Part shown: piece after piece, positions 1-64,000 of the stretch
How the letters are laid out: every line of letters starts with the position of its first letter
Numbering within the stretch: the stretch's first letter is position 1
Assembly: GCA_045638545.1 (NCBI GenBank)
Contig: JAZUBL010000055.1
Coordinates: 880-64,879, forward strand
Length of the DNA stretch: 64,000 nucleotides
Origin: Acutalibacteraceae bacterium
Lineage (GTDB): Bacteria; Bacillota; Clostridia; Oscillospirales; Acutalibacteraceae
Reading direction: 5' to 3'
Made by a program: the position numbers and the translations under genes
Notes under the pieces: generated by a model
Told to the model about the DNA's origin: nothing
Database searches by the model: none
Seen by the model: the letters and a program-made list of their open reading frames with translations, nothing else

Positions 1-4
1 GGAT

Positions 5-649
5 TTATTCCTTTCTGAATGGACAGTTTTTCGCCTGACAGGTCATGCATTTTGCCACATGACAGCTTGTTGCTTCCGTAGTGAAGCCGATAATAGCCGT
101 AACAGATTTGGTCGGTACCAGCATATTGCTGTCTGTACGGGTAAGGCCGATTCTTCGCTGTGCGTTAAGCAGTTCCAGCACGTCTTTCTGGTATGTCAGC
201 GGGAAGTCGCCGTAACCGGGACTGAAACGCGGCCGCAGGAACAGGTCTTTTTCTTTTGCCAGCGCTTCTATAGCATCCTGCTGCTCGTCGCAGAAGGCTT
301 CGATTGCCGCTGCGGAGCAGGCCTGTAGGATGACTGCTTTGCTGACGTCAATTACATTATATCGATGAATCAACTGATCCACCGGTGCGCCCAGTGTTGC
401 GGCAAAAAGAATGCCTTCTTCACAGCCGTTCAGGTGCATCCGCAGGCTTTTGCTTTCAATTTTAATGTTATCAAGCTCCAGTACGTTTTCATCAGTCTGC
501 CTGATCGTGACTGGGCGTGTCACTGCTTTTGGCATCATAACACGTTCCAGTTCCGCCAGAGCAGATTCTACAGCCTGCATAACAGTTTCGTCAGCCTGTG
601 CACCGCGATAACCCAGATACCGTAAAATTTCCTGTCGATTAATTTTCAT
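5..649 (-). CDS. Stand-alone methionine synthase (MetH) reactivation/AdoMet-binding-domain-like protein with a C-terminal Cys cluster
   Basis: Complete 214-aa ORF 15 nt downstream of metF on the same strand. It resembles the separate MetH activation-domain proteins found beside metF or split metH in Clostridia (recalled, not searched). The tail CHVAKCMTCQAKNC is a Cx4Cx2Cx4C motif. Confidence 0.55.
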   Translation of the reverse strand: MKINRQEILRYLGYRGAQADETVMQAVESALAELERVMMPKAVTRPVTIRQTDENVLELDNIKIESKSLRMHLNGCEEGILFAATLGAPVDQLIHRYNVIDVSKAVILQACSAAAIEAFCDEQQDAIEALAKEKDLFLRPRFSPGYGDFPLTYQKDVLELLNAQRRIGLTRTDSNMLVPTKSVTAIIGFTTEATSCHVAKCMTCQAKNCPFRKE

Positions 650-663
650 AGGTGAACGTCCTT

Positions 664-1536
664 TTAATCTTCGATAATAGAGGAGAGATTTGCCAAAATT
701 GCTGCGGCAATTTCCGGTTTATTCATGGTGTAAATATGAATATTGTTTACGCCATGGCAGATCAGGTCGATGATCTGCTCTGTTGTGTAAGCAATGCCGG
801 CCTGCATCATAGCTTCCGGTTTGTCTTCGAACTTTTCAACCATAGCCTTAAAACGAGGCGGCAGATAAGTGCCGGAAATATCAATAATACGCTTAACCTG
901 TGCGGCATTTGTAACAGGCATAATACCAGCGACAACTGGAATATGAATGCCCTTAGACAGTGTTCTGTATAAGAAGTGATACAGAATATCATTATTGAAG
1001 AACATCTGAGTTGTCATAAAGTCGCAGCCGGCATCCACTTTCTGTTTCAGGTGGTCAATGTCCAGTTCTTTGTTGCTGCATTCCACATGGCCTTCCGGAT
1101 AGCACGCAGCACCAATGCAGAAGCTTTCATCATAAGACTTGATCTTTTCAATCAGCTGATAAGCGTATTGATAGGTGCGCGGTGTGTTTTGGTCCATATC
1201 CTGCGGAAAGTCGCCGCGAAGCGCAAGAATGTTGCCGATGCCATTTTCTTTATATGTCTTCAGCGTATCCTCTACCTTCTGTTCATCGGCGCAGATACAG
1301 GTCATGTGGGCCAGAGCAGGGATATTGTGTCGGTTCTGAATGTCCGCAGCAATCTCAACGGTACGGTTGGAATTACTGCCGGATGCGCCGTAAGTAACGC
1401 TGATAAATTTCGGTTTGCTTTTTGCAAGGTCATCCACAACCTGTGTGATTTTATCCAGTGCAGCGCCTGGTTTTGGCGGGAAGATCTCGCAGGAAATGCA
1501 GGGTTTATCTGTATGCAGTAAAGCAGAGATTTTCAT
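664..1536 (-). CDS. metF: 5,10-methylenetetrahydrofolate reductase
   Basis: 290-aa ORF with MTHFR-like sequence throughout (FISVTYGASGS, ALRGD, and others). A consensus promoter lies upstream on the minus strand. Confidence 0.85.
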   Translation of the reverse strand: MKISALLHTDKPCISCEIFPPKPGAALDKITQVVDDLAKSKPKFISVTYGASGSNSNRTVEIAADIQNRHNIPALAHMTCICADEQKVEDTLKTYKENGIGNILALRGDFPQDMDQNTPRTYQYAYQLIEKIKSYDESFCIGAACYPEGHVECSNKELDIDHLKQKVDAGCDFMTTQMFFNNDILYHFLYRTLSKGIHIPVVAGIMPVTNAAQVKRIIDISGTYLPPRFKAMVEKFEDKPEAMMQAGIAYTTEQIIDLICHGVNNIHIYTMNKPEIAAAILANLSSIIED

Positions 1537-1620
1537 GTTCTGTATCGCTCCTTTGTAATGTTATTGAAAAGCAGACATAACTGCTGATTTGTTCTGAAAA
1601 TATTGTCTTTTAACCTTCAT

Positions 1621-1650
1621 ATTATAACGGATACGGCAATACCTTGTCAA
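1621..1650 (-). promoter_or_regulatory. Sigma-A-type promoter for metF
   Basis: The minus strand reads TTGACA-18 nt-TATAAT (TTGACA at 1650-1645, TATAAT at 1626-1621), about 85 nt upstream of the metF ATG. Confidence 0.55.
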
Positions 1651-1701
1651 TTACTGTGTAAATAGTCTTTGTGACATAGTTACAGTTTCTGAAAGAAAAT
1701 A

Positions 1702-1730
1702 TTGCCAGGTTAGGGCTGTTGTGCTATAAT
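1702..1730 (+). promoter_or_regulatory. Sigma-A-type promoter for the hyd maturation operon
   Basis: TTGCCA (1702-1707), a 17-nt spacer ending in TGc, then TATAAT (1725-1730), giving an extended -10. Confidence 0.55.
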
Positions 1731-1737
1731 AAAAGCA

Positions 1738-1996
1738 CTCTCACTACAATCTGACCCGAGAGGGGGCACCCGACCGGAAAGAGGAATGAGAGGGTTAAAA
1801 AGCAAATCGTACTGACTTGTAAGGCGTGTTTTGCCGAACGATAAGGCGATAGCATCACTGTGACAATTGAATTTAACCGGGGATCATTCCCTTTAAATTT
1901 GATATGTTTCCAATGAACTCTATCGCTCTGTGTTGTTCCAGAACACAGGGCGTTTGCTTTTTTACAGAAAATGCAAGGGAGAAAGGAGAATCTGAT
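1738..1996 (+). promoter_or_regulatory. Long structured 5' leader (about 260 nt) of the TM1266-hydG-hydF operon; candidate riboswitch or attenuator of unassigned class
   Basis: No credible ORF lies between the promoter and the TTG start at 1997. The leader contains a long hairpin (AATTTAA..GGGGA-TCA-TTCCC..TTAAATT, about 1870-1905) and an intrinsic terminator (1924-1963). Confidence 0.45.
1924..1963 (+). terminator. Intrinsic terminator (attenuator) inside the hyd maturation leader
   Basis: An 11-bp stem, CGCTCTGTGTT / AACACAGGGCG with one G-U pair and a 7-nt loop, is followed by TTTGCTTTTTT. It sits 34 nt before the first start codon of the operon. Confidence 0.6.
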
Positions 1997-2254
1997 TTGT
2001 GTAACGCAACGGACTGTCGAGTAGCACTGGTAGGAATCATGCTGCAGAACAATACTGCGGCAGATCAGGTGAACACCATTCTTGGCGAATACGGACAATA
2101 TGTCGTTGGCCGGATGGGACTGCCTTATCGACAAAAAAATGTTCACGTCATCAGCGTTGTAGTAGATGCGCCGAATAATATTATCAGCGCCCTGTGTGGT
2201 AAGCTGGGGATGGTACCGGAGATCAGCGTAAAAGTCATCTACAATAAAGTTTGA
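1997..2254 (+). CDS. TM1266-family putative iron-only hydrogenase system regulator (ACT/NikR-C-like, 85 aa)
   Basis: TTG start 6-7 nt after AAGGAGAA. The sequence RVALVGIMLQNN..ILGEYGQYVVGRMGLPYRQKNVHVISVVVDAP..ISALCGKLG matches my memory of the small TM1266-type proteins encoded next to hydE/F/G. The ORF-track start at 1904 lies inside the leader and terminator. Confidence 0.7.
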   Translation: MCNATDCRVALVGIMLQNNTAADQVNTILGEYGQYVVGRMGLPYRQKNVHVISVVVDAPNNIISALCGKLGMVPEISVKVIYNKV

Positions 2255-2308
2255 CGGAAATACCTGCATATCAAATTATTTTGTAAAAAAACGAAGGGAG
2301 AACCTGTT

Positions 2309-3736
2309 ATGTATAATCCAAAATCTAAAATCGCAACTGAATTTATCGATCATGATGAGATCCTGGAATCTCTGAAATATGCAGAAGAAAACAAGAGCAA
2401 CCGTGAACTGATCGAATCTCTGCTGGACAGAGCGGAAGACTGCAGAGGCCTTACTCATAGAGAAGCTGCTGTTCTGCTGGAGTGCACAGAGCCTGACCTG
2501 AACCAGAGAATTGAAGAACTGGCAAAGAGAATCAAGCAAAAGTTCTATGGCAACCGTATCGTTATGTTTGCGCCGCTTTACCTCTCCAACTACTGCGTAA
2601 ACGGCTGCACATACTGCCCATACCATTTTAAAAACAAGAATATCTGCCGTAAGAAGCTGACACAGGAAGAAATCGTTAAGGAAGTTATTGCACTGCAGGA
2701 TATGGGTCATAAGCGTCTGGCTCTGGAAGCTGGTGAAGATCCGGTTAACAACCCAATCGAGTACATCCTGGAGAGCATCAAAACAATTTACAGCATTAAG
2801 CACAAGAACGGTGCGATCCGCCGCGTAAACGTAAATATCGCAGCAACAACAGTTGAAAACTATCGCAAGCTCCACGAGGCTGGCATCGGTACATATATCC
2901 TGTTCCAGGAAACATACCATAAGGAATCTTATGAGCAGCTCCATCCAACAGGTCCAAAGCACAACTATGCTTACCACACAGAAGCAATGGACCGTGCAAT
3001 GGAAGGCGGCATCGATGACGTAGGTATCGGCGTTCTGTTTGGCCTCGACAAGTACCGTTATGATTTCGTTGGTATGCTGATGCACGCAGAGCACCTGGAA
3101 GCAGTATTCGGCGTTGGTCCGCACACAATCAGTGTTCCAAGAATCCGTCCTGCAAACGACATCGACGTTGCAGATTTCAATAACTCCATCTCCGACGATA
3201 TCTTTGCAAAGATCGTTGCTGTTCTCCGTATTGCAGTACCATACACAGGCATGATCGTTTCCACAAGAGAATCTCAGGCTTCCCGTGAGCGCGTTCTTGA
3301 GCTGGGCGTATCTCAGATCAGCGGCGGTTCCAAGACAAGCGTTGGCGGCTATGCAGATCCGGAAGCAGAGAAGATCGACGAGAACACAACAGAGCAGTTC
3401 GACGTTGAAGATACACGTACACTGGACGAGATCGTAAACTGGCTGCTGGGCAGAGGTTTTGTACCAAGCTTCTGCACAGCCTGCTACCGCGAAGGCAGAA
3501 CAGGTGATCGCTTCATGCAGCTGGTAAAGTCCGGCCAGATTGCAAACTGCTGCCAGCCAAATGCGATCATGACACTGAAGGAGTATCTGGAAGACTATGC
3601 ATCCCCTGATACAAAGGCAAAGGGCGAGGCTGTTATTGCAAGCGAACTGGAGACAATTCCAAATCCAAAGGTAAAGGAAAGAGCGGAGCGTTTCCTCGTT
3701 GAAATGCTGGAAGGCAAGCGTGACTTCCGCTTCTAA
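2309..3736 (+). CDS. hydG: [FeFe]-hydrogenase H-cluster radical-SAM maturase HydG
   Basis: 475 aa. Carries the radical-SAM CVNGCTYC (Cx3Cx2C) motif and a C-terminal CTAC..(about 22 aa)..C auxiliary cluster motif. ThiH/HydG-like throughout, with RBS GAAGGGAG. Confidence 0.9.
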   Translation: MYNPKSKIATEFIDHDEILESLKYAEENKSNRELIESLLDRAEDCRGLTHREAAVLLECTEPDLNQRIEELAKRIKQKFYGNRIVMFAPLYLSNYCVNGCTYCPYHFKNKNICRKKLTQEEIVKEVIALQDMGHKRLALEAGEDPVNNPIEYILESIKTIYSIKHKNGAIRRVNVNIAATTVENYRKLHEAGIGTYILFQETYHKESYEQLHPTGPKHNYAYHTEAMDRAMEGGIDDVGIGVLFGLDKYRYDFVGMLMHAEHLEAVFGVGPHTISVPRIRPANDIDVADFNNSISDDIFAKIVAVLRIAVPYTGMIVSTRESQASRERVLELGVSQISGGSKTSVGGYADPEAEKIDENTTEQFDVEDTRTLDEIVNWLLGRGFVPSFCTACYREGRTGDRFMQLVKSGQIANCCQPNAIMTLKEYLEDYASPDTKAKGEAVIASELETIPNPKVKERAERFLVEMLEGKRDFRF

Positions 3737-3755
3737 AATAGAAAGGGGTGCCATT

Positions 3756-4979
3756 ATGAGCCTGACAAACACACCAAGTGCAAACCGACTGCATATTGGC
3801 ATTTACGGTAAGCGCAACAGCGGCAAATCTTCACTCATTAACGCCATTACCAGCCAGAGCATCGCGCTGGTCAGCGATGTGCCGGGTACGACAACAGACC
3901 CGGTTTACAAGGCAATGGAGATCCACGGCATCGGTCCTTGTATGCTGATTGATACTGCCGGATTTGATGATGAAGGCCACCTGGGACAGATGCGTGTGGA
4001 AAAAACAAAGGCAGCGCTGCACAAAACAGACGTTGCGCTGATGTTGTTCCCGGGCATGGATCTGGATATGGAAAAAGAATGGATCCGTGACCTGAAAAAA
4101 CAGAAAACACCAATTGTTCCAATTATCAATAAAACAGATATCCGTTCCGAAGCAGAGATTCAGGAACTGAAAACAGCCATTGAGGAACTGCTGAAAGAAC
4201 CACCAATTCTCGTCAGTGCACAGACCGGTGATGGAATTGATGATCTGAAAAAAGCAATCATCCGTGCTGTACCGGAAGATTTTGAGCAGAAGACCATTAC
4301 CGGTGCTCTTGTTTCGACCGATGACGTAGTGCTGCTGGTTATGCCGCAGGATATTCAGGCGCCGAAGGGCAGACTGATCCTGCCGCAGGTGCAGACCATC
4401 CGGGATCTGCTGGACAACAAGTGTGTTGTTGTAAGTACCACTGCAGACCAGATTGATACGGCACTGAAAGCACTGGCAAAGCCGCCGGCATTGATCATTA
4501 CCGACTCCCAGGTATTTCCGCTGGTATATGAGAAAAAGCCGGCAGAGAGCCGACTGACATCTTTTTCCCTGCTGTTTGCAGCGTATAAAGGTGATCTGCA
4601 GTCTTTTGTAGATGGCGCAGCCGCTATTGATAAGCTGACACCGCAGTCGAAAATCCTCATTGCAGAGGCCTGCACCCACGCACCGTTGGAAGAAGATATC
4701 GGCAGAGTGAAGATTCCGGCAGCACTGCGGAAACGTTACGGCGCAGAACTGCAGGTGGATATTGTCAGCGGCGCTGACTTTCCGAAGGATCTCAGTCAGT
4801 ATGATCTGGTGATTCACTGCGGAGCCTGCATGTTTAACAAAAAACACGTGATGTCCCGCATTGAACAGGCAGCTGAGCAGAAAACACCAATTACCAACTA
4901 TGGCGTAACACTGGCAAAACTGGCCGGTATTCTGGATAAAGTGGATTTGGGAACCATGGCAAAAGTAAAAAACCAGTAA
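3756..4979 (+). CDS. hydF: [FeFe]-hydrogenase maturation GTPase/scaffold HydF
   Basis: 407 aa from the ATG after GAAAGGGG. P-loop GKRNSGKSS, DTAG, NKTD, and the C-terminal CTH...HCGAC cluster motif typical of HydF. The ORF-track start (3699) overlaps hydG and was rejected. Confidence 0.85.
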   Translation: MSLTNTPSANRLHIGIYGKRNSGKSSLINAITSQSIALVSDVPGTTTDPVYKAMEIHGIGPCMLIDTAGFDDEGHLGQMRVEKTKAALHKTDVALMLFPGMDLDMEKEWIRDLKKQKTPIVPIINKTDIRSEAEIQELKTAIEELLKEPPILVSAQTGDGIDDLKKAIIRAVPEDFEQKTITGALVSTDDVVLLVMPQDIQAPKGRLILPQVQTIRDLLDNKCVVVSTTADQIDTALKALAKPPALIITDSQVFPLVYEKKPAESRLTSFSLLFAAYKGDLQSFVDGAAAIDKLTPQSKILIAEACTHAPLEEDIGRVKIPAALRKRYGAELQVDIVSGADFPKDLSQYDLVIHCGACMFNKKHVMSRIEQAAEQKTPITNYGVTLAKLAGILDKVDLGTMAKVKNQ

Positions 4980-5007
4980 AAACGCACGAAAGACGTCGCA
5001 TTTTCTC

Positions 5008-5036
5008 TTGACAAATTTGTGGAAACAGATTATCAT
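5008..5036 (+). promoter_or_regulatory. Promoter of the ilv T-box leader
   Basis: TTGACA-17 nt-TATCAT. Confidence 0.5.
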
Positions 5037-5042
5037 AAAGTA

Positions 5043-5322
5043 TACATATAATAGAAAAAATGCGATGACGGAGAACACGCATAGGTCCCTTTGGCACAGA
5101 GAACTGATGGTTGGTGGAAATCAGCGCAAAGCCCTATGTTGATCCCTCCACAGCAGGCAGCTGAACCCGGAATCTGGTAGTAAGCGGCAGCCCGTAAGCT
5201 CCACGTTACAGGGGCGAGCATTGGTTTTCGATGCGTTAAGTGCCATGGCTTAGCTGTGGAATTAGAGTGGTACCACGGAGCGTTCAGTCTTCGTCTCTGC
5301 GTTGGAGACGAAGACTTTTTTA
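5043..5322 (+). promoter_or_regulatory. T-box riboswitch leader (branched-chain amino acid class; specifier not resolved)
   Basis: Conserved T-box sequence AATTAGAGTGGTACCACGG at 5260-5279. Stem I elements are present (AGAGA bulge and GGTGGAAA distal loop, about 5097-5120). Terminator AGTCTTCGTCTC / GAGACGAAGACT plus a T-run at 5286-5322. Candidate specifier triplets in TGTTGATCC (about 5137-5145) are UUG, GUU and AUC. Confidence 0.85.
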
Positions 5323-5367
5323 TTATATTTTTATCTATTCGAATTAACAGCAAAGGAGAAATTACTT

Positions 5368-7080
5368 ATGCGTTTAACAGGTGCACAAATCATCATGGAG
5401 TGCTTGCTGGAGCAGAAGGTTGACACAGTCTTCGGCTATCCGGGCGGCGCTGTATTGAATATTTATGATGCCCTTTATGAATATCAGGATCGTATCAATC
5501 ATGTCTGCACAGCACACGAACAGGGTGCTTCTCATGCTGCAGATGGTTATGCCCGCGCAAGCGGCAAAACAGGCGTATGCATTGCAACATCTGGCCCAGG
5601 TGCAACAAACCTGGTAACCGGTATTGCAACTGCATATATGGATTCTATTCCAATGGTTGCAATTACCGGCAACGTAAACCTTGGTCTGCTGGGTCTGGAC
5701 AGTTTCCAGGAAGTAGATATCACCGGCATTACTATGCCAATTACAAAACACAACTTTATTGTTAAAAAAGTTGAGCATCTGGCAGATACTCTTCGCCAGG
5801 CATTCCGTATTGCAAATGGCGGCAGAAAGGGTCCTGTTCTTGTAGATATTCCAAAGGATATCACCGCAGCAGTATGTGAGTATACACCAAAAGATCCATC
5901 TGAGCCATTCAGCATAGATGATGCCCGCGAAATGCATCTTCCGGTCGCAAAGCCATTGCCAAGACTGAAGGAGGAGAAGCTGGAGCATGCGCTGCAGATG
6001 ATTGCAGCATGTGAGCGTCCATTCCTGTATGCAGGCGGCGGCATTATTGCATCTGATTGCAGTGAAGAGCTGGCTGCGTTTGCTGAAAAGCTGGATGCTC
6101 CGGTTGCTTGCTCTCTCATGTGCCAGGGCGGTTTTGACCAGAGCAACGACCGCTATATGGGTATGCTGGGCATGCATGGTACTATGACTTCTGCACAGGC
6201 ATTAAAAAACTGTGACCTGTTTGTGGCAGTTGGTACTCGTTTTTCTGACCGTGTTTTGTGCAATGCAAATCTTTTTGCACGCCACTGCCACGTGATTCAG
6301 ATCGACATTGACCCTGCAGAGTTTGATAAGCAGATCAGCATTTCTGAAAAGCTCAGCGGCGATGCAAAAGTAGTGCTCAAAGTGCTGCTTGAGAGAATGG
6401 AGCAGAAGTCCAATCCGGATTGGATGAGCAAGATTGCTGCATGGAAGCAGGAATATCCGCTGATGCAGGAACCAACAACGGAAGGCGGCGTAACACCGCA
6501 GATGCTGATGGAAACACTCCGCAAGCTGACAGATGACAATGATATCATCACAACAGAAGTTGGTCAGCACCAGATGTGGGCTGCACAGTTTTACGAGTAT
6601 CGCAAACCGAGAACATTCCTCAGCTCCGGCGGCCTCGGTACTATGGGTTACGGTCTTGGTGCATCCATCGGCGCAAAATTTGCCTGTCCGGACAGACGCG
6701 TGATCAACGTGGCAGGCGATGGCAGTTTCCACATGAACTGCAACGAACTTTCCACAGCAGCAAAATACAATGTGCCGATCGTGGAAGTTCTCATGAATAA
6801 CTCAGTTTTAGGTATGGTATATCAGTGGCAGAATCTGTTCTATGAAAAGCGCTACTCCAATACTGTTCTGCAGAAGCCAACCGATTACGTAAAGCTGGCA
6901 GAAGCATTTGGCATTAAAGGTTATACCATCACATGTCAGGAAGAATTAGAGCCGGTTCTTCGCGAAGCACTTTCTCAGGACGGTCCTGTTCTTGTAAACT
7001 GCCTCATCGACAAAAATATCAACGTATTGCCAATGGTTCCGGCAGGCAAGTCTCCGGAAGAGCCATTGCTGAAGATTTAG
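5368..7080 (+). CDS. ilvB: Acetolactate synthase (acetohydroxyacid synthase) large subunit
   Basis: 570 aa from the ATG 8 nt after AAAGGAGAA (MRLTGAQIIMECL..). ThDP enzyme with the GDGSF motif. The ORF-track start at 5302 lies in the T-box terminator. Confidence 0.9.
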   Translation: MRLTGAQIIMECLLEQKVDTVFGYPGGAVLNIYDALYEYQDRINHVCTAHEQGASHAADGYARASGKTGVCIATSGPGATNLVTGIATAYMDSIPMVAITGNVNLGLLGLDSFQEVDITGITMPITKHNFIVKKVEHLADTLRQAFRIANGGRKGPVLVDIPKDITAAVCEYTPKDPSEPFSIDDAREMHLPVAKPLPRLKEEKLEHALQMIAACERPFLYAGGGIIASDCSEELAAFAEKLDAPVACSLMCQGGFDQSNDRYMGMLGMHGTMTSAQALKNCDLFVAVGTRFSDRVLCNANLFARHCHVIQIDIDPAEFDKQISISEKLSGDAKVVLKVLLERMEQKSNPDWMSKIAAWKQEYPLMQEPTTEGGVTPQMLMETLRKLTDDNDIITTEVGQHQMWAAQFYEYRKPRTFLSSGGLGTMGYGLGASIGAKFACPDRRVINVAGDGSFHMNCNELSTAAKYNVPIVEVLMNNSVLGMVYQWQNLFYEKRYSNTVLQKPTDYVKLAEAFGIKGYTITCQEELEPVLREALSQDGPVLVNCLIDKNINVLPMVPAGKSPEEPLLKI

Positions 7081-7092
7081 GAGGGATATACT

Positions 7093-7590
7093 GTGACTTA
7101 TCATCACGATACTGTGGAGCGGGATTATATCGTCTCCATTCTGGCGCAGAACAACTCCGGTGTTCTGCTGCGTATTGCCGGTTTGTTCAGCCGCAGACGC
7201 TATAACATCAAGAGCATTGTTGCAGCGCAGACAAAAGACGCAGCACATTCCCAGATCCTGATCGTCGTTCATGGTGATGACCGTATTGTTCGTCAGGTAG
7301 GTAAGCAGCTGTACAAAATGGAAGAAATCGAGCAGGTAAGTGTCCTGGATGATCGCGATTCTGTTGTACGTGAACACCTTCTGCTGAAGGTTTCCAGAAC
7401 AGATGCCAACAGCGAGCAGCTGGTTTCCATTGCAAGTGTATTCCGTGCGAACATCCTGAATGTAACAGCAGAAAATATCATTGTGGAGCTGACAGGCACA
7501 CCACGTACTCTGGATACTTTTGTGGAATGCTACCGTCCGTACGAGATTATTAAAATTCTCCGTACCGGTACCATGGCTATGGAACTGTAA
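7093..7590 (+). CDS. ilvN: Acetolactate synthase small (regulatory, ACT) subunit
   Basis: 165 aa with a GTG start after GGAGGG. The sequence ILAQNNSGVLLRIAGLFSRRRYNI is typical of IlvN/IlvH. Confidence 0.85.
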   Translation: MTYHHDTVERDYIVSILAQNNSGVLLRIAGLFSRRRYNIKSIVAAQTKDAAHSQILIVVHGDDRIVRQVGKQLYKMEEIEQVSVLDDRDSVVREHLLLKVSRTDANSEQLVSIASVFRANILNVTAENIIVELTGTPRTLDTFVECYRPYEIIKILRTGTMAMEL

Positions 7591-7623
7591 TTGTTTAGTG
7601 GGCTTGAAGGAGTAATTGTTTGA

Positions 7624-8826
7624 ATGTTGACCTTAGATAAAATCTATCACGCGGCCTTTGTGCTGAAAGACGTGATTCGCAAAACTGACCTGATCAATGC
7701 GCCGGCACTGAACCCGAATGCTGATATTTATCTGAAAACAGAAAATCTGCAGATCACCGGTTCTTTTAAGCTGCGCGGTGCTTCTTACAAGATTTCTCAG
7801 CTGACAGAGGAGGAAAAGGCTGCTGGTATTGTGGCATCTTCCGCAGGCAACCATGCACAGGGTGTTGCAATGGCATCGGCAAAGTCCGGTATTCCATGCA
7901 CAATCTGTATGCCGGACGCAGCGCCAATTTCTAAAATTGAAGCAACCAAGCGCCTTGGCGCAAAGGTTGCATTGGTTCCAGGCGCATATGACGACGCTTA
8001 CAAGCATGCACTGAAACTGCAGAAGGAGAACAGCCTGACACTGATCCATCCGTTCGATGATCCTGACGTAATTGCAGGCCAGGGTACCATTGGTCTGGAG
8101 CTGCTGGATCAGCTGCCGGACATGGATGCTGTAATTGTACCAATTGGCGGCGGCGGTCTGATTTCCGGCGTTGCGTTTGCAATCAAATCTCTGAACCCGA
8201 ACATTAAAGTGTACGGTGTGCAGGCAAACGGTGCGCCTTCCATGCGCAATTCTATTGAGCATCATCAGATTGAAACACTGGAAAGCGTTTCCACCATTGC
8301 GGACGGTATTGCGGTTAAACGTCCGGGTGAGCTGACTTATGAGCTTTGTGAAAAATATGTAGATGACATCTGCACTGTAACTGACGACGAGGTTTCCACT
8401 GCAATTCTGGCGCTGATCGAGCGACAGAAGATGATTGCAGAAGGTGCCGGCGCCGTTGCTGTTGCAGCAGCAATGTTTAATAAATTTGACATCAAGGGTA
8501 AAAAAGTTGCTTGTATTGTTTCCGGCGGTAATATTGATGTTAATATCCTTTCCAGAGTGATCAGCCGCGGCCTGCTGAAGTCCGGTCGTTCTACAGAGAT
8601 TACTCTGGAGGTTATCGATAAGCCGGGCCAGCTCAGCGATGTTTCCCGCATCATTTCCGATGTAGGCGGCAACGTTGTATCTGTTCACTATGACCAGACT
8701 GGTGAGAACACTCATGTTAATGGTTGTTATCTCCGTCTGCGTCTGGAGACAAGAGACTTTGAACAAATTGATGCGATCCGGCAGGCACTGCAGGCCGGCG
8801 GTTATAAAATTGTTAGTTCCAGATAA
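7624..8826 (+). CDS. ilvA: Threonine ammonia-lyase (threonine dehydratase) with C-terminal ACT-like domain
   Basis: 400 aa with the PLP-lysine motif GSFKLRGA and a glycine loop GGGGLISG. Confidence 0.85.
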   Translation: MLTLDKIYHAAFVLKDVIRKTDLINAPALNPNADIYLKTENLQITGSFKLRGASYKISQLTEEEKAAGIVASSAGNHAQGVAMASAKSGIPCTICMPDAAPISKIEATKRLGAKVALVPGAYDDAYKHALKLQKENSLTLIHPFDDPDVIAGQGTIGLELLDQLPDMDAVIVPIGGGGLISGVAFAIKSLNPNIKVYGVQANGAPSMRNSIEHHQIETLESVSTIADGIAVKRPGELTYELCEKYVDDICTVTDDEVSTAILALIERQKMIAEGAGAVAVAAAMFNKFDIKGKKVACIVSGGNIDVNILSRVISRGLLKSGRSTEITLEVIDKPGQLSDVSRIISDVGGNVVSVHYDQTGENTHVNGCYLRLRLETRDFEQIDAIRQALQAGGYKIVSSR

Positions 8827-8880
8827 TTGCTTTGGCAATAATCTGTGGCGATAAATCTATTTTAATGGGGGACTCTTATA

Positions 8881-9261
8881 ATGAAAAAGACAACTGAATT
8901 CAACACCCAAAATGCACCAGCAGCAATTGGCCCATATTCTCAGGCTATCATCATTGGCGACAAGATCATGACAAGCGGCCAGATCGCTCTTGATCCAGCA
9001 ACAGGCGCTATGGTAGGCGACAACATTATCCATCAGACAGAGCAGGTTCTGAAGAACCTCAGCGCTATTCTGGAAGATGCAGGCTCCTCCCTGGAGAACG
9101 CAATCAAGGTTACATGCTATCTGACAAACATGGCAGATTTCCCTAAGTTCAATGTAATCTACTCCCAGTACATCAAGGGTGCTCCAGCACGCACATGTGT
9201 TGAAGTTAGCGCACTGCCAAAGGGCGCACTGGTAGAGATCGACGTAATCGCTCACCTGTAA
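8881..9261 (+). CDS. ridA: RidA family reactive enamine/imine deaminase
   Basis: 126 aa. YjgF/RidA signature region APAAIGPYSQA... and ...ARTCVEVSALPKGALVEID. Confidence 0.85.
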   Translation: MKKTTEFNTQNAPAAIGPYSQAIIIGDKIMTSGQIALDPATGAMVGDNIIHQTEQVLKNLSAILEDAGSSLENAIKVTCYLTNMADFPKFNVIYSQYIKGAPARTCVEVSALPKGALVEIDVIAHL

Positions 9262-10844
9262 TCGTTATATTGTTTTAGAAAGGGGCAGTCCTTCGGGGCT
9301 GCCCCCTTTTGTGTCTTTTTTTGAAGGATACCGCAGAGCCTTAATGACAGAAAATAGAAAGGCACTGCGCAGATTGCAGTACACAGCAGCAAAGCCCACT
9401 CGGAATAATGAAGGGCAGGGATATGATTGAGCAGGGATTTTACAGAGACTATGGAAAGAATAGCAAGAATAGCAGGTGCGCAGATCCATCGAAAAATCGG
9501 AATGAAAAGAGAGGTAGTTCGGATTAACCGATGAAGGCTCAGGACTGCATTGAAAATTGTGCTGAAGAAAATAATAACAAGGTAGCCTTTTGTGCCAGCC
9601 ATTGGAATCAGAAAATATACCAGAACAACGCGAATCGCTGTATCGTAAAAATTGTACCGCATGGAGGCCAGCTGCTGGTCCAGTCCTTTCAGCAGATTAT
9701 CCACAACAATGTCCAGATACCACAGGGGAATCAGTGGAGCCAGGATCTGCAGCAGTCTGGCTGATTCTGTGCTTTGATAGAACAGGAGCCCGATATGTTT
9801 TGCGAAGCATCCAATAAAAACGGCAGTGAAGAGAGAAAATAATAAGGACATTCTGATGGCACGTCCTGAAACAGATTGAATCGTGCGATGATGATTCTGC
9901 GTCATTGCCTCCGTCATTTCCGGAACAAGGAGTGACGCAAAGGCACTGAGAAAGGTAGAGGGGAAAAAGAGAACCGGCATGACCATACCGTTTAAGATGC
10001 CGTATTCTGCTAATGCAGAGGCGGCTGCAACGCCGTTTTTGCGGTAGCCAATAGGAATAAGCAGGTTTTCTATTACACCCAGTCCGCTGCGCAGAGAGGA
10101 GCTGATCGTAAGCGGCAATGTGATATGACAGAACTTCCTCATAATACCGCTACTCTTTTTATAGTGTGATGTTTTTTGTCTGCGTAAATGCAGCCGGTAC
10201 ATCAGGTATGTGAAAAAACAGGAGGCTGCTTCTCCGGCAGCAGAGCCGATCATGACAGCACAGCAGCAATCCTCAACGGAGGGGGATGCCAGGATACTGA
10301 ACAGCACTACAGGAATGATAATCGTAACAAACTGCTCCAGCAATTCTCCGAGGGCAGAGGGGATAACTCCGCGAATAGCCAGGAAATAGCCTTTCAGACA
10401 AGCACACGTTGCCATAAAAGGCAGGCCAACTGCCAGAATGCGCAGGGGGAGAATAATACGCAGATCATTAAGGATGAATGCTCCAATCCAACCGGAGGAG
10501 AAGATCAGAATTGCGGCGGCGCAGGCGCTTAAACAAAGACTGAACAGACAACATTTGCGCATACAGCTTTTTATAGTGTTCTGTTTACCGGAGGAAATCG
10601 TTTCGCTGATCATTCGTGTAACGGAAAGACTGATTCCTGCAGTGGAAACTGTGACAGCAAATATAAATACGGAATAAATCAGCTGATATAGTCCCATACC
10701 TTCTGCGCCGATTTTATTGGTGAGATAAATGCGGTAAATGATGTTTATGGCGCGCATGAAAAAAGCAGAAATTGTCAGACTCAGGGCGTTTATTAGAAAA
10801 GTTCGCTTGTTCAATCTGCCGCCTCCGTTTCCAGTTGTTTTCAA
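9252..10844 (-). CDS. spoVB: Stage V sporulation protein B-like MOP/MurJ-family flippase
   Basis: 530-aa polytopic membrane ORF whose N-terminus resembles SpoVB and polysaccharide-biosynthesis flippases. Its 3' end overlaps ridA by 10 nt. Confidence 0.7.
   Translation of the reverse strand: MKTTGNGGGRLNKRTFLINALSLTISAFFMRAINIIYRIYLTNKIGAEGMGLYQLIYSVFIFAVTVSTAGISLSVTRMISETISSGKQNTIKSCMRKCCLFSLCLSACAAAILIFSSGWIGAFILNDLRIILPLRILAVGLPFMATCACLKGYFLAIRGVIPSALGELLEQFVTIIIPVVLFSILASPSVEDCCCAVMIGSAAGEAASCFFTYLMYRLHLRRQKTSHYKKSSGIMRKFCHITLPLTISSSLRSGLGVIENLLIPIGYRKNGVAAASALAEYGILNGMVMPVLFFPSTFLSAFASLLVPEMTEAMTQNHHRTIQSVSGRAIRMSLLFSLFTAVFIGCFAKHIGLLFYQSTESARLLQILAPLIPLWYLDIVVDNLLKGLDQQLASMRYNFYDTAIRVVLVYFLIPMAGTKGYLVIIFFSTIFNAVLSLHRLIRTTSLFIPIFRWICAPAILAILSIVSVKSLLNHIPALHYSEWALLLCTAICAVPFYFLSLRLCGILQKKTQKGAAPKDCPFLKQYNDYR
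9281..9320 (+). terminator. Intrinsic terminator after ridA
   Basis: GGGGCAG(t)CC-TTCG-GG(g)CTGCCCC followed by a T-rich run. It lies inside the last codons of the convergent spoVB ORF. Confidence 0.7.
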
Positions 10845-10949
10845 TACTATTGATACGGGGAAAAGATTTCAAATATGAAAAAACAGCAGATGGCTTGCAT
10901 CGTGCGGCATTTTATTGTAAAATAAGGCAAAACAGAAAGGATGGGAATT

Positions 10950-11921
10950 ATGGACTGGACAGAAGTAACAATTACAGTAGACGCGGCAGACGTTGACCGT
11001 GCCGGCGATATTGCGCAGATGGTGGTACCGTACGGTATTTATATAGAAGACTACTCCAATCTGGAGGCAGAAGCATGGGAGATCGCACACATCGATCTGA
11101 TCGACGAGGATCTCCTGCAGAAGGACCGTACAAAGGCGATTATCCACGTATATATCAGCCCAGAGGAAAATCCAGCTGAGGCAATTTCTTTCCTCAGCGA
11201 GCGCTACAATGCAGAAGGCATCAAGCACGAAATCGGCACAGCAAACTGTGTGATGGAGGACTGGATGAACAACTGGAAGAAGTACTTTAAGCCAATGCCT
11301 GTTGGCCAGAGCCTGCTGATTCGCCCAACATGGGAGAGCGCTTACAATCCTGCTGGCAGACGTGTTCTGCACCTGGAGCCAGGTATGGCATTTGGTACCG
11401 GTACCCACGAAACAACAAGACTGTGCATGGAGCTGATGGAGGATTACCTCCGCCCACAGATGGACATTCTTGACGTAGGCTGCGGCAGCGGTATTCTTTC
11501 CGTAGCAGGTCTGCTGATGGGCGGCCGCTCTGCAACAGGTGTTGATATTGATGAGCTGGCAGTAAAGACAGCAAAGGAAAATGCAGAGATCAACCGTGTT
11601 GGTGAAAAGTTCACAGCGATTGCAGGCAACCTGACAGATAAGGTTACAGGCAAGTATCACATGATCGTTGCAAACATCGTTGCAGATATTATTGTTGAGC
11701 TGACAGAGAATATTAAGGACTACATGTATCGCGATACCATCTATATTATGAGCGGTATTATCGATACACGTGAGCAGGATGTTCTGAACGCACTGGAAGA
11801 AAAGTTTGAAGTAATCGACCGCAGAGAGGAAAATGGTTGGGTTGCAATTGCAGCACAGCCATGCCGTGACGGTACACTGACAGATGCTGACGTAACAGCA
11901 GCGTTCCAGTTCCTGTTCTAA
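10950..11921 (+). CDS. prmA: Ribosomal protein L11 methyltransferase
   Basis: 323 aa from the second ATG (MDWTEVTI..), 8 nt after AAAGGA. The SAM motif DVGCGSGILS is present. The first ATG (10941) abuts the RBS. Confidence 0.85.
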   Translation: MDWTEVTITVDAADVDRAGDIAQMVVPYGIYIEDYSNLEAEAWEIAHIDLIDEDLLQKDRTKAIIHVYISPEENPAEAISFLSERYNAEGIKHEIGTANCVMEDWMNNWKKYFKPMPVGQSLLIRPTWESAYNPAGRRVLHLEPGMAFGTGTHETTRLCMELMEDYLRPQMDILDVGCGSGILSVAGLLMGGRSATGVDIDELAVKTAKENAEINRVGEKFTAIAGNLTDKVTGKYHMIVANIVADIIVELTENIKDYMYRDTIYIMSGIIDTREQDVLNALEEKFEVIDRREENGWVAIAAQPCRDGTLTDADVTAAFQFLF

Positions 11922-11938
11922 AATTACAGAAATAAAAA

Positions 11939-11969
11939 AGCCACCGGAAAACCGGTGGCTTTTGTTTTT
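11939..11969. terminator. Bidirectional intrinsic terminator between prmA and pheA
   Basis: AGCCACCGG-AAAA-CCGGTGGCT flanked by an A-run and a T-run. Confidence 0.75.
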
Positions 11970-11989
11970 ATAGTGTATGACAATCCACT

Positions 11990-13132
11990 TTATTCTACAT
12001 AGTTGCCAAGGAAGGAGAAGTTGTCCAGCTCGCTGGAAAGCTCACAGATCAGATCCAGTGTTTTTTCGTCGTTTACAGTGCCTGTAAAATCAAGGTAGAA
12101 ATCATACTGGAAATCATCAGCATTTGCATTGCGTGCCGGTCTGGATTCGATCTTTGTCAGGTTCAGACCATTTACAGCAAAGCGGCCCAGAACACTGTAA
12201 AGGGTACCTGTTTTGTGATCCAGAGAGAAGCACAGACTGATCTTATCTGCTTCTGCAGGAATAGACAGATCCTTTTTAATTGCAACAAAGCGTGTGCGGT
12301 TGTTTTGGTTGTTCTGAATATTTGTTCTCAGAATTTCCAGACCATATTTCTGTGCGGCCAGTTCAGAGCAGACAACGCCGCAGGTCAGGTCGTCTTTTTC
12401 TGCAGTCATTTTTGCAGCCATTGCAGTGTTAGCAAACTGAATAGGTTCCAGACCCAGCTCTTTAATAGTATTGGAGCACTGGGAAAGCGCCTGTGGGTGG
12501 GAAGTAACAGTCTGCAGCGTTTCAATAGAAGCGCCCTTTGGTGCAGCCAGGCAATGGCGGATCTGAACGGTTGTTGCTGCAATAATAGAGAAGCGATATT
12601 TCATAATCAGATCGTAAACTTCAGCAACGGAGCCGGCAGAGGAATTTTCTACCGGCAGAATACCAATATCTACAATACCGCTGTCAAGTGCATGGAATAC
12701 ATCATCATGGGAATTCTGATAGTGAATTTCACAGCCAGGGAAAAGAAAATCAGCAGCTTCATTTGCATAGGAGCCGCAGCCAACACATGCTACGATTTTA
12801 TCATTAGAAATCTCATCCAAAGAAATGCTGTTCTGCAGTGCAGATGCAACTGTACTGCGTGTTTCTTCACCGGAGTGCATCAGCTTGTGCTGACGCATTC
12901 TGTTCAGGGACATCATCACAGTGTAAAGCATTTTTGCTTCTGTATCAAACTCGCCTGCGCCTGCTGCAACCTTTTCCAGAATCTGATTTTCGCGCTCTGC
13001 ATTAAAGATCGGCATATCGTTCTGTGCTTTATATTCAGCAACAGATGCTGCACACTCCATTCGTTCTACAAACAGTGGAAGCAGCTGATTATCAATGGCA
13101 TCAATTTTTTCTCTGATCTCGGATAACGACAT
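11990..13132 (-). CDS. pheA: Bifunctional chorismate mutase / prephenate dehydratase (P-protein) with ACT domain
   Basis: 380 aa from MSLSEIREKIDAIDNQLL (chorismate mutase helix), then a prephenate dehydratase region plus a C-terminal ACT domain. RBS AAGGGGTG. The ORF-track start at 13174 adds 14 unsupported residues. Confidence 0.85.
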   Translation of the reverse strand: MSLSEIREKIDAIDNQLLPLFVERMECAASVAEYKAQNDMPIFNAERENQILEKVAAGAGEFDTEAKMLYTVMMSLNRMRQHKLMHSGEETRSTVASALQNSISLDEISNDKIVACVGCGSYANEAADFLFPGCEIHYQNSHDDVFHALDSGIVDIGILPVENSSAGSVAEVYDLIMKYRFSIIAATTVQIRHCLAAPKGASIETLQTVTSHPQALSQCSNTIKELGLEPIQFANTAMAAKMTAEKDDLTCGVVCSELAAQKYGLEILRTNIQNNQNNRTRFVAIKKDLSIPAEADKISLCFSLDHKTGTLYSVLGRFAVNGLNLTKIESRPARNANADDFQYDFYLDFTGTVNDEKTLDLICELSSELDNFSFLGNYVE

Positions 13133-13383
13133 AAAAACACCCCTTACAATTTTGCGTGTATAATTTCTGTGCATAATGCAAAATTAAACTTAGTTTATAA
13201 AAAATGTGAAAATAGATATTGACAAACAATGGATTTATTAATAAGATGTTGATAGGGATTTGAAGCAGCAATGCAAAACAATATCCGTGTGGTTTATTGT
13301 AACATATTTTATGCTACATTGTCCACATTGCAATGATGATATTATTGCAATAAACATTTATAAGCTTTTAGGAGGAACAAGTT

Positions 13384-13611
13384 ATGGTACTGGAAAAAGT
13401 AAAGGCAATTCTGGCTGAGCAGTTTGACGTTGAGGAAGATACAATTACTATGGATACATCCGTAGCAGAAGATCTGGGTGCAGACTCTCTGGACGTTGTT
13501 GACCTGCTGATGTCCATCGAGGACGAGTTTGAAATCGAGATTCCTGATACAGAGATCGAGAACATGAAGACTGTTGGCGATCTGGTAAAGTACATCGAGG
13601 CAAACTCCTAA
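13384..13611 (+). CDS. acpP: Acyl carrier protein
   Basis: 75 aa with the phosphopantetheine site DLGADSLD. RBS AGGAGG. Confidence 0.85.
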   Translation: MVLEKVKAILAEQFDVEEDTITMDTSVAEDLGADSLDVVDLLMSIEDEFEIEIPDTEIENMKTVGDLVKYIEANS

Positions 13612-13635
13612 TTTACCATTGATCCTGTATATGTG

Positions 13636-13676
13636 AAAATCCCCGCCAGTTGTAATGATTGGCGGGGATTTTTTAT
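13636..13676 (+). terminator. Intrinsic terminator after acpP
   Basis: ATCCCCGCCA / TGGCGGGGAT stem followed by TTTTTT. Confidence 0.75.
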
Positions 13677-13693
13677 TGTAACAGAAAATATAG

Positions 13694-13722
13694 TTGAAAA
13701 TAGCAGAAACAATCGCTATAAT
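13694..13722 (+). promoter_or_regulatory. Promoter of proS
   Basis: TTGAAA-17 nt-TATAAT. No T-box sequence was seen in the roughly 80-nt leader. Confidence 0.5.
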
Positions 13723-13802
13723 ATAGTATAAGCGTGTCTGCGTATAGAAGTATTGCGACAGACATTGAATTGTGAAATAACAGGTCAAGGGAGTTTATAA
13801 TT

Positions 13803-15248
13803 ATGGCAAAAGATAACAGTCAAAAGAAAATGGTTGACGCCATCACACCGATGGAAGAAGATTTCGCCAAATGGTATACAGATATTGTTAAGAAGGCAGA
13901 ACTGATGGACTACACCAGCGTACGCGGCTGCATGGTAATCCAGCCATACGGTTTTGCAATCTGGGAGAACATCCAGTCTATTCTGGATAAGCGCTTTAAG
14001 GAGCTTGGTCATGAGAACGTATCCATGCCAATGTTCATTCCAGAAAGCCTCCTCCAGAAGGAGAAGGACCACGTAGAAGGCTTTGCACCGGAAGTAGCAT
14101 GGGTTACACACGGCGGCAGCGAAGAGCTGCAGGAGCGTCTCTGTGTACGTCCTACATCTGAGACACTGTTCTGCGATTACTACTCCAGAGTAATCCACTC
14201 TTACCGTGATCTGCCTAAGCTGTACAACCAGTGGTGCTCTGTAGTGCGCTGGGAGAAGACATCCCGTCCATTCCTCCGCTCTGTAGAGTTCAACTGGCAG
14301 GAAGGCCACACTATGCACGAGACTGCAGAAGAGGCAAAGTTTGAAACAGAGCAGATGCTGAACGTATATGCAGACTTCTGTGAGAACGCTCTGGCAATTC
14401 CTGTAATCAAGGGTCAGAAGACAGACAAAGAGAAGTTTGCAGGTGCAGAAGCTACTTACACAATCGAAGCTATGATGCACGATGGTAAGGCACTGCAGTC
14501 CGGTACAAGTCACTACTTCGGTGACGGCTTCGCAAGAGCATTCGATATTACATTCACAGGCAGAGACAACAGCCTGTGCTACCCACACCAGACATCCTGG
14601 GGCATGTCCACACGTATCATCGGTGGTATCATCATGACACACGGCGACAACAATGGTCTGGTACTGCCACCAGCAATTGCTCCAATCCAGGTAATGATCA
14701 TTCCTGTTGCACAGCATAAGGAAGGCGTTCTGGATAAGGCAAGAGAGCTGCAGGAAAGACTGAAGGGTTCCTTCCGCGTTAAGATGGATGACTCTGAGCA
14801 GAGCCCAGGCTGGAAGTATGCACAGTACGAAATGAAGGGTGTTCCGCTTCGTCTGGAAATCGGTCCTAAGGATATCGAGAAGAACCAGTGTGTTCTTGTT
14901 CGCCGCCACGACAGAGAAAAGATCTTCGTATCTCTCGATAATCTGGAAGAGGCAATTGCAGAGCAGCTGCAGGCAGTAAGAGATGGCATCTACGAGAAGG
15001 CACTGAACCGCCGCAACGAGATGACATACACAGCTGCAAACCTGGAAGAGATGAAAGAGATCGCAGATACAAAGCCAGGTCTTGTAAAGGCTATGTGGTG
15101 CGGCGAGCTGGAGTGTGAGGAGAAGATCAAGGAAGATGCAGGTCTCACATCCAGATGTATGCCATTCGAGCAGGAAGAAATCGGCGAGGTATGCGCATGC
15201 TGCGGTAAGCCAGCTAAGAAGATGGTATACTGGGGCAAAGCATATTAA
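13803..15248 (+). CDS. proS: Proline--tRNA ligase (archaeal/eukaryote-like type)
   Basis: 481 aa class II aaRS. N-terminus ..[33 protein letters not shown] and the C-terminal Zn-like [18 protein letters not shown] are typical of short-form ProRS. Confidence 0.9.
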
Positions 15249-15267
15249 TCTATCTAATATAGATGGG

Positions 15268-15281
15268 GCCTATACTATATA
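15268..15281 (+). repeat. Copy 1 of a 14-nt perfect direct repeat, GCCTATACTATATA
   Basis: The identical 14-mer recurs at 15492-15505, 224 nt downstream, inside the ORF-less proS-rpsJ spacer. Confidence 0.6.
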
Positions 15282-15292
15282 AAGAAGCAATG

Positions 15293-15322
15293 AGCAGATC
15301 GGAAAATCCGGTCTGCTTTTTT
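15293..15322 (+). terminator. Intrinsic terminator after proS
   Basis: AGCAGATCGG-AAAA-TCCGGTCTGCT followed by TTTTTT. Confidence 0.7.
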
Positions 15323-15358
15323 GCTTTAATTTTGTGACATTTTTCTGTAATAATTTTG

Positions 15359-15387
15359 TTGCAATTTGAAGCTGTTTCTTATATAAT
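15359..15387 (+). promoter_or_regulatory. Consensus-like orphan promoter in the proS-rpsJ spacer (distal S10 promoter or sRNA promoter)
   Basis: TTGCAA-17 nt-TATAAT. The -10 element is enclosed by the inverted repeat GCTGTTTC..GAAAACAGC (15371-15397). No ORF follows. Confidence 0.4.
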
Positions 15388-15491
15388 AGAAAACAGCAGC
15401 GCAAGAGCGAATGAAAGCGAAAAGTTTTTAAATCTTTCAGTACTTTCTTGCATACCATAAAGGGTTGCATGTGATTGCACCGGGAATTTCT

Positions 15492-15505
15492 GCCTATACT
15501 ATATA
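15492..15505 (+). repeat. Copy 2 of the 14-nt perfect direct repeat, GCCTATACTATATA
   Basis: See copy 1. Confidence 0.6.
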
Positions 15506-15711
15506 TGTATGGAAAGACAGGGAACAGACGGATCCGTTGCTTTTAAGATGAAACCATCTGAAAAGCACGAGTTTGGATGATCAATCATACAAAACAGTGT
15601 TTTTTAACCCCAAAACAGGGGTCGGGGAACACCCGGATGCGGTGAAATCAGGAATCCCATAGGTATGCGAAAAAATAATTGAAAAAAATTTAAAAAATTT
15701 GCAAAAAAGGC

Positions 15712-15740
15712 TTGCATTCTACTAAACCATGTGGTATTAT
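15712..15740 (+). promoter_or_regulatory. Main S10-operon promoter with an upstream A-tract (UP-like) region
   Basis: TTGCAT-17 nt (ending TGg)-TATTAT, preceded by A-tracts at 15671-15708. Confidence 0.55.
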
Positions 15741-15943
15741 AATCTTGCGTGACTGCAATAGATATGCGATGAAGCGGGAGGTTGCGGCCGATAGGCTGGT
15801 TTTTCCGTGGAGTATGTCCGATTTTAAACCGGGCGAAAGAATAGTGAGATTGTAAACGACCTAGCTATAGCTATAGTTAGGCTGTGGGGATATAAATATG
15901 TCCTCCCGATGTCGTTTTGCGCTCAGACACTTTTGTTACTTGC

Positions 15944-15976
15944 CCGGAGCTTGCGAAAATGCGAACTCCGGTTTTT
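15944..15976 (+). terminator. Terminator-like attenuator hairpin in the S10 leader
   Basis: CCGGAG..(bulged inner stem, loop AAAATG)..CTCCGG followed by TTTTT, 83 nt upstream of the rpsJ start. Confidence 0.45.
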
Positions 15977-16058
15977 AAATGTGAAGGGACGAAACACCCG
16001 GCACAGTTGCAACGAACAAGAAGTGCCGCCCGCCAACTACAATAAGGAGGCGATTACT

Positions 16059-16370
16059 TTGGCAGTCAAGGAAAAAATCAGAATCAGAATCAAGGGTTAC
16101 GATCATCAGCTGGTAGATCAGTCTGCAGAAAAGATTGTTCAGACAGCAAAGCGTACAGGTGCAAGAGTATCCGGTCCAGTGCCGTTACCAACAGAGAAGC
16201 AGATCATCACAATTCTGCGTGCTGTGCACAAGTACAAGGACAGCCGTGAGCAGTTCGAGATGCGTACACACAAGAGACTGATCGACATCCTGAGACCATC
16301 TAACAAGACAGTTGAAGCACTGATGGGCTTAGAGCTCCCTGCAGGCGTTGACATCGAGATCAAGCTCTAA
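16059..16370 (+). CDS. rpsJ: 30S ribosomal protein S10
   Basis: 103 aa with a TTG start 8 nt after AAGGAGG ([20 protein letters not shown]..). The ORF-track start at 15909 runs through the leader hairpin. Confidence 0.9.
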
Positions 16371-16451
16371 TTGATCCGATACCAACCAACCGAGCAGTCG
16401 GGGTCATGTTGGCTGAAAGGTCAACCAATAACCTAACAGGAGGTAAAAACA

Positions 16452-17084
16452 ATGCAAAAGGCAATTATTGGCAAGAAGATTGGTATGACACAGATCTTCG
16501 ATGAAGCGGGTAAAGTTATCCCGGTAACAGTTGTTGAGGCTGGTCCTTGCGTAGTGTCCCAGAAGAAGACACTCGAAAACGACGGTTACGAAGCTATTCA
16601 GATCGGCTTTGGTGACATGAAGGCTCAGAAGGTGAACAAGCCTATGAGAGGTCACTTTGCAAAGGCTGACGTTGCTCCGAAGAGAACACTTCGTGAGTTC
16701 AGAGTAGAAGACATCACAGCTTACAATGTGGGCGACCTCATTAAGGCAGACGTTTTCGCAGCTGGTGACAAGATTGACGTTACTGGCACAAGCAAAGGTA
16801 AGGGTACAGCAGGCGTAATCAAGCGCTGGAACTTCGGTAGACTCAGAGAGTCCCACGGTACAGGTCCATGCGTACGTCACGGCGGTTCCCTCGGTTCCAT
16901 TGACCCAGCAAGAATCTTCAAGGGCAAGAGAATGGCTGGTCATCTTGGTGCTGAAAGAGTTACAGTACAGAACTTAACAGTTGTTAAGGTGGATGCAGAA
17001 AATAACCTCATCGCTATCAAGGGCGCTATCCCAGGTCCAAACGGCGGTACAGTTATGATCCACGACGCTGTTAAGAAGGCGTAA
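16452..17084 (+). CDS. rplC: 50S ribosomal protein L3
   Basis: 210 aa; [18 protein letters not shown].. Conserved operon position. Confidence 0.95.
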
Positions 17085-17101
17085 GGGAAGGAGGAATTGA
17101 A

Positions 17102-17725
17102 ATGCCTACAGTAGCAGTACTTGATATGGCTGGCAAGGAAGTTGCAAAGATCGAACTTGCTGAGTCCGTATTCGGAATTGAACCAAACAAAGCTGTTATG
17201 CTGGATATGGTAAAGAACTATCTGGCAAATCAGCGTCAGGGCACACAATCGGCTCTTACCCGTGCCGAAGTATCTGGCGGTGGCAAAAAGCCATGGAGAC
17301 AGAAGGGAACAGGTCATGCAAGACAGGGTTCCACAAGAGCACCACAGTGGAGACACGGTGGCGTTGTATTCGCTCCAAAGCCAAGAGACTACAGCTATTC
17401 CTTAAACAAGAAGGTAAAGCGTCTCGCTATGAAGTCCGCTCTTTCTACAAAAGTTGCTGATAACGATATGATCGTTCTCGATGCAATCACAATGAACGAG
17501 TACAAGACAAAGACAATTGCAGCAATGCTTAAGGCAGTTGGCTCCGAGAAGAAGGCTCTCATCGTTCTCCCAGAGAAGAATGAGAAGGTTATCGCTTCCG
17601 CAGCTAACATCCCAGGCGTAAAGACAGCTATGGTTAATACCCTGAATGTATATGACATTCTCAACGCAGACAAGTTTATTGTTGTTAAGGATGCCGTAGC
17701 TCAGATTGAGGAGGTGTATTGCTAA
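17102..17725 (+). CDS. rplD: 50S ribosomal protein L4
   Basis: 207 aa; contains ..[19 protein letters not shown].. Confidence 0.95.
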
Positions 17726-18015
17726 TGACAGCACAGGATATCATTATCAGACCAATTATCACTGAGAGAAGTGTTGAAGGTCTCGGTCTTAAGAAGTACA
17801 CCTTTAAGGTTGCAAACGATGCAAACAAAATCGAGATTGCAAAGGCAGTTGAAGAACTGTTCGGCGTAGAAGTTGAAAAGGTAAACACAATGCACGTTCG
17901 CGGCAGACATCGCCGTCGTGGCCGTTCCGAGGGCTTCACAGCAGCTTGGAAAAAGGCAATCGTTACCCTGACAGAGAAGTCTAAGACAATTGCGTTCTTC
18001 GACGAAATGATGTAA
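17725..18015 (+). CDS. rplW: 50S ribosomal protein L23
   Basis: 96 aa from the ATG that overlaps the rplD stop (TAATG), 10 nt after GAGGAGG. The ORF-track TTG at 17719 is too close to the RBS. Confidence 0.9.
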   Translation: MTAQDIIIRPIITERSVEGLGLKKYTFKVANDANKIEIAKAVEELFGVEVEKVNTMHVRGRHRRRGRSEGFTAAWKKAIVTLTEKSKTIAFFDEMM

Positions 18016-18099
18016 TCTCTGACCCAATCAAAGAGCAGAGGCAAAGTATGGGGAGTCGCCATATTCCCCGCGAAGCCATCATGAGGAGTGTGAAACCGA

Positions 18100-18933
18100 A
18101 TGGCAATTAAGAATTATAAACCTACCACACCTTCCAGACGTAATATGTCCGTTACAGACTTTACAGTTCTGTCCAAGGTTGAGCCAGAGAAGAGCCTGTT
18201 AGCTCCACTGAACAAGAAGGCTGGCCGTAACAGTTATGGTAGAATTACAGTTCGTCACAGAGGTGGCGGCAACCGCAGAAAGTACCGTCTGATCGACTTC
18301 AAGCGTCAGAAGCACGGTATGAACGCAACAGTACTCACACTGGAGTACGATCCAAACAGATCCGCATTCATCGCTCTCGTACAGTACGAGGACGGCGAAA
18401 AGAGATATATCCTTGCACCAAACGGCCTGAAGGTTGGTGACGTAGTTGTTTCCGGTCCAGATGCAGACATCAAGGCTGGTAACGCTCTCCCACTGATCAA
18501 CATCCCAACTGGTACATTTATCCACAACGTTGAGCTCTACCCAGGTAAGGGCGGCCAGCTGGCTCGTTCCGCTGGTAACATGGCTCAGCTCATGGCTAAG
18601 GAAAACGGCCTGGCACTGCTCAGACTCCCATCCGGCGAGCTGCGCAACGTTCCTGTAAACTGCATGGCAACAATCGGCCAGGTTTCCAACACAGACCACG
18701 AGAACGTAAAGATCGGTAAGGCTGGTCGTACACGTCACATGGGCATGCGTCCAACAGTTCGTGGTTCCGTAATGAACCCTTGCGATCACCCACACGGTGG
18801 TGGTGAAGGTAAGTGCCCAATCGGTCGTCCAGGTCCGGTTACACCATGGGGCAAGCGAGCACTTGGTTACAAGACACGTAATCCAAAGAAGGCATCCAAT
18901 AAGTTCATCGTAAGACGTAGAGACAGCAAGTAA
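18100..18933 (+). CDS. rplB: 50S ribosomal protein L2
   Basis: 277 aa; contains ..[18 protein letters not shown].. Confidence 0.95.
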
Positions 18934-18956
18934 GGCATACAGAAAGGAGCTTAAAC

Positions 18957-19232
18957 ATGGGTAGAAGCGTTAAAAAGGGTCCTTATGTACAGCCTGTGCT
19001 GTTGAAAAGGATTGAACAGATGAATGCAGCCGGCGAAAAAGCTATCGTGAAAACATGGGATAGAGCATCCACAATTTTCCCAGATTTCGTTGGTCACACA
19101 ATTGCGGTTCACGACGGCCGCAAGCACGTTCCTGTTTATGTAACAGAGGACATGGTTGGTCACAGACTTGGTGAGTTTGCACCAACAAGAACATTTAAGG
19201 GTCACGCTGGTTCCAAGACCGGCGGCAGATAA
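18957..19232 (+). CDS. rpsS: 30S ribosomal protein S19
   Basis: 91 aa; [11 protein letters not shown].. Confidence 0.95.
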
Positions 19233-19253
19233 TGGCCGAAAGGAGTTGTTAGT

Positions 19254-19589
19254 ATGGAAGCAAGGGCATATCTGAAATACGCCCGCATTTCTCCACGTAA
19301 AGTACAGATCGTACTTGACTTGATCCGTAATCAAGATGCAGCTAAGGCAATGGCTATCCTGAAGCACACCCCAAAGGCCGCATGTGAAGATTTGCAGAAG
19401 CTGCTGAAGTCCGCAATGGCTAACGCAGAGAACAATAAGAACATGGACGTTTCCAGACTGTACGTTGCAGAGTGCTTCGTTTGTCCGGGTCCAATCCTGA
19501 AGCGCATTCGTCCAAGAGCACAGGGCCGCGCATTTAGAATCGACAAGAAAACTTCGCACGTTACCCTCGTGCTTAAGGAAAGAGAATAA
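19254..19589 (+). CDS. rplV: 50S ribosomal protein L22
   Basis: 111 aa; [16 protein letters not shown].. Confidence 0.95.
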
Positions 19590-19606
19590 GGACAGGAGGT
19601 AAGACT

Positions 19607-20272
19607 ATGGGCCAGAAAGTTCATCCACACGGTATCCGTGTAGGTGTTATCAAAGACTGGGACTCCCGTTGGTTTGCGAAGAAGAGTGACTTCGGTAATG
19701 TGCTGGTTGAGGACTACAACCTGCGTAGAACTCTGAAGGCACAGCTCGCAGCAGCTGGTGTTCCGAAAATCGAAATCGAGCGCGACGCATCTAAGGTACG
19801 CGTTCACATCCATTGCGCAAAGCCAGGTATGGTAATTGGTAAGGGTGGTTCTGAGATCGAAAAGCTGCGTCTCCAGTGTGAGGCTATGCTGAAGAAGCCT
19901 GTTGTTATCAACATCGTTGAGGTTAAGGCTCCTGATCTGAACGCTCAGCTCGTTGCTGAGAACATTGCACAGCAGCTGGAAAAGAGAATCTCTTTCCGCC
20001 GCGCTATGAAGCAGTGCATCGGCCGCGCAATGAGAATGGGTGCAAAGGGTATCAAGACACAGGTATCCGGTCGTCTCGGCGGCGCAGAAATCGCACGTTC
20101 CGAAACTTATCACGACGGCACAATTCCACTGCAGACACTCAGAGCTGACATCGACTACGGCTTCGCAGAGGCTGATACAACTTATGGTAAGCTCGGTGTT
20201 AAGGTATGGATTTACAGAGGCGAAGTTCTCGTTGACTACAACCGTCCTCGTAAGGAAGGAGGCAATAAATAA
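19607..20272 (+). CDS. rpsC: 30S ribosomal protein S3
   Basis: 221 aa; [22 protein letters not shown].. Confidence 0.95.
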
Positions 20273-20694
20273 TGCTGTTGCCTAAGCGCGTTAAATACCG
20301 TAGAGTTCACCGTGGTCGCCTGACAGGTAAGGCATACCGTGGTAATAAAGTTACAAACGGCGAGTTTGGTATCCAGGCTCTCGAGCCAGCATGGATCACA
20401 TCCAACCAGATCGAGGCAGCTCGTATCGCTATGACACGTTACTGCAAGAGATTTGGTAAGGTTTGGATCAAGATCTTCCCAGATAAGCCAATCACAGAGA
20501 AGCCAGCTGAAACTCGCATGGGTTCCGGTAAGGGTTCTCCAGAGTACTGGGTAGCAGTAGTTAAGCCAGGCAGAGTTATGTTCGAAATCGGCGGCGTTTC
20601 CGAGGAAACTGCACGCGAAGCTCTTCGCCTTGCTGCTCACAAGCTGCCAATCAAGTGCAAGTTTGTTAAAAGAGAAGAGGAGGGTGAGAAGTAA
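20272..20694 (+). CDS. rplP: 50S ribosomal protein L16
   Basis: 140 aa; [16 protein letters not shown].. Its start overlaps the rpsC stop. Confidence 0.95.
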
Positions 20695-20900
20695 TGAAGG
20701 CTGCAGAGATTAGAAGCATGTCCAACGAAGAATTGAACAATAAGCTGAAGGACCTCAAGGCCGAGCTTTTCAACCTTCGTTTTCAGCTCGCTATTAACCA
20801 GCTTGAAAACCCGATGCGTATTTCCGCTGTTAAGAAGGATATCGCTCGTGTGAAGACAATCCTTCGCGAGAACGAAATCAAGAACGGCACCAATGCGTAA
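20694..20900 (+). CDS. rpmC: 50S ribosomal protein L29
   Basis: 68 aa; ..[21 protein letters not shown].. Confidence 0.9.
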
Positions 20901-20918
20901 CGGAAGGGAGGATTAGTT

Positions 20919-21176
20919 GTGAGCGAGAGAAACATGAGAAAAACCATGGTTGGTAAGATTGTTAGCGACAAGATGGATAAGACAGTTGTTGTAGCAATCG
21001 AGGATAGCGTTAAGCATCCACTTTACAACAAGATCGTTAAGCGCACTTACAAGCTGAAGGCACACGACGAGAACAACGAGTGCAAGATCGGCGATAAGGT
21101 TCGCGTAATGGAGACCCGTCCTCTTTCCAAGGATAAGAGATGGAGACTCGTAGAAATTATTGAAAAAGCGAAGTAA
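20919..21176 (+). CDS. rpsQ: 30S ribosomal protein S17
   Basis: 85 aa with a GTG start; ..[24 protein letters not shown].. Confidence 0.9.
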
Positions 21177-21223
21177 TTTAATTTGCTTAATTGTGCAGAT
21201 ATAAATAAAAGGAGGAACGCACT

Positions 21224-21592
21224 GTGATTCAACAACAGACCTACCTCAAGGTTGCCGATAACACCGGCGCTAAAGAGCTCATGTGCATCCGCGTTCTGGG
21301 TGGCACAGGCAGAAAATATGCAAATGTCGGTGACGTTGTGGTTGCTTCCGTTAAAAAAGCAGCACCGGGCGGCGTTGTTAAAAAAGGCGAAGTTGTAAAA
21401 GCTGTTATTGTACGTACTGCTTTTGGTGTTCGCCGTGAGGATGGCACCTACATTCGCTTCGACGAGAATGCAGCTGTTATCATTAAAGAAGATAAAAACC
21501 CAAAGGGCACACGTATCTTTGGCCCAGTAGCTAGAGAGCTCCGTGACAAGGACTACATGAAGATCCTGTCCCTGGCTCCAGAAGTACTTTAA
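21224..21592 (+). CDS. rplN: 50S ribosomal protein L14
   Basis: 122 aa with a GTG start; [18 protein letters not shown].. Confidence 0.95.
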
Positions 21593-21609
21593 TTGGAGGT
21601 GTTACTATA

Positions 21610-21924
21610 ATGAATAAACTTCATGTTAAAACTGGTGACACCGTCATCATGTTAAGTGGTAAAGATAAAGGCAAGCAGGGCAAGGTTATCGCAGTTAGCC
21701 CAAAGGAAGGCAAAGTAATCGTTGAGGGCTGCAACTACGTAACTAAGCACGTAAAGCCTCGTAGAGTTGGCGAGCAGGGCGGCATCGCAAAAGCTGAAGG
21801 TGCTGTTTACGCTTGCAAGGTTCAGCTCGTATGCTCCGGCTGCAATAAGCCTACACGTGTTGCACACAAGATCGAAGGCGACAAGAAAGTTCGCGTTTGC
21901 ACAAAGTGCGGCAAGGCACTGTAA
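21610..21924 (+). CDS. rplX: 50S ribosomal protein L24 (variant carrying a CxxC..CxxC motif)
   Basis: 104 aa. KOW N-terminus ([21 protein letters not shown]) and a C-terminal CSGC-18 aa-CTKC. Confidence 0.9.
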
Positions 21925-21935
21925 GGAGGATACAA

Positions 21936-22475
21936 ATGGCTAGACTTAAGGAATTTTATAAAGCTGAAGTTGCTCCTGCACTGATGAAGAAATTTTCCTA
22001 CAGCTCCGTAATGGAAATTCCGAAGCTGGATAAGGTTGTTATCAACGTAGGCGCAGGCGAAGCAAAGGAAAACCCAAAGGCAATCGAAGCTATCCTGAAC
22101 GACCTCGGCCTGATCACTGGTCAGCGCGGTCAGGTTTGCAAGGCTAAGAAGTCCGTTGCAAACTTTAAGCTTCGTGAGGGTATGCCAAACGGTGTTAAGG
22201 TAACACTGAGAGGCGAGAGAATGTACGAGTTTGTTGACAGACTCTTCAACATTGCTCTCCCAAGAGTTAGAGACTTCAGAGGTATCAACGGTAACTCTTT
22301 TGACGGCCGTGGCAACTACAACATGGGCATCAAGGAGCAGCTGATTTTCCCTGAAATCGACTATGATAAGATCGACAAGGTTCGCGGAATGGATATCTGT
22401 TTCGTTACAACTGCAAAGACTGACGAAGAGTCCAAAGAGCTTCTTACTCTGATGGGCGCTCCGTTTGCGAAGTAA
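21936..22475 (+). CDS. rplE: 50S ribosomal protein L5
   Basis: 179 aa from [12 protein letters not shown].., 7 nt after AAGGAGGA. The ORF-track start at 21897 overlaps rplX. Confidence 0.95.
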
Positions 22476-22487
22476 GGAGGGATTGTT

Positions 22488-22673
22488 GTGGCTAAAACTT
22501 CTATGAAGATCAAACAGCAGAGAGGCTCTAAGTTCAGCACTCGCGAGTACAACAGATGTAAAATCTGTGGTCGGCCGCACGCCTATCTTCGTAAGTTCGG
22601 TATTTGCCGTATTTGCTTCAGAGAGCTCGCTTACAAGGGCGAGATCCCAGGCGTTAAGAAGGCAAGCTGGTAA
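22488..22673 (+). CDS. rpsN: 30S ribosomal protein S14 type Z (zinc-binding)
   Basis: 61 aa with a GTG start. CKICGRP..CRIC zinc motif. Confidence 0.9.
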
Positions 22674-22701
22674 AGCAGCTTAGCAAAGGAGGTAAACGGT
22701 T

Positions 22702-23100
22702 ATGCATATTACAGATCCAATTGCCGATCTGCTTACCCGCATCCGCAACGCGAGCGCTGCAAAGCACGACTCCGTAGAGATCCCAGCTTCTAACATGAAG
22801 AAGGCTATCTGCCAGATTCTTGTTGATGAGGGCTACGTAAAGTCTTTCTCCGTTGCTGAAGATGGCAAGCAGGGCATGATTAAAGTTATTCTCAAGTATG
22901 GCGAGGGCAAGACTCCAGTTATCAAGGGTCTCAGAAGAGTTTCCAAGCCAGGTCTCAGAATTTATTCCAACGTAGAGAACATGCCAAAGGTTATCAAGGG
23001 CCTCGGCGTAGCTATCGTTTCCACATCCAAGGGCATTATGACAGACCGTCAGGCTCGTAAGGAAAACGTGGGTGGCGAAGTTCTCGCATTCATTTGGTAA
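22702..23100 (+). CDS. rpsH: 30S ribosomal protein S8
   Basis: 132 aa; ..[14 protein letters not shown].. Confidence 0.95.
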
Positions 23101-23116
23101 AGAAAGGGGTGCTACT

Positions 23117-23662
23117 ATGTCAAGAATTGGAAGAAAACCCGTAAATATTCCCGCTGGCGTTGAGGTTTCCCTCAATGACGCTAACGTTATCACTGTGAAA
23201 GGTCCAAAGGGCACACTGACACAGCAGTTCCACAGCAACATGGCTATTGAGATCGCTGACGGCGTTATCAACGTAACACGTCCAAACGATGCAAAGGAGA
23301 ACAGATCTCTCCACGGCCTCACAAGAACACTCATCAGCAACATGATCGTTGGTGTAACAGAAGGCTTCAAGAAGGAGCTCGACGTTAACGGTGTTGGTTA
23401 CCGTGTACAGATGACAGGTAACGATCTGGTTATGCACATCGGTTTCTCTCACGAGGTAATCGTTCCACAGCCAGAAGGCATCAAGATTGAATGCCCATCT
23501 GCTAATAAAATCATCGTTTCCGGTGCAGACAAGCAGGCTGTTGGCCAGCTGGCTGCAGAAATCCGTGAATGGAGACTCCCAGAACCATATAAGGGTAAGG
23601 GTATTAAGTATGTAGATGAAGTTATCCGCCGCAAGGAAGGTAAAGCAGGTAAGGGTAAATAA
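23117..23662 (+). CDS. rplF: 50S ribosomal protein L6
   Basis: 181 aa from MSRIGRKPVNIPAGV.., after AAAGGGGTG. The ORF-track start at 23072 overlaps rpsH. Confidence 0.95.
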   Translation: MSRIGRKPVNIPAGVEVSLNDANVITVKGPKGTLTQQFHSNMAIEIADGVINVTRPNDAKENRSLHGLTRTLISNMIVGVTEGFKKELDVNGVGYRVQMTGNDLVMHIGFSHEVIVPQPEGIKIECPSANKIIVSGADKQAVGQLAAEIREWRLPEPYKGKGIKYVDEVIRRKEGKAGKGK

Positions 23663-23680
23663 GTAAGGAGTTGAATTGAA

Positions 23681-24040
23681 ATGGTAAATAAGGCTGATAA
23701 AAACACAGCTCGTCTTAAGCGCCACCGTAGAGTTCGCGCTAAGATCTCCGGCACTGCAGAGTGCCCACGCCTGAACGTGTTCCGCTCCAGCAAGAACATC
23801 TATGCCCAGATCATCGATGATGTTAACGGTGTTACTCTTGTAGCAGCTTCCACACTGGACAAAGAGTTCACTGGCAATGGCGGAAACAAAGAGGCAGCTC
23901 GCGAAGTTGGCAAGATGATTGCTAAGCGTGCAGCAGATAAGGGTATCACTGAGGTTGTATTTGACCGCGGTGGCTATATTTTCCACGGCCGTGTGCAAGA
24001 GCTGGCCGAAGGCGCCCGTGAGGGTGGCCTCAACTTCTAA
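23681..24040 (+). CDS. rplR: 50S ribosomal protein L18
   Basis: 119 aa; ..[26 protein letters not shown].. Confidence 0.95.
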
Positions 24041-24057
24041 GAAGGAGGAGTATTCTT

Positions 24058-24555
24058 TTGGCTAGAATTGACGCATCAACACTTGATTTAAAAGAGCACG
24101 TGGTTGCCATTAACCGCGTATCCAAGACTGTTAAGGGCGGCCGTATCTTCAAGTTCGCTGCTCTCGTAGTAGTTGGCGACGGTAACGGCGTTGTAGGTTT
24201 TGGTATTGGTAAAGCTGGTGAAGTTCCGGATTCCATCCGCAAGGGTATTGAGGATGCAAAGAAGAATCTGGTAAAGATCTCCACACGTGGTTCCACAATT
24301 CCACACGAAGTAATCGGTGAGTTCGGTGCAGGCAGAGTTCTTCTGAAGCCTGCTGCACCTGGTACCGGTGTTATCGCTGGCGGCCCAGTTCGTGCTGTTA
24401 TCGAAGCTGCTGGCATTAAGGACATCAGAACTAAGGCTCTGCGCTCCAACAACCCATGCAACGTAGTTCGCGCTACACTTGCTGGTCTTGCTAACCTGCG
24501 CACAGCTGAGGAAGTTGCTGCTATCCGCGGCAAGTCCGTAAAAGAAATTTTGTAA
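24058..24555 (+). CDS. rpsE: 30S ribosomal protein S5
   Basis: 165 aa with a TTG start; ..[19 protein letters not shown].. Confidence 0.95.
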
Positions 24556-24570
24556 TAGGGGGTAGCAACA

Positions 24571-24750
24571 ATGGCACAGCTGAAAATTACACTTGTTAAG
24601 AGTACAATTGGCAGTAAGAAAGACCAGATCGCTACTGCCCAGGCACTTGGTCTGAAGAAGATCGGCGACGTAACATTCCAGCCGGACAACGCTCAGACTA
24701 AGGGTAAGGTGGCTAAGATTATCCACCTCATCGACGTTACAGAAGCGTAA
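24571..24750 (+). CDS. rpmD: 50S ribosomal protein L30
   Basis: 59 aa, found by eye because it is below the ORF-track cutoff: [59 protein letters not shown]. It sits in the expected slot between rpsE and rplO, with RBS GGGGGT. Confidence 0.9.
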
Positions 24751-24767
24751 GAAGGAGGTGCGATATA

Positions 24768-25208
24768 ATGAAACTGCATGAATTGACTGCTGTTGAGGGC
24801 TCCACACAGGGCCGCAAGCGTATCGGTAGAGGTCACGGTTCCGGCTGGGGCAAGACTTCCGGTAAGGGTCACAAGGGTCAGAAGGCAAGAGCTGGTAAGG
24901 GCTTCCGTCCAGGTTTTGAAGGCGGCCAGATGCCTCTCCAGAGACGTATTCCTAAGAGAGGTTTCAACAACATTTTCGCTAAGACAATCCTTACAGTAAA
25001 TGTTGGTACACTCGAAGCTTTTGACAACGGCGCAGTTGTAGACATCAACGCACTGTATGAAGCTGGCATCATCAAGAAGCCATGCGACGGTGTTAAGATT
25101 CTGAGCAACGGCAATCTCACAAAGAACCTCACAGTGAAAGTAACTGCTTTCTCTGAGGCTGCAAAGGCAAAGATCGAAGCTGCTGGCGGAAAAGCAGAGG
25201 TGATCTGA
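24768..25208 (+). CDS. rplO: 50S ribosomal protein L15
   Basis: 146 aa; [26 protein letters not shown].. Confidence 0.95.
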
Positions 25209-25209
25209 C

Positions 25210-26556
25210 TTGTTTAAAACAGTCGCGAACGCCTGGAAAACTCCAGAATTTCGAAAGAAGATTCTGTTCACACTGTTTGTCATCGTAATTTTTAGAATTG
25301 GTTCCGTTATTCCGGTTCCATTTCTTGATACCACAGCACTCGCAGGTCTGATGAACGAGAGTGCTGCTGATGGTACAGCACTCGGATATCTGAACATGAT
25401 GTCCGGTGGTGCTTTCGCTAGTGCAACACTGTTCGCACTTTCGATCACACCTTATATTAACGCATCCATCATTATGAACCTATTGTCTATCGCGATACCT
25501 CGACTAGAAAAGTTGGCGCGCGATGGCGGTGAGCAAGGTAAACGAGTTATTAACTTGATCACAAGGTGTCTCACGATTGCAATAGCAATCGGTTCTGGTA
25601 CGGGTTATTATTTCTTCCTGGCCAACAGCGTTGACCCGGTAACTGGTAACCCGGTAACGATGTACAACAGTGGTGGAGCCCAGGTATTTTCCGCATTCGT
25701 AATCATCGGTGCATTCACAGCGGGTGGTATCCTGCTGATGTGGCTCGGTGAGCAGGTTAACAAGCGTGGTATTGGTAACGGTATCTCCATTATCCTCTTC
25801 GCAGGTATTGTGGCTAGAATGCCAACAATCATCATGCAGCTTGTTGACTACTTCAAGCAGGCAGCTGAATTCCCAAGCCTGTTTGGTCACTTCTTCATCC
25901 TGGCACCGGTATTCATCTTTATCTTCTTCCTGCTCGTTTGGATCATCGTATTCATGAACGGCTCTGAGAGAAAGATTCCAGTTCAGTATGCAAAGAGAGT
26001 TGTTGGCAGAAAGCAGTATGGCGGCCAGAACACTCACATTCCGATCAAGATCGGTTCTACAGGTGTTATGCCAGTTATCTTTGCTTCTTCTCTGCTCTCT
26101 ATCCCAAGCACCATTTACACATTCATTGGCGGCGAAAACATGGAAGACGGTTTCTGGAAGGGCTTCTTCGAAGCATTCTCCTCTTCCGGTTGGCTGTACT
26201 GTGTAGTATACGCACTGCTTATCTTCGTATTTGCATTCTTCTACATGACAGTTCAGTACAACCCACTTGAAATGGCTAACACTCTGAAGCAGCAGCACGG
26301 TACAATCCCAGGTATTCGTCCGGGCCGTCCAACAGCAGAGTTCATTTCCAAAGTGCTGTCTAAGCTGACATTCCTTGGTGCACTCTTCCTCGTAGGTATC
26401 TGCCTCCTCCCAATGATCTACACCGGTGCTACTGGCATGGGCGATCTGGGTATGGGTGGTACATCCATCATCATCCTCGTTGGTGTTGCACTGGAAACAG
26501 TAAAGCAGATCGAGTCTCAGATGATGATGAGAAGCTACAAGGGTTTCCTGGATTAA
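25210..26556 (+). CDS. secY: Preprotein translocase subunit SecY
   Basis: 448 aa with a TTG start. A 10-TM SecY sequence (..GSVIPVPF.., ..GGTSIIILVGVALET..). Confidence 0.95.
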   Translation: MFKTVANAWKTPEFRKKILFTLFVIVIFRIGSVIPVPFLDTTALAGLMNESAADGTALGYLNMMSGGAFASATLFALSITPYINASIIMNLLSIAIPRLEKLARDGGEQGKRVINLITRCLTIAIAIGSGTGYYFFLANSVDPVTGNPVTMYNSGGAQVFSAFVIIGAFTAGGILLMWLGEQVNKRGIGNGISIILFAGIVARMPTIIMQLVDYFKQAAEFPSLFGHFFILAPVFIFIFFLLVWIIVFMNGSERKIPVQYAKRVVGRKQYGGQNTHIPIKIGSTGVMPVIFASSLLSIPSTIYTFIGGENMEDGFWKGFFEAFSSSGWLYCVVYALLIFVFAFFYMTVQYNPLEMANTLKQQHGTIPGIRPGRPTAEFISKVLSKLTFLGALFLVGICLLPMIYTGATGMGDLGMGGTSIIILVGVALETVKQIESQMMMRSYKGFLD

Positions 26557-26592
26557 TCAATTTAACTTAAGATAGTAATCGGAGGTAACGAC

Positions 26593-27225
26593 ATGAACAT
26601 CATACTTCTCGGCGCTCCTGGTGCCGGAAAAGGCACACAGGCCGCAGTAATCTGCGACTATCTTAAAATCCCAACAATTTCCACGGGTAATATTATCCGT
26701 GCAGCGCTGAAAAGCGGCACTGAAATGGGTCTTAAGGCTAAGTCTTTTATTGACAATGGCCAGCTGGTACCTGACGAAGTTGTAATCGGTATCATCAAAG
26801 AGAGACTGGCTGAGGACGACTGTGCAAACGGGTTCATCCTCGACGGTTTCCCAAGAACTATTCCTCAGGCCGAGGCTCTGGATAGCATGGGCGTACAGAT
26901 CGATAAGGTTGTCGATATCGATGTTTCCGACGAGGAAATCGTTCATCGCCTGTCCGGACGCCGTGTATGCGAAAGCTGCGGCGGCACTTTCCACCTTGAC
27001 TACAACAAGCCAAAGGTTGAAGGTGTATGCGATGCTTGTGGCAGCACCCTTATTCAGCGCAAAGATGACAGTCCTGAAACTGTACAGCAGCGCCTGACTG
27101 TTTATCATGAACAGACAAAGCCTCTGGAGGATTACTACAGAGCACAGGGTAAGCTGTCTGTAGTTTCAGGAGAAGGGGAAATCGAGGAGATCACTCGATT
27201 GACCATTGCCGCTTTAGAGGGCTAA
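26593..27225 (+). CDS. adk: Adenylate kinase (zinc-lid form)
   Basis: 210 aa. P-loop GAPGAGKGTQ and lid CESCG..CDAC. Confidence 0.95.
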   Translation: MNIILLGAPGAGKGTQAAVICDYLKIPTISTGNIIRAALKSGTEMGLKAKSFIDNGQLVPDEVVIGIIKERLAEDDCANGFILDGFPRTIPQAEALDSMGVQIDKVVDIDVSDEEIVHRLSGRRVCESCGGTFHLDYNKPKVEGVCDACGSTLIQRKDDSPETVQQRLTVYHEQTKPLEDYYRAQGKLSVVSGEGEIEEITRLTIAALEG

Positions 27226-27229
27226 GCTT

Positions 27230-27982
27230 ATGGTTGTGTTAAAGACTTCAAGGGAGCTCTCAGCAATGAGAGAAGCCTGTAAGATCTCTGCACGAGCATT
27301 AAAGCTGGCGGGTGAGGCAGTGGAACCGGGCGTCTCCACGATGGAGATAGACCGGATTGTACGGAAGTACATTGAGGGTGAAGGCGCTAAGCCTTCATTT
27401 CTCGGATATGGCGGCTTCCCCGCAAGCGCCTGTATTTCGGTAAATGATGTAGTCATCCACGGCATACCCCATAAGAGCATTAAACTGAAGGAAGGCGACA
27501 TCGTCAGCATTGATGTTGGCGCATACTTCGGTGGGTTCCACGGAGACAACGCATGGACCTTTGCCTGCGGTGACGTAAGCAAAGAAGCCCAGGCTCTTAT
27601 GGACGCAACACGCGAATCCCTGTACGAGGGCATAGCTGCAGCGCAGCCAGGCAATCGTGTGGGCGATATTGGAAGCGCGGTCCAAAGGTATGTTGAGGCG
27701 CGCGGCTACTCGGTGGTACGAGATTTCGTCGGCCACGGAGTAGGTGCGGAGCTGCATGAAGATCCAAGTATCCCAAATTATGGCACACCCGGCAGAGGTG
27801 TGCGCCTGTTGCCAGGAATGACAATCGCCATCGAACCAATGGTCAATGCCGGTGTTCACACTGTGCAGACCTTGTCTGATGGGTGGACCGTCAAAACAAC
27901 TGACGGTAAGCTTTCAGCACATTTTGAGCATTCTGTGGCCATTACCCCAGACGGCCCGGTAATCTTAACATTGCCGGATTAA
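27230..27982 (+). CDS. map: Type I methionine aminopeptidase
   Basis: 250 aa; ..HGIP..DIVSIDVG..GHGVG..EP.. metal-ligand pattern. Confidence 0.95.
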   Translation: MVVLKTSRELSAMREACKISARALKLAGEAVEPGVSTMEIDRIVRKYIEGEGAKPSFLGYGGFPASACISVNDVVIHGIPHKSIKLKEGDIVSIDVGAYFGGFHGDNAWTFACGDVSKEAQALMDATRESLYEGIAAAQPGNRVGDIGSAVQRYVEARGYSVVRDFVGHGVGAELHEDPSIPNYGTPGRGVRLLPGMTIAIEPMVNAGVHTVQTLSDGWTVKTTDGKLSAHFEHSVAITPDGPVILTLPD

Positions 27983-27993
27983 GAGGTGGGTTA

Positions 27994-28239
27994 ATGAAAT
28001 ATATTAGAGGGCTCGTAGTCCGGTCTATGGCGGGACACGACCAGGGTGGATTCTTTACAGTGCTTTCCGCAGATGAAAAATTTGCAGTGATCTGTGACGG
28101 TAAACGCCGCAGTCTGGAAAAGCCGAAACGAAAGAAAAAGATCCATCTGGCTGTCACAACAACCGTGTTGCCGGACAGTTCGATGAAAACCAATCGTGAA
28201 ATTCGAAGCGCACTAAGCCGCTTCCAACAACACAATTAG
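27994..28239 (+). CDS. Small KOW-domain RNA-binding protein (conserved map-infA spacer gene of Clostridia)
   Basis: 81 aa; [17 protein letters not shown]... and a basic stretch [10 protein letters not shown]. The family assignment is from memory. Confidence 0.6.
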
Positions 28240-28255
28240 GGGAGGTTATTCTGAA

Positions 28256-28474
28256 ATGTCTAAACAGGACGTAATTGAATTAGAGGGTACCGTTAAAGAA
28301 GCTCTCCCAAACGCAATGTTCCAGGTAGAGCTTCCAAATGGCCATACGATCCTGGCCCACATTTCCGGTAAGCTGCGTATGAACTTCATTCGCATCCTGC
28401 CGGGCGATAAGGTTACTGTGGAAATGTCTCCATATGACCTTACACGCGGCCGAATCACATGGCGTTCTAAGTAA
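28256..28474 (+). CDS. infA: Translation initiation factor IF-1
   Basis: 72 aa; [30 protein letters not shown].. Confidence 0.95.
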
Positions 28475-28520
28475 GAGTAATTAATCGTGACTATTTAGTG
28501 ATAAAGGGAGGGTTCATATC

Positions 28521-28634
28521 ATGAAAGTCAGACCTTCTGTAAAGAAAATTTGCGAAAAGTGCAAAGTAATCAAGCGCAAGGGTAAAATCATGGTTATCTG
28601 TGAAAACCCGAAACACAAGCAGCGCCAGGGTTAA
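28521..28634 (+). CDS. rpmJ: 50S ribosomal protein L36 (zinc-ribbon form)
   Basis: 37 aa, found by eye: [48 protein letters not shown]. Confidence 0.9.
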
Positions 28635-28668
28635 TGGCGCAACCTAATTTAACGGAGGTGCAAATTTA

Positions 28669-29037
28669 ATGGCGCGTATTGCTGGTATCGATTTACCAAG
28701 AGACAAGCGTATTGAGATCGGTCTTACCTACATCTACGGTATTGGTCTGAAGTCTGCAAAGGACATCATTGCAGCTACAGGCATCAACCCAGATACAAGA
28801 GTTAGAGATCTGTCTGATGAGGACGCTTCTAAACTGAGAGAATATATTGAAAAGAACTACCGCGTAGAAGGTGACCTGAGAAGAGACATCGCATTTGACA
28901 TCAAGAGACTCATCGAGATTCAGTGCTACCGTGGTATCCGCCATCGTAAGGGCCTGCCTGTAAGAGGTCAGCGCTCCAAGACCAATGCTAGAACACGCAA
29001 GGGTCCTAAGAAGACAATGGCGAACAAGAAGAAATAA
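28669..29037 (+). CDS. rpsM: 30S ribosomal protein S13
   Basis: 122 aa; [26 protein letters not shown].. Confidence 0.95.
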
Positions 29038-29054
29038 GCAGGAGGGAACGAAAG

Positions 29055-29459
29055 ATGGCAGCACAAAAGGGCGGTAAGAAGACCGCAGTTCGTAGACGCC
29101 GCGAGCGCAAGAATATTGAGCGCGGCGCTGCACACATCCAGTCCACCTTTAACAATACAATTGTTACCATTACAGACGTTCAGGGCAACGCTATTTCCTG
29201 GGCTAGTTCCGGTGAACTCGGCTTCAGAGGTTCCAGAAAGTCCACACCATTCGCAGCACAGACAGCTGCTGAGACAGCAGCAAAGGTTGCTGTTGAGCAT
29301 GGTATGAAGACTGTTGAAGTTTTCGTTAAGGGTCCTGGTGCAGGCCGTGAGGCAGCAATCAGAGCTCTGCAGGGTGCAGGTCTGGAAGTTAGCATGATTA
29401 AAGACGTTACCCCGATCCCACACAACGGATGCCGTCCTCCAAAGAGAAGACGCGTATAG
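29055..29459 (+). CDS. rpsK: 30S ribosomal protein S11
   Basis: 134 aa; ..[21 protein letters not shown].. Confidence 0.95.
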
Positions 29460-29496
29460 TTTTTGATAACAATAACCCAAAGGAGGAAGGTTACGA

Positions 29497-30090
29497 ATGG
29501 CAAAGAATAGTCAGCCAGTGCTTAAAAGATGTAAGACTCTTGGCATCGACCCAACAACAATGGGCGTAAACAAGACAACTAACAGAAATCCTAAGCAGGG
29601 CAGAAGAAAGCAGTCCGAGTACGGTCTGCAGCTGAATGAAAAGCAGAAGGCTAAGTTTATTTACGGTGTACTCGAGAAGCAGTTCAGAAAGTACTACGTA
29701 ATGGCTACAAAGCAGGAAGGTGTTACAGGTGAAAACCTGCTCCAGATCCTGGAAAGCAGACTGGACAACGTTGTTTACAGACTCGGTTTTGCTAACACAA
29801 GAAGAGAAGCAAGACAGATGGTAAACCACGGCCACATTACAATTGACGGCGCAAGAGTAGACATTCCGTCTTACCTCGTAAAGCCAGGTCAGGTTGTTTC
29901 CATTAAGGAAAAGAGCCGCAACTCTGTAAGAGTGAAGGAAGTTCTCGAGCAGAACGCTCAGACTCCAGTTCCAGCATGGCTCGACCTCGACAGAAACACA
30001 CTTCAGGGCAAGGTTGTATCCCTGTCCTCCAGAGAAGATATCGACTACGATATCAACGAAACTCTGATCGTTGAGCTGTACTCCAAGTAA
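29497..30090 (+). CDS. rpsD: 30S ribosomal protein S4
   Basis: 197 aa; ..LESRLDNVVYRLGFA.TRREARQMVNHGHI.. Confidence 0.95.
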   Translation: MAKNSQPVLKRCKTLGIDPTTMGVNKTTNRNPKQGRRKQSEYGLQLNEKQKAKFIYGVLEKQFRKYYVMATKQEGVTGENLLQILESRLDNVVYRLGFANTRREARQMVNHGHITIDGARVDIPSYLVKPGQVVSIKEKSRNSVRVKEVLEQNAQTPVPAWLDLDRNTLQGKVVSLSSREDIDYDINETLIVELYSK

Positions 30091-30188
30091 TGCTGCACCT
30101 AGCCTGCCTGGTGCGGGTCAAGTTGTATGCATAATGTACATCGCGGCAATTTATTTGCCGACAGTGTGTTTGAAGGAGGTTCGCAAGA

Positions 30189-31151
30189 ATGATTGAGATA
30201 GAGAGACCAAAGATTGAAACGGAAACATTGTCTGAAGATGGTACCTATGGCTGTTTTGTCGTAGAGCCGCTTGAGCGTGGATTCGGTACAACACTGGGCA
30301 ACAGCCTCAGAAGAGTACTGCTTTCTTCCCTGCCGGGCGTAGCACCAACTTCTATCAAGATTGACGGTGTTGTTCATGAGTTCTCCACAGTTCCAGGAGT
30401 TAAAGAAGACGTTACTGAAATTGTGCTGAACATCAAGGGCCTGATCGCAAGTCTGCACTGCGACGGACCAAAAACTGTGGAAATTGCAGCAGAAGGTCCT
30501 TGCGTTGTAACTGCTGGCTCTATTAAGTGCGACAGCGAAGTTGAAATTCTGAACCCAGATATGCACATTGCTACTCTGAGCGATGGCGCAAAGCTGAACA
30601 TGGAAATTACCCTTGATCGCGGCCGCGGCTATATCTCCGCAGAGCGCAACAAGGCAGCGATGACAGCAAACTCCACCATTGCAATTGGTGTGCTGCCAAT
30701 CGACTCCATCTATACACCGGTTCTGAAGGTTAACTACAATGTTGAACCAACTCGTGTTGGCCAGAGCATCGACTACGATAAGCTCAGCCTCGAGGTTTGG
30801 ACCAATGGTATTATCACAGCGCAGGAAGCAGTTTCCCTGGCTGCTAAAATCCTTACTGAGCACCTGAACCTCTTTGTAGATCTGTCTGACGCAGGCAGCT
30901 CCACAGAGATCATGGTGGAAAAGGATGATAATGGCAAGGAAAAGGCACTGGAGATGACAATTGAAGAGTTGGATCTTTCTGTTCGTTCTTTCAATTGCCT
31001 CAAACGTGCAGGAATCAATACAGTTGAGGATCTCGTAAGCAAGACCGAAGAGGAAATGATGAAGGTCCGCAACCTGGGACGTAAGTCCTTAGAGGAAGTC
31101 ATCTGGAAGCTGGCTTCCCTCGGCTTTAACCTTCACAAGGAAGACGAATAA
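30189..31151 (+). CDS. rpoA: DNA-directed RNA polymerase subunit alpha
   Basis: 320 aa; ..[20 protein letters not shown].. and a C-terminal domain ..[16 protein letters not shown].. Confidence 0.95.
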
Positions 31152-31190
31152 TTCCTTGAGGAAGCAAACTAGGTAAAGGAGTGATATACG

Positions 31191-31532
31191 ATGGCAAGAA
31201 CAAGAAAGCTCGGTAGAGCAACTAGCCACAGAACAGCTATGCTCAGAGCAATGGTTACATTTTTGCTGGAGAACGGCAAGATCGAAACAACAGTAACTCG
31301 TGCAAAAGAAGTGCAGTCCTTGACAGAGAAAATGATCACCATCGCTAAGGAAAATACTCTCCACAACAAGCGTATGGTTATGGCTTTCGTAACAAAGGAA
31401 GACGTTACACACAAGTTGTTTGGTGAAATTGCTCCAAAGTATGCAGCACGTAACGGTGGTTACACACGTATCGCTAAGCTCGGTCCAAGACGCGGCGACG
31501 GTGCAGAAATGGCTATCATCGAACTCATCTAA
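31191..31532 (+). CDS. rplQ: 50S ribosomal protein L17
   Basis: 113 aa; ..[18 protein letters not shown].. Confidence 0.95.
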
Positions 31533-31554
31533 GTTCGATCCCATATATAACAAA

Positions 31555-31586
31555 AGCCCCCTCGGTTATGCCGGGTGGGCTTTTTC
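31555..31586 (+). terminator. Intrinsic terminator closing the alpha operon
   Basis: AGCCCCCTCGG-TTATG-CCGGGTGGGCT followed by TTTTT. Confidence 0.7.
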
Positions 31587-31631
31587 TATGCATTTCTTTG
31601 TGTTATAATGTAAGTAAAGAGGGTGAGTTGC

Positions 31632-32222
31632 ATGATCAAGCGAATTCGATTCGATGAATATCAGGATTTTAATTTTGAAAATATGAAGCCATGTCCGAAA
31701 GGAGAGCTTGATTATCTGAATATTGTAGACTATCATAAGTTTATCCAATACGCTTGTGAGACCTGTGATACGTTTTGTCTCAGCGATAATTCAGAATATC
31801 TGATGGGACTTGATTGCGTGGACAAAGATGCCAAGCAGCAGTATCACGCGGTGCTACAAAATCTGGAACCATATTTGGTGAGAAAAGAATATATTTGTGA
31901 TAGACAGTCAACGTATACAGGCACCTGTTATCTGAATACTCATATTTGTCATTACAAATGTTGTCCGGAAACAGAAACCATCTTACTGGAGAAAAATAGT
32001 GTGTTTGATTGGTCATTTGAAGTCGGTTCTCCAGAGGAACTGTGTTTCTTCCGAGAAGAAAATGTTTGGTATTACTGCATTACCCATGAGGAGCATGATG
32101 GTTTATTAAACTATACGCAGGCAGATATTGATGTATTAGATGGTGACGGCATTATGGAATATAATTGGCTTTTTGATGATTATGCTGAAATGGAGGTCTC
32201 TGATGAAAAAGCTGCAGACTAA
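31632..32222 (+). CDS. Hypothetical Cys/aromatic-rich cytoplasmic protein, paralog 1
   Basis: 196 aa from the ATG 8 nt after AAAGAGGG. Clearly homologous to the next ORF (KFIQYACETC/KFIHYAISTC; LEPYL; YTGT.Y; H/YY.CC; SVFDW; P.ELCF; WYYC..HE). No family recognised. Confidence 0.6.
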   Translation: MIKRIRFDEYQDFNFENMKPCPKGELDYLNIVDYHKFIQYACETCDTFCLSDNSEYLMGLDCVDKDAKQQYHAVLQNLEPYLVRKEYICDRQSTYTGTCYLNTHICHYKCCPETETILLEKNSVFDWSFEVGSPEELCFFREENVWYYCITHEEHDGLLNYTQADIDVLDGDGIMEYNWLFDDYAEMEVSDEKAAD

Positions 32223-32715
32223 ATATGAAAAGTTTATCCACTACGCAATATCCACATGTACTTCGTTTAGTCTGAATCATGTAATTGACCACTTTGAGGA
32301 TCTGGTCGGTGAGCCAAAGGGCAGATATGCTGGCATTCTCCGTGATCTTGAACCATATCTGATTAAAACAGTTGAACTAGGTGATGATTGGTCACCTTAT
32401 ACCGGCACTAATTATCCGAATGCTGATATTCACTATTATCGCTGCTGTTATGCTACGGAAATGATTCTCCGCCGCTGTCAGAGTGTGTTTGACTGGTGCT
32501 ACCATAATGACTTACCGGATGAACTCTGTTTTCATCGCGGAAAGAGTAATTGGTATTACTGTGTTGCTCACGAGAATGAAGACCGTTTTAATTTTATGAC
32601 CAAAGAAGATATTGAGTTTTTTAAAGAAGCGAAAATAGATATTTATCATTGGGAAAAGAGTCGATATAATCCCGTAGATAACTGGACAGTTTCCTGGGAT
32701 TCCTACATTAAATAA
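32203..32715 (+). CDS. Hypothetical Cys/aromatic-rich cytoplasmic protein, paralog 2
   Basis: 170 aa from the ATG 6 nt after GGAGG (MKKLQTKYEKFIHY..). It overlaps paralog 1 by 20 nt. The ORF-track start at 32140 is not supported. Confidence 0.6.
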   Translation: MKKLQTKYEKFIHYAISTCTSFSLNHVIDHFEDLVGEPKGRYAGILRDLEPYLIKTVELGDDWSPYTGTNYPNADIHYYRCCYATEMILRRCQSVFDWCYHNDLPDELCFHRGKSNWYYCVAHENEDRFNFMTKEDIEFFKEAKIDIYHWEKSRYNPVDNWTVSWDSYIK

Positions 32716-32718
32716 GCG

Positions 32719-32760
32719 CAAAAAAGGAACCGGCAGATTACTCTGTCGGTTCCTTTTTTA
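32719..32760. terminator. Bidirectional terminator between paralog 2 and serA
   Basis: 12-bp stem AGGAACCGGCAG / CTGTCGGTTCCT flanked by AAAAAA and TTTTTT. Confidence 0.75.
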
Positions 32761-32781
32761 TGTTTATGTTATGGTGTTATC

Positions 32782-33945
32782 TTATTTGATTACACGAACT
32801 CTTACAACGCCATCAACAGCAGCGATCACTGCAACGCTTGCGTCTGTAATTTCGCCGTCAACATCGATCAGAGCATAAGCCATATCCTTCTTGGACTTAC
32901 TCTGCATGTTCTCAATATTCAGACCCTGAGCGCCAACAACTGTTGTCAGCTTGCTGAGGATGTTAGGGATGTTCTTGTGGAGAATGCAGATTCTGTGGCC
33001 GTGCTCACGTGGCATGGAAACGTTCGGGAAGTTTACGGAGTTGGTGATGTTACCGTTCTCCAGGTAATCCTTCAGTTCGTCAGCTGCCATCACTGCACAG
33101 TTGTCCTCAGATTCCGGTGTGGAAGCGCCAAGGTGTGGGATTGGTGTTACGTTTGCAACGTCGAGGAGATCGTCGGATGGGAAGTCTGTTACATAAGCTG
33201 CAACCTTACCATCGTTGAGGGCTGTGATCAGCTCTGCAGAGTTAGCCAGATCACCACGAGCGAAGTTCACGATGCGAACGCCGTCCTTCATCTTTGCGAT
33301 GGAAGCTGCGCCGATCATGCCCTTGGTTTCTGGTGTCAGTGGCAGGTGCAGTGTGATGTAGTCGGACTTTGCATAGATCTCATCCAGAGTAGCAACTACG
33401 GAAACTGCTGGGTTCAGGTGAAGTGCTGCATTTACGGACAGGAATGGATCGTAACCAACAACCTTCATGCCCAGTGCAACTGCTGCGTTAGCAACCAGAG
33501 CACCGATTGCGCCGAGACCTACAACGCCCAGTGTTTTGCCCATGATTTCAGGGCCAACATAGTTGGACTTGCCCTTTTCAACCATCTTGCCAACCTGGTC
33601 GCCGTTGCCCTTGAGGGACTTTGCCCACTCAATACCAGCAGCTACCTTACGGGAAGAGAGGAGGAGACCAGCCAGAACCAGTTCCTTAACAGCGTTAGCG
33701 TTTGCGCCTGGTGTGTTGAATACAACGATACCAGCTTCGCTGCAGCGGTCGATCGGAATGTTGTTTGTGCCTGCGCCAGCTCTTGCAATTGCCAGCAGAT
33801 TGTCATTGAATTCCATTTCGTGCATAGCAGCGGAACGAACCATGATTGCATCTGGGTTTGCAACTTCTGTGCCTACGTTATAGTTATCGCCAAGGCGGTC
33901 TGTGCCGATGGCTGCGATTTTATTTAAGCAATTAATTTGGAACAT
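32782..33945 (-). CDS. serA: D-3-phosphoglycerate dehydrogenase (short form with C-terminal ACT domain)
   Basis: 387 aa from the ATG (MFQINCLNKI..) after AAGGTGA. NAD motif GVVGLGAIG. The ORF-track GTG at 33954 lies within the RBS. Confidence 0.85.
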   Translation of the reverse strand: MFQINCLNKIAAIGTDRLGDNYNVGTEVANPDAIMVRSAAMHEMEFNDNLLAIARAGAGTNNIPIDRCSEAGIVVFNTPGANANAVKELVLAGLLLSSRKVAAGIEWAKSLKGNGDQVGKMVEKGKSNYVGPEIMGKTLGVVGLGAIGALVANAAVALGMKVVGYDPFLSVNAALHLNPAVSVVATLDEIYAKSDYITLHLPLTPETKGMIGAASIAKMKDGVRIVNFARGDLANSAELITALNDGKVAAYVTDFPSDDLLDVANVTPIPHLGASTPESEDNCAVMAADELKDYLENGNITNSVNFPNVSMPREHGHRICILHKNIPNILSKLTTVVGAQGLNIENMQSKSKKDMAYALIDVDGEITDASVAVIAAVDGVVRVRVIK

Positions 33946-33976
33946 TTTTATCACCTTGATATATTATAAAATGAAA

Positions 33977-35065
33977 TTACTTCAGGTTTTCAGCTTCGAA
34001 CTTAGCCATGAAGTCTACCAGTGCCTGAACGCCTTCGATTGGCATTGCGTTGTAGATGGAAGCGCGCATGCCGCCAACGGAACGGTGGCCCTTGATGTTA
34101 ACGAAGTCGTTTGCTGTAGCTTCCTTAATGAACTTTGCATCCAGTTCTTCGTCGCCTGTTACAAATGGAACGTTCATGAGGGAACGGTCTTCCGGAACAA
34201 CTGTGCCCTTGAAGAGCTTGGAGTTGTCGAGGAAATCGTAAAGGATTGCTGCCTTCTTTTCGTTGAGTTCCTTCATCTTCTCGAGGCCGCCGATGTCATT
34301 CTTAACCCACTCGAGAACCAGCTTAGCAATGTAGATTGCGTAGCAAGGTGGTGTGTTGTAGAGGGAATCGTTGTCAGCCTGTGTTCTGTAGTCGAACATT
34401 GTTGGTGTCTTATCCAGTGGCTCGCCGAGGAGATCCTCACGGATGATAACAACTGTCAGACCTGCAGGACCCATGTTCTTTTGTGCGCCTGCATAGAGGA
34501 GACCAAACTTGGAAACGTCGATTGGCTCACTGAGGATGCAGGAAGAAATGTCTGCTACCAGCGGAACGTCACCTGTCTCTGGCAGAGTGTGGAACTTTGT
34601 GCCGTAGATTGTGTTGTTCATGCAGATGTGGAAGTAGTCAGCATCCTTGGAGAATGTAGCTGGATCCAGCTTTGGAATATAGGAGAAGGTCTTGTCCTTG
34701 GAAGAAGCAACGATGTTAGCTTCGCCATAGCGAGCAGCTTCTTTCTGAGCCTTAGTAGCCCACTGACCTGTGATAACGAAGTCAGCCTTGCCGTTCTTTG
34801 TCATCAGGTTCATTGGGATCATGGAGAACTGGGAAGATGCGCCGCCCTGGAGGAACAGTACCTTGTAGTTTTCCGGAATATTCATAACCTCACGGAGAAG
34901 CTTTTCACAGTCCTTGATGATGGAATCATAAACCTTGGAACGGTGAGACATCTCCATTACGGATTGGCCGCTGCCCTGGTAGTCGAGCATTTCTTCAGCA
35001 GCGATCTTCAGAACGCTTTCTGGAAGGATGGATGGGCCAGCGGAAAAGTTGTAAACACGTTTCAT
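33977..35065 (-). CDS. serC: Phosphoserine aminotransferase
   Basis: 362 aa from MKRVYNFSAGPSILPESVL.. after GGAGG. The ORF-track start at 35113 adds 16 unsupported residues. Confidence 0.9.
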   Translation of the reverse strand: MKRVYNFSAGPSILPESVLKIAAEEMLDYQGSGQSVMEMSHRSKVYDSIIKDCEKLLREVMNIPENYKVLFLQGGASSQFSMIPMNLMTKNGKADFVITGQWATKAQKEAARYGEANIVASSKDKTFSYIPKLDPATFSKDADYFHICMNNTIYGTKFHTLPETGDVPLVADISSCILSEPIDVSKFGLLYAGAQKNMGPAGLTVVIIREDLLGEPLDKTPTMFDYRTQADNDSLYNTPPCYAIYIAKLVLEWVKNDIGGLEKMKELNEKKAAILYDFLDNSKLFKGTVVPEDRSLMNVPFVTGDEELDAKFIKEATANDFVNIKGHRSVGGMRASIYNAMPIEGVQALVDFMAKFEAENLK

Positions 35066-35145
35066 CAGTGTATACCTCCAATATAGATAAAAAGTTTCAG
35101 AAATTTGACACAATTGACGAACGTGCCAAACTTCGATACCATTTC

Positions 35146-35174
35146 ATTATATTCCTTTGTGAAAATCATGTCAA
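35146..35174 (-). promoter_or_regulatory. Promoter of serC-serA
   Basis: The minus strand reads TTGACA-17 nt-TATAAT. Confidence 0.55.
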
Positions 35175-35221
35175 CACGGATGGCACAATTCATGGTATGA
35201 AATCACCAAATTTTGTCATGT

Positions 35222-35238
35222 ATGTGACTTTTTCACAT
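35222..35238. promoter_or_regulatory. 17-nt perfect palindrome ATGTGACTTTTTCACAT (candidate regulator site)
   Basis: TGTGA-N5-TCACA core in the divergent serC / DRTGG-operon intergenic region. Confidence 0.3.
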
Positions 35239-35354
35239 TGATTTTGTATGTTTTGCCTGTGAATTAAATAACAAAATGGAGATAATTGCAAAAAATAGCT
35301 GTTTAAATTCTACATGGAACAGAACAGAAATCCGTACCAAATATGTATTCTATA

Positions 35355-35368
35355 TGTTATAATATAAT
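35355..35368 (+). promoter_or_regulatory. Extended -10 element(s) for the DRTGG-kinase-sensor operon
   Basis: TGtTATAAT with a second overlapping TATAAT, embedded in the inverted repeat TATATGT-N11-ACATATA (35351-35375). Confidence 0.4.
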
Positions 35369-35429
35369 ACATATAACTTCGTTTAAAGAAAATACTTATG
35401 CTTTTTGCAACAGAAATGGAGAGCTTACC

Positions 35430-35783
35430 ATGAAATTAAAAGAACTCTTAGAGTGCATTGATGCTGAAATAGTTGTCGACGCCGGCAATCTGGACACTGA
35501 TATTAAATGTGCCTGCGGCAGTGATATGATGAGCGATGTGCTTGCATTTGCGAAAGATCAGTCTGTATTTCTCACAGGTCTGATGAATCCGCAGGTTGTG
35601 CGCACAGCAGAAATGATGGATATGCGCTGCATCATTTTTGTACGCGGCAAAGTTGTGGATGACATGGTGAAGAATCTTGCAGAACAGATGGGCGTAACAA
35701 TTGCGACCACAAAATGCACAATGTTTACAGCCTGCGGCCGTATGTATGCAAATGGAATCAGAGGAGCGCGTGAGAAAGAATGA
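35430..35783 (+). CDS. DRTGG-domain protein (single domain, 117 aa)
   Basis: MKLKELLECIDAEIVV..SDMMSDVLAF..VFLTGLMNPQVVRTAEMMD..IIFVRGK. This resembles the small DRTGG proteins encoded beside clostridial hydrogenase loci (from memory). The ORF-track start at 35343 lies in the promoter. Confidence 0.65.
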   Translation: MKLKELLECIDAEIVVDAGNLDTDIKCACGSDMMSDVLAFAKDQSVFLTGLMNPQVVRTAEMMDMRCIIFVRGKVVDDMVKNLAEQMGVTIATTKCTMFTACGRMYANGIRGAREKE

Positions 35784-36199
35784 AACCGTTAACTTTAGAG
35801 TTTGTTGTACCAGGTGATGATTTTACCCGTGCGGGCGAAGCATCCAGCAAAGTGAAAAACATGCTGAAGCGTGTTGGCTATTCTTCTGACTGTATTCGCC
35901 GTGTAGCAATCGCTATGTACGAAGGTGAAATCAACATGGTAATCCACGGCGGCGGCGGTGTTGCTTATGTGGAGATTTATCCGGACCGCGTAGAGATTTC
36001 TCTGGTGGATGAAGGCCCTGGTATTGAAGATATTGAGAAGGCAATGCAGGAAGGTTTTTCCACAGCGCCTGATAATGTACGTACACTTGGTTTTGGCGCC
36101 GGTATGGGTCTGCCGAACATTAAAAAATATACAGATGGCATGAAGCTGGAGTCCGAAGTAGGCAAGGGCACAAAGCTGTTCATGATGATCAAGGCATAA
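35780..36199 (+). CDS. SpoIIAB-like single-domain GHKL ATPase / Ser-Thr protein kinase (anti-sigma-factor-type)
   Basis: 139 aa with an ATGA overlap onto the previous gene. N-box-like EGEINMVIH, G1 DEGPGI, G2 GFGAGMGLPN. No DHp/His domain. Confidence 0.7.
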   Translation: MKPLTLEFVVPGDDFTRAGEASSKVKNMLKRVGYSSDCIRRVAIAMYEGEINMVIHGGGGVAYVEIYPDRVEISLVDEGPGIEDIEKAMQEGFSTAPDNVRTLGFGAGMGLPNIKKYTDGMKLESEVGKGTKLFMMIKA

Positions 36200-36227
36200 C
36201 AGTCGAAAGAATTCGAGAGGTGAAAGG

Positions 36228-37559
36228 ATGAATCGTTTTTTTCATTCTGTTACATTAGATTACGATAAATGTGTAGGATGCACCAATTGTGTCAAGCACT
36301 GTCCAACAGAAGCTATTCGTATTCGAGAAGGCAAAGCGATTATCATACCAGAGCGCTGCATTGACTGCGGTGAATGTATCCGCGTCTGTCCGCACAGGGC
36401 AAAAAAAGCACGCTATGACTCGCTTGCAGACATGGATAAATTTGAATATAAAATTGCACTGCCGGCACCGTCCTTATATGGCCAGTTCAGCAATCTGGAC
36501 GAGATCGACCTGGTTCTGACCGGTCTGCGCGATTTGGGCTTTGATGAAGTGTACGAAGTTTCCAGAGCAGCGGAGCTTGTCTCGGAGGCTACCAGAAAAC
36601 TGATGCAGAGCGGCCATCTGCAGATTCCTGTAATCAGCTCCGCCTGTCCGGCAATCGTTCGTCTGATCCGTGTGCGTTTCCCGGATCTGTGCAGCCATGT
36701 ACTGCCTCTGAACGCGCCAATGGAAACAGCTGCCTGCCTTGCAAAAGAAGAGGTATCAGAGCGCCTGCAGATTCCAAAAGAGAAAATCGGTGCTGTATTT
36801 ATTACACCGTGCCCTGCAAAGGTGACCGACATTAAAGTACCGATCGGCACAGATCGTTCTGATGTGGATCTGGCGGTTCCGATCAGCGAAATTTTCCCGA
36901 AGCTGGCTGATCAGATGAAAAAAGTAACACAGTCAGAAAATCTGGCCAAGTCTGGTGTGATTGGCGTTGGCTGGGCATCCAGCGGCGGCGAGTCCGCAGG
37001 TTTGCTCCGTGAAAAATATCTGGCAGCAGACGGCATTGAAAACTGTATTCGTGTTCTGGAAGATCTGGAAGATGAGAAAATCCGCGGCCTGGATTTCATT
37101 GAGCTGAACGCCTGCAGCGGCGGCTGTGTTGGCGGTGTTGCCTGTGTGGAAAATGCTTACGTTGCAAAAGCAAGACTGCAGCATCTGCGCAAATATCTGC
37201 CGATTTCCAGAAACCATCTGATCAACAATATCCCATATTGCATGGAGTGGAATGAAGATCTGGAATATGCGCCTGTAATGAAATTGTCCGACGACATTTC
37301 TGAGGCAATGGCAATGATGATGGAGATTGATGACATCTGCAGTGAGCTGCCGGGCATGGACTGTGGTTCCTGTGGCGCACCATCCTGCCGTGCGCTTGCA
37401 GAAGATGTTGTACGCGGTGACGCAAAAAAGAGTGATTGTATCTTTATTCTGCGTGATGAAATTCAGCTGATGGCGGAGAAACTGGCAGAACTGAGCAGCA
37501 GCCAGTTCCCGACCGGTGCATCAAACCGCAAGAGAAAAGGTGGAGAAAATGAAAATTAA
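36228..37559 (+). CDS. [FeFe]-hydrogenase-like Fe-S protein (2x[4Fe-4S] ferredoxin N-terminus, H-domain-like core, C-terminal RnfB/CFeSP-type Fe-S domain); putative sensor
   Basis: 443 aa. N-terminal motifs CVGCTNCVKHCP and CIDCGECIRVCP. H-cluster-like motifs are SSACPA (L1), TPCPAK (L2) and ELNACSGGCVGG (L3). C-terminal CGSCGAPSC-x16-C. No PAS domain was seen. Confidence 0.75.
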   Translation: MNRFFHSVTLDYDKCVGCTNCVKHCPTEAIRIREGKAIIIPERCIDCGECIRVCPHRAKKARYDSLADMDKFEYKIALPAPSLYGQFSNLDEIDLVLTGLRDLGFDEVYEVSRAAELVSEATRKLMQSGHLQIPVISSACPAIVRLIRVRFPDLCSHVLPLNAPMETAACLAKEEVSERLQIPKEKIGAVFITPCPAKVTDIKVPIGTDRSDVDLAVPISEIFPKLADQMKKVTQSENLAKSGVIGVGWASSGGESAGLLREKYLAADGIENCIRVLEDLEDEKIRGLDFIELNACSGGCVGGVACVENAYVAKARLQHLRKYLPISRNHLINNIPYCMEWNEDLEYAPVMKLSDDISEAMAMMMEIDDICSELPGMDCGSCGAPSCRALAEDVVRGDAKKSDCIFILRDEIQLMAEKLAELSSSQFPTGASNRKRKGGENEN

Positions 37560-37881
37560 AGAATTAGCAGAACAGTGTGGTCTGCAGGTGCTTACCTGTC
37601 CTGATCAGCTGGATAGAGAAATTAGAGGCTGCTATATTGGTGACCTGTTAAGCTGGGCTATGGGTAAAGTGCAGGCAGACGACGTCTGGCTGACCGTAAT
37701 GGGCAACCTGAATGCGGTAGCGGTTTCTGTTCTGACAGATGCTGCCTGCATTGTACTGGTAGACAATGCATCACTGGATAAAGATGCGGAAGCAAAAGCA
37801 AACCAGCAGGATGTAGTGATTCTTTCCGGCAAACAAGGCGCTTTTGACCTTGCAATTCAGATTTCGGAGATGTTACGTTAG
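37549..37881 (+). CDS. DRTGG-domain protein (single domain, 110 aa)
   Basis: MKIKELAEQCGLQVL..IGDLLSWAMG..VWLTVMGNLNAVAVSVL.. A paralog of the 35430 gene. It starts 11 nt inside the preceding ORF, after AAAGGTGGAG. Confidence 0.65.
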   Translation: MKIKELAEQCGLQVLTCPDQLDREIRGCYIGDLLSWAMGKVQADDVWLTVMGNLNAVAVSVLTDAACIVLVDNASLDKDAEAKANQQDVVILSGKQGAFDLAIQISEMLR

Positions 37882-37884
37882 ATT

Positions 37885-38622
37885 ATGGCAAGAGTATATT
37901 ATGATTTCCATCTGCATTCCTGCTTGTCACCTTGCGGTGATAATGACATGACACCATACAATATTGCCAACATGGCGAAGTTTCTGGGCTTTGACATGAT
38001 CGCACTGACTGATCATAATTCCTGTTTGAATTGTGAGGCTGCTGTAAAAGCAGGGGAGCAGGCTGGAATCCTTGTTGTGCCGGGTATGGAACTTTGTACG
38101 ATGGAAGAAGCGCACGTTGTGTGTCTGTTTCCAACTGTAGATGACGCAATGAACTTTCATGCATATGTTCAGGAGAACACACTGCATATTCCAAACCAGC
38201 CGGAGATTTTCGGACGGCAGCTGCTGATGAATGAAACAGATAAAATTCTGGGAGAAGAGCCGAATCTGCTGATCAATTCCGCAAACATCAGCGCCAGCTC
38301 AATCGTAGATTTAACAGCAAAATATCACGGAACGGCATTTCCGGCTCATATTGACCGTTCTTCCTATAGCCTGGTAGCTAGTCTTGGTGTGATTCCGGAT
38401 GATGCGAATTTTTCCACTGTGGAAATCAGCTATGACGGAGACATCATGATGATGCAGCGTTCAAACCCTGAAATTATCGGGAAAGTTATGCTGCAGAATT
38501 CCGATGCGCATTACCTGGAACATATGCGTGATCCATATCCATGGCTGGAGCTGGAGGAAAAGTCGGTGGAGTGCCTGATTGAAACACTGCAGGGGAAACG
38601 GGAAACAGAGTGGAACCTGTAG
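37885..38622 (+). CDS. PHP-domain metal-dependent phosphoesterase
   Basis: 245 aa. N-terminal YYDFHLHSCLSPCGD and ..ALTDHNS.. are characteristic PHP His/Asp motifs. The gene begins 4 nt after the previous stop. Confidence 0.75.
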   Translation: MARVYYDFHLHSCLSPCGDNDMTPYNIANMAKFLGFDMIALTDHNSCLNCEAAVKAGEQAGILVVPGMELCTMEEAHVVCLFPTVDDAMNFHAYVQENTLHIPNQPEIFGRQLLMNETDKILGEEPNLLINSANISASSIVDLTAKYHGTAFPAHIDRSSYSLVASLGVIPDDANFSTVEISYDGDIMMMQRSNPEIIGKVMLQNSDAHYLEHMRDPYPWLELEEKSVECLIETLQGKRETEWNL

Positions 38623-38837
38623 CGAAATTGCTGGGATTGCCATAATATTCTGCATAAAAAAGTATGTGAAATTTTTAGCGAAATCTGCTAATTTTTTAAC
38701 ATGTAGATAGGTGATTTAGTCACAGTTGCGCAAAAAGAATTATGCTATATTAATTGTGCGGACAATTACTACGTAATAAAAAATTGAAATTGCTCATTTT
38801 TATTACAAATCAAAACTTTATATTTTGTGCAATTTGT

Positions 38838-38878
38838 TCGCTCTATTTGGATGATTTTATAAATTTTCCATAGAGCGA
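38838..38878. promoter_or_regulatory. Inverted repeat TCGCTCTAT-N23-ATAGAGCGA upstream of hydrogenase operon 1
   Basis: 9-bp perfect arms (extendable to about 12 bp with a 2-nt bulge) bracket an AT-rich segment containing TTATAAA, about 70 nt before the hydC1 start. Confidence 0.35.
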
Positions 38879-38948
38879 TTTTATATGTCCGAATTTGTAC
38901 AAAAAGTAATTTTATTGAATTTTCAGGAAAACCAAGGAGGCTTACAAA

Positions 38949-39452
38949 ATGACGGAGAGTTCTTACAACTATCGCACTCCTTCTTCGCTGTTAGTGGAGG
39001 TCGCTAAGATCGCCGCACGCTATCGTGGACAGCCGGACCAACTGAGCAAGGTTGCTTGGGAAGTAAAGAGAATCGTGCCTGTTTTGTCTTATGACGTGGC
39101 AAAAGTAATTGCCCGTGAGATGGGCATGAGCCTTTCTCAGGTCTACAACTTCGTAACCTTTTATGCAATGCTTTCTACAAAACCACATGGTAAATACACC
39201 ATTCGTATTTGCAGAAGCGCACCTTGCCATGTTAACGGTGCTGCAGAAGTAGTACATGCAATCGAAGATCAGCTGGGCATCAAAATGGGTGAGACCACAG
39301 AAGATGGCCGCTTTACTTTAGAGTACTGTCCATGTCTTGGTCTGTGCGATATCGCACCGGCTATCATGATTAATAAAAAAGTTTATGGTAATCTGACTGC
39401 AGATTCCGTTCGTGATCTTATTAAAATTTATATCCGGGGAGAGATTAAGTAA
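38949..39452 (+). CDS. NuoE-like [2Fe-2S] subunit of NAD(P)-linked [FeFe]-hydrogenase (HydC-type), operon 1
   Basis: 167 aa with the thioredoxin-like 2Fe-2S motifs CRSAPCH..CPCLGLCD. Confidence 0.85.
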   Translation: MTESSYNYRTPSSLLVEVAKIAARYRGQPDQLSKVAWEVKRIVPVLSYDVAKVIAREMGMSLSQVYNFVTFYAMLSTKPHGKYTIRICRSAPCHVNGAAEVVHAIEDQLGIKMGETTEDGRFTLEYCPCLGLCDIAPAIMINKKVYGNLTADSVRDLIKIYIRGEIK

Positions 39453-40753
39453 TGAAAGAAGTATTGATTCTGCTCCGAAACCGGGAACGCTATGAAGATG
39501 GTTCCTATAATCCATTTGATGCAAAAGAGTATATGGCTACTGAAGGCTTTGCAGGCCTGAAGCGCGCTCTTACAATGACCAGCGACTATATCATTAATGA
39601 AGTGAAAGAGTCCGGTCTCCGCGGCCGCGGTGGCGCAGGTTTCCCAACCTGGAGAAAGATGTCTTTCTGCGCTGGCGATGCTGAAGTAAAGTATGTAGTC
39701 TGCAACGCTGACGAAGGCGAACCAGGCACAAACAAAGACCGTGTTCTGCTGACAGTTGACCCATGCGCAATTTTTGAAGGCATGGCAATCGCAGCAAAGG
39801 CAATCGGTGCACAGCGTGGTTATCTGTATCTCCGTGCTGAGTACCGCTACATGGTTCCGGATCTGGAAGCTGCACTGCAGAGCTGCCGTGACAACAACTG
39901 CCTCGGCGACAACATTTTTGGCAGCGGTTTTAATTTTGATATTGAGATCCGTATGGGTAACGGCGCTTATGTTTGCGGTGAGGAAACTGCACTGTTTGAA
40001 TCCATCGAAGGTAAGCGCGGTGAGCCTCGTTTCCGTCCACCATATCCGGCAACACACGGCCTGTTCGGCAAGCCAACACTGCTGAACAACGTAGAAACAC
40101 TGGCAAACCTGGCACCGATTTTCCGTAATGGTGCAAAGTGGTATGCAAGCCATGGTACCGAAGGCAGCACAGGCACAAAGCTGTTCACTGTTTCTGGTAA
40201 TATTGCTCGCAAGGGCGTTTTCGAGCTCCCAATGGGTGCCAACCTGAAGGAACTGATCTTCGACTTCTGCGGCGGCGTAGCAGACGGCTATAATCTGCTG
40301 GGCGTTCAGACCGGCGGTGCATCCGGTGCGATCGTTAATGCTGACCAGATTGACGTAAGTCTGGATATCGACCACGTTTCTGCATCCGGCGGTCGTCTGG
40401 CTTGCGGTACTATCATGGTATATAGTGACAGAAACTGCATCGTTGACATTCTGCGCAACGATCTGGACTTCTTCCGTGAGGAATCCTGCGGTCAATGTAC
40501 ACCGTGCCGTGAAGGCACATTCGAGCTCTATCGCCTGGTAACTAAGATTTCTCAGGGTAAGGGTTCTATCGAAGATCTGAATACCATTGATGAACTGTGC
40601 GAAGTTATGCGCAACACTGCTCTGTGCGGCCTTGGCGTATCTGCAACAGTTCCTACCACAACCTGTATTCAGAATTTCCGCAAGGAATTCCTTGCACATA
40701 TTGATGGCGATTATTGCCACAATTGCAGTATCAGTGGAGGTGACGAAGAATGA
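39452..40753 (+). CDS. NuoF-like FMN/NAD(P)H subunit (HydB-type), core-only form, operon 1
   Basis: 433 aa; GLRGRGGAGFPT, ..CGQCTPCREG.. It lacks the N-terminal 2Fe-2S domain and the C-terminal 2x[4Fe-4S] domain present in the operon-2 paralog. Confidence 0.85.
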   Translation: MKEVLILLRNRERYEDGSYNPFDAKEYMATEGFAGLKRALTMTSDYIINEVKESGLRGRGGAGFPTWRKMSFCAGDAEVKYVVCNADEGEPGTNKDRVLLTVDPCAIFEGMAIAAKAIGAQRGYLYLRAEYRYMVPDLEAALQSCRDNNCLGDNIFGSGFNFDIEIRMGNGAYVCGEETALFESIEGKRGEPRFRPPYPATHGLFGKPTLLNNVETLANLAPIFRNGAKWYASHGTEGSTGTKLFTVSGNIARKGVFELPMGANLKELIFDFCGGVADGYNLLGVQTGGASGAIVNADQIDVSLDIDHVSASGGRLACGTIMVYSDRNCIVDILRNDLDFFREESCGQCTPCREGTFELYRLVTKISQGKGSIEDLNTIDELCEVMRNTALCGLGVSATVPTTTCIQNFRKEFLAHIDGDYCHNCSISGGDEE

Positions 40754-42474
40754 TTAATCTTACAATTGATGGATGTCCTGTTTCTGCACCTGCTGGAACT
40801 ACAATTCTCGAGGCTGCTCGCCAGGTACATATTAAAATCCCAACCCTCTGTTATCATGAGGACCAGGCTGTTAAAGCAAACTGCCGTATCTGCGTTGTTG
40901 AGGTAAACGGTAACCCAACACTGCAGACTGCTTGCTCCACACCAATTGCTGAGGGCATGAACGTTAAAACAGTTTCTTCCAGAATTACACGCTATCGCCG
41001 TGACATTCTGGAGCTGATTTTTGCGCGTCATCCACACGACTGCCTCTCCTGCCAGAAAAACGGCAGATGTGAGCTTCAGACTCTCGCGGCACAGCTGGGT
41101 GTACAGCGTCATAAGAACCGTTATCACCACGATGTTCGTAAGATCCCGGTAGATACCAGTTCTCCATCTATTACTCGTGATCCGGCAAAATGTATTCTTT
41201 GCACACGCTGCATCACTGCATGTAAAGAACTGCAGTCTGTTGACTGTATCGCAAAAGAAAACCGCGGTTATCATACCAACATCGTTCTGCCATATGGCCT
41301 TAAGCTGGCAGACACAGCTTGCGTAAACTGTGGCCAGTGCTATCAGGTATGTCCAACAGGCGCAATCACAATTCATGATGATTCCTGGAAAGTATATCAG
41401 GCAATGGACGAGGGCAAGGCTGTTGTTGCACAGATCGCTCCTTCCGTTCGTATCAACCTGGCAGAATGTCTGGGCGCAGAGCCTGGTACAGTATCTACAG
41501 GTCGTCTCGTAACAGCAATGAAGAGACTGGGCTTCACAAAGGTACTCGACTCCGACTTTACTGCTGACCTGACAATCATGGAAGAGGGTACAGAGCTTCT
41601 CGGCAGAATCAAGAACGGCGGCGTAATGCCAATGATCACTTCTTGCTGTCCTGCATGGATCAAGTTCTGTGAAACATACTTCCCAGATCAGCTCGACCAT
41701 CTCTCCAGCTGTAAGTCCCCACAGCAGATGTTTGGTCCACTGATCAAGACATGGTGTGCAGAGAAGATGGGTCTTGACCCTGCAAATGTTTACTCTGTAT
41801 CCGTTATGCCATGTACAGCAAAGAAGTTCGAAGCAGCTCGTGCAGAAATGAATGCAAGCGGCTATCAGGACGTTGACGTTGCTCTGACTGTTCAGGGTCT
41901 GGCAGACATGATCGTTGCTGCTGGTATCCAGTTTGATGAGCTGGAAGAAACTCCATTCGATTCTCCAACAGATACAGGCTCCGGCGCTGGTCTGATCTTC
42001 GGTGCAACAGGCGGTGTTATGGAAGCTGCCCTGCGTACAGTATATGAAGTTGTAACTGGTGAAACACTGCCAAAGCTGGAACTGGAAGAAGTTCGCGGCA
42101 TGGAAGGCATCAGAACTGCAACAATCGACCTGAAAGGCACACCTGTTCGTGTATGCGTAGCACACGGCCTGGCAAATGCTCGTAAGGTTATGGAGCAGGT
42201 AAAAGCTGGCACAGCTCCATATGATTTCATCGAAGTTATGGCTTGCCCAGGTGGCTGCATCTCCGGCGGCGGTAATGCTCCAAGAACATGGGCGAAGGTT
42301 GAAGCTCGTGCAAAGGCAATCTACGAAGCTGAGAAGGATCTCCCAGTACGTAAGTCTCACGAGAACCCGGTTATCACAAAGATTTACGAAGAATTCCTTG
42401 GCGAACCAAACAGCCATAAAGCACACGAATTACTTCACACAACTTATGTTGATCGCAGTGATTTGATTCGCTGA
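40750..42474 (+). CDS. hydA: [FeFe]-hydrogenase catalytic subunit (M3-type, HydA1)
   Basis: 574 aa. N-terminal 2Fe-2S, a His-ligated cluster region (HPHDCLSC..C) and 2x[4Fe-4S]. H-cluster motifs are canonical: TSCCPAW, MPCTAKKFE, EVMACPGGCISGGG. ATGA overlap with the previous gene. Confidence 0.9.
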   Translation: MINLTIDGCPVSAPAGTTILEAARQVHIKIPTLCYHEDQAVKANCRICVVEVNGNPTLQTACSTPIAEGMNVKTVSSRITRYRRDILELIFARHPHDCLSCQKNGRCELQTLAAQLGVQRHKNRYHHDVRKIPVDTSSPSITRDPAKCILCTRCITACKELQSVDCIAKENRGYHTNIVLPYGLKLADTACVNCGQCYQVCPTGAITIHDDSWKVYQAMDEGKAVVAQIAPSVRINLAECLGAEPGTVSTGRLVTAMKRLGFTKVLDSDFTADLTIMEEGTELLGRIKNGGVMPMITSCCPAWIKFCETYFPDQLDHLSSCKSPQQMFGPLIKTWCAEKMGLDPANVYSVSVMPCTAKKFEAARAEMNASGYQDVDVALTVQGLADMIVAAGIQFDELEETPFDSPTDTGSGAGLIFGATGGVMEAALRTVYEVVTGETLPKLELEEVRGMEGIRTATIDLKGTPVRVCVAHGLANARKVMEQVKAGTAPYDFIEVMACPGGCISGGGNAPRTWAKVEARAKAIYEAEKDLPVRKSHENPVITKIYEEFLGEPNSHKAHELLHTTYVDRSDLIR

Positions 42475-42488
42475 TAAATAACTTTTTA

Positions 42489-42535
42489 AGCAAAACTCGG
42501 AATCAATTTGATCCGGGTTTTGCTTTGTTTATTTT
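42489..42535 (+). terminator. Intrinsic terminator after hydrogenase operon 1
   Basis: 13-bp stem AGCAAAACTCGGA / TCCGGGTTTTGCT followed by a T-rich tail. Confidence 0.7.
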
Positions 42536-42758
42536 ATCTAAAAATAACAGAATTATTTTATCTATATCGACACCTATGTAGTAGATAGGAAAAAAATAAC
42601 CTGTTTTTTTACTATAAAATCGGATAAAGATGTAAAATATGCATAGCTTTTTTGAAATATTTATGGTAAAATAAAGCAGATATCGATTACTAAAAATGAT
42701 CCATTAATCATTCGTTCTTAATAATTTATATCGAAGATTTTGCAAGGGAGGAATAGCG

Positions 42759-43256
42759 ATGCAAAAGCGAATCAGTAAAATGCCTTTTCAGGGTACAGAA
42801 GAACAGCAGCAGAAGCTTTTCGAGGCTATCGACAAGCTGAAGGATGAAAAGGGTGCAATTATGCCAATCCTTCAGGAAGCACAGAATATCTATGGTTACC
42901 TGCCAATCGAGGTTCAAACCATGGTGGCTGAGCGCACAGGCGTAGCTCTGGAAGAGATTTATGGCGTATCCACTTTCTACTCTATGTTCGCACTTACACC
43001 AAAGGGTAAGTACGACATTTCTGTATGTTTGGGTACAGCTTGCTACGTTAGAGGCGCACAGGATCTGATTGACAAGATCTCTGAGGTTCTCAACGTTCAG
43101 CCTGGTGATTGCACACCAGACGGCAAGTTCTCTCTCACAGAATGCAGATGCATTGGTGCATGCGGTCTTGCTCCGGTTCTTACCATTAACGAAGAAGTTT
43201 ATGGCAGACTGACAGCAGATGATATCCCAGGTATCCTGGCTAAGTACATGGATTAA
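42759..43256 (+). CDS. NuoE-like [2Fe-2S] subunit (HydC-type), operon 2
   Basis: 165 aa; CLGTACY..CRCIGACG. Confidence 0.85.
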   Translation: MQKRISKMPFQGTEEQQQKLFEAIDKLKDEKGAIMPILQEAQNIYGYLPIEVQTMVAERTGVALEEIYGVSTFYSMFALTPKGKYDISVCLGTACYVRGAQDLIDKISEVLNVQPGDCTPDGKFSLTECRCIGACGLAPVLTINEEVYGRLTADDIPGILAKYMD

Positions 43257-43261
43257 TCGCC

Positions 43262-43804
43262 ATGCGAGAGTTGTCACTGAATGTAATGGATGTGGCTCAG
43301 AACTCGGTTGTGGCCGGCGCTACGCTGACAACGATTCGTGTTGTGGAGCAGGGGAACCATTTACAGATTGAAATCAGGGACAATGGAAAAGGGATGACAG
43401 AGGAGCAGGTAAAAAACGTGACTGATCCGTTCTTTACCACAAGAACCACCCGCAAGGTTGGCCTTGGTGTGCCTCTGTTCAAAATGCAGGCGGAAATGAC
43501 AGGCGGCGGACTGACAATTACCTCCAAACCGGGAGAAGGCACGGATGTGGTTGCCACGTTTGATATGTCCCATGTGGATATGATTCCAATTGGTGACATG
43601 GAGTCGACGATTTTGTTATTAATTACCTGTAATCCGGACTCCGATTTTGTCTACTACCGATGTCATGACGACCGGTCATTTACGCTGGATACAAGGGAAC
43701 TCCGGACTGTGCTTGGCGAAGACGTTCCGCTGAACACACCGGATGTTGCAGAATGGATCAAAGAATTTTTACAAGAGAATTTAGATTCGATTCAGGGAGG
43801 ATAA
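43262..43804 (+). CDS. Stand-alone histidine-kinase-like (GHKL) ATPase embedded in hydrogenase operon 2
   Basis: 180 aa. N-box VAQNSVVAGA, G1 DNGKGM, G2 GLGVPL, ..GEGT.. No DHp/phosphoacceptor or sensor domain. Confidence 0.7.
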   Translation: MRELSLNVMDVAQNSVVAGATLTTIRVVEQGNHLQIEIRDNGKGMTEEQVKNVTDPFFTTRTTRKVGLGVPLFKMQAEMTGGGLTITSKPGEGTDVVATFDMSHVDMIPIGDMESTILLLITCNPDSDFVYYRCHDDRSFTLDTRELRTVLGEDVPLNTPDVAEWIKEFLQENLDSIQGG

Positions 43805-43811
43805 ATTTATC

Positions 43812-44180
43812 ATGAAATCTTTAGCAGAATTGCAGGCAATTCGAGATAAAGCTCGCAGCCAGATGGCTGCAAGAGAGAACGGCGAAGAAAATACCCGCGT
43901 TCTTGTTGGTATGGCTACCTGCGGTATCGCAGCAGGCGCTCGCCCAGTTCTCACAGCATTAATGGACGAAATTTCCAAGAGAGGACTTTCCAAGGTTACT
44001 GTTACACAGACAGGCTGCATTGGCATCTGCCAGTTCGAGCCAATCTTCGAAGTTCTCGTACCAGGCCAGGAGAAGGTTACTTATGTTAACATGACACCTG
44101 AAAAGGCTGTTCGTGTTGTTAACGACCACCTGGTAAATGGCAACGTAGTATCTGAATTTACAATTGGCGCAAATACATAA
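43812..44180 (+). CDS. Thioredoxin-like [2Fe-2S] ferredoxin subunit (HndB-like)
   Basis: 122 aa; ..VGMATCGIAAG..QTGCIGICQFEP.. Confidence 0.75.
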   Translation: MKSLAELQAIRDKARSQMAARENGEENTRVLVGMATCGIAAGARPVLTALMDEISKRGLSKVTVTQTGCIGICQFEPIFEVLVPGQEKVTYVNMTPEKAVRVVNDHLVNGNVVSEFTIGANT

Positions 44181-44198
44181 TAAAAGGGGGAAATGAGT

Positions 44199-45986
44199 AT
44201 GTATCGTTCCAACGTTCTTGTTTGCGGCGGTACCGGCTGTACAGCGAACCACAGCAAAGATGTTATTGCAAAGCTGCAGGAAGAAATCAAGCTGAAGGGC
44301 CTGGATAAGGAAGTTAACGTTATCCAGACAGGCTGCTTTGGTCTGTGTGCAGAAGGTCCAATCATGATCGTATATCCGGAAGGCGCATTCTACAGCAGAG
44401 TAAAAGCTGAAGATATTCCGGAAATCGTTGAAGAACACCTGCTTAAGGGCAGAATCGTAAAGCGTCTGCTTTACAAAGAAACCGTAGAGGAAGATGTTAT
44501 TCATTCTCTCAATGATACACCTTTCTATAAGAAGCAAATGCGTATCGCACTGCGCAACTGCGGCGTTATCAACCCAGAAGTTATTGATGAATACATTGCA
44601 ATGGATGGCTATGCAGCACTTGGCAAGGTTCTGCTGGAAATGACACCAGAGCAGGTTATTGAAGAAATCAAGGCTTCTGGTCTCCGTGGCCGTGGCGGCG
44701 GCGGCTTCCCAACAGGTATCAAGTGGAGCCTCGCAGCAGCTTCTCAGTCTGATAAGAAGTTCGTTTGCTGTAACGCTGACGAAGGTGACCCAGGTGCATT
44801 TATGGATCGTTCCATCCTGGAAGGTGACCCACATGCTGTTCTGGAAGCAATGGCAATCGCTGGTTATGCAATCGGTGCAGACCAGGGTTACATTTACATC
44901 CGTGCTGAGTACCCAATCGCTGTTCACCGTCTCCAGATCGCTATTGATCAGGCTGGTGAAATGGGTCTCCTCGGCAAGAATATCTTCGGTACAGACTTCT
45001 GTTTCGACATCGAGCTCCGTCTTGGTGCTGGTGCATTCGTATGTGGTGAAGAGACAGCTCTGCTGGCTTCTATCGAAGGCAAGCGCGGTGAGCCAAAGTC
45101 CCGTCCACCATATCCGGCAGTTAAGGGTCTGTTCGAGAAGCCAACACTGCTGAACAACGTAGAAACATACGCAAATATCGCTCAGATCATCCTCAACGGT
45201 GCTGAGTGGTTCAGCAAGATCGGCACAGAGCGCTCCCACGGTACAAAGGTATTTGCACTGGGCGGCGCTATCAACAACACAGGTCTCGTAGAAGTACCAA
45301 TGGGTATTACACTGCGCGAAGTTGTTGACGAAATCGGCGGCGGCGTTCTGGGCGGCGGCAAGTTCAAGGCAGCTCAGACAGGCGGCCCATCCGGCGGTTG
45401 TATCCCTGCATCCCTGCTGGATGTTGAGATTGACTATGACAACCTGGTAGCAATCGGCTCCATGATGGGTTCCGGCGGTCTCATCGTTATGGACGAGTCT
45501 ACCTGTATGGTTGACATCGCTCTGTTCTTCCTCCGCTTTACTGTTGACGAGTCCTGCGGTAAATGTACAGCTTGCCGTATCGGTACACGTCGTCTCCTCG
45601 AAATGCTCGAGAAGATCACAGAAGGCAGAGGCGAGCCAGGTGATCTGGAGCGTATGGAAGCTCTTGCTGAGTACATCAAGCAGAACTCCCTGTGCGCACT
45701 CGGCCAGTCCGCTCCAAACCCAGTTCTTTCTACCCTCAGATACTTCCGCGATGAGTACGTTGCTCACGTTGAAGAGCACCGTTGCCCAGCAGGCGCATGT
45801 AAGGCTCTCACAAACTACATCATCAAGGCTGACAAGTGTGTTGGCTGCACAGCTTGTGCAAGAGTATGTCCTGTTGATGCAATCAGCGGCAAGGTTAAAG
45901 AACCACACGTTATTGATACATCCAAGTGTATTAAGTGCGGTGCTTGCGTTGAGAAGTGTAAGTTCGACGCAATTTACAGAGGCTAA
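44199..45986 (+). CDS. NuoF-like FMN/NAD(P)H subunit (HydB/HndC-type), full-length, operon 2
   Basis: 595 aa from the second ATG (MYRSNVLVCGGTGC..), 8 nt after AAAGGGGG. It has an N-terminal 2Fe-2S domain, GLRGRGGGGFPT, CGKCTACR, and a C-terminal CVGCTACARVCP / CIKCGACVEKC. Confidence 0.9.
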   Translation: MYRSNVLVCGGTGCTANHSKDVIAKLQEEIKLKGLDKEVNVIQTGCFGLCAEGPIMIVYPEGAFYSRVKAEDIPEIVEEHLLKGRIVKRLLYKETVEEDVIHSLNDTPFYKKQMRIALRNCGVINPEVIDEYIAMDGYAALGKVLLEMTPEQVIEEIKASGLRGRGGGGFPTGIKWSLAAASQSDKKFVCCNADEGDPGAFMDRSILEGDPHAVLEAMAIAGYAIGADQGYIYIRAEYPIAVHRLQIAIDQAGEMGLLGKNIFGTDFCFDIELRLGAGAFVCGEETALLASIEGKRGEPKSRPPYPAVKGLFEKPTLLNNVETYANIAQIILNGAEWFSKIGTERSHGTKVFALGGAINNTGLVEVPMGITLREVVDEIGGGVLGGGKFKAAQTGGPSGGCIPASLLDVEIDYDNLVAIGSMMGSGGLIVMDESTCMVDIALFFLRFTVDESCGKCTACRIGTRRLLEMLEKITEGRGEPGDLERMEALAEYIKQNSLCALGQSAPNPVLSTLRYFRDEYVAHVEEHRCPAGACKALTNYIIKADKCVGCTACARVCPVDAISGKVKEPHVIDTSKCIKCGACVEKCKFDAIYRG

Positions 45987-46006
45987 AGAAAGGAGTGTTT
46001 CAAGAA

Positions 46007-47752
46007 ATGTTTAATATCAAAATTAACGATATCGCTTATTCCGTACCGAAAGGTTCCACAATTCTTGAGGCTGCAAGATTTGCAGGCATTAACATTCCGA
46101 CCTTATGTTACCTCAAGGGCCTCAACGAAATCGGCGCATGCCGTGTTTGTGTTGTAGAGGTTAAGGGCGCTCGTTCCCTGGTTGCAGCATGTATGCACCC
46201 AGTAAACGAGGGCATGGAGATCTATACAAATACTCCAAAGGTTATCGAATCCAGAAAGATGACAATGCAGCTGCTCCTGTCTGTTCATGACAGAAAGTGC
46301 CTCTCCTGCGTAAGAAGCGGCTCCTGCGAATTCCAGCAGCTCTGCCACGATCTGGGTGTTGAAGATGAAGGCGCATTTGACGGTGCATTCCCAGAAGCAA
46401 TCTATGACGATTCTTCCGTACATATGATCCGTGACAACAGCAAGTGCGTTCTCTGCCGTCGCTGCGTAGCTGCTTGCGAAGCACAGCACACAGCAGTTAT
46501 CGGTGCTAACAACCGTGGTTTCGACACAGCTATTGGCTGCGCATTTGAGCAGACACTGGCTGATGTTGCATGTATCTCCTGTGGTCAGTGTATCGTAAAC
46601 TGCCCAACAGGCGCACTGGTTGAAAAGGACAGCACAGCAGACGTTATGGCTGCAATCGCTGATCCAGAGAAGTTCGTTGTTGTTCAGACTGCTCCTGCAA
46701 TCCGTGCAACACTGGGCGAATGCTTCGATATGCCAATCGGTACAAACGTAAAGGGCAAGATGGTTGCAGCACTGCGCCGCCTTGGCTTTGACCGTGTATT
46801 TGACACCGACTTCGGCGCTGACCTGACAATCATGGAAGAAGGCACAGAGTTCATCCACAGAGTAAAGGAAGGCGGCGTTCTGCCAATGATCACATCCTGT
46901 TCCCCAGGTTGGATCAAGTACATCGAGCACTTCTACCCAGAACTGCTTCCACACCTCTCCAGCTGTAAGTCCCCACAGTCTATGCAGGGCGCACTGACAA
47001 AGAGCTGGTACGCTGAGAAGATGGGCATCGATCCAAAGAACATCGTAAGCGTATCCATTATGCCATGTACAGCTAAGAAGTTCGAGATTCAGCGTGACGA
47101 CATGAACGGCGCTGGCGCAGATCTGATGGATAACGACTACACACTCACAACACGTGAGCTGGGCCGTCTCATCAAGAAGTGCGGTATCGACTTTGTAAAC
47201 CTGCCAGACGAAGAGTTCGATCCATGCATGGACGTAACAACAGGCGCAGCTGTTATCTTCGGTACAACAGGCGGCGTTATGGAGGCTGCTCTCCGTACAG
47301 TTGCTGATGTTCTCGCAGGCGAAGAGCTTCAGCAGATCGACTACCACGAAGTACGTGGCATGGGCGAGATCAAGGAAGCTACATATGATGTAGCAGGCAT
47401 GAAGGTTAACGTAGCAGTTGCTTCCGGCATGAACAATGCTAAGGTTATTCTTGACAAGATCAAGAACGGCGAAGCAGACTACCACTTCATCGAGATCATG
47501 GGTTGCCCAGGCGGCTGCATCAACGGCGGCGGCCAGCCAACACAGCCAGCACTTGTTCGTGGCTTCACAGACTTCCGTGAGAAGAGAGCAGAAGCACTCT
47601 ACGAGGAAGACAGAAATCTGCCACTCCGCAAGAGCCACCACAGCCCAATCGTTAAGCTGGTATACGAAGAGTACCTCGGCGAGCCAGGCAGCCACAAGGC
47701 ACACGAACTGCTGCACACAACTTATGTAGCACGTGAAAAATACAAGAAATAA
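46007..47752 (+). CDS. hydA: [FeFe]-hydrogenase catalytic subunit (M3-type, HydA2) with variant L1 motif TSCSPGW
   Basis: 581 aa from the ATG 9 nt after AAAGGAG. Same domain order as HydA1. L2 (MPCTAKKFE) and L3 (EIMGCPGGCINGGGQP) are canonical. L1 reads TSCSPGW (46892-46912). Confidence 0.9.
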   Translation: MFNIKINDIAYSVPKGSTILEAARFAGINIPTLCYLKGLNEIGACRVCVVEVKGARSLVAACMHPVNEGMEIYTNTPKVIESRKMTMQLLLSVHDRKCLSCVRSGSCEFQQLCHDLGVEDEGAFDGAFPEAIYDDSSVHMIRDNSKCVLCRRCVAACEAQHTAVIGANNRGFDTAIGCAFEQTLADVACISCGQCIVNCPTGALVEKDSTADVMAAIADPEKFVVVQTAPAIRATLGECFDMPIGTNVKGKMVAALRRLGFDRVFDTDFGADLTIMEEGTEFIHRVKEGGVLPMITSCSPGWIKYIEHFYPELLPHLSSCKSPQSMQGALTKSWYAEKMGIDPKNIVSVSIMPCTAKKFEIQRDDMNGAGADLMDNDYTLTTRELGRLIKKCGIDFVNLPDEEFDPCMDVTTGAAVIFGTTGGVMEAALRTVADVLAGEELQQIDYHEVRGMGEIKEATYDVAGMKVNVAVASGMNNAKVILDKIKNGEADYHFIEIMGCPGGCINGGGQPTQPALVRGFTDFREKRAEALYEEDRNLPLRKSHHSPIVKLVYEEYLGEPGSHKAHELLHTTYVAREKYKK

Positions 47753-47804
47753 TTGTATGATTTTTCAGGATTTTATGCTATAATGAATCCTGAATGAGAT
47801 ACAG

Positions 47805-47845
47805 GACCCGATGAGTTCTTAATGTTCTCATCGGGTCTTTTTTTA
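47805..47845 (+). terminator. Intrinsic terminator after hydrogenase operon 2
   Basis: GACCCGATGAG / CTCATCGGGTC followed by TTTTTTT. Confidence 0.8.
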
Positions 47846-47873
47846 TTTATTTTTGAAATGAGGTAAATACTAT

Positions 47874-48878
47874 ATGCGTAATAAAAAAGCACTGCGTATT
47901 TTTCTTGCACTGGCAGCTGCAGCAGTTGTAGCTGTTGGCATGACTGCATGCGGCAGTTCTCCGGAGGACGGTGTCGGTGATGGCGCAATTGTAAATTCTG
48001 AAGATACATCTGCAGTAACATCAACAGATGACAGCGGATTCCTGACCACACCGGAAAATATGGATGCAGATGGTGTTCTGGTATATGAGAATTTTGTGAG
48101 CGGTTCTGTTTCGGAAGATAATGATATTTTCCTTGATATTACTGCGATCGAAATGACAAAGAAAGGCATGGAGATCCATTACAAAACAGGCGGCGCACAC
48201 GATGGTTACGAAAAATTCTACGAGATGGAAAATGTTGTACTGAATGGCTGCAAAGTAAACGTGGAATACTATGCAGGCGATGTGAAACAGGAGTACATGG
48301 GCAGAAACAATACAGGTGATACAACACTGCCTGTTTACGTTTTGATCCCTCAGGATGAACTGAACGTTTTCGGCATCACAGAATGGGATTCTCTGGAGTT
48401 TACTTTTGACGCAGGTTATATTGCATACAGCAGCGCCAACAGCGAGTATACACAGGAGTTCCGCCTTTTTGCCGGCGAAAAGCATGACATTGCGCCATAT
48501 GATATTTCCAATAACGAGAATGCCGTGAAGCTGATGGATGACTCTGTCTGCAGCGCGTATATTCTCAATGCAGAATGGGGCGGCGCAACTGGCAGCAGAC
48601 GAATTTATACCATTCAGTTCGATAACAGAACCGGTAAAGATGTAAACTTTACTTTTGATAAGATTGTTGTTGATGGTCAGGAAGTTGCCTTTGGCCTCAA
48701 TGACCAGAACCGTGAGAACTGGTGGATCGATGCCAACGGCAGCACAAGAGCGGATCTGTACTGGATCAAATACAATAATATGGAACTCGACCTTTCTAAA
48801 GGTGTTGAGTTTACCGTATATTATGAAATCGACGATGAAAAGTACGCACAGTACACAACAACAATTCCAGAAGCATAA
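47874..48878 (+). CDS. Hypothetical lipoprotein
   Basis: 334 aa. Signal peptide MRNKKALRIFLALAAAAVVAVGMTAC with a lipobox-like MTAC, followed by a low-complexity linker. No family recognised. Confidence 0.6.
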   Translation: MRNKKALRIFLALAAAAVVAVGMTACGSSPEDGVGDGAIVNSEDTSAVTSTDDSGFLTTPENMDADGVLVYENFVSGSVSEDNDIFLDITAIEMTKKGMEIHYKTGGAHDGYEKFYEMENVVLNGCKVNVEYYAGDVKQEYMGRNNTGDTTLPVYVLIPQDELNVFGITEWDSLEFTFDAGYIAYSSANSEYTQEFRLFAGEKHDIAPYDISNNENAVKLMDDSVCSAYILNAEWGGATGSRRIYTIQFDNRTGKDVNFTFDKIVVDGQEVAFGLNDQNRENWWIDANGSTRADLYWIKYNNMELDLSKGVEFTVYYEIDDEKYAQYTTTIPEA

Positions 48879-48890
48879 TCTGAATTTTGG

Positions 48891-48920
48891 CAGCAGGGGA
48901 ATTCTCCTGCTGTTTTTGTT
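48891..48920 (+). terminator. Intrinsic terminator after the lipoprotein gene
   Basis: CAGCAGGGG-AATT-CTCCTGCTG followed by TTTTT. Confidence 0.7.
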
Positions 48921-49007
48921 TTCAAAATAATCATACACTGCCGTTTATTTTATGGTACAATCATAATGATGGGAAAGAAGAATTATTTTGAGAAAGGAAA
49001 GGAGCAC

Positions 49008-49772
49008 ATGAAAACAAAAGGCAAAATTATTGCATTAATTGTTATAGCATTAGCCACAGCGTTGCTGATCTGGTTTTCTATTCCGCTTTTTATTGGAATC
49101 TCCAATATTGGCAATGAACTGGGAATGGTTTTTGCAGCCGCGGTAATTGCAGTAACAATTATTGTAGCTATATGCAGACGAAAAGGAAAGAAGGTGGCAG
49201 CGACCGTGATTACGATTGTTGGAGCAGTAGCGGCATCGGCAGTTGTTGCCTGGGCAGGTACAATGACAGGCTTTATGGTATCCGGTATGGCGGAAAAACC
49301 GCACGCAGAAGACGCAACTGTCGTTGTGCTTGGTTGCAAAGTTAATGGCAGTGTGCCAAGTCTTCATTTATACAAACGAATTGAAGCGGCAGAGCGGTAC
49401 CTTAAGGCAAACCCGCAGGCAAACTGTATTGCCAGCGGTGGTAAAGGGGATGGCGAAAATGTCTCTGAGGCCAAGGTGATTTATGATTATCTGGTGGAAA
49501 AAGGCATTGAACCGGAGCGCATTCGGATAGAAGACCAATCAGTCAATACGCTCCAGAATCTGCAGAATTCCAAAGCAATGATCGAATCTTTGGGCTGGAA
49601 TCCGGAAGTGATTCTGGTAACGGATGGGTTCCATCAGTTCAGGGCAAATCGCGTGGCAGCCAGCCTTGGTATGAAATCCAGTCCTTTCTGTGCAGAGCAC
49701 ACCTGGCATACCTTCCCGGCAAACTATTCCAGAGAGCTGCTGGCGATTACCAGAGAGCTTGTTTTTAAATAA
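49008..49772 (+). CDS. DUF218 (YdcF/SanA/ElyC-like) membrane-anchored protein
   Basis: 254 aa from MKTKGKIIALIV.. It has two or three N-terminal TM helices, then VVVLGCKVNG..PSLHLYKRIEAA..ASGGKG...SEA.. typical of DUF218. The ATG at 48966 sits on an extended -10 (TGgTACAAT, 48953-48961). Confidence 0.7.
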   Translation: MKTKGKIIALIVIALATALLIWFSIPLFIGISNIGNELGMVFAAAVIAVTIIVAICRRKGKKVAATVITIVGAVAASAVVAWAGTMTGFMVSGMAEKPHAEDATVVVLGCKVNGSVPSLHLYKRIEAAERYLKANPQANCIASGGKGDGENVSEAKVIYDYLVEKGIEPERIRIEDQSVNTLQNLQNSKAMIESLGWNPEVILVTDGFHQFRANRVAASLGMKSSPFCAEHTWHTFPANYSRELLAITRELVFK

Positions 49773-49817
49773 TCTATATCGAAATAGCAGGACTTATATT
49801 GCATACAAAAAATAAGG

Positions 49818-49857
49818 CGGCAATTTGGCAGTTTTTCTGCCAGATTGTCGTTTTTTC
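49818..49857 (+). terminator. Intrinsic terminator after the DUF218 gene
   Basis: 14-bp stem (two G-U pairs) CGGCAATTTGGCAG / CTGCCAGATTGTCG followed by TTTTTT. Confidence 0.7.
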
Positions 49858-49958
49858 TTTTTATTTTATGGTGCATATTTACTGTGTTTGTGATATAATT
49901 AACTAAAATGCAGTTTCTATATCCTTTTCTAAATTTATTTCAGAACGGAGTGGTTTTT

Positions 49959-51236
49959 TTGCGTAAGATTTTGATTCAAAACGGCACCCTGATCGATCCA
50001 AAAACAGAGCAGGTCTGGGATGCAGACGTTCTTCTGGAAAACGGCATGATTGCTGAAATTGGTGAAACCCTCACAGCAGATGATGCTGAAGTTATAGATG
50101 CTTCCGGTCTCATTGTTGCACCTGGCCTTGTGGATATGCACGTTCACCTTCGTGACCCAGGTCAGACACAGAAGGAAGATATTATTACCGGTTGTAAGGC
50201 AGCTGCTGCAGGTGGTGTTACCAGTGTGCTGGCAATGCCAAACACAATTCCAACCACCGATACACCGGAGACAATTAAATATATTCTCGATAAGGCAGAA
50301 GATGCTGATGCCAGAGTATATGTAACAGCAGCGATTACTCACAACCTGGCAAGCGGTGAACTGTGTGATCTTGCAGCACTCCGCGAAGCAGGTGCAATTG
50401 CGCTGAGCGATGACGGCCGCCCGGTAGAAAACACAAAGTTTATGGCAGAAGCGATGGTGAAGGCACCGGAGCTTGGCCTCCACGTTGTTTCCCACTGTGA
50501 GGATCTGTTCCTTGCAAAGGGTGGCATCATGAACGAAGGCGACGTTTCCCGTGAACTGGGCGTACAGGGTATTCCTGCAGCAGCAGAAGACTGCGGTACA
50601 GCAAGAGACATCGCGCTGGCAGCAGCTTATAATGTGCCGATTCACATCTGCCATGTAAGTACAAAAACTTCTGCAGCGCTGATCCGCGATGCAAAAAGAC
50701 GCGGCGTAAAGGTGACAGCAGAAACAGCACCGCACTACCTCATTCTGACTGATGAAGCGCTCTATTCCATGGATGCTGATTTCCGCATGAACCCGCCGCT
50801 GCGTACCGATGAAGACCGTCTTGCAATGATCGATGCGATTATTGACGGCACCATCGATGCTATCGCAACAGACCACGCACCACATACACCAGAAGAGAAG
50901 GCAGACTTCCACAAGGCACCAAACGGTGTTGTTGGTATGGAAACTTCTTTTTCTGCAAGCTACACAGCACTGGTAGAGAGCGGTCTGCTGACACTGCCGC
51001 AGCTGATGAAAGTTATGTCTTACAATCCGGCACAGATCCTCAACATCCCGGGCGGTGTGCTTCAGAAAGGCGAAATCGCTGACCTGATCCTCATCGACGA
51101 GAAAGAGCGTTGGGTTGTAGATGAAAACAAGCTCCATGGCAAGAGCAAAAATGCTGTCTTTAAGGGCGGCACACTCCAGAGTAAAGTGAAAATGACGATT
51201 TGCAAAGGTCGCGTAGTATATAAGGATGAAAATTAA
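49959..51236 (+). CDS. pyrC: Dihydroorotase
   Basis: 425 aa from the TTG after ACGGAGTGG (LRKILIQNGTLIDP..). Metal motif DMHVHLRDPG and ..ATDHAPH.. The start choice is uncertain. Confidence 0.85.
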   Translation: MRKILIQNGTLIDPKTEQVWDADVLLENGMIAEIGETLTADDAEVIDASGLIVAPGLVDMHVHLRDPGQTQKEDIITGCKAAAAGGVTSVLAMPNTIPTTDTPETIKYILDKAEDADARVYVTAAITHNLASGELCDLAALREAGAIALSDDGRPVENTKFMAEAMVKAPELGLHVVSHCEDLFLAKGGIMNEGDVSRELGVQGIPAAAEDCGTARDIALAAAYNVPIHICHVSTKTSAALIRDAKRRGVKVTAETAPHYLILTDEALYSMDADFRMNPPLRTDEDRLAMIDAIIDGTIDAIATDHAPHTPEEKADFHKAPNGVVGMETSFSASYTALVESGLLTLPQLMKVMSYNPAQILNIPGGVLQKGEIADLILIDEKERWVVDENKLHGKSKNAVFKGGTLQSKVKMTICKGRVVYKDEN

Positions 51237-51257
51237 GAAAAGGGAAGGTAATTAACT

Positions 51258-52187
51258 ATGTCAATGGATAGACTGATCGAAGGTATTATTAAAACACAGA
51301 ACCCAACAGTAGCAGGTCTGGACCCAAAGCTGGCTTATATTCCGGATCACATTAAGGAAGCTTGCTTTGCAAAGTACGGCAAAACACTGGATGGCGCAGC
51401 AGCAGCACTGTTCGAGTTCAATAAGGGTCTCATCGATGCTCTGTGCGATATCGTTCCTGCAGTAAAGCCACAGTGTGCATACTATGAAATGTACGGCTGG
51501 CAGGGTGTTAAGGCACTCCACGACACCATTGCATATGCAAAGGAAAAGGGCATGTTTGTTATCACAGACGGTAAGCGCAATGATATCGGTACAACAATGG
51601 AAGCTTACGCAACTGCACACCTGGGCAAGGTTGATGTAGAAGGCGAAGCACTGATTCCATTTGACGGCGACAGCCTGACAGTAAACGCATACCTCGGTTC
51701 CGACGGTATCAACCCACTGCTGAACATCTGCAAGGATGAAGATAAGGGTATCTTCGTTCTGGTTAAGACTTCCAACCCATCCTCCGGCGAACTGCAGAAC
51801 CTGAACCTGGAAGGCGGCGACTCCGTTTACCTGACAATGGGCAAGAAGTGCGAAATGTGGGGCGAGAGCACCATGGGCAAGTATGGCTACAGCGGTGTTG
51901 GTGCAGTTGTTGGCGCAACATACCCACAGCAGCTGGAAGAGCTCCGTGCAGAGCTGAAGACAACATTCTTCCTGGTACCAGGTTACGGTGCACAGGGCGG
52001 CGGCGCAGACGACGTTCTGCCAGCATTTGACGAGAAGGGTCTCGGCGCAGTTATCAACTCCTCCAGAGGCATTATGTGCGCATATCAGAAGCAGGGCCTC
52101 CCAGGCGAAGATTACGCAAAGGCAGCTCGTGCAGAAGCAATCCGTATGCGTGACGAAATCGTAGGCAAGCTGGGTAAAATCGGCTGA
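51258..52187 (+). CDS. pyrF: Orotidine 5'-phosphate decarboxylase (long, type 2)
   Basis: 309 aa; ..AGLDPKL..VKPQCAYYE..DGKRNDIGTT.. Confidence 0.85.
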   Translation: MSMDRLIEGIIKTQNPTVAGLDPKLAYIPDHIKEACFAKYGKTLDGAAAALFEFNKGLIDALCDIVPAVKPQCAYYEMYGWQGVKALHDTIAYAKEKGMFVITDGKRNDIGTTMEAYATAHLGKVDVEGEALIPFDGDSLTVNAYLGSDGINPLLNICKDEDKGIFVLVKTSNPSSGELQNLNLEGGDSVYLTMGKKCEMWGESTMGKYGYSGVGAVVGATYPQQLEELRAELKTTFFLVPGYGAQGGGADDVLPAFDEKGLGAVINSSRGIMCAYQKQGLPGEDYAKAARAEAIRMRDEIVGKLGKIG

Positions 52188-52216
52188 TTGAAATTTAAAC
52201 AGCAAGGAGAATTTCC

Positions 52217-52978
52217 ATGAAATATGATGTAAAAGTATGCGAGATTCTGGAAAAGCAGGAACTTGCAAAGGGTATTTTTAGCTTCACAGTAAAGGCTGGC
52301 GAGCTGGCAAAGGCAGCACAGCCAGGCCAGTTTGCAAACATTCTGGCTCCAGGCAAAACACTGCGCCGTCCAATTTCCATCTGTGATATCGACAAAGAAA
52401 ACGAAACACTGCGTTTTGTCTTTGAGATCCGCGGCGAAGGCACACAGCTTCTGGCTGATTTTAAAGTTGGCGACAGCTTTGATATTCTGGCTCCTCTGGG
52501 CAACGGCTTCCAGCTGGGCGATACAAACCGCAAGGCACTGTTCGTTGGCGGCGGTATCGGCGTTCCTCCGCTCCTGAACCCTGCAAAGGCATTTGGTGCA
52601 AACGCAACTGTTGTGATCGGCTTCCGTAATAAGGATGCAATGATTCTGAAGGAAGACTTTGAAAAGGCTGGCTGCAACGTAATTGTTGCAACTGACGACG
52701 GCAGCTTTGGTCACCACGGCCTCGTAACAGAGTGTCTGGACGGCGTAGAAGCTGATGCAATCTTTGCCTGCGGTCCAATGCCAATGCTGAAGGCTCTGGC
52801 AAACCTGGCAGAGGAGAAGCAGATCGAGTGCCAGATTTCTCTGGAAGAGCGTATGGCTTGCGGCATCGGTGCATGCCTTGGCTGCGCTTGCAAGACAAAG
52901 AAAGAAAACGGTGAAGATACCTACGGCCACGTTTGCAAGGATGGCCCGGTATTCGATTATAAAAAGGTAGTATTCTAG
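52217..52978 (+). CDS. pyrK: Dihydroorotate dehydrogenase electron-transfer subunit (FAD/[2Fe-2S])
   Basis: 253 aa with the C-terminal cluster motif CGIGACLGCAC...C. Confidence 0.85.
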   Translation: MKYDVKVCEILEKQELAKGIFSFTVKAGELAKAAQPGQFANILAPGKTLRRPISICDIDKENETLRFVFEIRGEGTQLLADFKVGDSFDILAPLGNGFQLGDTNRKALFVGGGIGVPPLLNPAKAFGANATVVIGFRNKDAMILKEDFEKAGCNVIVATDDGSFGHHGLVTECLDGVEADAIFACGPMPMLKALANLAEEKQIECQISLEERMACGIGACLGCACKTKKENGEDTYGHVCKDGPVFDYKKVVF

Positions 52979-52991
52979 GAGGTGACACACA

Positions 52992-53903
52992 ATGGCAGAT
53001 ATGAAAGTAACAGTTGCCGGCGTTGATTTTTCCAATCCACTGATCGGCGCTTCCGGTATCGTTGGTTTTGGTCGTGAGTATCAGGAGTTCTATCCGCTGA
53101 GCACAATCGGTGGTATTTCCTGCAAGGGCATCACACTGCAGGAGAGACTGGGCAACCCACCACCACGTATTGCTGAGACTCCAGGCGGTATGCTCAACGC
53201 AGTTGGTCTGCAGAACCCAGGTGTTGACTACTTCATCGAGAACGACCTCCCATGGCTGAAGACACAGGGCACTGTTGTAATCGCAAACATTGCTGGTAAT
53301 ACATACGAAGATTACTGCGCAATGGCAGAGAAGCTCTCTGACACAGACGTTGACATGATCGAGCTGAACATCTCCTGTCCAAACGTTAAGTCCGGCGGTG
53401 TACAGTTTGGTACATCTCCAGAAGGCGTTGGCGAGATTACAAAGCAGGTTCGCGCACACTGCACAAAGCCATTGATGGTAAAGCTCTCTCCAAACGTAGC
53501 AGATATCGGTGAAATCGCTGCTGCTGCAGAAGCAAACGGCGCAGATGCAATTTCCATGATCAATACCATCACAGGTATGCGCATCGACATCCGTACACGC
53601 CGTCCAATCATCCGCAACAACACAGGCGGCCTGTCCGGTCCGGCACTGCTTCCAGTTGCTGTTCGCATGATTTCCCAGGCTTACCAGCGTGTAAAGATTC
53701 CGATCGTTGGCATGGGCGGCGTAAGCAAGTGGGAAGACGCTGTTGAGCTGATGCTGGCAGGTTCCACTGCACTGCAGGTTGGTACAGCATTCTTTACCGA
53801 TCCATATGCACCGGTTAAGATCCTGGAAGGTCTCAACAAGTACCTGGATGAGAACAACATCGCTTCCGTAACAGAGCTGACAGGTAAGGCACAGCTGTGG
53901 TAA
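52992..53903 (+). CDS. pyrD: Dihydroorotate dehydrogenase B catalytic subunit
   Basis: 303 aa; ..ELNISCPN.., ..GGLSGPA.., ..GMGGV.. Confidence 0.9.
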   Translation: MADMKVTVAGVDFSNPLIGASGIVGFGREYQEFYPLSTIGGISCKGITLQERLGNPPPRIAETPGGMLNAVGLQNPGVDYFIENDLPWLKTQGTVVIANIAGNTYEDYCAMAEKLSDTDVDMIELNISCPNVKSGGVQFGTSPEGVGEITKQVRAHCTKPLMVKLSPNVADIGEIAAAAEANGADAISMINTITGMRIDIRTRRPIIRNNTGGLSGPALLPVAVRMISQAYQRVKIPIVGMGGVSKWEDAVELMLAGSTALQVGTAFFTDPYAPVKILEGLNKYLDENNIASVTELTGKAQLW

Positions 53904-54568
53904 TGACACGAATTATTTTAGTGCGCCACGCAGAGGCAGAAGGCAATGCGCTGAAGTTATTTCAGGGCCGCATCGATACAGCTGTCAGCGAAAAAGGCAG
54001 AAAGCAGCTGGATCTGTTGGCGGTGCGCTGCCGCAATATGGCGCGTGATGCTGTTTACACCAGTCCGCTGCGCCGTGCAAAAGAAACTGCAGAAGCAATT
54101 AACCAGTTCAACACCGTTCCGCTTTATGAAGAGGACGGTCTGATGGAAATTAACGGCGGCGTGTGGGATGGCAAGCCATGGGCAGATTTTGCAACATTAT
54201 ATCCGGATGATTTGAATAACTGGAACAATGCCCCATGGGATTTTGCGCCGGCAGAAGGCGAAGCGATGACACAGGTATATGACCGTGTGTATGACGCAGT
54301 ATGCAGAATTGCTGAAGCAAATAAGGGCAAGACAGTGTTTGTGGTGTCGCATGGTTGTGCAATTCGCAACCTGCTCTGCCGCATTAAGCACAATGATATC
54401 CATAAGCTCAATGAAGTTGGCTGGGGCGATAACACTTCCATCAGCTACATTGATTTTGATGAAAATATGGTTCCGACACTGACCATGGAGACAGACGCCT
54501 CTCATCTGGATGCAGAGACTTCCTCCGTGTGCAATCAGGTGTGGAGAAAACAGGAGGCAGACAAATGA
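53903..54568 (+). CDS. Histidine phosphatase family protein (phosphoglycerate mutase-like)
   Basis: 221 aa from the ATG overlapping the pyrD stop. RHAEAEGN catalytic motif and ..SHG.. Confidence 0.8.
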   Translation: MTRIILVRHAEAEGNALKLFQGRIDTAVSEKGRKQLDLLAVRCRNMARDAVYTSPLRRAKETAEAINQFNTVPLYEEDGLMEINGGVWDGKPWADFATLYPDDLNNWNNAPWDFAPAEGEAMTQVYDRVYDAVCRIAEANKGKTVFVVSHGCAIRNLLCRIKHNDIHKLNEVGWGDNTSISYIDFDENMVPTLTMETDASHLDAETSSVCNQVWRKQEADK

Positions 54569-54990
54569 AAATTATGGCAGTAGACCTGGGCAAAGCACGA
54601 ACCGGCCTGGCCGTATGCGATCCCGGAGAAATGCTGGCATCACCGCTTGTTGTGCTGCCTTCCTGGAATCAGGAGAAACTGCTGGATGAAATCGCGAACT
54701 TGGCGAAAGAACACCGCATTGAACAGATGGTTGTTGGTCTTCCGCTGAACATGGACGGCAGCCAGGGTGAAAGTGCCCAGAATGCTCTTGCTTTTGCAGA
54801 GCTGCTCCGCGAAAAAACCGGACTTCCGGTTGATATGAAAGATGAGCGCGGCACAACTATCAGTGCGCACAACTATCTGAATACAACAGATACCCGCGGT
54901 AAAAAGCGCAAAGCTGTGGTGGATGCTGTAGCGGCAACCATCATTCTGCAGGACTATCTGGATTACAGACGGAATCACCGTGATAAATAA
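54565..54990 (+). CDS. ruvX: Holliday-junction-resolvase-like pre-16S rRNA nuclease (YqgF)
   Basis: 141 aa from MKIMAVDLGKARTGLAV.. after AGGAGG. ATGA overlap with the previous gene. Confidence 0.85.
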   Translation: MKIMAVDLGKARTGLAVCDPGEMLASPLVVLPSWNQEKLLDEIANLAKEHRIEQMVVGLPLNMDGSQGESAQNALAFAELLREKTGLPVDMKDERGTTISAHNYLNTTDTRGKKRKAVVDAVAATIILQDYLDYRRNHRDK

Positions 54991-54995
54991 AAATG

Positions 54996-55027
54996 AGGAG
55001 TGCATCTTAGCGGTGCGCTCCTTTTTC
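54996..55027. terminator. Terminator between ruvX and the convergent membrane-protein gene
   Basis: AGGAGTGCA / TGCGCTCCT stem followed by TTTTT. It overlaps the last codons of the minus-strand ORF. Confidence 0.6.
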
Positions 55028-55411
55028 TTTCCGGAAATATTCAGTTTTGCGTGACAATCGGCACAGGCTGATCATGGGTATGGAAAGAAAAAACCAGCCG
55101 ATAGAAAAAGGCAGACAGATCTGTCCCATAAAATTTGCTGGAAGATCAGAATAGTCCCATACTTTTCGCTTGCAGATAATGTTCAGAAAAAAGCCAAAGA
55201 TAAATTCTACCATAGTAATTATCCCGGCACATAGCGCGCATTGGTGCAGACAAATAGAACGTTTTCTCTTTTTACAACATGTTTTGTCTGTCAGATAAAG
55301 ACAGATCCCACCGGCAAATGCCATGGCAGGATGCGTTCTCCCACGCCAGAAAAGTTCGATGACAGGATAACAAATGCAGCCGATGAGAAACAGCAGACCG
55401 GAACGCTTCAT
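55007..55411 (-). CDS. Small integral membrane protein, putative 'ABC-transporter type IV' (CmpB-like) family
   Basis: 134 aa with 4 TM helices and the motif ..KVWDYSDLPANFMGQICLPFSIGWFFL.. recalled from that family. Confidence 0.55.
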   Translation of the reverse strand: MKRSGLLFLIGCICYPVIELFWRGRTHPAMAFAGGICLYLTDKTCCKKRKRSICLHQCALCAGIITMVEFIFGFFLNIICKRKVWDYSDLPANFMGQICLPFSIGWFFLSIPMISLCRLSRKTEYFRKEKGAHR

Positions 55412-55557
55412 TAAGATCCCTCCCCAAATGAAGTGTTTCTAGCTTGTGCGGCTGCATCATTTTTATACGGCTTCTTTTTTTCATCTATCTTTTGCAGTAA
55501 TTTGTGGTATAATTAAAATAACTAATGTTTTAATTGAAAACAGAAAGGATGATCCGG

Positions 55558-56583
55558 ATGAGAATTCTGGTTACCGGCGGTGCCGGATATATTGGCAGCC
55601 ACACCTGTGTGCAGCTCTTAGAGGCAGGACACCATGTGGTGATTGTAGACGACTTAAGCAACAGCCATAAAGCTGTTATCGGAAGAATTGAAACGCTTGC
55701 CGGAAGATCGGTAGTTTTTTATGAAGAAAACGTATGCAACAAACCAGCACTGCAGAAAATTTTTGCAGAAGAACATCCGGAGGCTGTAATTCATTTTGCA
55801 GGCTACAAGGCTGTTGGCGAATCTGTTGCGAAACCTCTGGAATACTACCGTAATAATCTGGACAGCACGCTGACACTTCTGGAAGTAATGCGGGAGTTTG
55901 ATGTGAAAAATCTGATCTTCAGCTCTTCAGCTACCGTATATGGTGATCCTGCTGTTGTGCCGATTACAGAGGAACAACCGCTTGGTATCACAACCAATCC
56001 ATACGGTACCTCTAAGATGATGCAGGAGCGCATTCTGATGGATATGGCTATTGCAGATCCATCCTTCAACCCGATTCTGCTGCGCTATTTTAACCCTGTT
56101 GGTGCACACGAGAGCGGCATGATTGGTGAAGATCCGAATGGTATTCCAAACAATCTGATGCCGTATATTTCTCAGGTAGCGATTGGCAAACTGGAAAGAC
56201 TGCGTGTTTTTGGCAACGATTACCCAACACCAGACGGTACAGGTGAGCGCGATTATATCCATGTTGTGGATCTGGCTGCCGGTCATGTTGCAGCATTGCA
56301 GTTGTTCCATGAAAATTGCGGCCTGAAAATTTACAACCTCGGCACAGGTACCGGTTACTCTGTGCTGGACGTACTTCATGCCTATGAGAAAGCAGTTGGC
56401 AGAGAGCTTCCGTATGAAATCACCGATCGCCGCGCCGGTGACGTAGCTATGTGTTTTGCAGATCCAGCCAAGGCAAAAAAAGAGCTTGGCTGGAGCGCAG
56501 ATAAAACACTGGATGAAATGTGTGCTGATTCCTGGAACTGGCAGACTAAGAATCCGAACGGCTTCAGAGGGGAGACGGAATGA
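55558..56583 (+). CDS. galE: UDP-glucose 4-epimerase
   Basis: 341 aa from MRILVTGGAGYIGSH.. YGTSK catalytic motif. Confidence 0.9.
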   Translation: MRILVTGGAGYIGSHTCVQLLEAGHHVVIVDDLSNSHKAVIGRIETLAGRSVVFYEENVCNKPALQKIFAEEHPEAVIHFAGYKAVGESVAKPLEYYRNNLDSTLTLLEVMREFDVKNLIFSSSATVYGDPAVVPITEEQPLGITTNPYGTSKMMQERILMDMAIADPSFNPILLRYFNPVGAHESGMIGEDPNGIPNNLMPYISQVAIGKLERLRVFGNDYPTPDGTGERDYIHVVDLAAGHVAALQLFHENCGLKIYNLGTGTGYSVLDVLHAYEKAVGRELPYEITDRRAGDVAMCFADPAKAKKELGWSADKTLDEMCADSWNWQTKNPNGFRGETE

Positions 56584-57977
56584 TGGTATTCGGGCATCAT
56601 ATCAGAGCATATCATGACGAGATTTTTACTTTTCTGGCAGAAATGATTGCCATTCCGTCTGTTTCCAATCCAGAGTCAACAGAAGAAGGCAAGCCATTTG
56701 GTGAACACTCCGCCAGAGCATTGCAGCATATTTTGCATAAAGGCACAGAGATGGGATTTACAGCAAAAAATGCAGGTAACTATGCCGGTCATATAGAGTA
56801 CGATTGCGGTGCGGAAGGACTGGCGGCTGTTCTGACTCATGTTGATGTTGTTCCTGCCGGTGCTGACTGGGAAACAGACCCATTTACACTTACAGAGAAA
56901 GACGGACTTCTCTATGGCAGAGGTGTGCTTGATAACAAGGGTGCAGCTGTTGTTTCTCTTTTCTGTCTCAAAGCATTAAAGGACCACGGCATTACAGGCA
57001 AGCGTAAGCTGCGCTGTATTTTTGGTGCTGGAGAAGAAATCGGCATGGAAGATATGCCGCACTATTTTGCAGAGGAACCAATGCCGGAACTGGCATTTAC
57101 ACCAGATAGCGACTACGGTATCTGCAACAGAGAAAAAGGTATTCTTCGTTTTGATTTATCCGCATCCGGCAGTAATGAATTGTTAACAGCATTCCACAGT
57201 GGTCAGGTAGTAAACGCTGTGCCGGATCTTGCACAGGCTGCATTGCACTGCACACAGGAAGAAGCAGAACAGCTGCACAGTTATGCAAATGCTGGTAATT
57301 TAAAATTTGAGATGGTACAGGATTCAGCTTCGAACACATTAACACTGACTGTTCACGGCAAAGCAGCCCATGCCATGGAACCGGAAAAAGGCCAGAATGC
57401 AGCATTGATTCTCCTGCATCTTCTGGATCAGACATTTGGAAAAGAGCGGCTTGGACCATTGCCATCTTTTCTTATTGATAAAATTGGCCTGGAATACACT
57501 GGCGCTGCATTTGATCTGAATCGTGAAGATGCTCCATCCGGCCCTCTGACATTGAATCTTGGTATGCTTCACATTGACGAGAACAGCGCAAAAGCTGGTA
57601 TTGACGTCCGTTATCCTGTAACTGCTTGCGGCGAAGACATTATTGAAGCTGCAAAAGCACAGGCAGAGGCAGCAGGTATCTGCTATCGGACAGCTGAGCA
57701 TATGAAACCGCTTTATGCAACAGAAGATTCTCAGCTGGTGTCTATTTTAAGCGGTGCATATGAGGCAATTATGGGAGAAAAAGCAGAACTGTATGCAACC
57801 GGCGGCGGCACTTATGCTCGCTGTATTCCTGGCAGCTGCGTTGCTTTTGGTCCAGTATTTCCGGATGAGCCGGATCGCAAAATGCACCAGTGCGGTGAGC
57901 ATATTGATAAAGAGCGTTTTATGCGCCATGCAGAAATCTGTCTGGAAGCTATGTATCGTTTTATTACAGCAGAATAG
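56580..57977 (+). CDS. pepV: M20-family dipeptidase (PepV/Sapep-like)
   Basis: 465 aa; ..HVDVVPAG..W..DPF.., ..GRGVLDNKG.., ..GAGEEIG.. ATGA overlap with galE. Confidence 0.8.
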   Translation: MMVFGHHIRAYHDEIFTFLAEMIAIPSVSNPESTEEGKPFGEHSARALQHILHKGTEMGFTAKNAGNYAGHIEYDCGAEGLAAVLTHVDVVPAGADWETDPFTLTEKDGLLYGRGVLDNKGAAVVSLFCLKALKDHGITGKRKLRCIFGAGEEIGMEDMPHYFAEEPMPELAFTPDSDYGICNREKGILRFDLSASGSNELLTAFHSGQVVNAVPDLAQAALHCTQEEAEQLHSYANAGNLKFEMVQDSASNTLTLTVHGKAAHAMEPEKGQNAALILLHLLDQTFGKERLGPLPSFLIDKIGLEYTGAAFDLNREDAPSGPLTLNLGMLHIDENSAKAGIDVRYPVTACGEDIIEAAKAQAEAAGICYRTAEHMKPLYATEDSQLVSILSGAYEAIMGEKAELYATGGGTYARCIPGSCVAFGPVFPDEPDRKMHQCGEHIDKERFMRHAEICLEAMYRFITAE

Positions 57978-57982
57978 AAAAA

Positions 57983-58012
57983 AGCAGTACCGTGATTCGG
58001 TACTGCTTTTTT
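57983..58012. terminator. Bidirectional terminator between pepV and the AbrB-like gene
   Basis: AGCAGTACCG / CGGTACTGCT flanked by an A-run and a T-run. Confidence 0.75.
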
Positions 58013-58256
58013 ATTTCAGTGCATCCAGTTCCTGCATACATTGCTTGCAGATGCCTTTTCCTTTGAATTCTGTAACATCCTCTGTACTGTTGCAGAACAT
58101 ACAGGTTGGCTCGTATTTTTTAAGGATAATAGAATTGTCGTCTACGAAAATTTCAAACTGATCTCCGGTCTTAATCGGCATAAGCTTCCGTAATTCTTTA
58201 GGCAGTAAAATACGATTCAGGTTGTCAATTCTTTTTACAGCGCCGATTGGCTTCAT
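58011..58256 (-). CDS. AbrB/SpoVT-family transition-state-regulator-like protein with a C-terminal CxxC..CxxC tail
   Basis: 81 aa. The SpoVT-AbrB swapped-hairpin N-terminus (VKRIDNLNRILLPKELRKLMPIKTGDQFEIFVD) is followed by CMFC..CKQC. Confidence 0.75.
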   Translation of the reverse strand: MKPIGAVKRIDNLNRILLPKELRKLMPIKTGDQFEIFVDDNSIILKKYEPTCMFCNSTEDVTEFKGKGICKQCMQELDALK

Positions 58257-58411
58257 ATACGATCTACTCCTTTATCATTTTAATTCTTACAAAATTGTAC
58301 CATTTATTGGCAAATTTGTCAATAAACACCATGAATCATCTGGCAGTATGTTTGAATAAAAAATATAATTGAAACTTTTACCGCATATCTATAGGGTAAT
58401 GAGGTGGTTTT

Positions 58412-59011
58412 ATGCTGAATTATATCTGGTTGTTTTTGATTCTGATCAGCTTTGTCTGCGCGATATTTACAGGAAGGATGGAACTGCTTTCCGCCGCAGT
58501 TATGGAGGGTGCAGGCAGCGCTGTGTCACTTGTCATTACGACAGCAGGTATGATGGGCCTGTGGACAGGAGTGTTGAAAATTGCAGATGAGGGAGGATTG
58601 ACCAGACTTTTGGCAAGATTTTTTTCTCCGATTTTGCGACGGATTTTTCCGGATTATCAGCAGGACAGCCCGGCAATGAAAGCAATCTGCATGAACGTTA
58701 CAGCAAATTTGCTGGGACTTGGAAACGCAGCAACACCTTTTGGGCTGGCCGCCATGCGGGAGATGCAGAATGCACGTGCCAATCCATTATCGAGAACAGC
58801 AAACCACAGTATGATTCTATTTGTTGTTCTGAATACAGCAAGTATTCAATTGATTCCAACATTTCTTGGCACAATTCGGATGCAGTACGGCTCTAAAGCG
58901 CCATTTGAAATTCTTCCGGCTGTCTGGCTTACTTCCATTGCGAGTCTGGTTGTCGGACTGTTGATGGTCTATTTATTTAGAGAGAGACCGAGTAGGGAGC
59001 GCTGCTTATGA
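58412..59011 (+). CDS. spmA: Spore maturation protein A (nucleoside-recognition/Gate-domain membrane protein)
   Basis: 199 aa; MLNYIWLFLILISF..; ..NVTANLLGLGNAATPFGL.. Confidence 0.8.
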   Translation: MLNYIWLFLILISFVCAIFTGRMELLSAAVMEGAGSAVSLVITTAGMMGLWTGVLKIADEGGLTRLLARFFSPILRRIFPDYQQDSPAMKAICMNVTANLLGLGNAATPFGLAAMREMQNARANPLSRTANHSMILFVVLNTASIQLIPTFLGTIRMQYGSKAPFEILPAVWLTSIASLVVGLLMVYLFRERPSRERCL

Positions 59012-59532
59012 CAGCATTTACTGCTTTTATTGTACCCACTTTCCTTGTGCTGATTCTGCTCTATGGATTTGCAAAGAAAGTACCGGTATTTGATACATTT
59101 CTGATCGGTGCAAAAGAGGGGCTGCAATCTTCTGTATCGATTCTTCCTGCACTGATTGGGTTGCTGATGGCAGTCACCATGCTGAATGCTTCTGGTGCTT
59201 TGGATTTATTTTCAGAATGGATTTCACCGTTCGTATCCTGGCTGGGATTTCCGCCGGAGGTTGTACCGATTGCATTGCTGCGGCCTGTATCGGGGAGCGG
59301 TTCTACAGCAATCCTGACACAGATTTTTGAGCGATATGGTGCAGATAGTTTCGCAGGGCGTGCAGCATCAGTGCTGGCAGGATCGACGGAAACAACGTTT
59401 TATGCAGTGGCTGTTTATTTTGGCGCTGTGGGAATTAAAAAAACACGCCATGCCATTCCATCTGCACTGATGGCAGATCTGGCTTGCAGCGTGTTTGCGG
59501 TGATAACAACCAATTTATTTTTCGGACAATAA
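59008..59532 (+). CDS. spmB: Spore maturation protein B
   Basis: 174 aa with a 4-nt overlap onto spmA; ..LLRPVSGSGS.. Confidence 0.8.
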   Translation: MTAFTAFIVPTFLVLILLYGFAKKVPVFDTFLIGAKEGLQSSVSILPALIGLLMAVTMLNASGALDLFSEWISPFVSWLGFPPEVVPIALLRPVSGSGSTAILTQIFERYGADSFAGRAASVLAGSTETTFYAVAVYFGAVGIKKTRHAIPSALMADLACSVFAVITTNLFFGQ

Positions 59533-59570
59533 AAATGCTGTGACAACAAGCTTGTGTCACAGCATTTTTA
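59533..59570. terminator. Bidirectional terminator between spmB and mscS
   Basis: ATGCTGTGACA..TGTCACAGCAT palindrome flanked by AAAAA and TTTTT. Confidence 0.75.
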
Positions 59571-59574
59571 TTAT

Positions 59575-60594
59575 TTAGAATCGTGTGATTCCATTTTCAT
59601 CACAATCAGGTGTGGAGTCGGCTGTAATTTCCGGGTCACCGCCGGAGCTGCCGATTGGGTTTACGATATGTACGTCAAGCTGGCTGAACGGTACGCGGAT
59701 GCCCTGATCACGGAATGCGTTACTGATAGCTTCGTTAATATCCCAGAAGCAGAGCCAGTAATCTTCCGGCTTGCAGAATACGCGGAGAGAGCAGGAAATA
59801 CCGTCCGGCTTCTGACCAAGGATTACAAAACGGGAAATCGGATCATCCAGAACCATTGGGTTATCTTTTGCAATCTTCAGCAGGAGATCACGGGTGTAGC
59901 TCAGGTCAGAACCGTACTGCAGGTTAAAGTCAAACTCTGCACGGCGTACACCGAGAGAGGTGAAGTTTGTTACTGTACCGGCTGTCAGTGTGCCGTTTGG
60001 AATAACAATTTCCTGGCTTTCCAGTGTTTTCAATGTGGTGTACATGATTTCTACACGGGTTACAGTGCCTTCAATGCCATTGATCGCAATGTAATGACCA
60101 ACGCTGAATGGCTTTGTGATAATCAGCTGGATACCGCTGGCCAGGTTTGCAACAGGTTCTTTAAGACCAAGACCAAGACCGACGCCGGCGGCACCAAGTA
60201 CAGCAAATACACTGGTGAAGTTGATGCCAAATGGGAAGAGAGAGCAGATGATAATAATAAAATAGAGCATATACTTTGTTACGGAAGTAATAAAGGTATA
60301 TACGCTTTTTTCAATACCTGCTCGGCTCATTGCGCGCTTCATAATGCGAACGATTGGTTTTACAAGCAGCCAGCCACCTACGAGAATTGCAGCGGCAATC
60401 AGGAAGCTAGGCCAGTGGGTAAAGAACCATTCACCAATTGCGCTCCAGAAGGTTGTGATTTCTTCTACGGTGTGAACAACAGCGTCTTCTACAGAAGAAA
60501 TTACAGGTGCTTCTTCAACGACCTCTTCGACAATCTCCGAAACTGCGGACGAAGTATCAGAAGAAGCCTCTGCCAGTAAAATATTAAGCAGCAT
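59575..60594 (-). CDS. mscS: Small-conductance mechanosensitive channel (MscS family)
   Basis: 339 aa with an acidic N-terminal tail, 3 TM helices, then the MscS beta-domain (..PFSVGHYIAINGIEGTVTRVEIMYT..). Confidence 0.85.
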   Translation of the reverse strand: MLLNILLAEASSDTSSAVSEIVEEVVEEAPVISSVEDAVVHTVEEITTFWSAIGEWFFTHWPSFLIAAAILVGGWLLVKPIVRIMKRAMSRAGIEKSVYTFITSVTKYMLYFIIIICSLFPFGINFTSVFAVLGAAGVGLGLGLKEPVANLASGIQLIITKPFSVGHYIAINGIEGTVTRVEIMYTTLKTLESQEIVIPNGTLTAGTVTNFTSLGVRRAEFDFNLQYGSDLSYTRDLLLKIAKDNPMVLDDPISRFVILGQKPDGISCSLRVFCKPEDYWLCFWDINEAISNAFRDQGIRVPFSQLDVHIVNPIGSSGGDPEITADSTPDCDENGITRF

Positions 60595-60788
60595 AGGAAT
60601 CCCTCCTAATCGTCATATTGAATTAATTTATACTCATAATAACACAATTTTTTATATAAATAAAGTAACAAATTATGAATTACGAAACTGTAACCGCAGA
60701 TTAAAGAGAATTTACTGCATTTATAATGCGAAATTGATATAATAATACCAGAAATAGTACAGAATTGTATAAAAATGGGGGTGTACGC

Positions 60789-61979
60789 ATGTCAACCGAT
60801 AAGTTGCATGTCTATACAATCTGTTTCCCAGCCTATGACAGCACCACACAGCTGCATGGCTGCCTTTACAACATTCGACGTAATTTTTTTGAAAATGGCG
60901 TATCTGAAAAGAAAGTAATTACAGATTATATTGGCGAAAATTGTACAAAGTATAGTTATTATATTTCCCAGTGGGGTATGGGTTGGAGAAAAACAGTAGA
61001 CGGAAAACTTCTCGAGTATTCCGTGCCGGAACGGGATGGCTGCTCCATTCTGTTCCAGGATAGTGATTCTCATCACTATGAAAAAATTATTTATGACAAC
61101 AATTTGGATTGGGTAAAAACTTATTATTACGACAAGAACTCTGATGCACAGATTCCGGCACATTCCGTTGAATTGGTAGACGAGAGAGGTGTTCTGCTGA
61201 TGAGAAGTTATGATGATGCAGGCAATCCGAAATCCAGTCTGAAGCTTTATCCTGGTTATTCTGATATGAACTCCGAGATCAATGATCTGCTGGATAAAGA
61301 ATCCGGAAAACCAATTATTTATGCAACTACAAACCGCGGCGAAGTATGTTTCTGCACAGCAGAACAGGCAAGACTGCGTGGTTCTGCAATGGAACATATT
61401 AAGCCAACTACCGTTTCTCTGAATCTGGAAGAAGTGATGGTTTCCACATACGATTGGGATGAGCGTGAAGCACAGCTGTTTGCAGAGTGCGTTCTTCTGC
61501 TCCGCGGTGCAGATTCCGAACCGGATGAACTGGATCGCCTGACACAGCAGGTTGTGGCAGATTCCAAGAGAGACGTGGATATTCGTGAAGAATTCGAACG
61601 CACTGTCAGAGAGACAGAGGCATGGATCCATCAACTGTCCACACAGCCAACTTATCTGTCTGTGGATGATCCATCTGAAGACGCTAACGAATTGTATTCT
61701 TACTCCAGTTCTTATATGAAAGAGCATGATGATGATCTGTATGAAGTAATGTCTCTGATCAATCATCTGGAACAGAAGAATAAGCAGGAAGAGGTTCACG
61801 AAGAAGAGAAAAAGCCAGTTGATTCCGAGGGTGTCAGCCTGTACGAACAGCTGGAAACACTGCGCACTTCCGGTCAGAAGATGCCATCCCGCTACACTGT
61901 GGCTGGCAGGAAAGGCAAAGCCAAAATGGTCCATGCTACGGAAGTATTCGACCACGAAAGAGGCAACCAGGCTGGTTAA
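60789..61979 (+). CDS. Hypothetical protein (N-terminal YD-repeat-like beta region, acidic helical C-terminus)
   Basis: 396 aa from the ATG after GGGGGTG. No signal peptide and no family recognised. It has degenerate Y-x-Y-D-like motifs (TYYYDKNSD, RSYDDAGNP, KIIYDNN). Confidence 0.5.
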   Translation: MSTDKLHVYTICFPAYDSTTQLHGCLYNIRRNFFENGVSEKKVITDYIGENCTKYSYYISQWGMGWRKTVDGKLLEYSVPERDGCSILFQDSDSHHYEKIIYDNNLDWVKTYYYDKNSDAQIPAHSVELVDERGVLLMRSYDDAGNPKSSLKLYPGYSDMNSEINDLLDKESGKPIIYATTNRGEVCFCTAEQARLRGSAMEHIKPTTVSLNLEEVMVSTYDWDEREAQLFAECVLLLRGADSEPDELDRLTQQVVADSKRDVDIREEFERTVRETEAWIHQLSTQPTYLSVDDPSEDANELYSYSSSYMKEHDDDLYEVMSLINHLEQKNKQEEVHEEEKKPVDSEGVSLYEQLETLRTSGQKMPSRYTVAGRKGKAKMVHATEVFDHERGNQAG

Positions 61980-62003
61980 GATTGCGTAACAGGAGGAATT
62001 GCC

Positions 62004-63269
62004 TTGCAATGGATAGAATTGCATGACGTCGGATTCGGCGAGTGCATTGTCATTGGAGGGCGGAAAAAAGAAGTCTTGATGATCGACTGCGGTTCTTTAA
62101 CGCCGCGGCTTGATGCAGACTGGCTGTTTCGTGATTATGTGACAGTAATTGGAGAAAAGTATGGGGAAGCAGAGGAGCGAAGCTTTTTGCTTTCCCATTT
62201 TCATAAAGATCATTATTGCGGATTGCCTTTGCTTTTGCGGGGCAATCCGTACTATTTTGACCGTATTTATATTCCATGCTGTCCTGTGAACGAAAATGGC
62301 ATTCCGCTGCTGATGGAACTGACAATTTTAATTGAATCTTTCGTTTCGGGTCCCGGTACCGAAACTGTGAGAATGAATGGCGCAAATCTGCGTTTTTTCA
62401 AAGAAATCTGTGATCTGGCGACGACAGAAGTAATCTACACACTGCAGGCTGGCGATATTCTGGAGTTTGACGAAATGGAGTATCAGGTTCTCTGGCCGCC
62501 AAAGGAAAACTATCCGTTTGCTCTGGAACTGGAGGAATTGGTCAGAGATTGTGAAATAATTTTACAAAGCAGCAATGATCCCTGTGCTGAGAGTTTTCTG
62601 ATTCTGAAAGAGCAGCTGTGCAGTGCTTATGTACGGTGTATGGATGCCTTCAGCTACCATACCCACGCGGATGCAGAAGAGCGGCAGGCCTGTATTGATG
62701 ATTTACTCCTGCTGTTTGAGGAGTTAAATCGGCTGCTGCCGCGTCTCCATGTACTGCGTGTATCAGAAGAAATCAAAGCGCTACTTTGTGACCGATCAAA
62801 AGTAATGGCGGTGGGATATGAAATCAATGGTACCAGCCTTGTACTTTCCTCGCCGGAAGTATTGCTGACCGGTGATGCTTCTCCACAGACAATGGAGAGA
62901 ATTGCACCGCAGCTCTGCGAAGATTACAGGGTAGTGAAAGCACCGCATCATGGTACGGAATCTGCCTGGTGGGATGGTTTTGCGGACATGGGTATTACGC
63001 ACCTGTTAATCAGCAATGGTAAAGCAAGATCAGGCGGAAAAATCTGCACTTCTTATGCAGAACTGAATGCTCTGCATCATTGTACCGGGGCAGATCATTG
63101 TGCGCATCTGGAAGAAGGAAATACCTGCTGCAATGCGCAGCTTTACTGCTTGCAATGTGTGCCGGAGGATGGTTGTCCGATCCAGTGCAGGAAAAATCAG
63201 TGTAATATTTATATTGCTTCCCGCGATCCAAGCCATACCTGCCGATGCACAGAAAAGCTGAATGCATAG
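62004..63269 (+). CDS. ComEC/Rec2-type MBL-fold metallo-hydrolase with inserted helical region and a Cys-rich C-terminal tail
   Basis: 421 aa with a TTG start 7 nt after AGGAGG. Motifs SHFHKDHY (HxHxDH), ..LLTGD.., ..KAPHHGTES.. The tail (residues about 366-420) has 14 Cys and several His. Confidence 0.65.
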   Translation: MQWIELHDVGFGECIVIGGRKKEVLMIDCGSLTPRLDADWLFRDYVTVIGEKYGEAEERSFLLSHFHKDHYCGLPLLLRGNPYYFDRIYIPCCPVNENGIPLLMELTILIESFVSGPGTETVRMNGANLRFFKEICDLATTEVIYTLQAGDILEFDEMEYQVLWPPKENYPFALELEELVRDCEIILQSSNDPCAESFLILKEQLCSAYVRCMDAFSYHTHADAEERQACIDDLLLLFEELNRLLPRLHVLRVSEEIKALLCDRSKVMAVGYEINGTSLVLSSPEVLLTGDASPQTMERIAPQLCEDYRVVKAPHHGTESAWWDGFADMGITHLLISNGKARSGGKICTSYAELNALHHCTGADHCAHLEEGNTCCNAQLYCLQCVPEDGCPIQCRKNQCNIYIASRDPSHTCRCTEKLNA

Positions 63270-63285
63270 AAAAGAGAGGGACAGT

Positions 63286-63744
63286 ATGACTGGAAAAATA
63301 CGTTACATTGTCACAGGGGTATTTCTTGCAGCTACGTTGCTTTTTGTGCTGTTTATTTTCGGTAACTCCATGCAGACCGGAGAAAATTCCGGTGCGCTCA
63401 GCAAAGCCGTGTTAGAGATCCTGCATTCCATGGGTATTATGGTATCAGAGTTATTCATTCGTAAATCAGCACACTTTCTGGAATACTTTGCCCTTGGTTT
63501 GCTGTTGGCGATTGATATTCGCCGTATTACAAGAAACTGGTGGGCACGGATCTTTGCGCCGCTTTTCTGTGGCCTGTTGATTCCTGTCTTTGACGAAGCG
63601 ATTCAGCTGTTAACGCCGGGACGCAGCGGTGAAGTTCGCGATGTGTTAATCGATTTCACCGGTGTCATTACCGGTCTTGTATTGATGACATTACTCATTT
63701 ATCTGATCATAGATCGAAGAAAGAAAAAATATCCTGCTGCATAA
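63286..63744 (+). CDS. VanZ-family membrane protein
   Basis: 152 aa from MTGKIRYIV..; ..RKSAHFLEYFALG.., ..DEAIQLLTPGRSGEVRDVLIDFTGV.. Confidence 0.75.
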   Translation: MTGKIRYIVTGVFLAATLLFVLFIFGNSMQTGENSGALSKAVLEILHSMGIMVSELFIRKSAHFLEYFALGLLLAIDIRRITRNWWARIFAPLFCGLLIPVFDEAIQLLTPGRSGEVRDVLIDFTGVITGLVLMTLLIYLIIDRRKKKYPAA

Positions 63745-63786
63745 ATCTTCCCCCGCTGGTACAAACTAGCAGCGGAGGTGGAATGC

Positions 63787-64000
63787 ATGAATGAAAAAAA
63801 CGGCACACATAAAAAAGGGAGCTGGGGTGTTCGGAGCGTATATATCGCCCTTGGTATTTGTCTGGTTGCTGTGGCGGTTGCCTCGTGGATCACGTTTGAG
63901 AGCATTTCTTCGACGCTGAACAGCGGCAATGATTCAGCAGATGCAGATATCATTGAGCCTGTTAATGACTCTGTCAGCGGTGTCACAGAAGATGTCAGCA
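63787..64000 (+). CDS. Partial CDS (5' end only): membrane-anchored protein of unknown function
   Basis: ATG after GGAGGTGG. The frame stays open to the window end: MNEKNGTHKKGSWGVRSVYIALGICLVAVAVASWITFESI.. (one TM helix). It is absent from the ORF track because no stop is reached. Confidence 0.5.
   Translation, partial: MNEKNGTHKKGSWGVRSVYIALGICLVAVAVASWITFESISSTLNSGNDSADADIIEPVNDSVSGVTEDVS

Follow-up and report, generated by a model that had tools for sequence, protein, structure and literature searches.

HydS of an Acutalibacteraceae bacterium, a probable group D [FeFe] hydrogenase encoded in a conserved five-gene cassette

Introduction

Group D (M2e) [FeFe] hydrogenases possess two N-terminal [4Fe-4S] motifs, an H-domain and a C-terminal Cx2Cx4Cx16C motif, and have no PAS domain (Land et al. 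2020, PMC8163306). C299 and the remainder of the group A proton path have been lost from these enzymes, and M353 is replaced by a well conserved Ser or Thr (PMC8163306); of the group A path, only E282 is kept. Group D genes often share an operon with group A hydrogenases, and they adjoin a gene for a histidine-kinase-like ATPase (PMC8163306).

The model member, TamHydS of Thermoanaerobacter mathranii, has been studied in papers that appeared from 2020 to 2026 (PMC8163306, PMC10407848, PMC11803613, PMC13104023). It was matured artificially and investigated by EPR, FTIR and electrochemistry, and a sensory role was proposed (PMC8163306). The protein takes up the 2Fe(adt) cofactor spontaneously, displays the Hox and Hred states and interconverts H+ and H2 in both directions (PMC8163306), with H2 evolution a thousand-fold below that of group A enzymes and a large overpotential (PMC11803613). 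TamHydS is placed in a class of putative H2 sensors with low turnover (PMC8163306, PMC11803613). Its group D-specific proton path is comprised of E252-E289-S249-D265 (PMC10407848). The C-terminal cluster was probed with a C379A variant, and charged residues (R30, R32, K35, K58, D378, E392, D393 and D403) were found to be conserved in 70 group D sequences (PMC13104023). H2 reduces one of the N-terminal clusters of TamHydS, but not the C-terminal cluster (PMC13104023). Across a broad range of potentials the enzyme stays reduced by one electron, and its secondary structure shifts on exposure to H2.

A hydrogenase-like gene, here called hydS, was located in a 64,000-nucleotide stretch of DNA from an Acutalibacteraceae bacterium (the window). 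The initial annotation had described its product as a possible sensor with an architecture of its own; in the analysis reported here, the gene product was compared with TamHydS and with the other groups of [FeFe] hydrogenases.

Results and discussion

The hydS gene and its domains

The hydS gene is an open frame of 443 codons that begins with ATG. Its features are as follows.

36228..37559 (+): hydS, group D (M2e) putative sensory [FeFe] hydrogenase, 443 aa (ORF, Pfam, signature-residue table, tree)
36249..36401 (+): N-terminal 2x[4Fe-4S] ferredoxin-like F-domain, aa 8-58 (Pfam Fer4/Fer4_10)
36453..37136 (+): H-domain, aa 76-303 (Pfam PF02906, Fe_hyd_lg_C, E = 8e-33; PDB alignment; columns over 109 orthologs)
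36981..37103 (+): group D-specific alternative proton path, S252, E255, D268 and E292 (column counts, 109 orthologs)
37347..37445 (+): C-terminal Fe-S domain, aa 374-406 (Pfam PF04060 'FeS', E = 2.6e-13)

A Pfam scan of HydS matched Fer4 twice, PF02906 once and PF04060 once. Neither a PAS family nor the small-subunit domain PF02256 was matched in that scan, and 39 residues follow C404, the last cysteine of the C-terminal motif. The H-domain scored 114 bits, compared with 319-329 bits for the group A paralogs of the same genome.

The motifs named in the initial annotation were all recovered. The first of two CxxCxxCxxxCP motifs spans aa 15-26 (nt 36270-36305) and the second aa 44-55 (nt 36357-36392); their eight cysteines (15, 18, 21, 25, 44, 47, 50 and 54) are invariant in 31 orthologs. 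L1 is SSACP (aa 137-141), exactly at nt 36636-36650; the SSACPA of the initial annotation gave six residues for this five-codon span. L2 is TPCPAK (aa 193-198, nt 36804-36821) and L3 is ELNACSGGCVGG (aa 292-303, nt 37101-37136). The C-terminal CGSCGAPSC-x16-C fits Cx2Cx4Cx16C, with C379, C382, C387 and C404 (nt 37362-37439), and these cysteines are likewise invariant in the orthologs. The domain that holds them had been called RnfB- or corrinoid Fe-S protein-like, which agrees with the match to PF04060, a domain present also in those two proteins.

Whether the three motifs correspond to L1-L3 of known hydrogenases was examined by aligning HydS with proteins of solved structure. In phmmer searches of the PDB, SSACP aligned with TSCCP/TSACP, TPCPAK with MPCIAK, and ELNACSGGCVGG with EYMACPGGCVCG of Desulfovibrio desulfuricans HydAB (DdHydAB); all three motifs matched L1, L2 and L3 of DdHydAB column for column. 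Together with the Pfam match, these alignments show that the motifs are homologous to L1-L3, far beyond chance resemblance. An AlphaFold2 model of HydS, built on 31 orthologs, had a pLDDT of 87.7 and a pTM of 0.84, and its best Foldseek matches were solved [FeFe] hydrogenases (E about 1e-20). No group C or D enzyme was found among the solved structures; the best PDB matches are group A enzymes with 20-23% identity. The last 17 residues of HydS form a C-terminal tail that is unconserved and modelled with low confidence.

Signature residues and comparison with TamHydS

The residues that separate the hydrogenase groups were tabulated by alignment column. The rows were 109 orthologs of HydS, 10 proteins of group C type, 2 that are group B-like, and, for group A, the 3 HydA proteins of the same genome. 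The group D signatures split the groups cleanly in this table, in which the group C-type and B-like labels were set by domain content and length.

HydS retains the H-cluster ligands C140, C195, C296 and C300 (equivalent to CpI C300, C355, C499 and C503) and K198 (K358), all of which are invariant in the 109 orthologs, as is P194. The position of the proton-relay cysteine, C299, is occupied by A139, and by Ala in 109 of 109 orthologs. Both observations bear out the earlier claim that the cluster cysteines are kept while the relay cysteine is replaced. M353 corresponds to T193; the orthologs have Ser (65), Thr (42) or Ala (2) there, so that a Ser or Thr is present in 107 of 109, compared with Gly in the group C-type rows and Met in the group A rows. 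N294 occupies the position of M497. By sequence, HydS has binding sites for two N-terminal [4Fe-4S] clusters, a complete H-cluster site with its pocket for the 2Fe subcluster, and a site for a C-terminal [4Fe-4S] cluster, the fourth in the protein.

In the alignment with DdHydAB, E120 of HydS falls on E282, K124 on R286 and L159 on S319, and the position of E279 falls in a gap. Residues of the group D-specific path are conserved in the orthologs: E255 in 107, D268 and E292 in all 109, and S252 in 94. At the E255 position, the rows of the other groups (C, B and A) have I, L or V. By sequence, the proton path of group A is thus dismantled in HydS, with the group D-specific path (E255, E292, S252 and D268) in its stead, as in TamHydS.

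The comparison with TamHydS was drawn from published residue numbers, primer-encoded peptides and the group definition; TamHydS is not a row of the alignment. The two proteins share their domain order and are of near-identical length; both lack a PAS domain, and both have Ala at the C299 position (A139 here, A137 in TamHydS) and a hydroxyl residue at M353 (T193 and S191, respectively). E255, E292, S252 and D268 of HydS correspond to E252, E289, S249 and D265 of TamHydS, and C379 and C404 bear identical numbers in both proteins. The charged residues R31, R33, K36, K59, D378, E392, D393 and D403 are present in HydS and conserved in its orthologs; the first four correspond to R30, R32, K35 and K58 of TamHydS and the other four are numbered alike, such that R/K surround the N-terminal clusters and D/E the C-terminal cluster in each. 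E392-D393 is found in 108 of 109 orthologs and is I/V-A in the PAS-containing relatives. The TamHydS primers (PMC10407848) encode SGGEAFGTF and DLDFFEGLAC, where HydS has SGGESAGLL and GLDFIELNAC.

HydS differs from TamHydS in the following respects. M353 is Thr here and Ser in TamHydS; M497 is Asn294 here and Leu291 in TamHydS, at a position reported to be variable and poorly conserved. The host here is an uncultured gut-type member of Clostridia, no AraC-type regulator gene was seen adjoining hydS, and the 17-residue tail of HydS is unconserved.

These observations make it very likely that HydS is a group D (M2e) [FeFe] hydrogenase. The claim that its architecture departs from the described sensory groups therefore does not hold: the lack of a PAS domain, which the Pfam scan confirmed, the additional C-terminal Fe-S domain and the encoding of the partners as separate genes all belong to the published M2e/group D definition (PMC8163306). 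The class, the motif changes, the extra cluster and the low activity of group D have all been published already, and HydS is an ordinary member. The experiments that had been proposed for it (maturation with a 2Fe mimic, FTIR/EPR and rate measurements) have likewise been published for TamHydS.

A group A catalytic enzyme was considered and rejected, because HydS has SSACP, TPCPAK and Asn294 at Met497, and no PF02256 domain. HydS does share the H-domain fold, the four H-cluster cysteines and the lysine with group A enzymes (CpI, DdHydAB, and HydA1 and HydA2 of the window), and the 2x[4Fe-4S] F-domain of DdHydAB resembles its own. Group A enzymes differ in having TSCCP, MPC, Met at 497, the E279/S319/E282/R286 proton path and PF02256, and in having no C-terminal Fe-S domain.

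Relatives and phylogeny

A protein search with HydS returned at least 8000 proteins at E <= 1e-5, and the best 120 of these were all at least 68% identical to it. The nearest loci (the best 80) belong to Oscillospirales-type MAGs, of Oscillospiraceae or Acutalibacteraceae, and reach 85% identity at best. Full-length orthologs of HydS were present in 79 of 151 genomes sampled evenly from the host class, which makes group D HydS very common in gut-type Clostridia, with about half of the sampled class genomes encoding it. Most of the 79 orthologs are 420-470 aa long, with 40-56% identity and E <= 1e-101.

Below the 79 orthologs there is a gap in score, and the next tier in the 151 class-level genomes begins at E about 1e-43. 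Nine of its members were scanned with Pfam; those of 557-878 aa were labelled group C-type and those of 474-477 aa group B-like, according to domain content and length. One group C-type protein (579 aa) has the same Fe-S domain as HydS followed by a PAS domain, one of 878 aa has a PAS domain and a sigma-54 activator domain, and one of 865 aa has a sigma-54 activator domain with no PAS match. Four proteins of 557-574 aa have the Fe-S domain and a C-terminal extension, with no PAS match at E <= 1e-5. The two proteins of 474-477 aa are without the C-terminal domain.

In a maximum-likelihood tree, HydS and the PAS-less orthologs grouped together with support of 100/100. The group C-type proteins, which include those with a PAS domain, were sister to this clade, and the group A and B-like rows fell outside both. 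The rows of the tree include no TamHydS, TmHydS or HydDB reference, and the groups in it are named from domain content and signature residues; on that footing, the topology is the published one.

Group C (M2f), exemplified by HydS of Thermotoga maritima and represented in the tree by the group C-type sister clade, resembles HydS in its two N-terminal [4Fe-4S] motifs, H-domain and C-terminal Cx2Cx4Cx16C, and in C299 often being Ala. The group C-type proteins differ from HydS in several respects. They have a C-terminal extension past the Fe-S domain, with PAS and/or a sigma-54 activator in three of the scanned proteins; their residue at M353 is Gly, the E255 position is taken by I/L/V, and E392-D393 is I/V-A; and they are only 26-33% identical to HydS. 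A group C sensor was rejected for HydS, since it has no PAS domain and stops so soon after C404.

The five-gene cassette

The hydS gene stands in the middle of a tight row of five genes, the other four of which are listed below.

35430..35783 (+): DRTGG-domain protein 1 (Pfam DRTGG, conservation over 77 orthologs, synteny)
35780..36199 (+): small GHKL ATPase of the SpoIIAB/RsbW anti-sigma/serine-kinase type, 139 aa (Pfam HATPase_c_2)
37549..37881 (+): DRTGG-domain protein 2 (Pfam DRTGG)
37885..38622 (+): PHP-family metal-dependent phosphoesterase, 245 aa (Pfam PHP; PDB 3E0F, E = 2e-4)

The open frame of the first DRTGG protein begins at 35343. Conservation over its 77 orthologs begins at Met30 (nt 35430), and the ATG at 35430 is likely to be the true start. 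For the second DRTGG protein, the longest frame runs from a GTG at 37516 and has a conserved Met at position 12; the likely start is the corresponding ATG at 37549, which overlaps the end of hydS by 11 nt and suggests translational coupling of the two genes.

The 139-aa ATPase matched the NCBIfam anti-sigma F factor model at E = 4e-15, a score below its cut-off, and SpoIIAB in the PDB (1TID/1TH8) at E = 6e-8. Its ATP-binding boxes are conserved in 79 orthologs. The motifs of the PHP protein (H.H, DHN, E..H, PAHiD and SDAH) are conserved in 73 orthologs. Because the ATP-binding boxes and the metal-binding His/Asp motifs are conserved, both the SpoIIAB-like kinase and the PHP protein are probably active. 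The PHP protein also has a conserved H.HSCLSPC motif, in which two cysteines directly follow the HxH metal site (at least 90% of the 73 orthologs); these might constitute an extra metal or redox site.

All five genes were found in 72 of 80 related loci and were collinear in 71, the incomplete loci including several with a contig end inside or right beside the cassette. A HydA gene lay within 7 kb of the cassette in 60 of the 80 loci, downstream on the same strand or divergent. A scan of 35050-39000 for promoters and terminators gave counts close to those of shuffled sequences. The four small partner genes, nearly always found with HydS, provide a candidate list for the relay of an H2 signal from group D enzymes.

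Neighbouring hydrogenase operons and maturases

Two hydrogenase operons lie downstream of the cassette, and two maturase genes are also encoded in the window.

38949..42474 (+): hydrogenase operon 1, with NuoE-like, short NuoF-like and group A HydA (TSCCP) genes (Pfam, NCBIfam)
42759..47752 (+): hydrogenase operon 2, with NuoE-like, GHKL ATPase, 2Fe-2S protein, long NuoF-like and group A HydA (TSCSP) genes (Pfam)
2312..4943 (+): H-cluster maturases hydG (2312-3733) and hydF (3768-4943), both above NCBIfam cut-offs

As in the group D definition, hydS is thus adjoined by genes for group A multimeric hydrogenases and for a histidine-kinase-like ATPase. The host genome has three group A HydA genes. 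It also encodes hydE, above the NCBIfam cut-off, on another contig (G000:C38), and hydE, hydF and hydG are therefore all present. About 31 kb separate the adjacent hydG and hydF from the hydrogenase cluster downstream of them.

Operon 1, the HydA of which has TSCCPAW, separates the cassette from the usual five-gene operon. Of the loci compared, L001 and L002, the two nearest, were the only ones with close counterparts of it (84-87% identity); elsewhere the cassette was flanked directly by an operon of the operon-2 type, with 46-55% identity to the NuoF and HydA of operon 1. Operon 1 looks like a lineage-specific extra hydrogenase.

HydA2 (window 46892-46912) and the third HydA paralog (G000:C34, L081) both have TSCSPGW, which places a Ser at the position of the CpI C300 ligand. 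TSCSPGW was present in 53 of 56 long ORFs with L1 and MPCxxK in the fetched loci, a count that includes the two copies from the host genome, and the bifurcating HydA1 of Acetobacterium woodii (PDB 7Q4V) has an identical ITSCSPGW, together with SSCKSPQ. TSCSPGW in HydA2 is therefore neither a sequencing error nor the mark of a dead enzyme, as it is the usual form and is the same in the solved A. woodii enzyme.

Possible function of HydS

The explanation that best accounts for the observations as a whole, and one that can be held with good confidence, is that HydS is a group D enzyme, orthologous in type to TamHydS, with putative H2 sensing. The sensory part is the less secure: the balance of evidence leans towards an H2-sensor role for HydS, and the sensor function of group D enzymes is itself putative in the field. 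In the initial annotation, poor turnover was taken to fit a sensor, and the architecture to differ from that of the described sensory groups. The former agrees with the status of the class as putative low-turnover H2 sensors, as exemplified by TamHydS (PMC8163306, PMC11803613), and the latter falls away, as the architecture is not distinct from the described groups.

By analogy with the biochemistry of TamHydS, HydS would be matured by the HydE, HydF and HydG of its host and so bind a 2Fe subcluster. It would then react with H2, with a turnover about a thousand-fold slower than that of group A enzymes, and would be expected to stay one-electron-reduced over a wide potential range and to change its secondary structure on H2. 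Since H2 leaves the C-terminal cluster of TamHydS unreduced, the signal from HydS would probably lie in a change of conformation rather than in the redox state of that cluster. The gene context suggests that the four partner proteins (SpoIIAB-like kinase, both DRTGG proteins and PHP phosphoesterase) may read the H2-dependent state of HydS, and that the cassette proteins may together tune the adjacent NuoE/NuoF/HydA hydrogenases.

A speculative version of this would be a phospho-signalling module, in which the H2-induced state of HydS gates the SpoIIAB-like kinase, the substrate of the kinase is a DRTGG protein and not a STAS protein, the PHP protein resets the system, and the adjacent electron-bifurcating-type hydrogenases are controlled after translation. 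We regard this particular scheme as tentative and rather doubtful. A full-text literature search found no description of a phospho-signalling mechanism with HydS, DRTGG and PHP proteins, no paper joining DRTGG proteins with a hydrogenase and none on the cassette. The cassette contains no gene for a DNA-binding protein or sigma factor.

HydS could alternatively serve metabolism and not sensing, as a slow hydrogenase or as a redox subunit; it might, for example, feed electrons from H2 to a partner through its ferredoxin-like clusters, or be an accessory subunit of the NuoE/NuoF/HydA complexes. Catalysis in both directions by TamHydS (PMC8163306), the reduction of one of its N-terminal clusters by H2 (PMC13104023) and the proximity of hydS to genes for trimeric hydrogenases, with HydA no more than 7 kb away in 60 of 80 loci, are all consistent with such a role. 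However, the thousand-fold lower H2 evolution and large overpotential of TamHydS (PMC11803613) argue against it, as does the position of hydS among genes for kinase-like, phosphoesterase and DRTGG proteins and not electron carriers; moreover, three HydA genes of group A are already present in the organism. A metabolic role is thus considered unlikely. The idea that HydS is a Nar1/NARF-like Fe-S protein, devoid of the 2Fe subcluster and sensing redox or O2 through its [4Fe-4S] clusters, would fit the replacement of the relay cysteine and both second-shell Met residues and the low H-domain score relative to group A, but is highly improbable given the invariance of the four H-cluster cysteines, K198 and P194 in 109 orthologs, the maturases encoded in the genome (two of them within the window), the exclusively bacterial nearest relatives among the matches listed, and a clade that is prokaryotic (in a comparison with no Nar1 row) and whose model member takes up 2Fe(adt) and shows Hox/Hred states (PMC8163306).

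Related fusion proteins

Among the related loci, fusions of about 880 aa from Clostridia were also observed, in which a HydS-type hydrogenase and C-terminal Fe-S domain are joined to a sigma-54 activator AAA+ domain and an HTH domain (L117:305-2941, minus strand; L124:394-2991, minus strand; L118:1626-4262, plus strand). Two of these, L117 and L124, were scanned with Pfam: a PAS domain was matched between the Fe-S and sigma-54 domains in L117 but not in L124. Such fusions would be one-protein H2-responsive enhancer-binding proteins.

Follow-up and report, generated by a model that had tools for sequence, protein, structure and literature searches.

We find that HydA2, a [FeFe]-hydrogenase catalytic subunit encoded by an Acutalibacteraceae bacterium, has a serine in the place of one of the cysteines that bind the [4Fe-4S] cubane of the H-cluster. 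In the reading that we favor, with a probability of roughly 0.92, HydA2 is an ortholog of HydA1 of the Acetobacterium woodii HydABC(D) complex, carries a natural serine ligand that is kept by purifying selection, and is expected to have a normal, active H-cluster. The serine variant of HydA2 is thus an already known, widespread natural variant. Our own evidence consists of sequence, conservation, orthology, operon architecture and the presence of the maturases; the placement of the serine in the ligand site and the catalytic activity come from the literature on the A. woodii enzyme. We would annotate hydA2 as an intact, probably active catalytic subunit; the labels pseudogene, sensor and assembly error would not suit it.

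The hydA2 Gene and Its L1 Motif

The window (the whole stretch of DNA that was analyzed, 64,000 nucleotides of contig JAZUBL010000055.1) contains the following features of hydA2:

46007..47752, + strand: hydA2, catalytic subunit of an M3-type group A [FeFe]-hydrogenase, 581 amino acids (from homolog length and Pfam/NCBIfam matches)
46892..46912, + strand: H-cluster motif L1, TSCSPGW, in which Cys302 (TGT, 46898-46900) is the intact proton-relay cysteine
46901..46903, + strand: serine codon TCC, standing where a cysteine normally ligates [4Fe-4S]H (CpI C300, A. woodii Ser301); the residue is Ser303 if numbered from the GTG and Ser299 if numbered from the ATG
47060..47086, + strand: H-cluster motif L2, MPCTAKKFE, canonical (consensus MPCxxKxxE)
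47492..47527, + strand: H-cluster motif L3, EIMGCPGGCING, canonical (consensus ExMxCxxGCxxG)

The longest open reading frame of hydA2 has 585 codons (45995-47752) and opens at GTG 45995. The ribosome-binding site, AAGGAG at 45990-45995, extends into this GTG, and the ATG at 46007 yields a protein of 581 amino acids, as in nearly all close homologs; the ATG is therefore the likely start. The H-domain is recognized by PF02906 (Fe_hyd_lg_C; E-value 2.6e-98) and the small-subunit-like C-terminus by PF02256 (Fe_hyd_SSU; E-value 4.3e-24), and the protein scores 519 bits against TIGR02512 (cut-off 406) and 883 bits against NF040763, the NCBIfam model for the “NADH-dependent [FeFe] hydrogenase, group A6” (cut-off 765). 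A look-up of the exact sequence of the window's own HydA2 found no record.

Positions 46892-46912 read ACA TCC TGT TCC CCA GGT TGG and encode TSCSPGW, residues 300-306 of the frame counted from GTG 45995. In HMMER alignments to solved structures, which are gap-free around L1 and in which the register was counted backwards from the row ends, Ser303 is aligned with C300 of Clostridium pasteurianum CpI, Cys299 of Thermoanaerobacter kivui HydA1 and Ser301 of A. woodii HydA1, and Cys302 with the proton-relay C299 of CpI. The solved ortholog structure (Katsyv et al. 2023, PMC10021017) settles the question of register. The initial annotation had read the same codons and had placed the serine at the cubane-ligand position rather than at the proton relay; it had also described L2 and L3 of HydA2 and the TSCCPAW of the neighboring paralog HydA1 (41638-41658) as canonical, and the sequence and alignments bear all of this out.

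HydA2 departs from the textbook L1 motif TSCCPxW, with its two cysteines, in that the relay cysteine is kept and the ligand cysteine is replaced by serine. This departure does not bar HydA2 from group A. The textbook motif is too narrow, because the active A. woodii enzyme and about 22% of diverse representatives depart from it in the same way, and screens that demand both L1 cysteines will misclassify hydrogenases of the serine type.

The Serine Is Conserved among Orthologs

TSCSPGW is present in all of the 120 nearest database homologs, most of which are 70-97% identical to HydA2 (one is 62% identical), and in 80 of 80 loci retrieved from named genomes, among them Clostridium leptum DSM 753, several Ruminococcus, Lachnospiraceae, Enterocloster lavalensis and Acetivibrio ethanolgignens. 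When 40 related genomes were searched, 29 of the 30 best hits, which span 15 families of the order, had the motif, the lone exception being a 55%-identical protein with TSCCPGW. The orthologs use all six serine codons at the ligand position (TCT, TCC, TCG, TCA, AGC and AGT), which is not the pattern of a recent slip from TGY. The nearest relative is represented by four Logan assemblies from four different runs, with a 97%-identical protein at 89% nucleotide identity; three of them read TCC and one reads TCT. An amino-acid identity of 97% against a nucleotide identity of 89% points to strong purifying selection, and the serine appears to be natural in this lineage and held by such selection. 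The initial annotation had proposed an alignment of orthologous HydA sequences and had listed, as one of three options, a lineage-specific variant. TSCSP is conserved in more than 200 orthologs, TGC (Cys) is not the ortholog state, and of the three options this one is correct, the conserved serine being known from A. woodii.

One ortholog of HydA2, on the minus strand of a related genome assembled as a single contig (G023:C1:1412054-1413790), retains TSCSPGW and is interrupted by one in-frame TAA within the match. The stop codon may be a sequencing error, or the gene may be a pseudogene.

Comparison with Characterized Enzymes

The closest solved structure to HydA2 is HydA1 of A. woodii (PDB 7Q4V, 7Q4W and 8A5E), which matches over the full length with an E-value of 3.7e-218 and shares the order of domains. 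The L1 block MITSCSPGWIK is identical in the two proteins (local sequence LPMITSCSPGWIK, in a gap-free alignment). In the A. woodii structure, Ser301 takes the place of T. kivui Cys299 as a ligand of cluster A1, the cubane (Katsyv et al. 2023, PMC10021017). The A. woodii bifurcating HydABC is active, the infrared signature of its H-cluster is typical with no apparent effect of Ser301, and the catalytic activities of the serine enzyme (A. woodii) and the cysteine enzyme (T. kivui) are similar (Katsyv et al. 2023, PMC10021017). The likeness extends to the rest of the system: canonical L2 and L3, a HydB with both extra Fe-S domains, and an operon that also encodes a NuoE-like HydC along with a small 2Fe-2S protein. 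The host differs from A. woodii in belonging to an uncultured clostridial lineage of gut or rumen (its closest relatives with names are listed under Oscillospiraceae or Ruminococcaceae), and the enzyme is known here from its sequence. A further difference is that this genome has two additional HydA operons with core-only HydB subunits. A literature search for a natural serine-ligated H-cluster, later work included, found Katsyv et al. 2023 alone.

HydA1 of T. kivui (PDB 8A6T and 8BEW) and CpI (e.g., 4XDC) share the M3-type architecture and the H-domain with HydA2 (E-values of 5.8e-172 and 7e-152, respectively), and their relay cysteine and L2 and L3 ligands align with those of HydA2. In contrast to HydA2, both have the canonical TSCCP; the ligand position that holds serine in HydA2 is Cys299 of T. 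kivui and C300 of CpI.

An engineered counterpart exists in the algal enzyme CrHydA1. Its C115S variant (mature numbering; C170 of the precursor) binds little [4Fe-4S] and does not take up the [2Fe] subcluster (Kertess et al. 2017, PMC5855289). We identify C115 as the second cysteine of TSCCP by its neighbor C114 in the numbering of these authors; the position, the change from cysteine to serine and the first coordination sphere of [4Fe-4S]H are thus all as in HydA2. Kertess et al. called this outcome surprising given that serine occurs there naturally, since alignments show it at the ligand position in approximately 20% of putative hydrogenase sequences, a figure that they cite from Winkler, Esselborn and Happe (2013) (Kertess et al. 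2017, PMC5855289). The engineered algal variant is defective whereas the natural serine-type A. woodii enzyme is active, which implies that the tolerance of serine depends on the protein context and not on the position alone.

The motif TSCSPGW has also been noted in homologs of trimeric “confurcating” hydrogenases in Melainabacteria ACD20 (Di Rienzi et al. 2013, PMC3787301). The two ACD20 proteins additionally lose a cysteine of motif 3, which is replaced by isoleucine, in contrast to the complete L3 of HydA2.

Operons, Paralogs and Maturases

The hydA2 gene is the last of a five-gene operon (operon 2), and the same five-gene operon is found in near-identical relatives. The genes upstream of hydA2 are:

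42759..43256, + strand: hydC2, NuoE-like 2Fe-2S subunit, 165 amino acids (PF01257, E-value 5.6e-51)
43262..43804, + strand: GHKL/HATPase_c protein within the operon, 180 amino acids
43812..44180, + strand: small thioredoxin-like 2Fe-2S ferredoxin (HydD-like), 122 amino acids
44193..45986, + strand: hydB2, NuoF-like flavoprotein of 597 amino acids that carries a 2Fe-2S domain at its N-terminus and a 2x[4Fe-4S] domain at its C-terminus

Other hydrogenase genes and the maturases of the same genome are:

40750..42474, + strand: hydA1, a paralog whose L1 is the canonical TSCCPAW (41638-41658); its operon has three genes, one of which encodes a core-only NuoF homolog
approximately 2312-3733 and 3768-4943 of the window (G000:C55:3191-4612 and 4647-5822): hydG and hydF, adjoining, approximately 40 kb upstream of the hydrogenase operons
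another contig (G000:C38:18320-19330): hydE

HydB2 contains, by Pfam, 2Fe-2S_thioredx (residues 6-81), Complex1_51K, NADH_4Fe-4S and two Fer4 domains (543-595), and its best PDB match is HydB of A. woodii (7q4v_B; full length, E-value 6e-285). The β subunits of bifurcating and non-bifurcating NADH-dependent hydrogenases differ in the number of their [Fe-S] centers, according to Losey et al. (2020, PMC7311640). The subunit architecture, i.e., the Fe-S domains of HydB2 and its match to A. woodii HydB, supports the assignment of operon 2 as a probable bifurcating-type complex, as the initial annotation had proposed. We would predict, by analogy with the A. woodii enzyme, that the HydA2 complex oxidizes and evolves H2 and carries out flavin-based bifurcation (H2 with NAD+ and oxidized ferredoxin).

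Operon 1 (38949-42474) encodes a NuoE-like protein of 167 amino acids, a core-only NuoF of 433 amino acids and HydA1, and is without the extra Fe-S domains of HydB2. A third paralog, HydA3, lies on the minus strand of another contig (C34, 4125-5870); it has 581 amino acids, TSCSPGW with the serine codon AGT, and LSSAKSP in place of LSSCKSP. Next to it on the same strand are an open reading frame of 418 amino acids (5872-7128), the size of a core-only NuoF, and one of 164 amino acids (7143-7637), the size of NuoE. Judging the partners by size, these two and HydA3 appear to form a three-gene operon. Since Losey et al. (2020, PMC7311640) tie the number of Fe-S centers to bifurcation, operon 1 and the C34 operon may encode NADH-only enzymes. 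The H-cluster maturases are encoded in the genome, all above the curated cut-offs: HydG with 925 bits, HydF with 552 bits and HydE with 569 bits. The locus also has a sensory-type hydrogenase-like protein, encoded by a separate gene (36228-37559) with SSACP.

By analogy with the A. woodii enzyme, we expect normal assembly of the H-cluster and catalytic activity of HydA2. Ser303 would occupy the ligand site of the cubane, presumably as a serinate with an Fe-O bond, and Cys358 of L2 and two cysteines of L3 would provide the other three ligands, the di-iron site being bridged by one of the L3 cysteines. The proton relay would be Cys302, and electrons would travel by way of the F-domain clusters to HydB and HydC. 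HydA2 thus probably behaves like its A. woodii counterpart.

Alternative Explanations

We considered whether the serine could be an error of sequencing or assembly, the true codon being TGC (Cys) and TCC a single-base miscall in a metagenome-assembled genome. TCC is indeed one base away from TGC, and the genome is an 81%-complete assembly of 83 contigs. However, every close ortholog has serine, encoded by six codons of which the AGY ones are two changes away from TGY; the nearest relative has TCC or TCT in each of its four independent assemblies; and the second serine-type paralog of the same genome, on another contig, has TSCSPGW with AGT. With the serine found in more than 200 orthologs, we reject this option of the initial annotation, whose probability is practically nil. 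A serine at this site might instead mark a non-catalytic, sensory or degenerate hydrogenase-like protein, given that the loss of a cluster ligand commonly signals degeneration and that the engineered replacement of cysteine by serine disabled the algal enzyme. Such a role for HydA2 is highly improbable: its A. woodii ortholog shares the motif and is active in both directions as a bifurcating hydrogenase, HydA2 has kept L2, L3 and its relay cysteine intact, the identities to the nearest relative (97% and 89%) indicate strong purifying selection, the gene stands in a complete operon with the maturases present, and the actual sensory-type protein of the locus is the different gene with SSACP.

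The serine could also sit in the ligand position without binding iron, with water, hydroxide or another residue (Cys302 or the cysteine of LSSCKSP) as the fourth ligand. The cryo-EM structure of the A. woodii enzyme is of medium resolution and by itself is no proof of a direct Fe-O(Ser) bond; Kertess et al. (2017, PMC5855289) raise a neighboring cysteine and solvent (OH- or H2O) as substitute ligands for alanine variants, and the LSSCKSP block gives HydA2 an extra cysteine, at residue 324. On the other side, Katsyv et al. (2023, PMC10021017) model Ser301 as a ligand, Cys302 is conserved and required as the proton relay, and the presence of Cys324 is uncoupled from that of the serine (a cysteine is found there in 52 of the 91 representatives of the Cys-type and in 17 of the 22 of the Ser-type, and alanine stands there in the Ser-type HydA3). 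If the side chain were dispensable, alanine or glycine would be expected in some orthologs, whereas serine is invariant. We consider a non-binding serine quite unlikely and retain the reading of Ser303 as a natural ligand. The initial annotation had further suggested a natural O-ligated or otherwise altered H-cluster environment that tunes potential or bias. The O-ligated H-cluster matches the interpretation of the A. woodii structure, and the tuning is unsupported by published data. Nor is its view that the change matters functionally supported by Katsyv et al. (2023, PMC10021017), who report no apparent infrared effect and similar activities of serine and cysteine enzymes. Whether the oxygen ligand has any effect on the cubane is a question already raised by the A. 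woodii enzyme and not new here.

Frequency and Evolution of the Serine Type

The 150 best representatives of 50%-identity clusters include 25 with (T/S)SCSP and 90 with (T/S)SCCP. The proportion of serine (approximately 22%) agrees with the published value of approximately 20% cited above. Serine thus occupies the ligand position in about one fifth of diverse group A sequences, among them the main multimeric hydrogenase found in many Clostridia of gut and rumen.

A quick maximum-likelihood tree was built from 120 diverse H-domains. Its Ser-type sequences are clustered in one region of 26 rows, 16 of them Ser-type, which includes all three HydA paralogs of this genome. Cysteine and serine appear to have been swapped repeatedly in evolution, as parsimony requires approximately 12 changes of state on this tree, of which at least six are forced by well-supported branches. 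One could go further and regard the choice between cysteine and serine at the cubane ligand as a switch that evolution has thrown repeatedly, and not just as a neutral mark of lineage, an idea that we consider doubtful. This one genome keeps one Cys-type and two Ser-type HydA paralogs side by side. If serine changes the [4Fe-4S]H potential, the bias of catalysis, or the behavior toward oxygen or in maturation in ways unseen by infrared, such paralog pairs would be natural experiments on the redox tuning of the H-cluster.

We also looked for residues that vary together with the serine. A glycine two residues after the ligand position is present in 21 of 22 Ser-type and 33 of 91 Cys-type representatives, in raw counts uncorrected for phylogeny. 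Raw Fisher tests single out this residue (Gly305, 46907-46909) and the flanks of L3 (47495-47503), with a tendency toward EIMGC in the Ser-type and EVMAC in the Cys-type. Phylogenetically independent pairs gave only six usable contrasts, with no significant association for Gly305 or the L3 flanks. We therefore do not claim co-evolution of compensating residues, the raw signal being not significant once phylogeny is controlled with so few contrasts. A “migrated ligand,” i.e., the cysteine of LSSCKSP replacing the lost one, was rejected as well, since that cysteine is also common in the Cys-type and absent from the Ser-type HydA3.

Four representatives on long branches of the tree are altered at both L1 positions, the relay cysteine being gone and serine standing at the ligand site: P0169 and P0270 (SS), P0179 (YS) and P0190 (AS), of the types TSSSP, TSYSP and TSASP, respectively. 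They may be non-catalytic or sensory forms. Another member of the representative library, P0124, is a predicted protein of 4122 residues with seven separate matches to the H-domain of HydA2 (1948 bits, 46% identity); either a giant protein with multiple H-domains or an artefact of gene calling or assembly could explain it.
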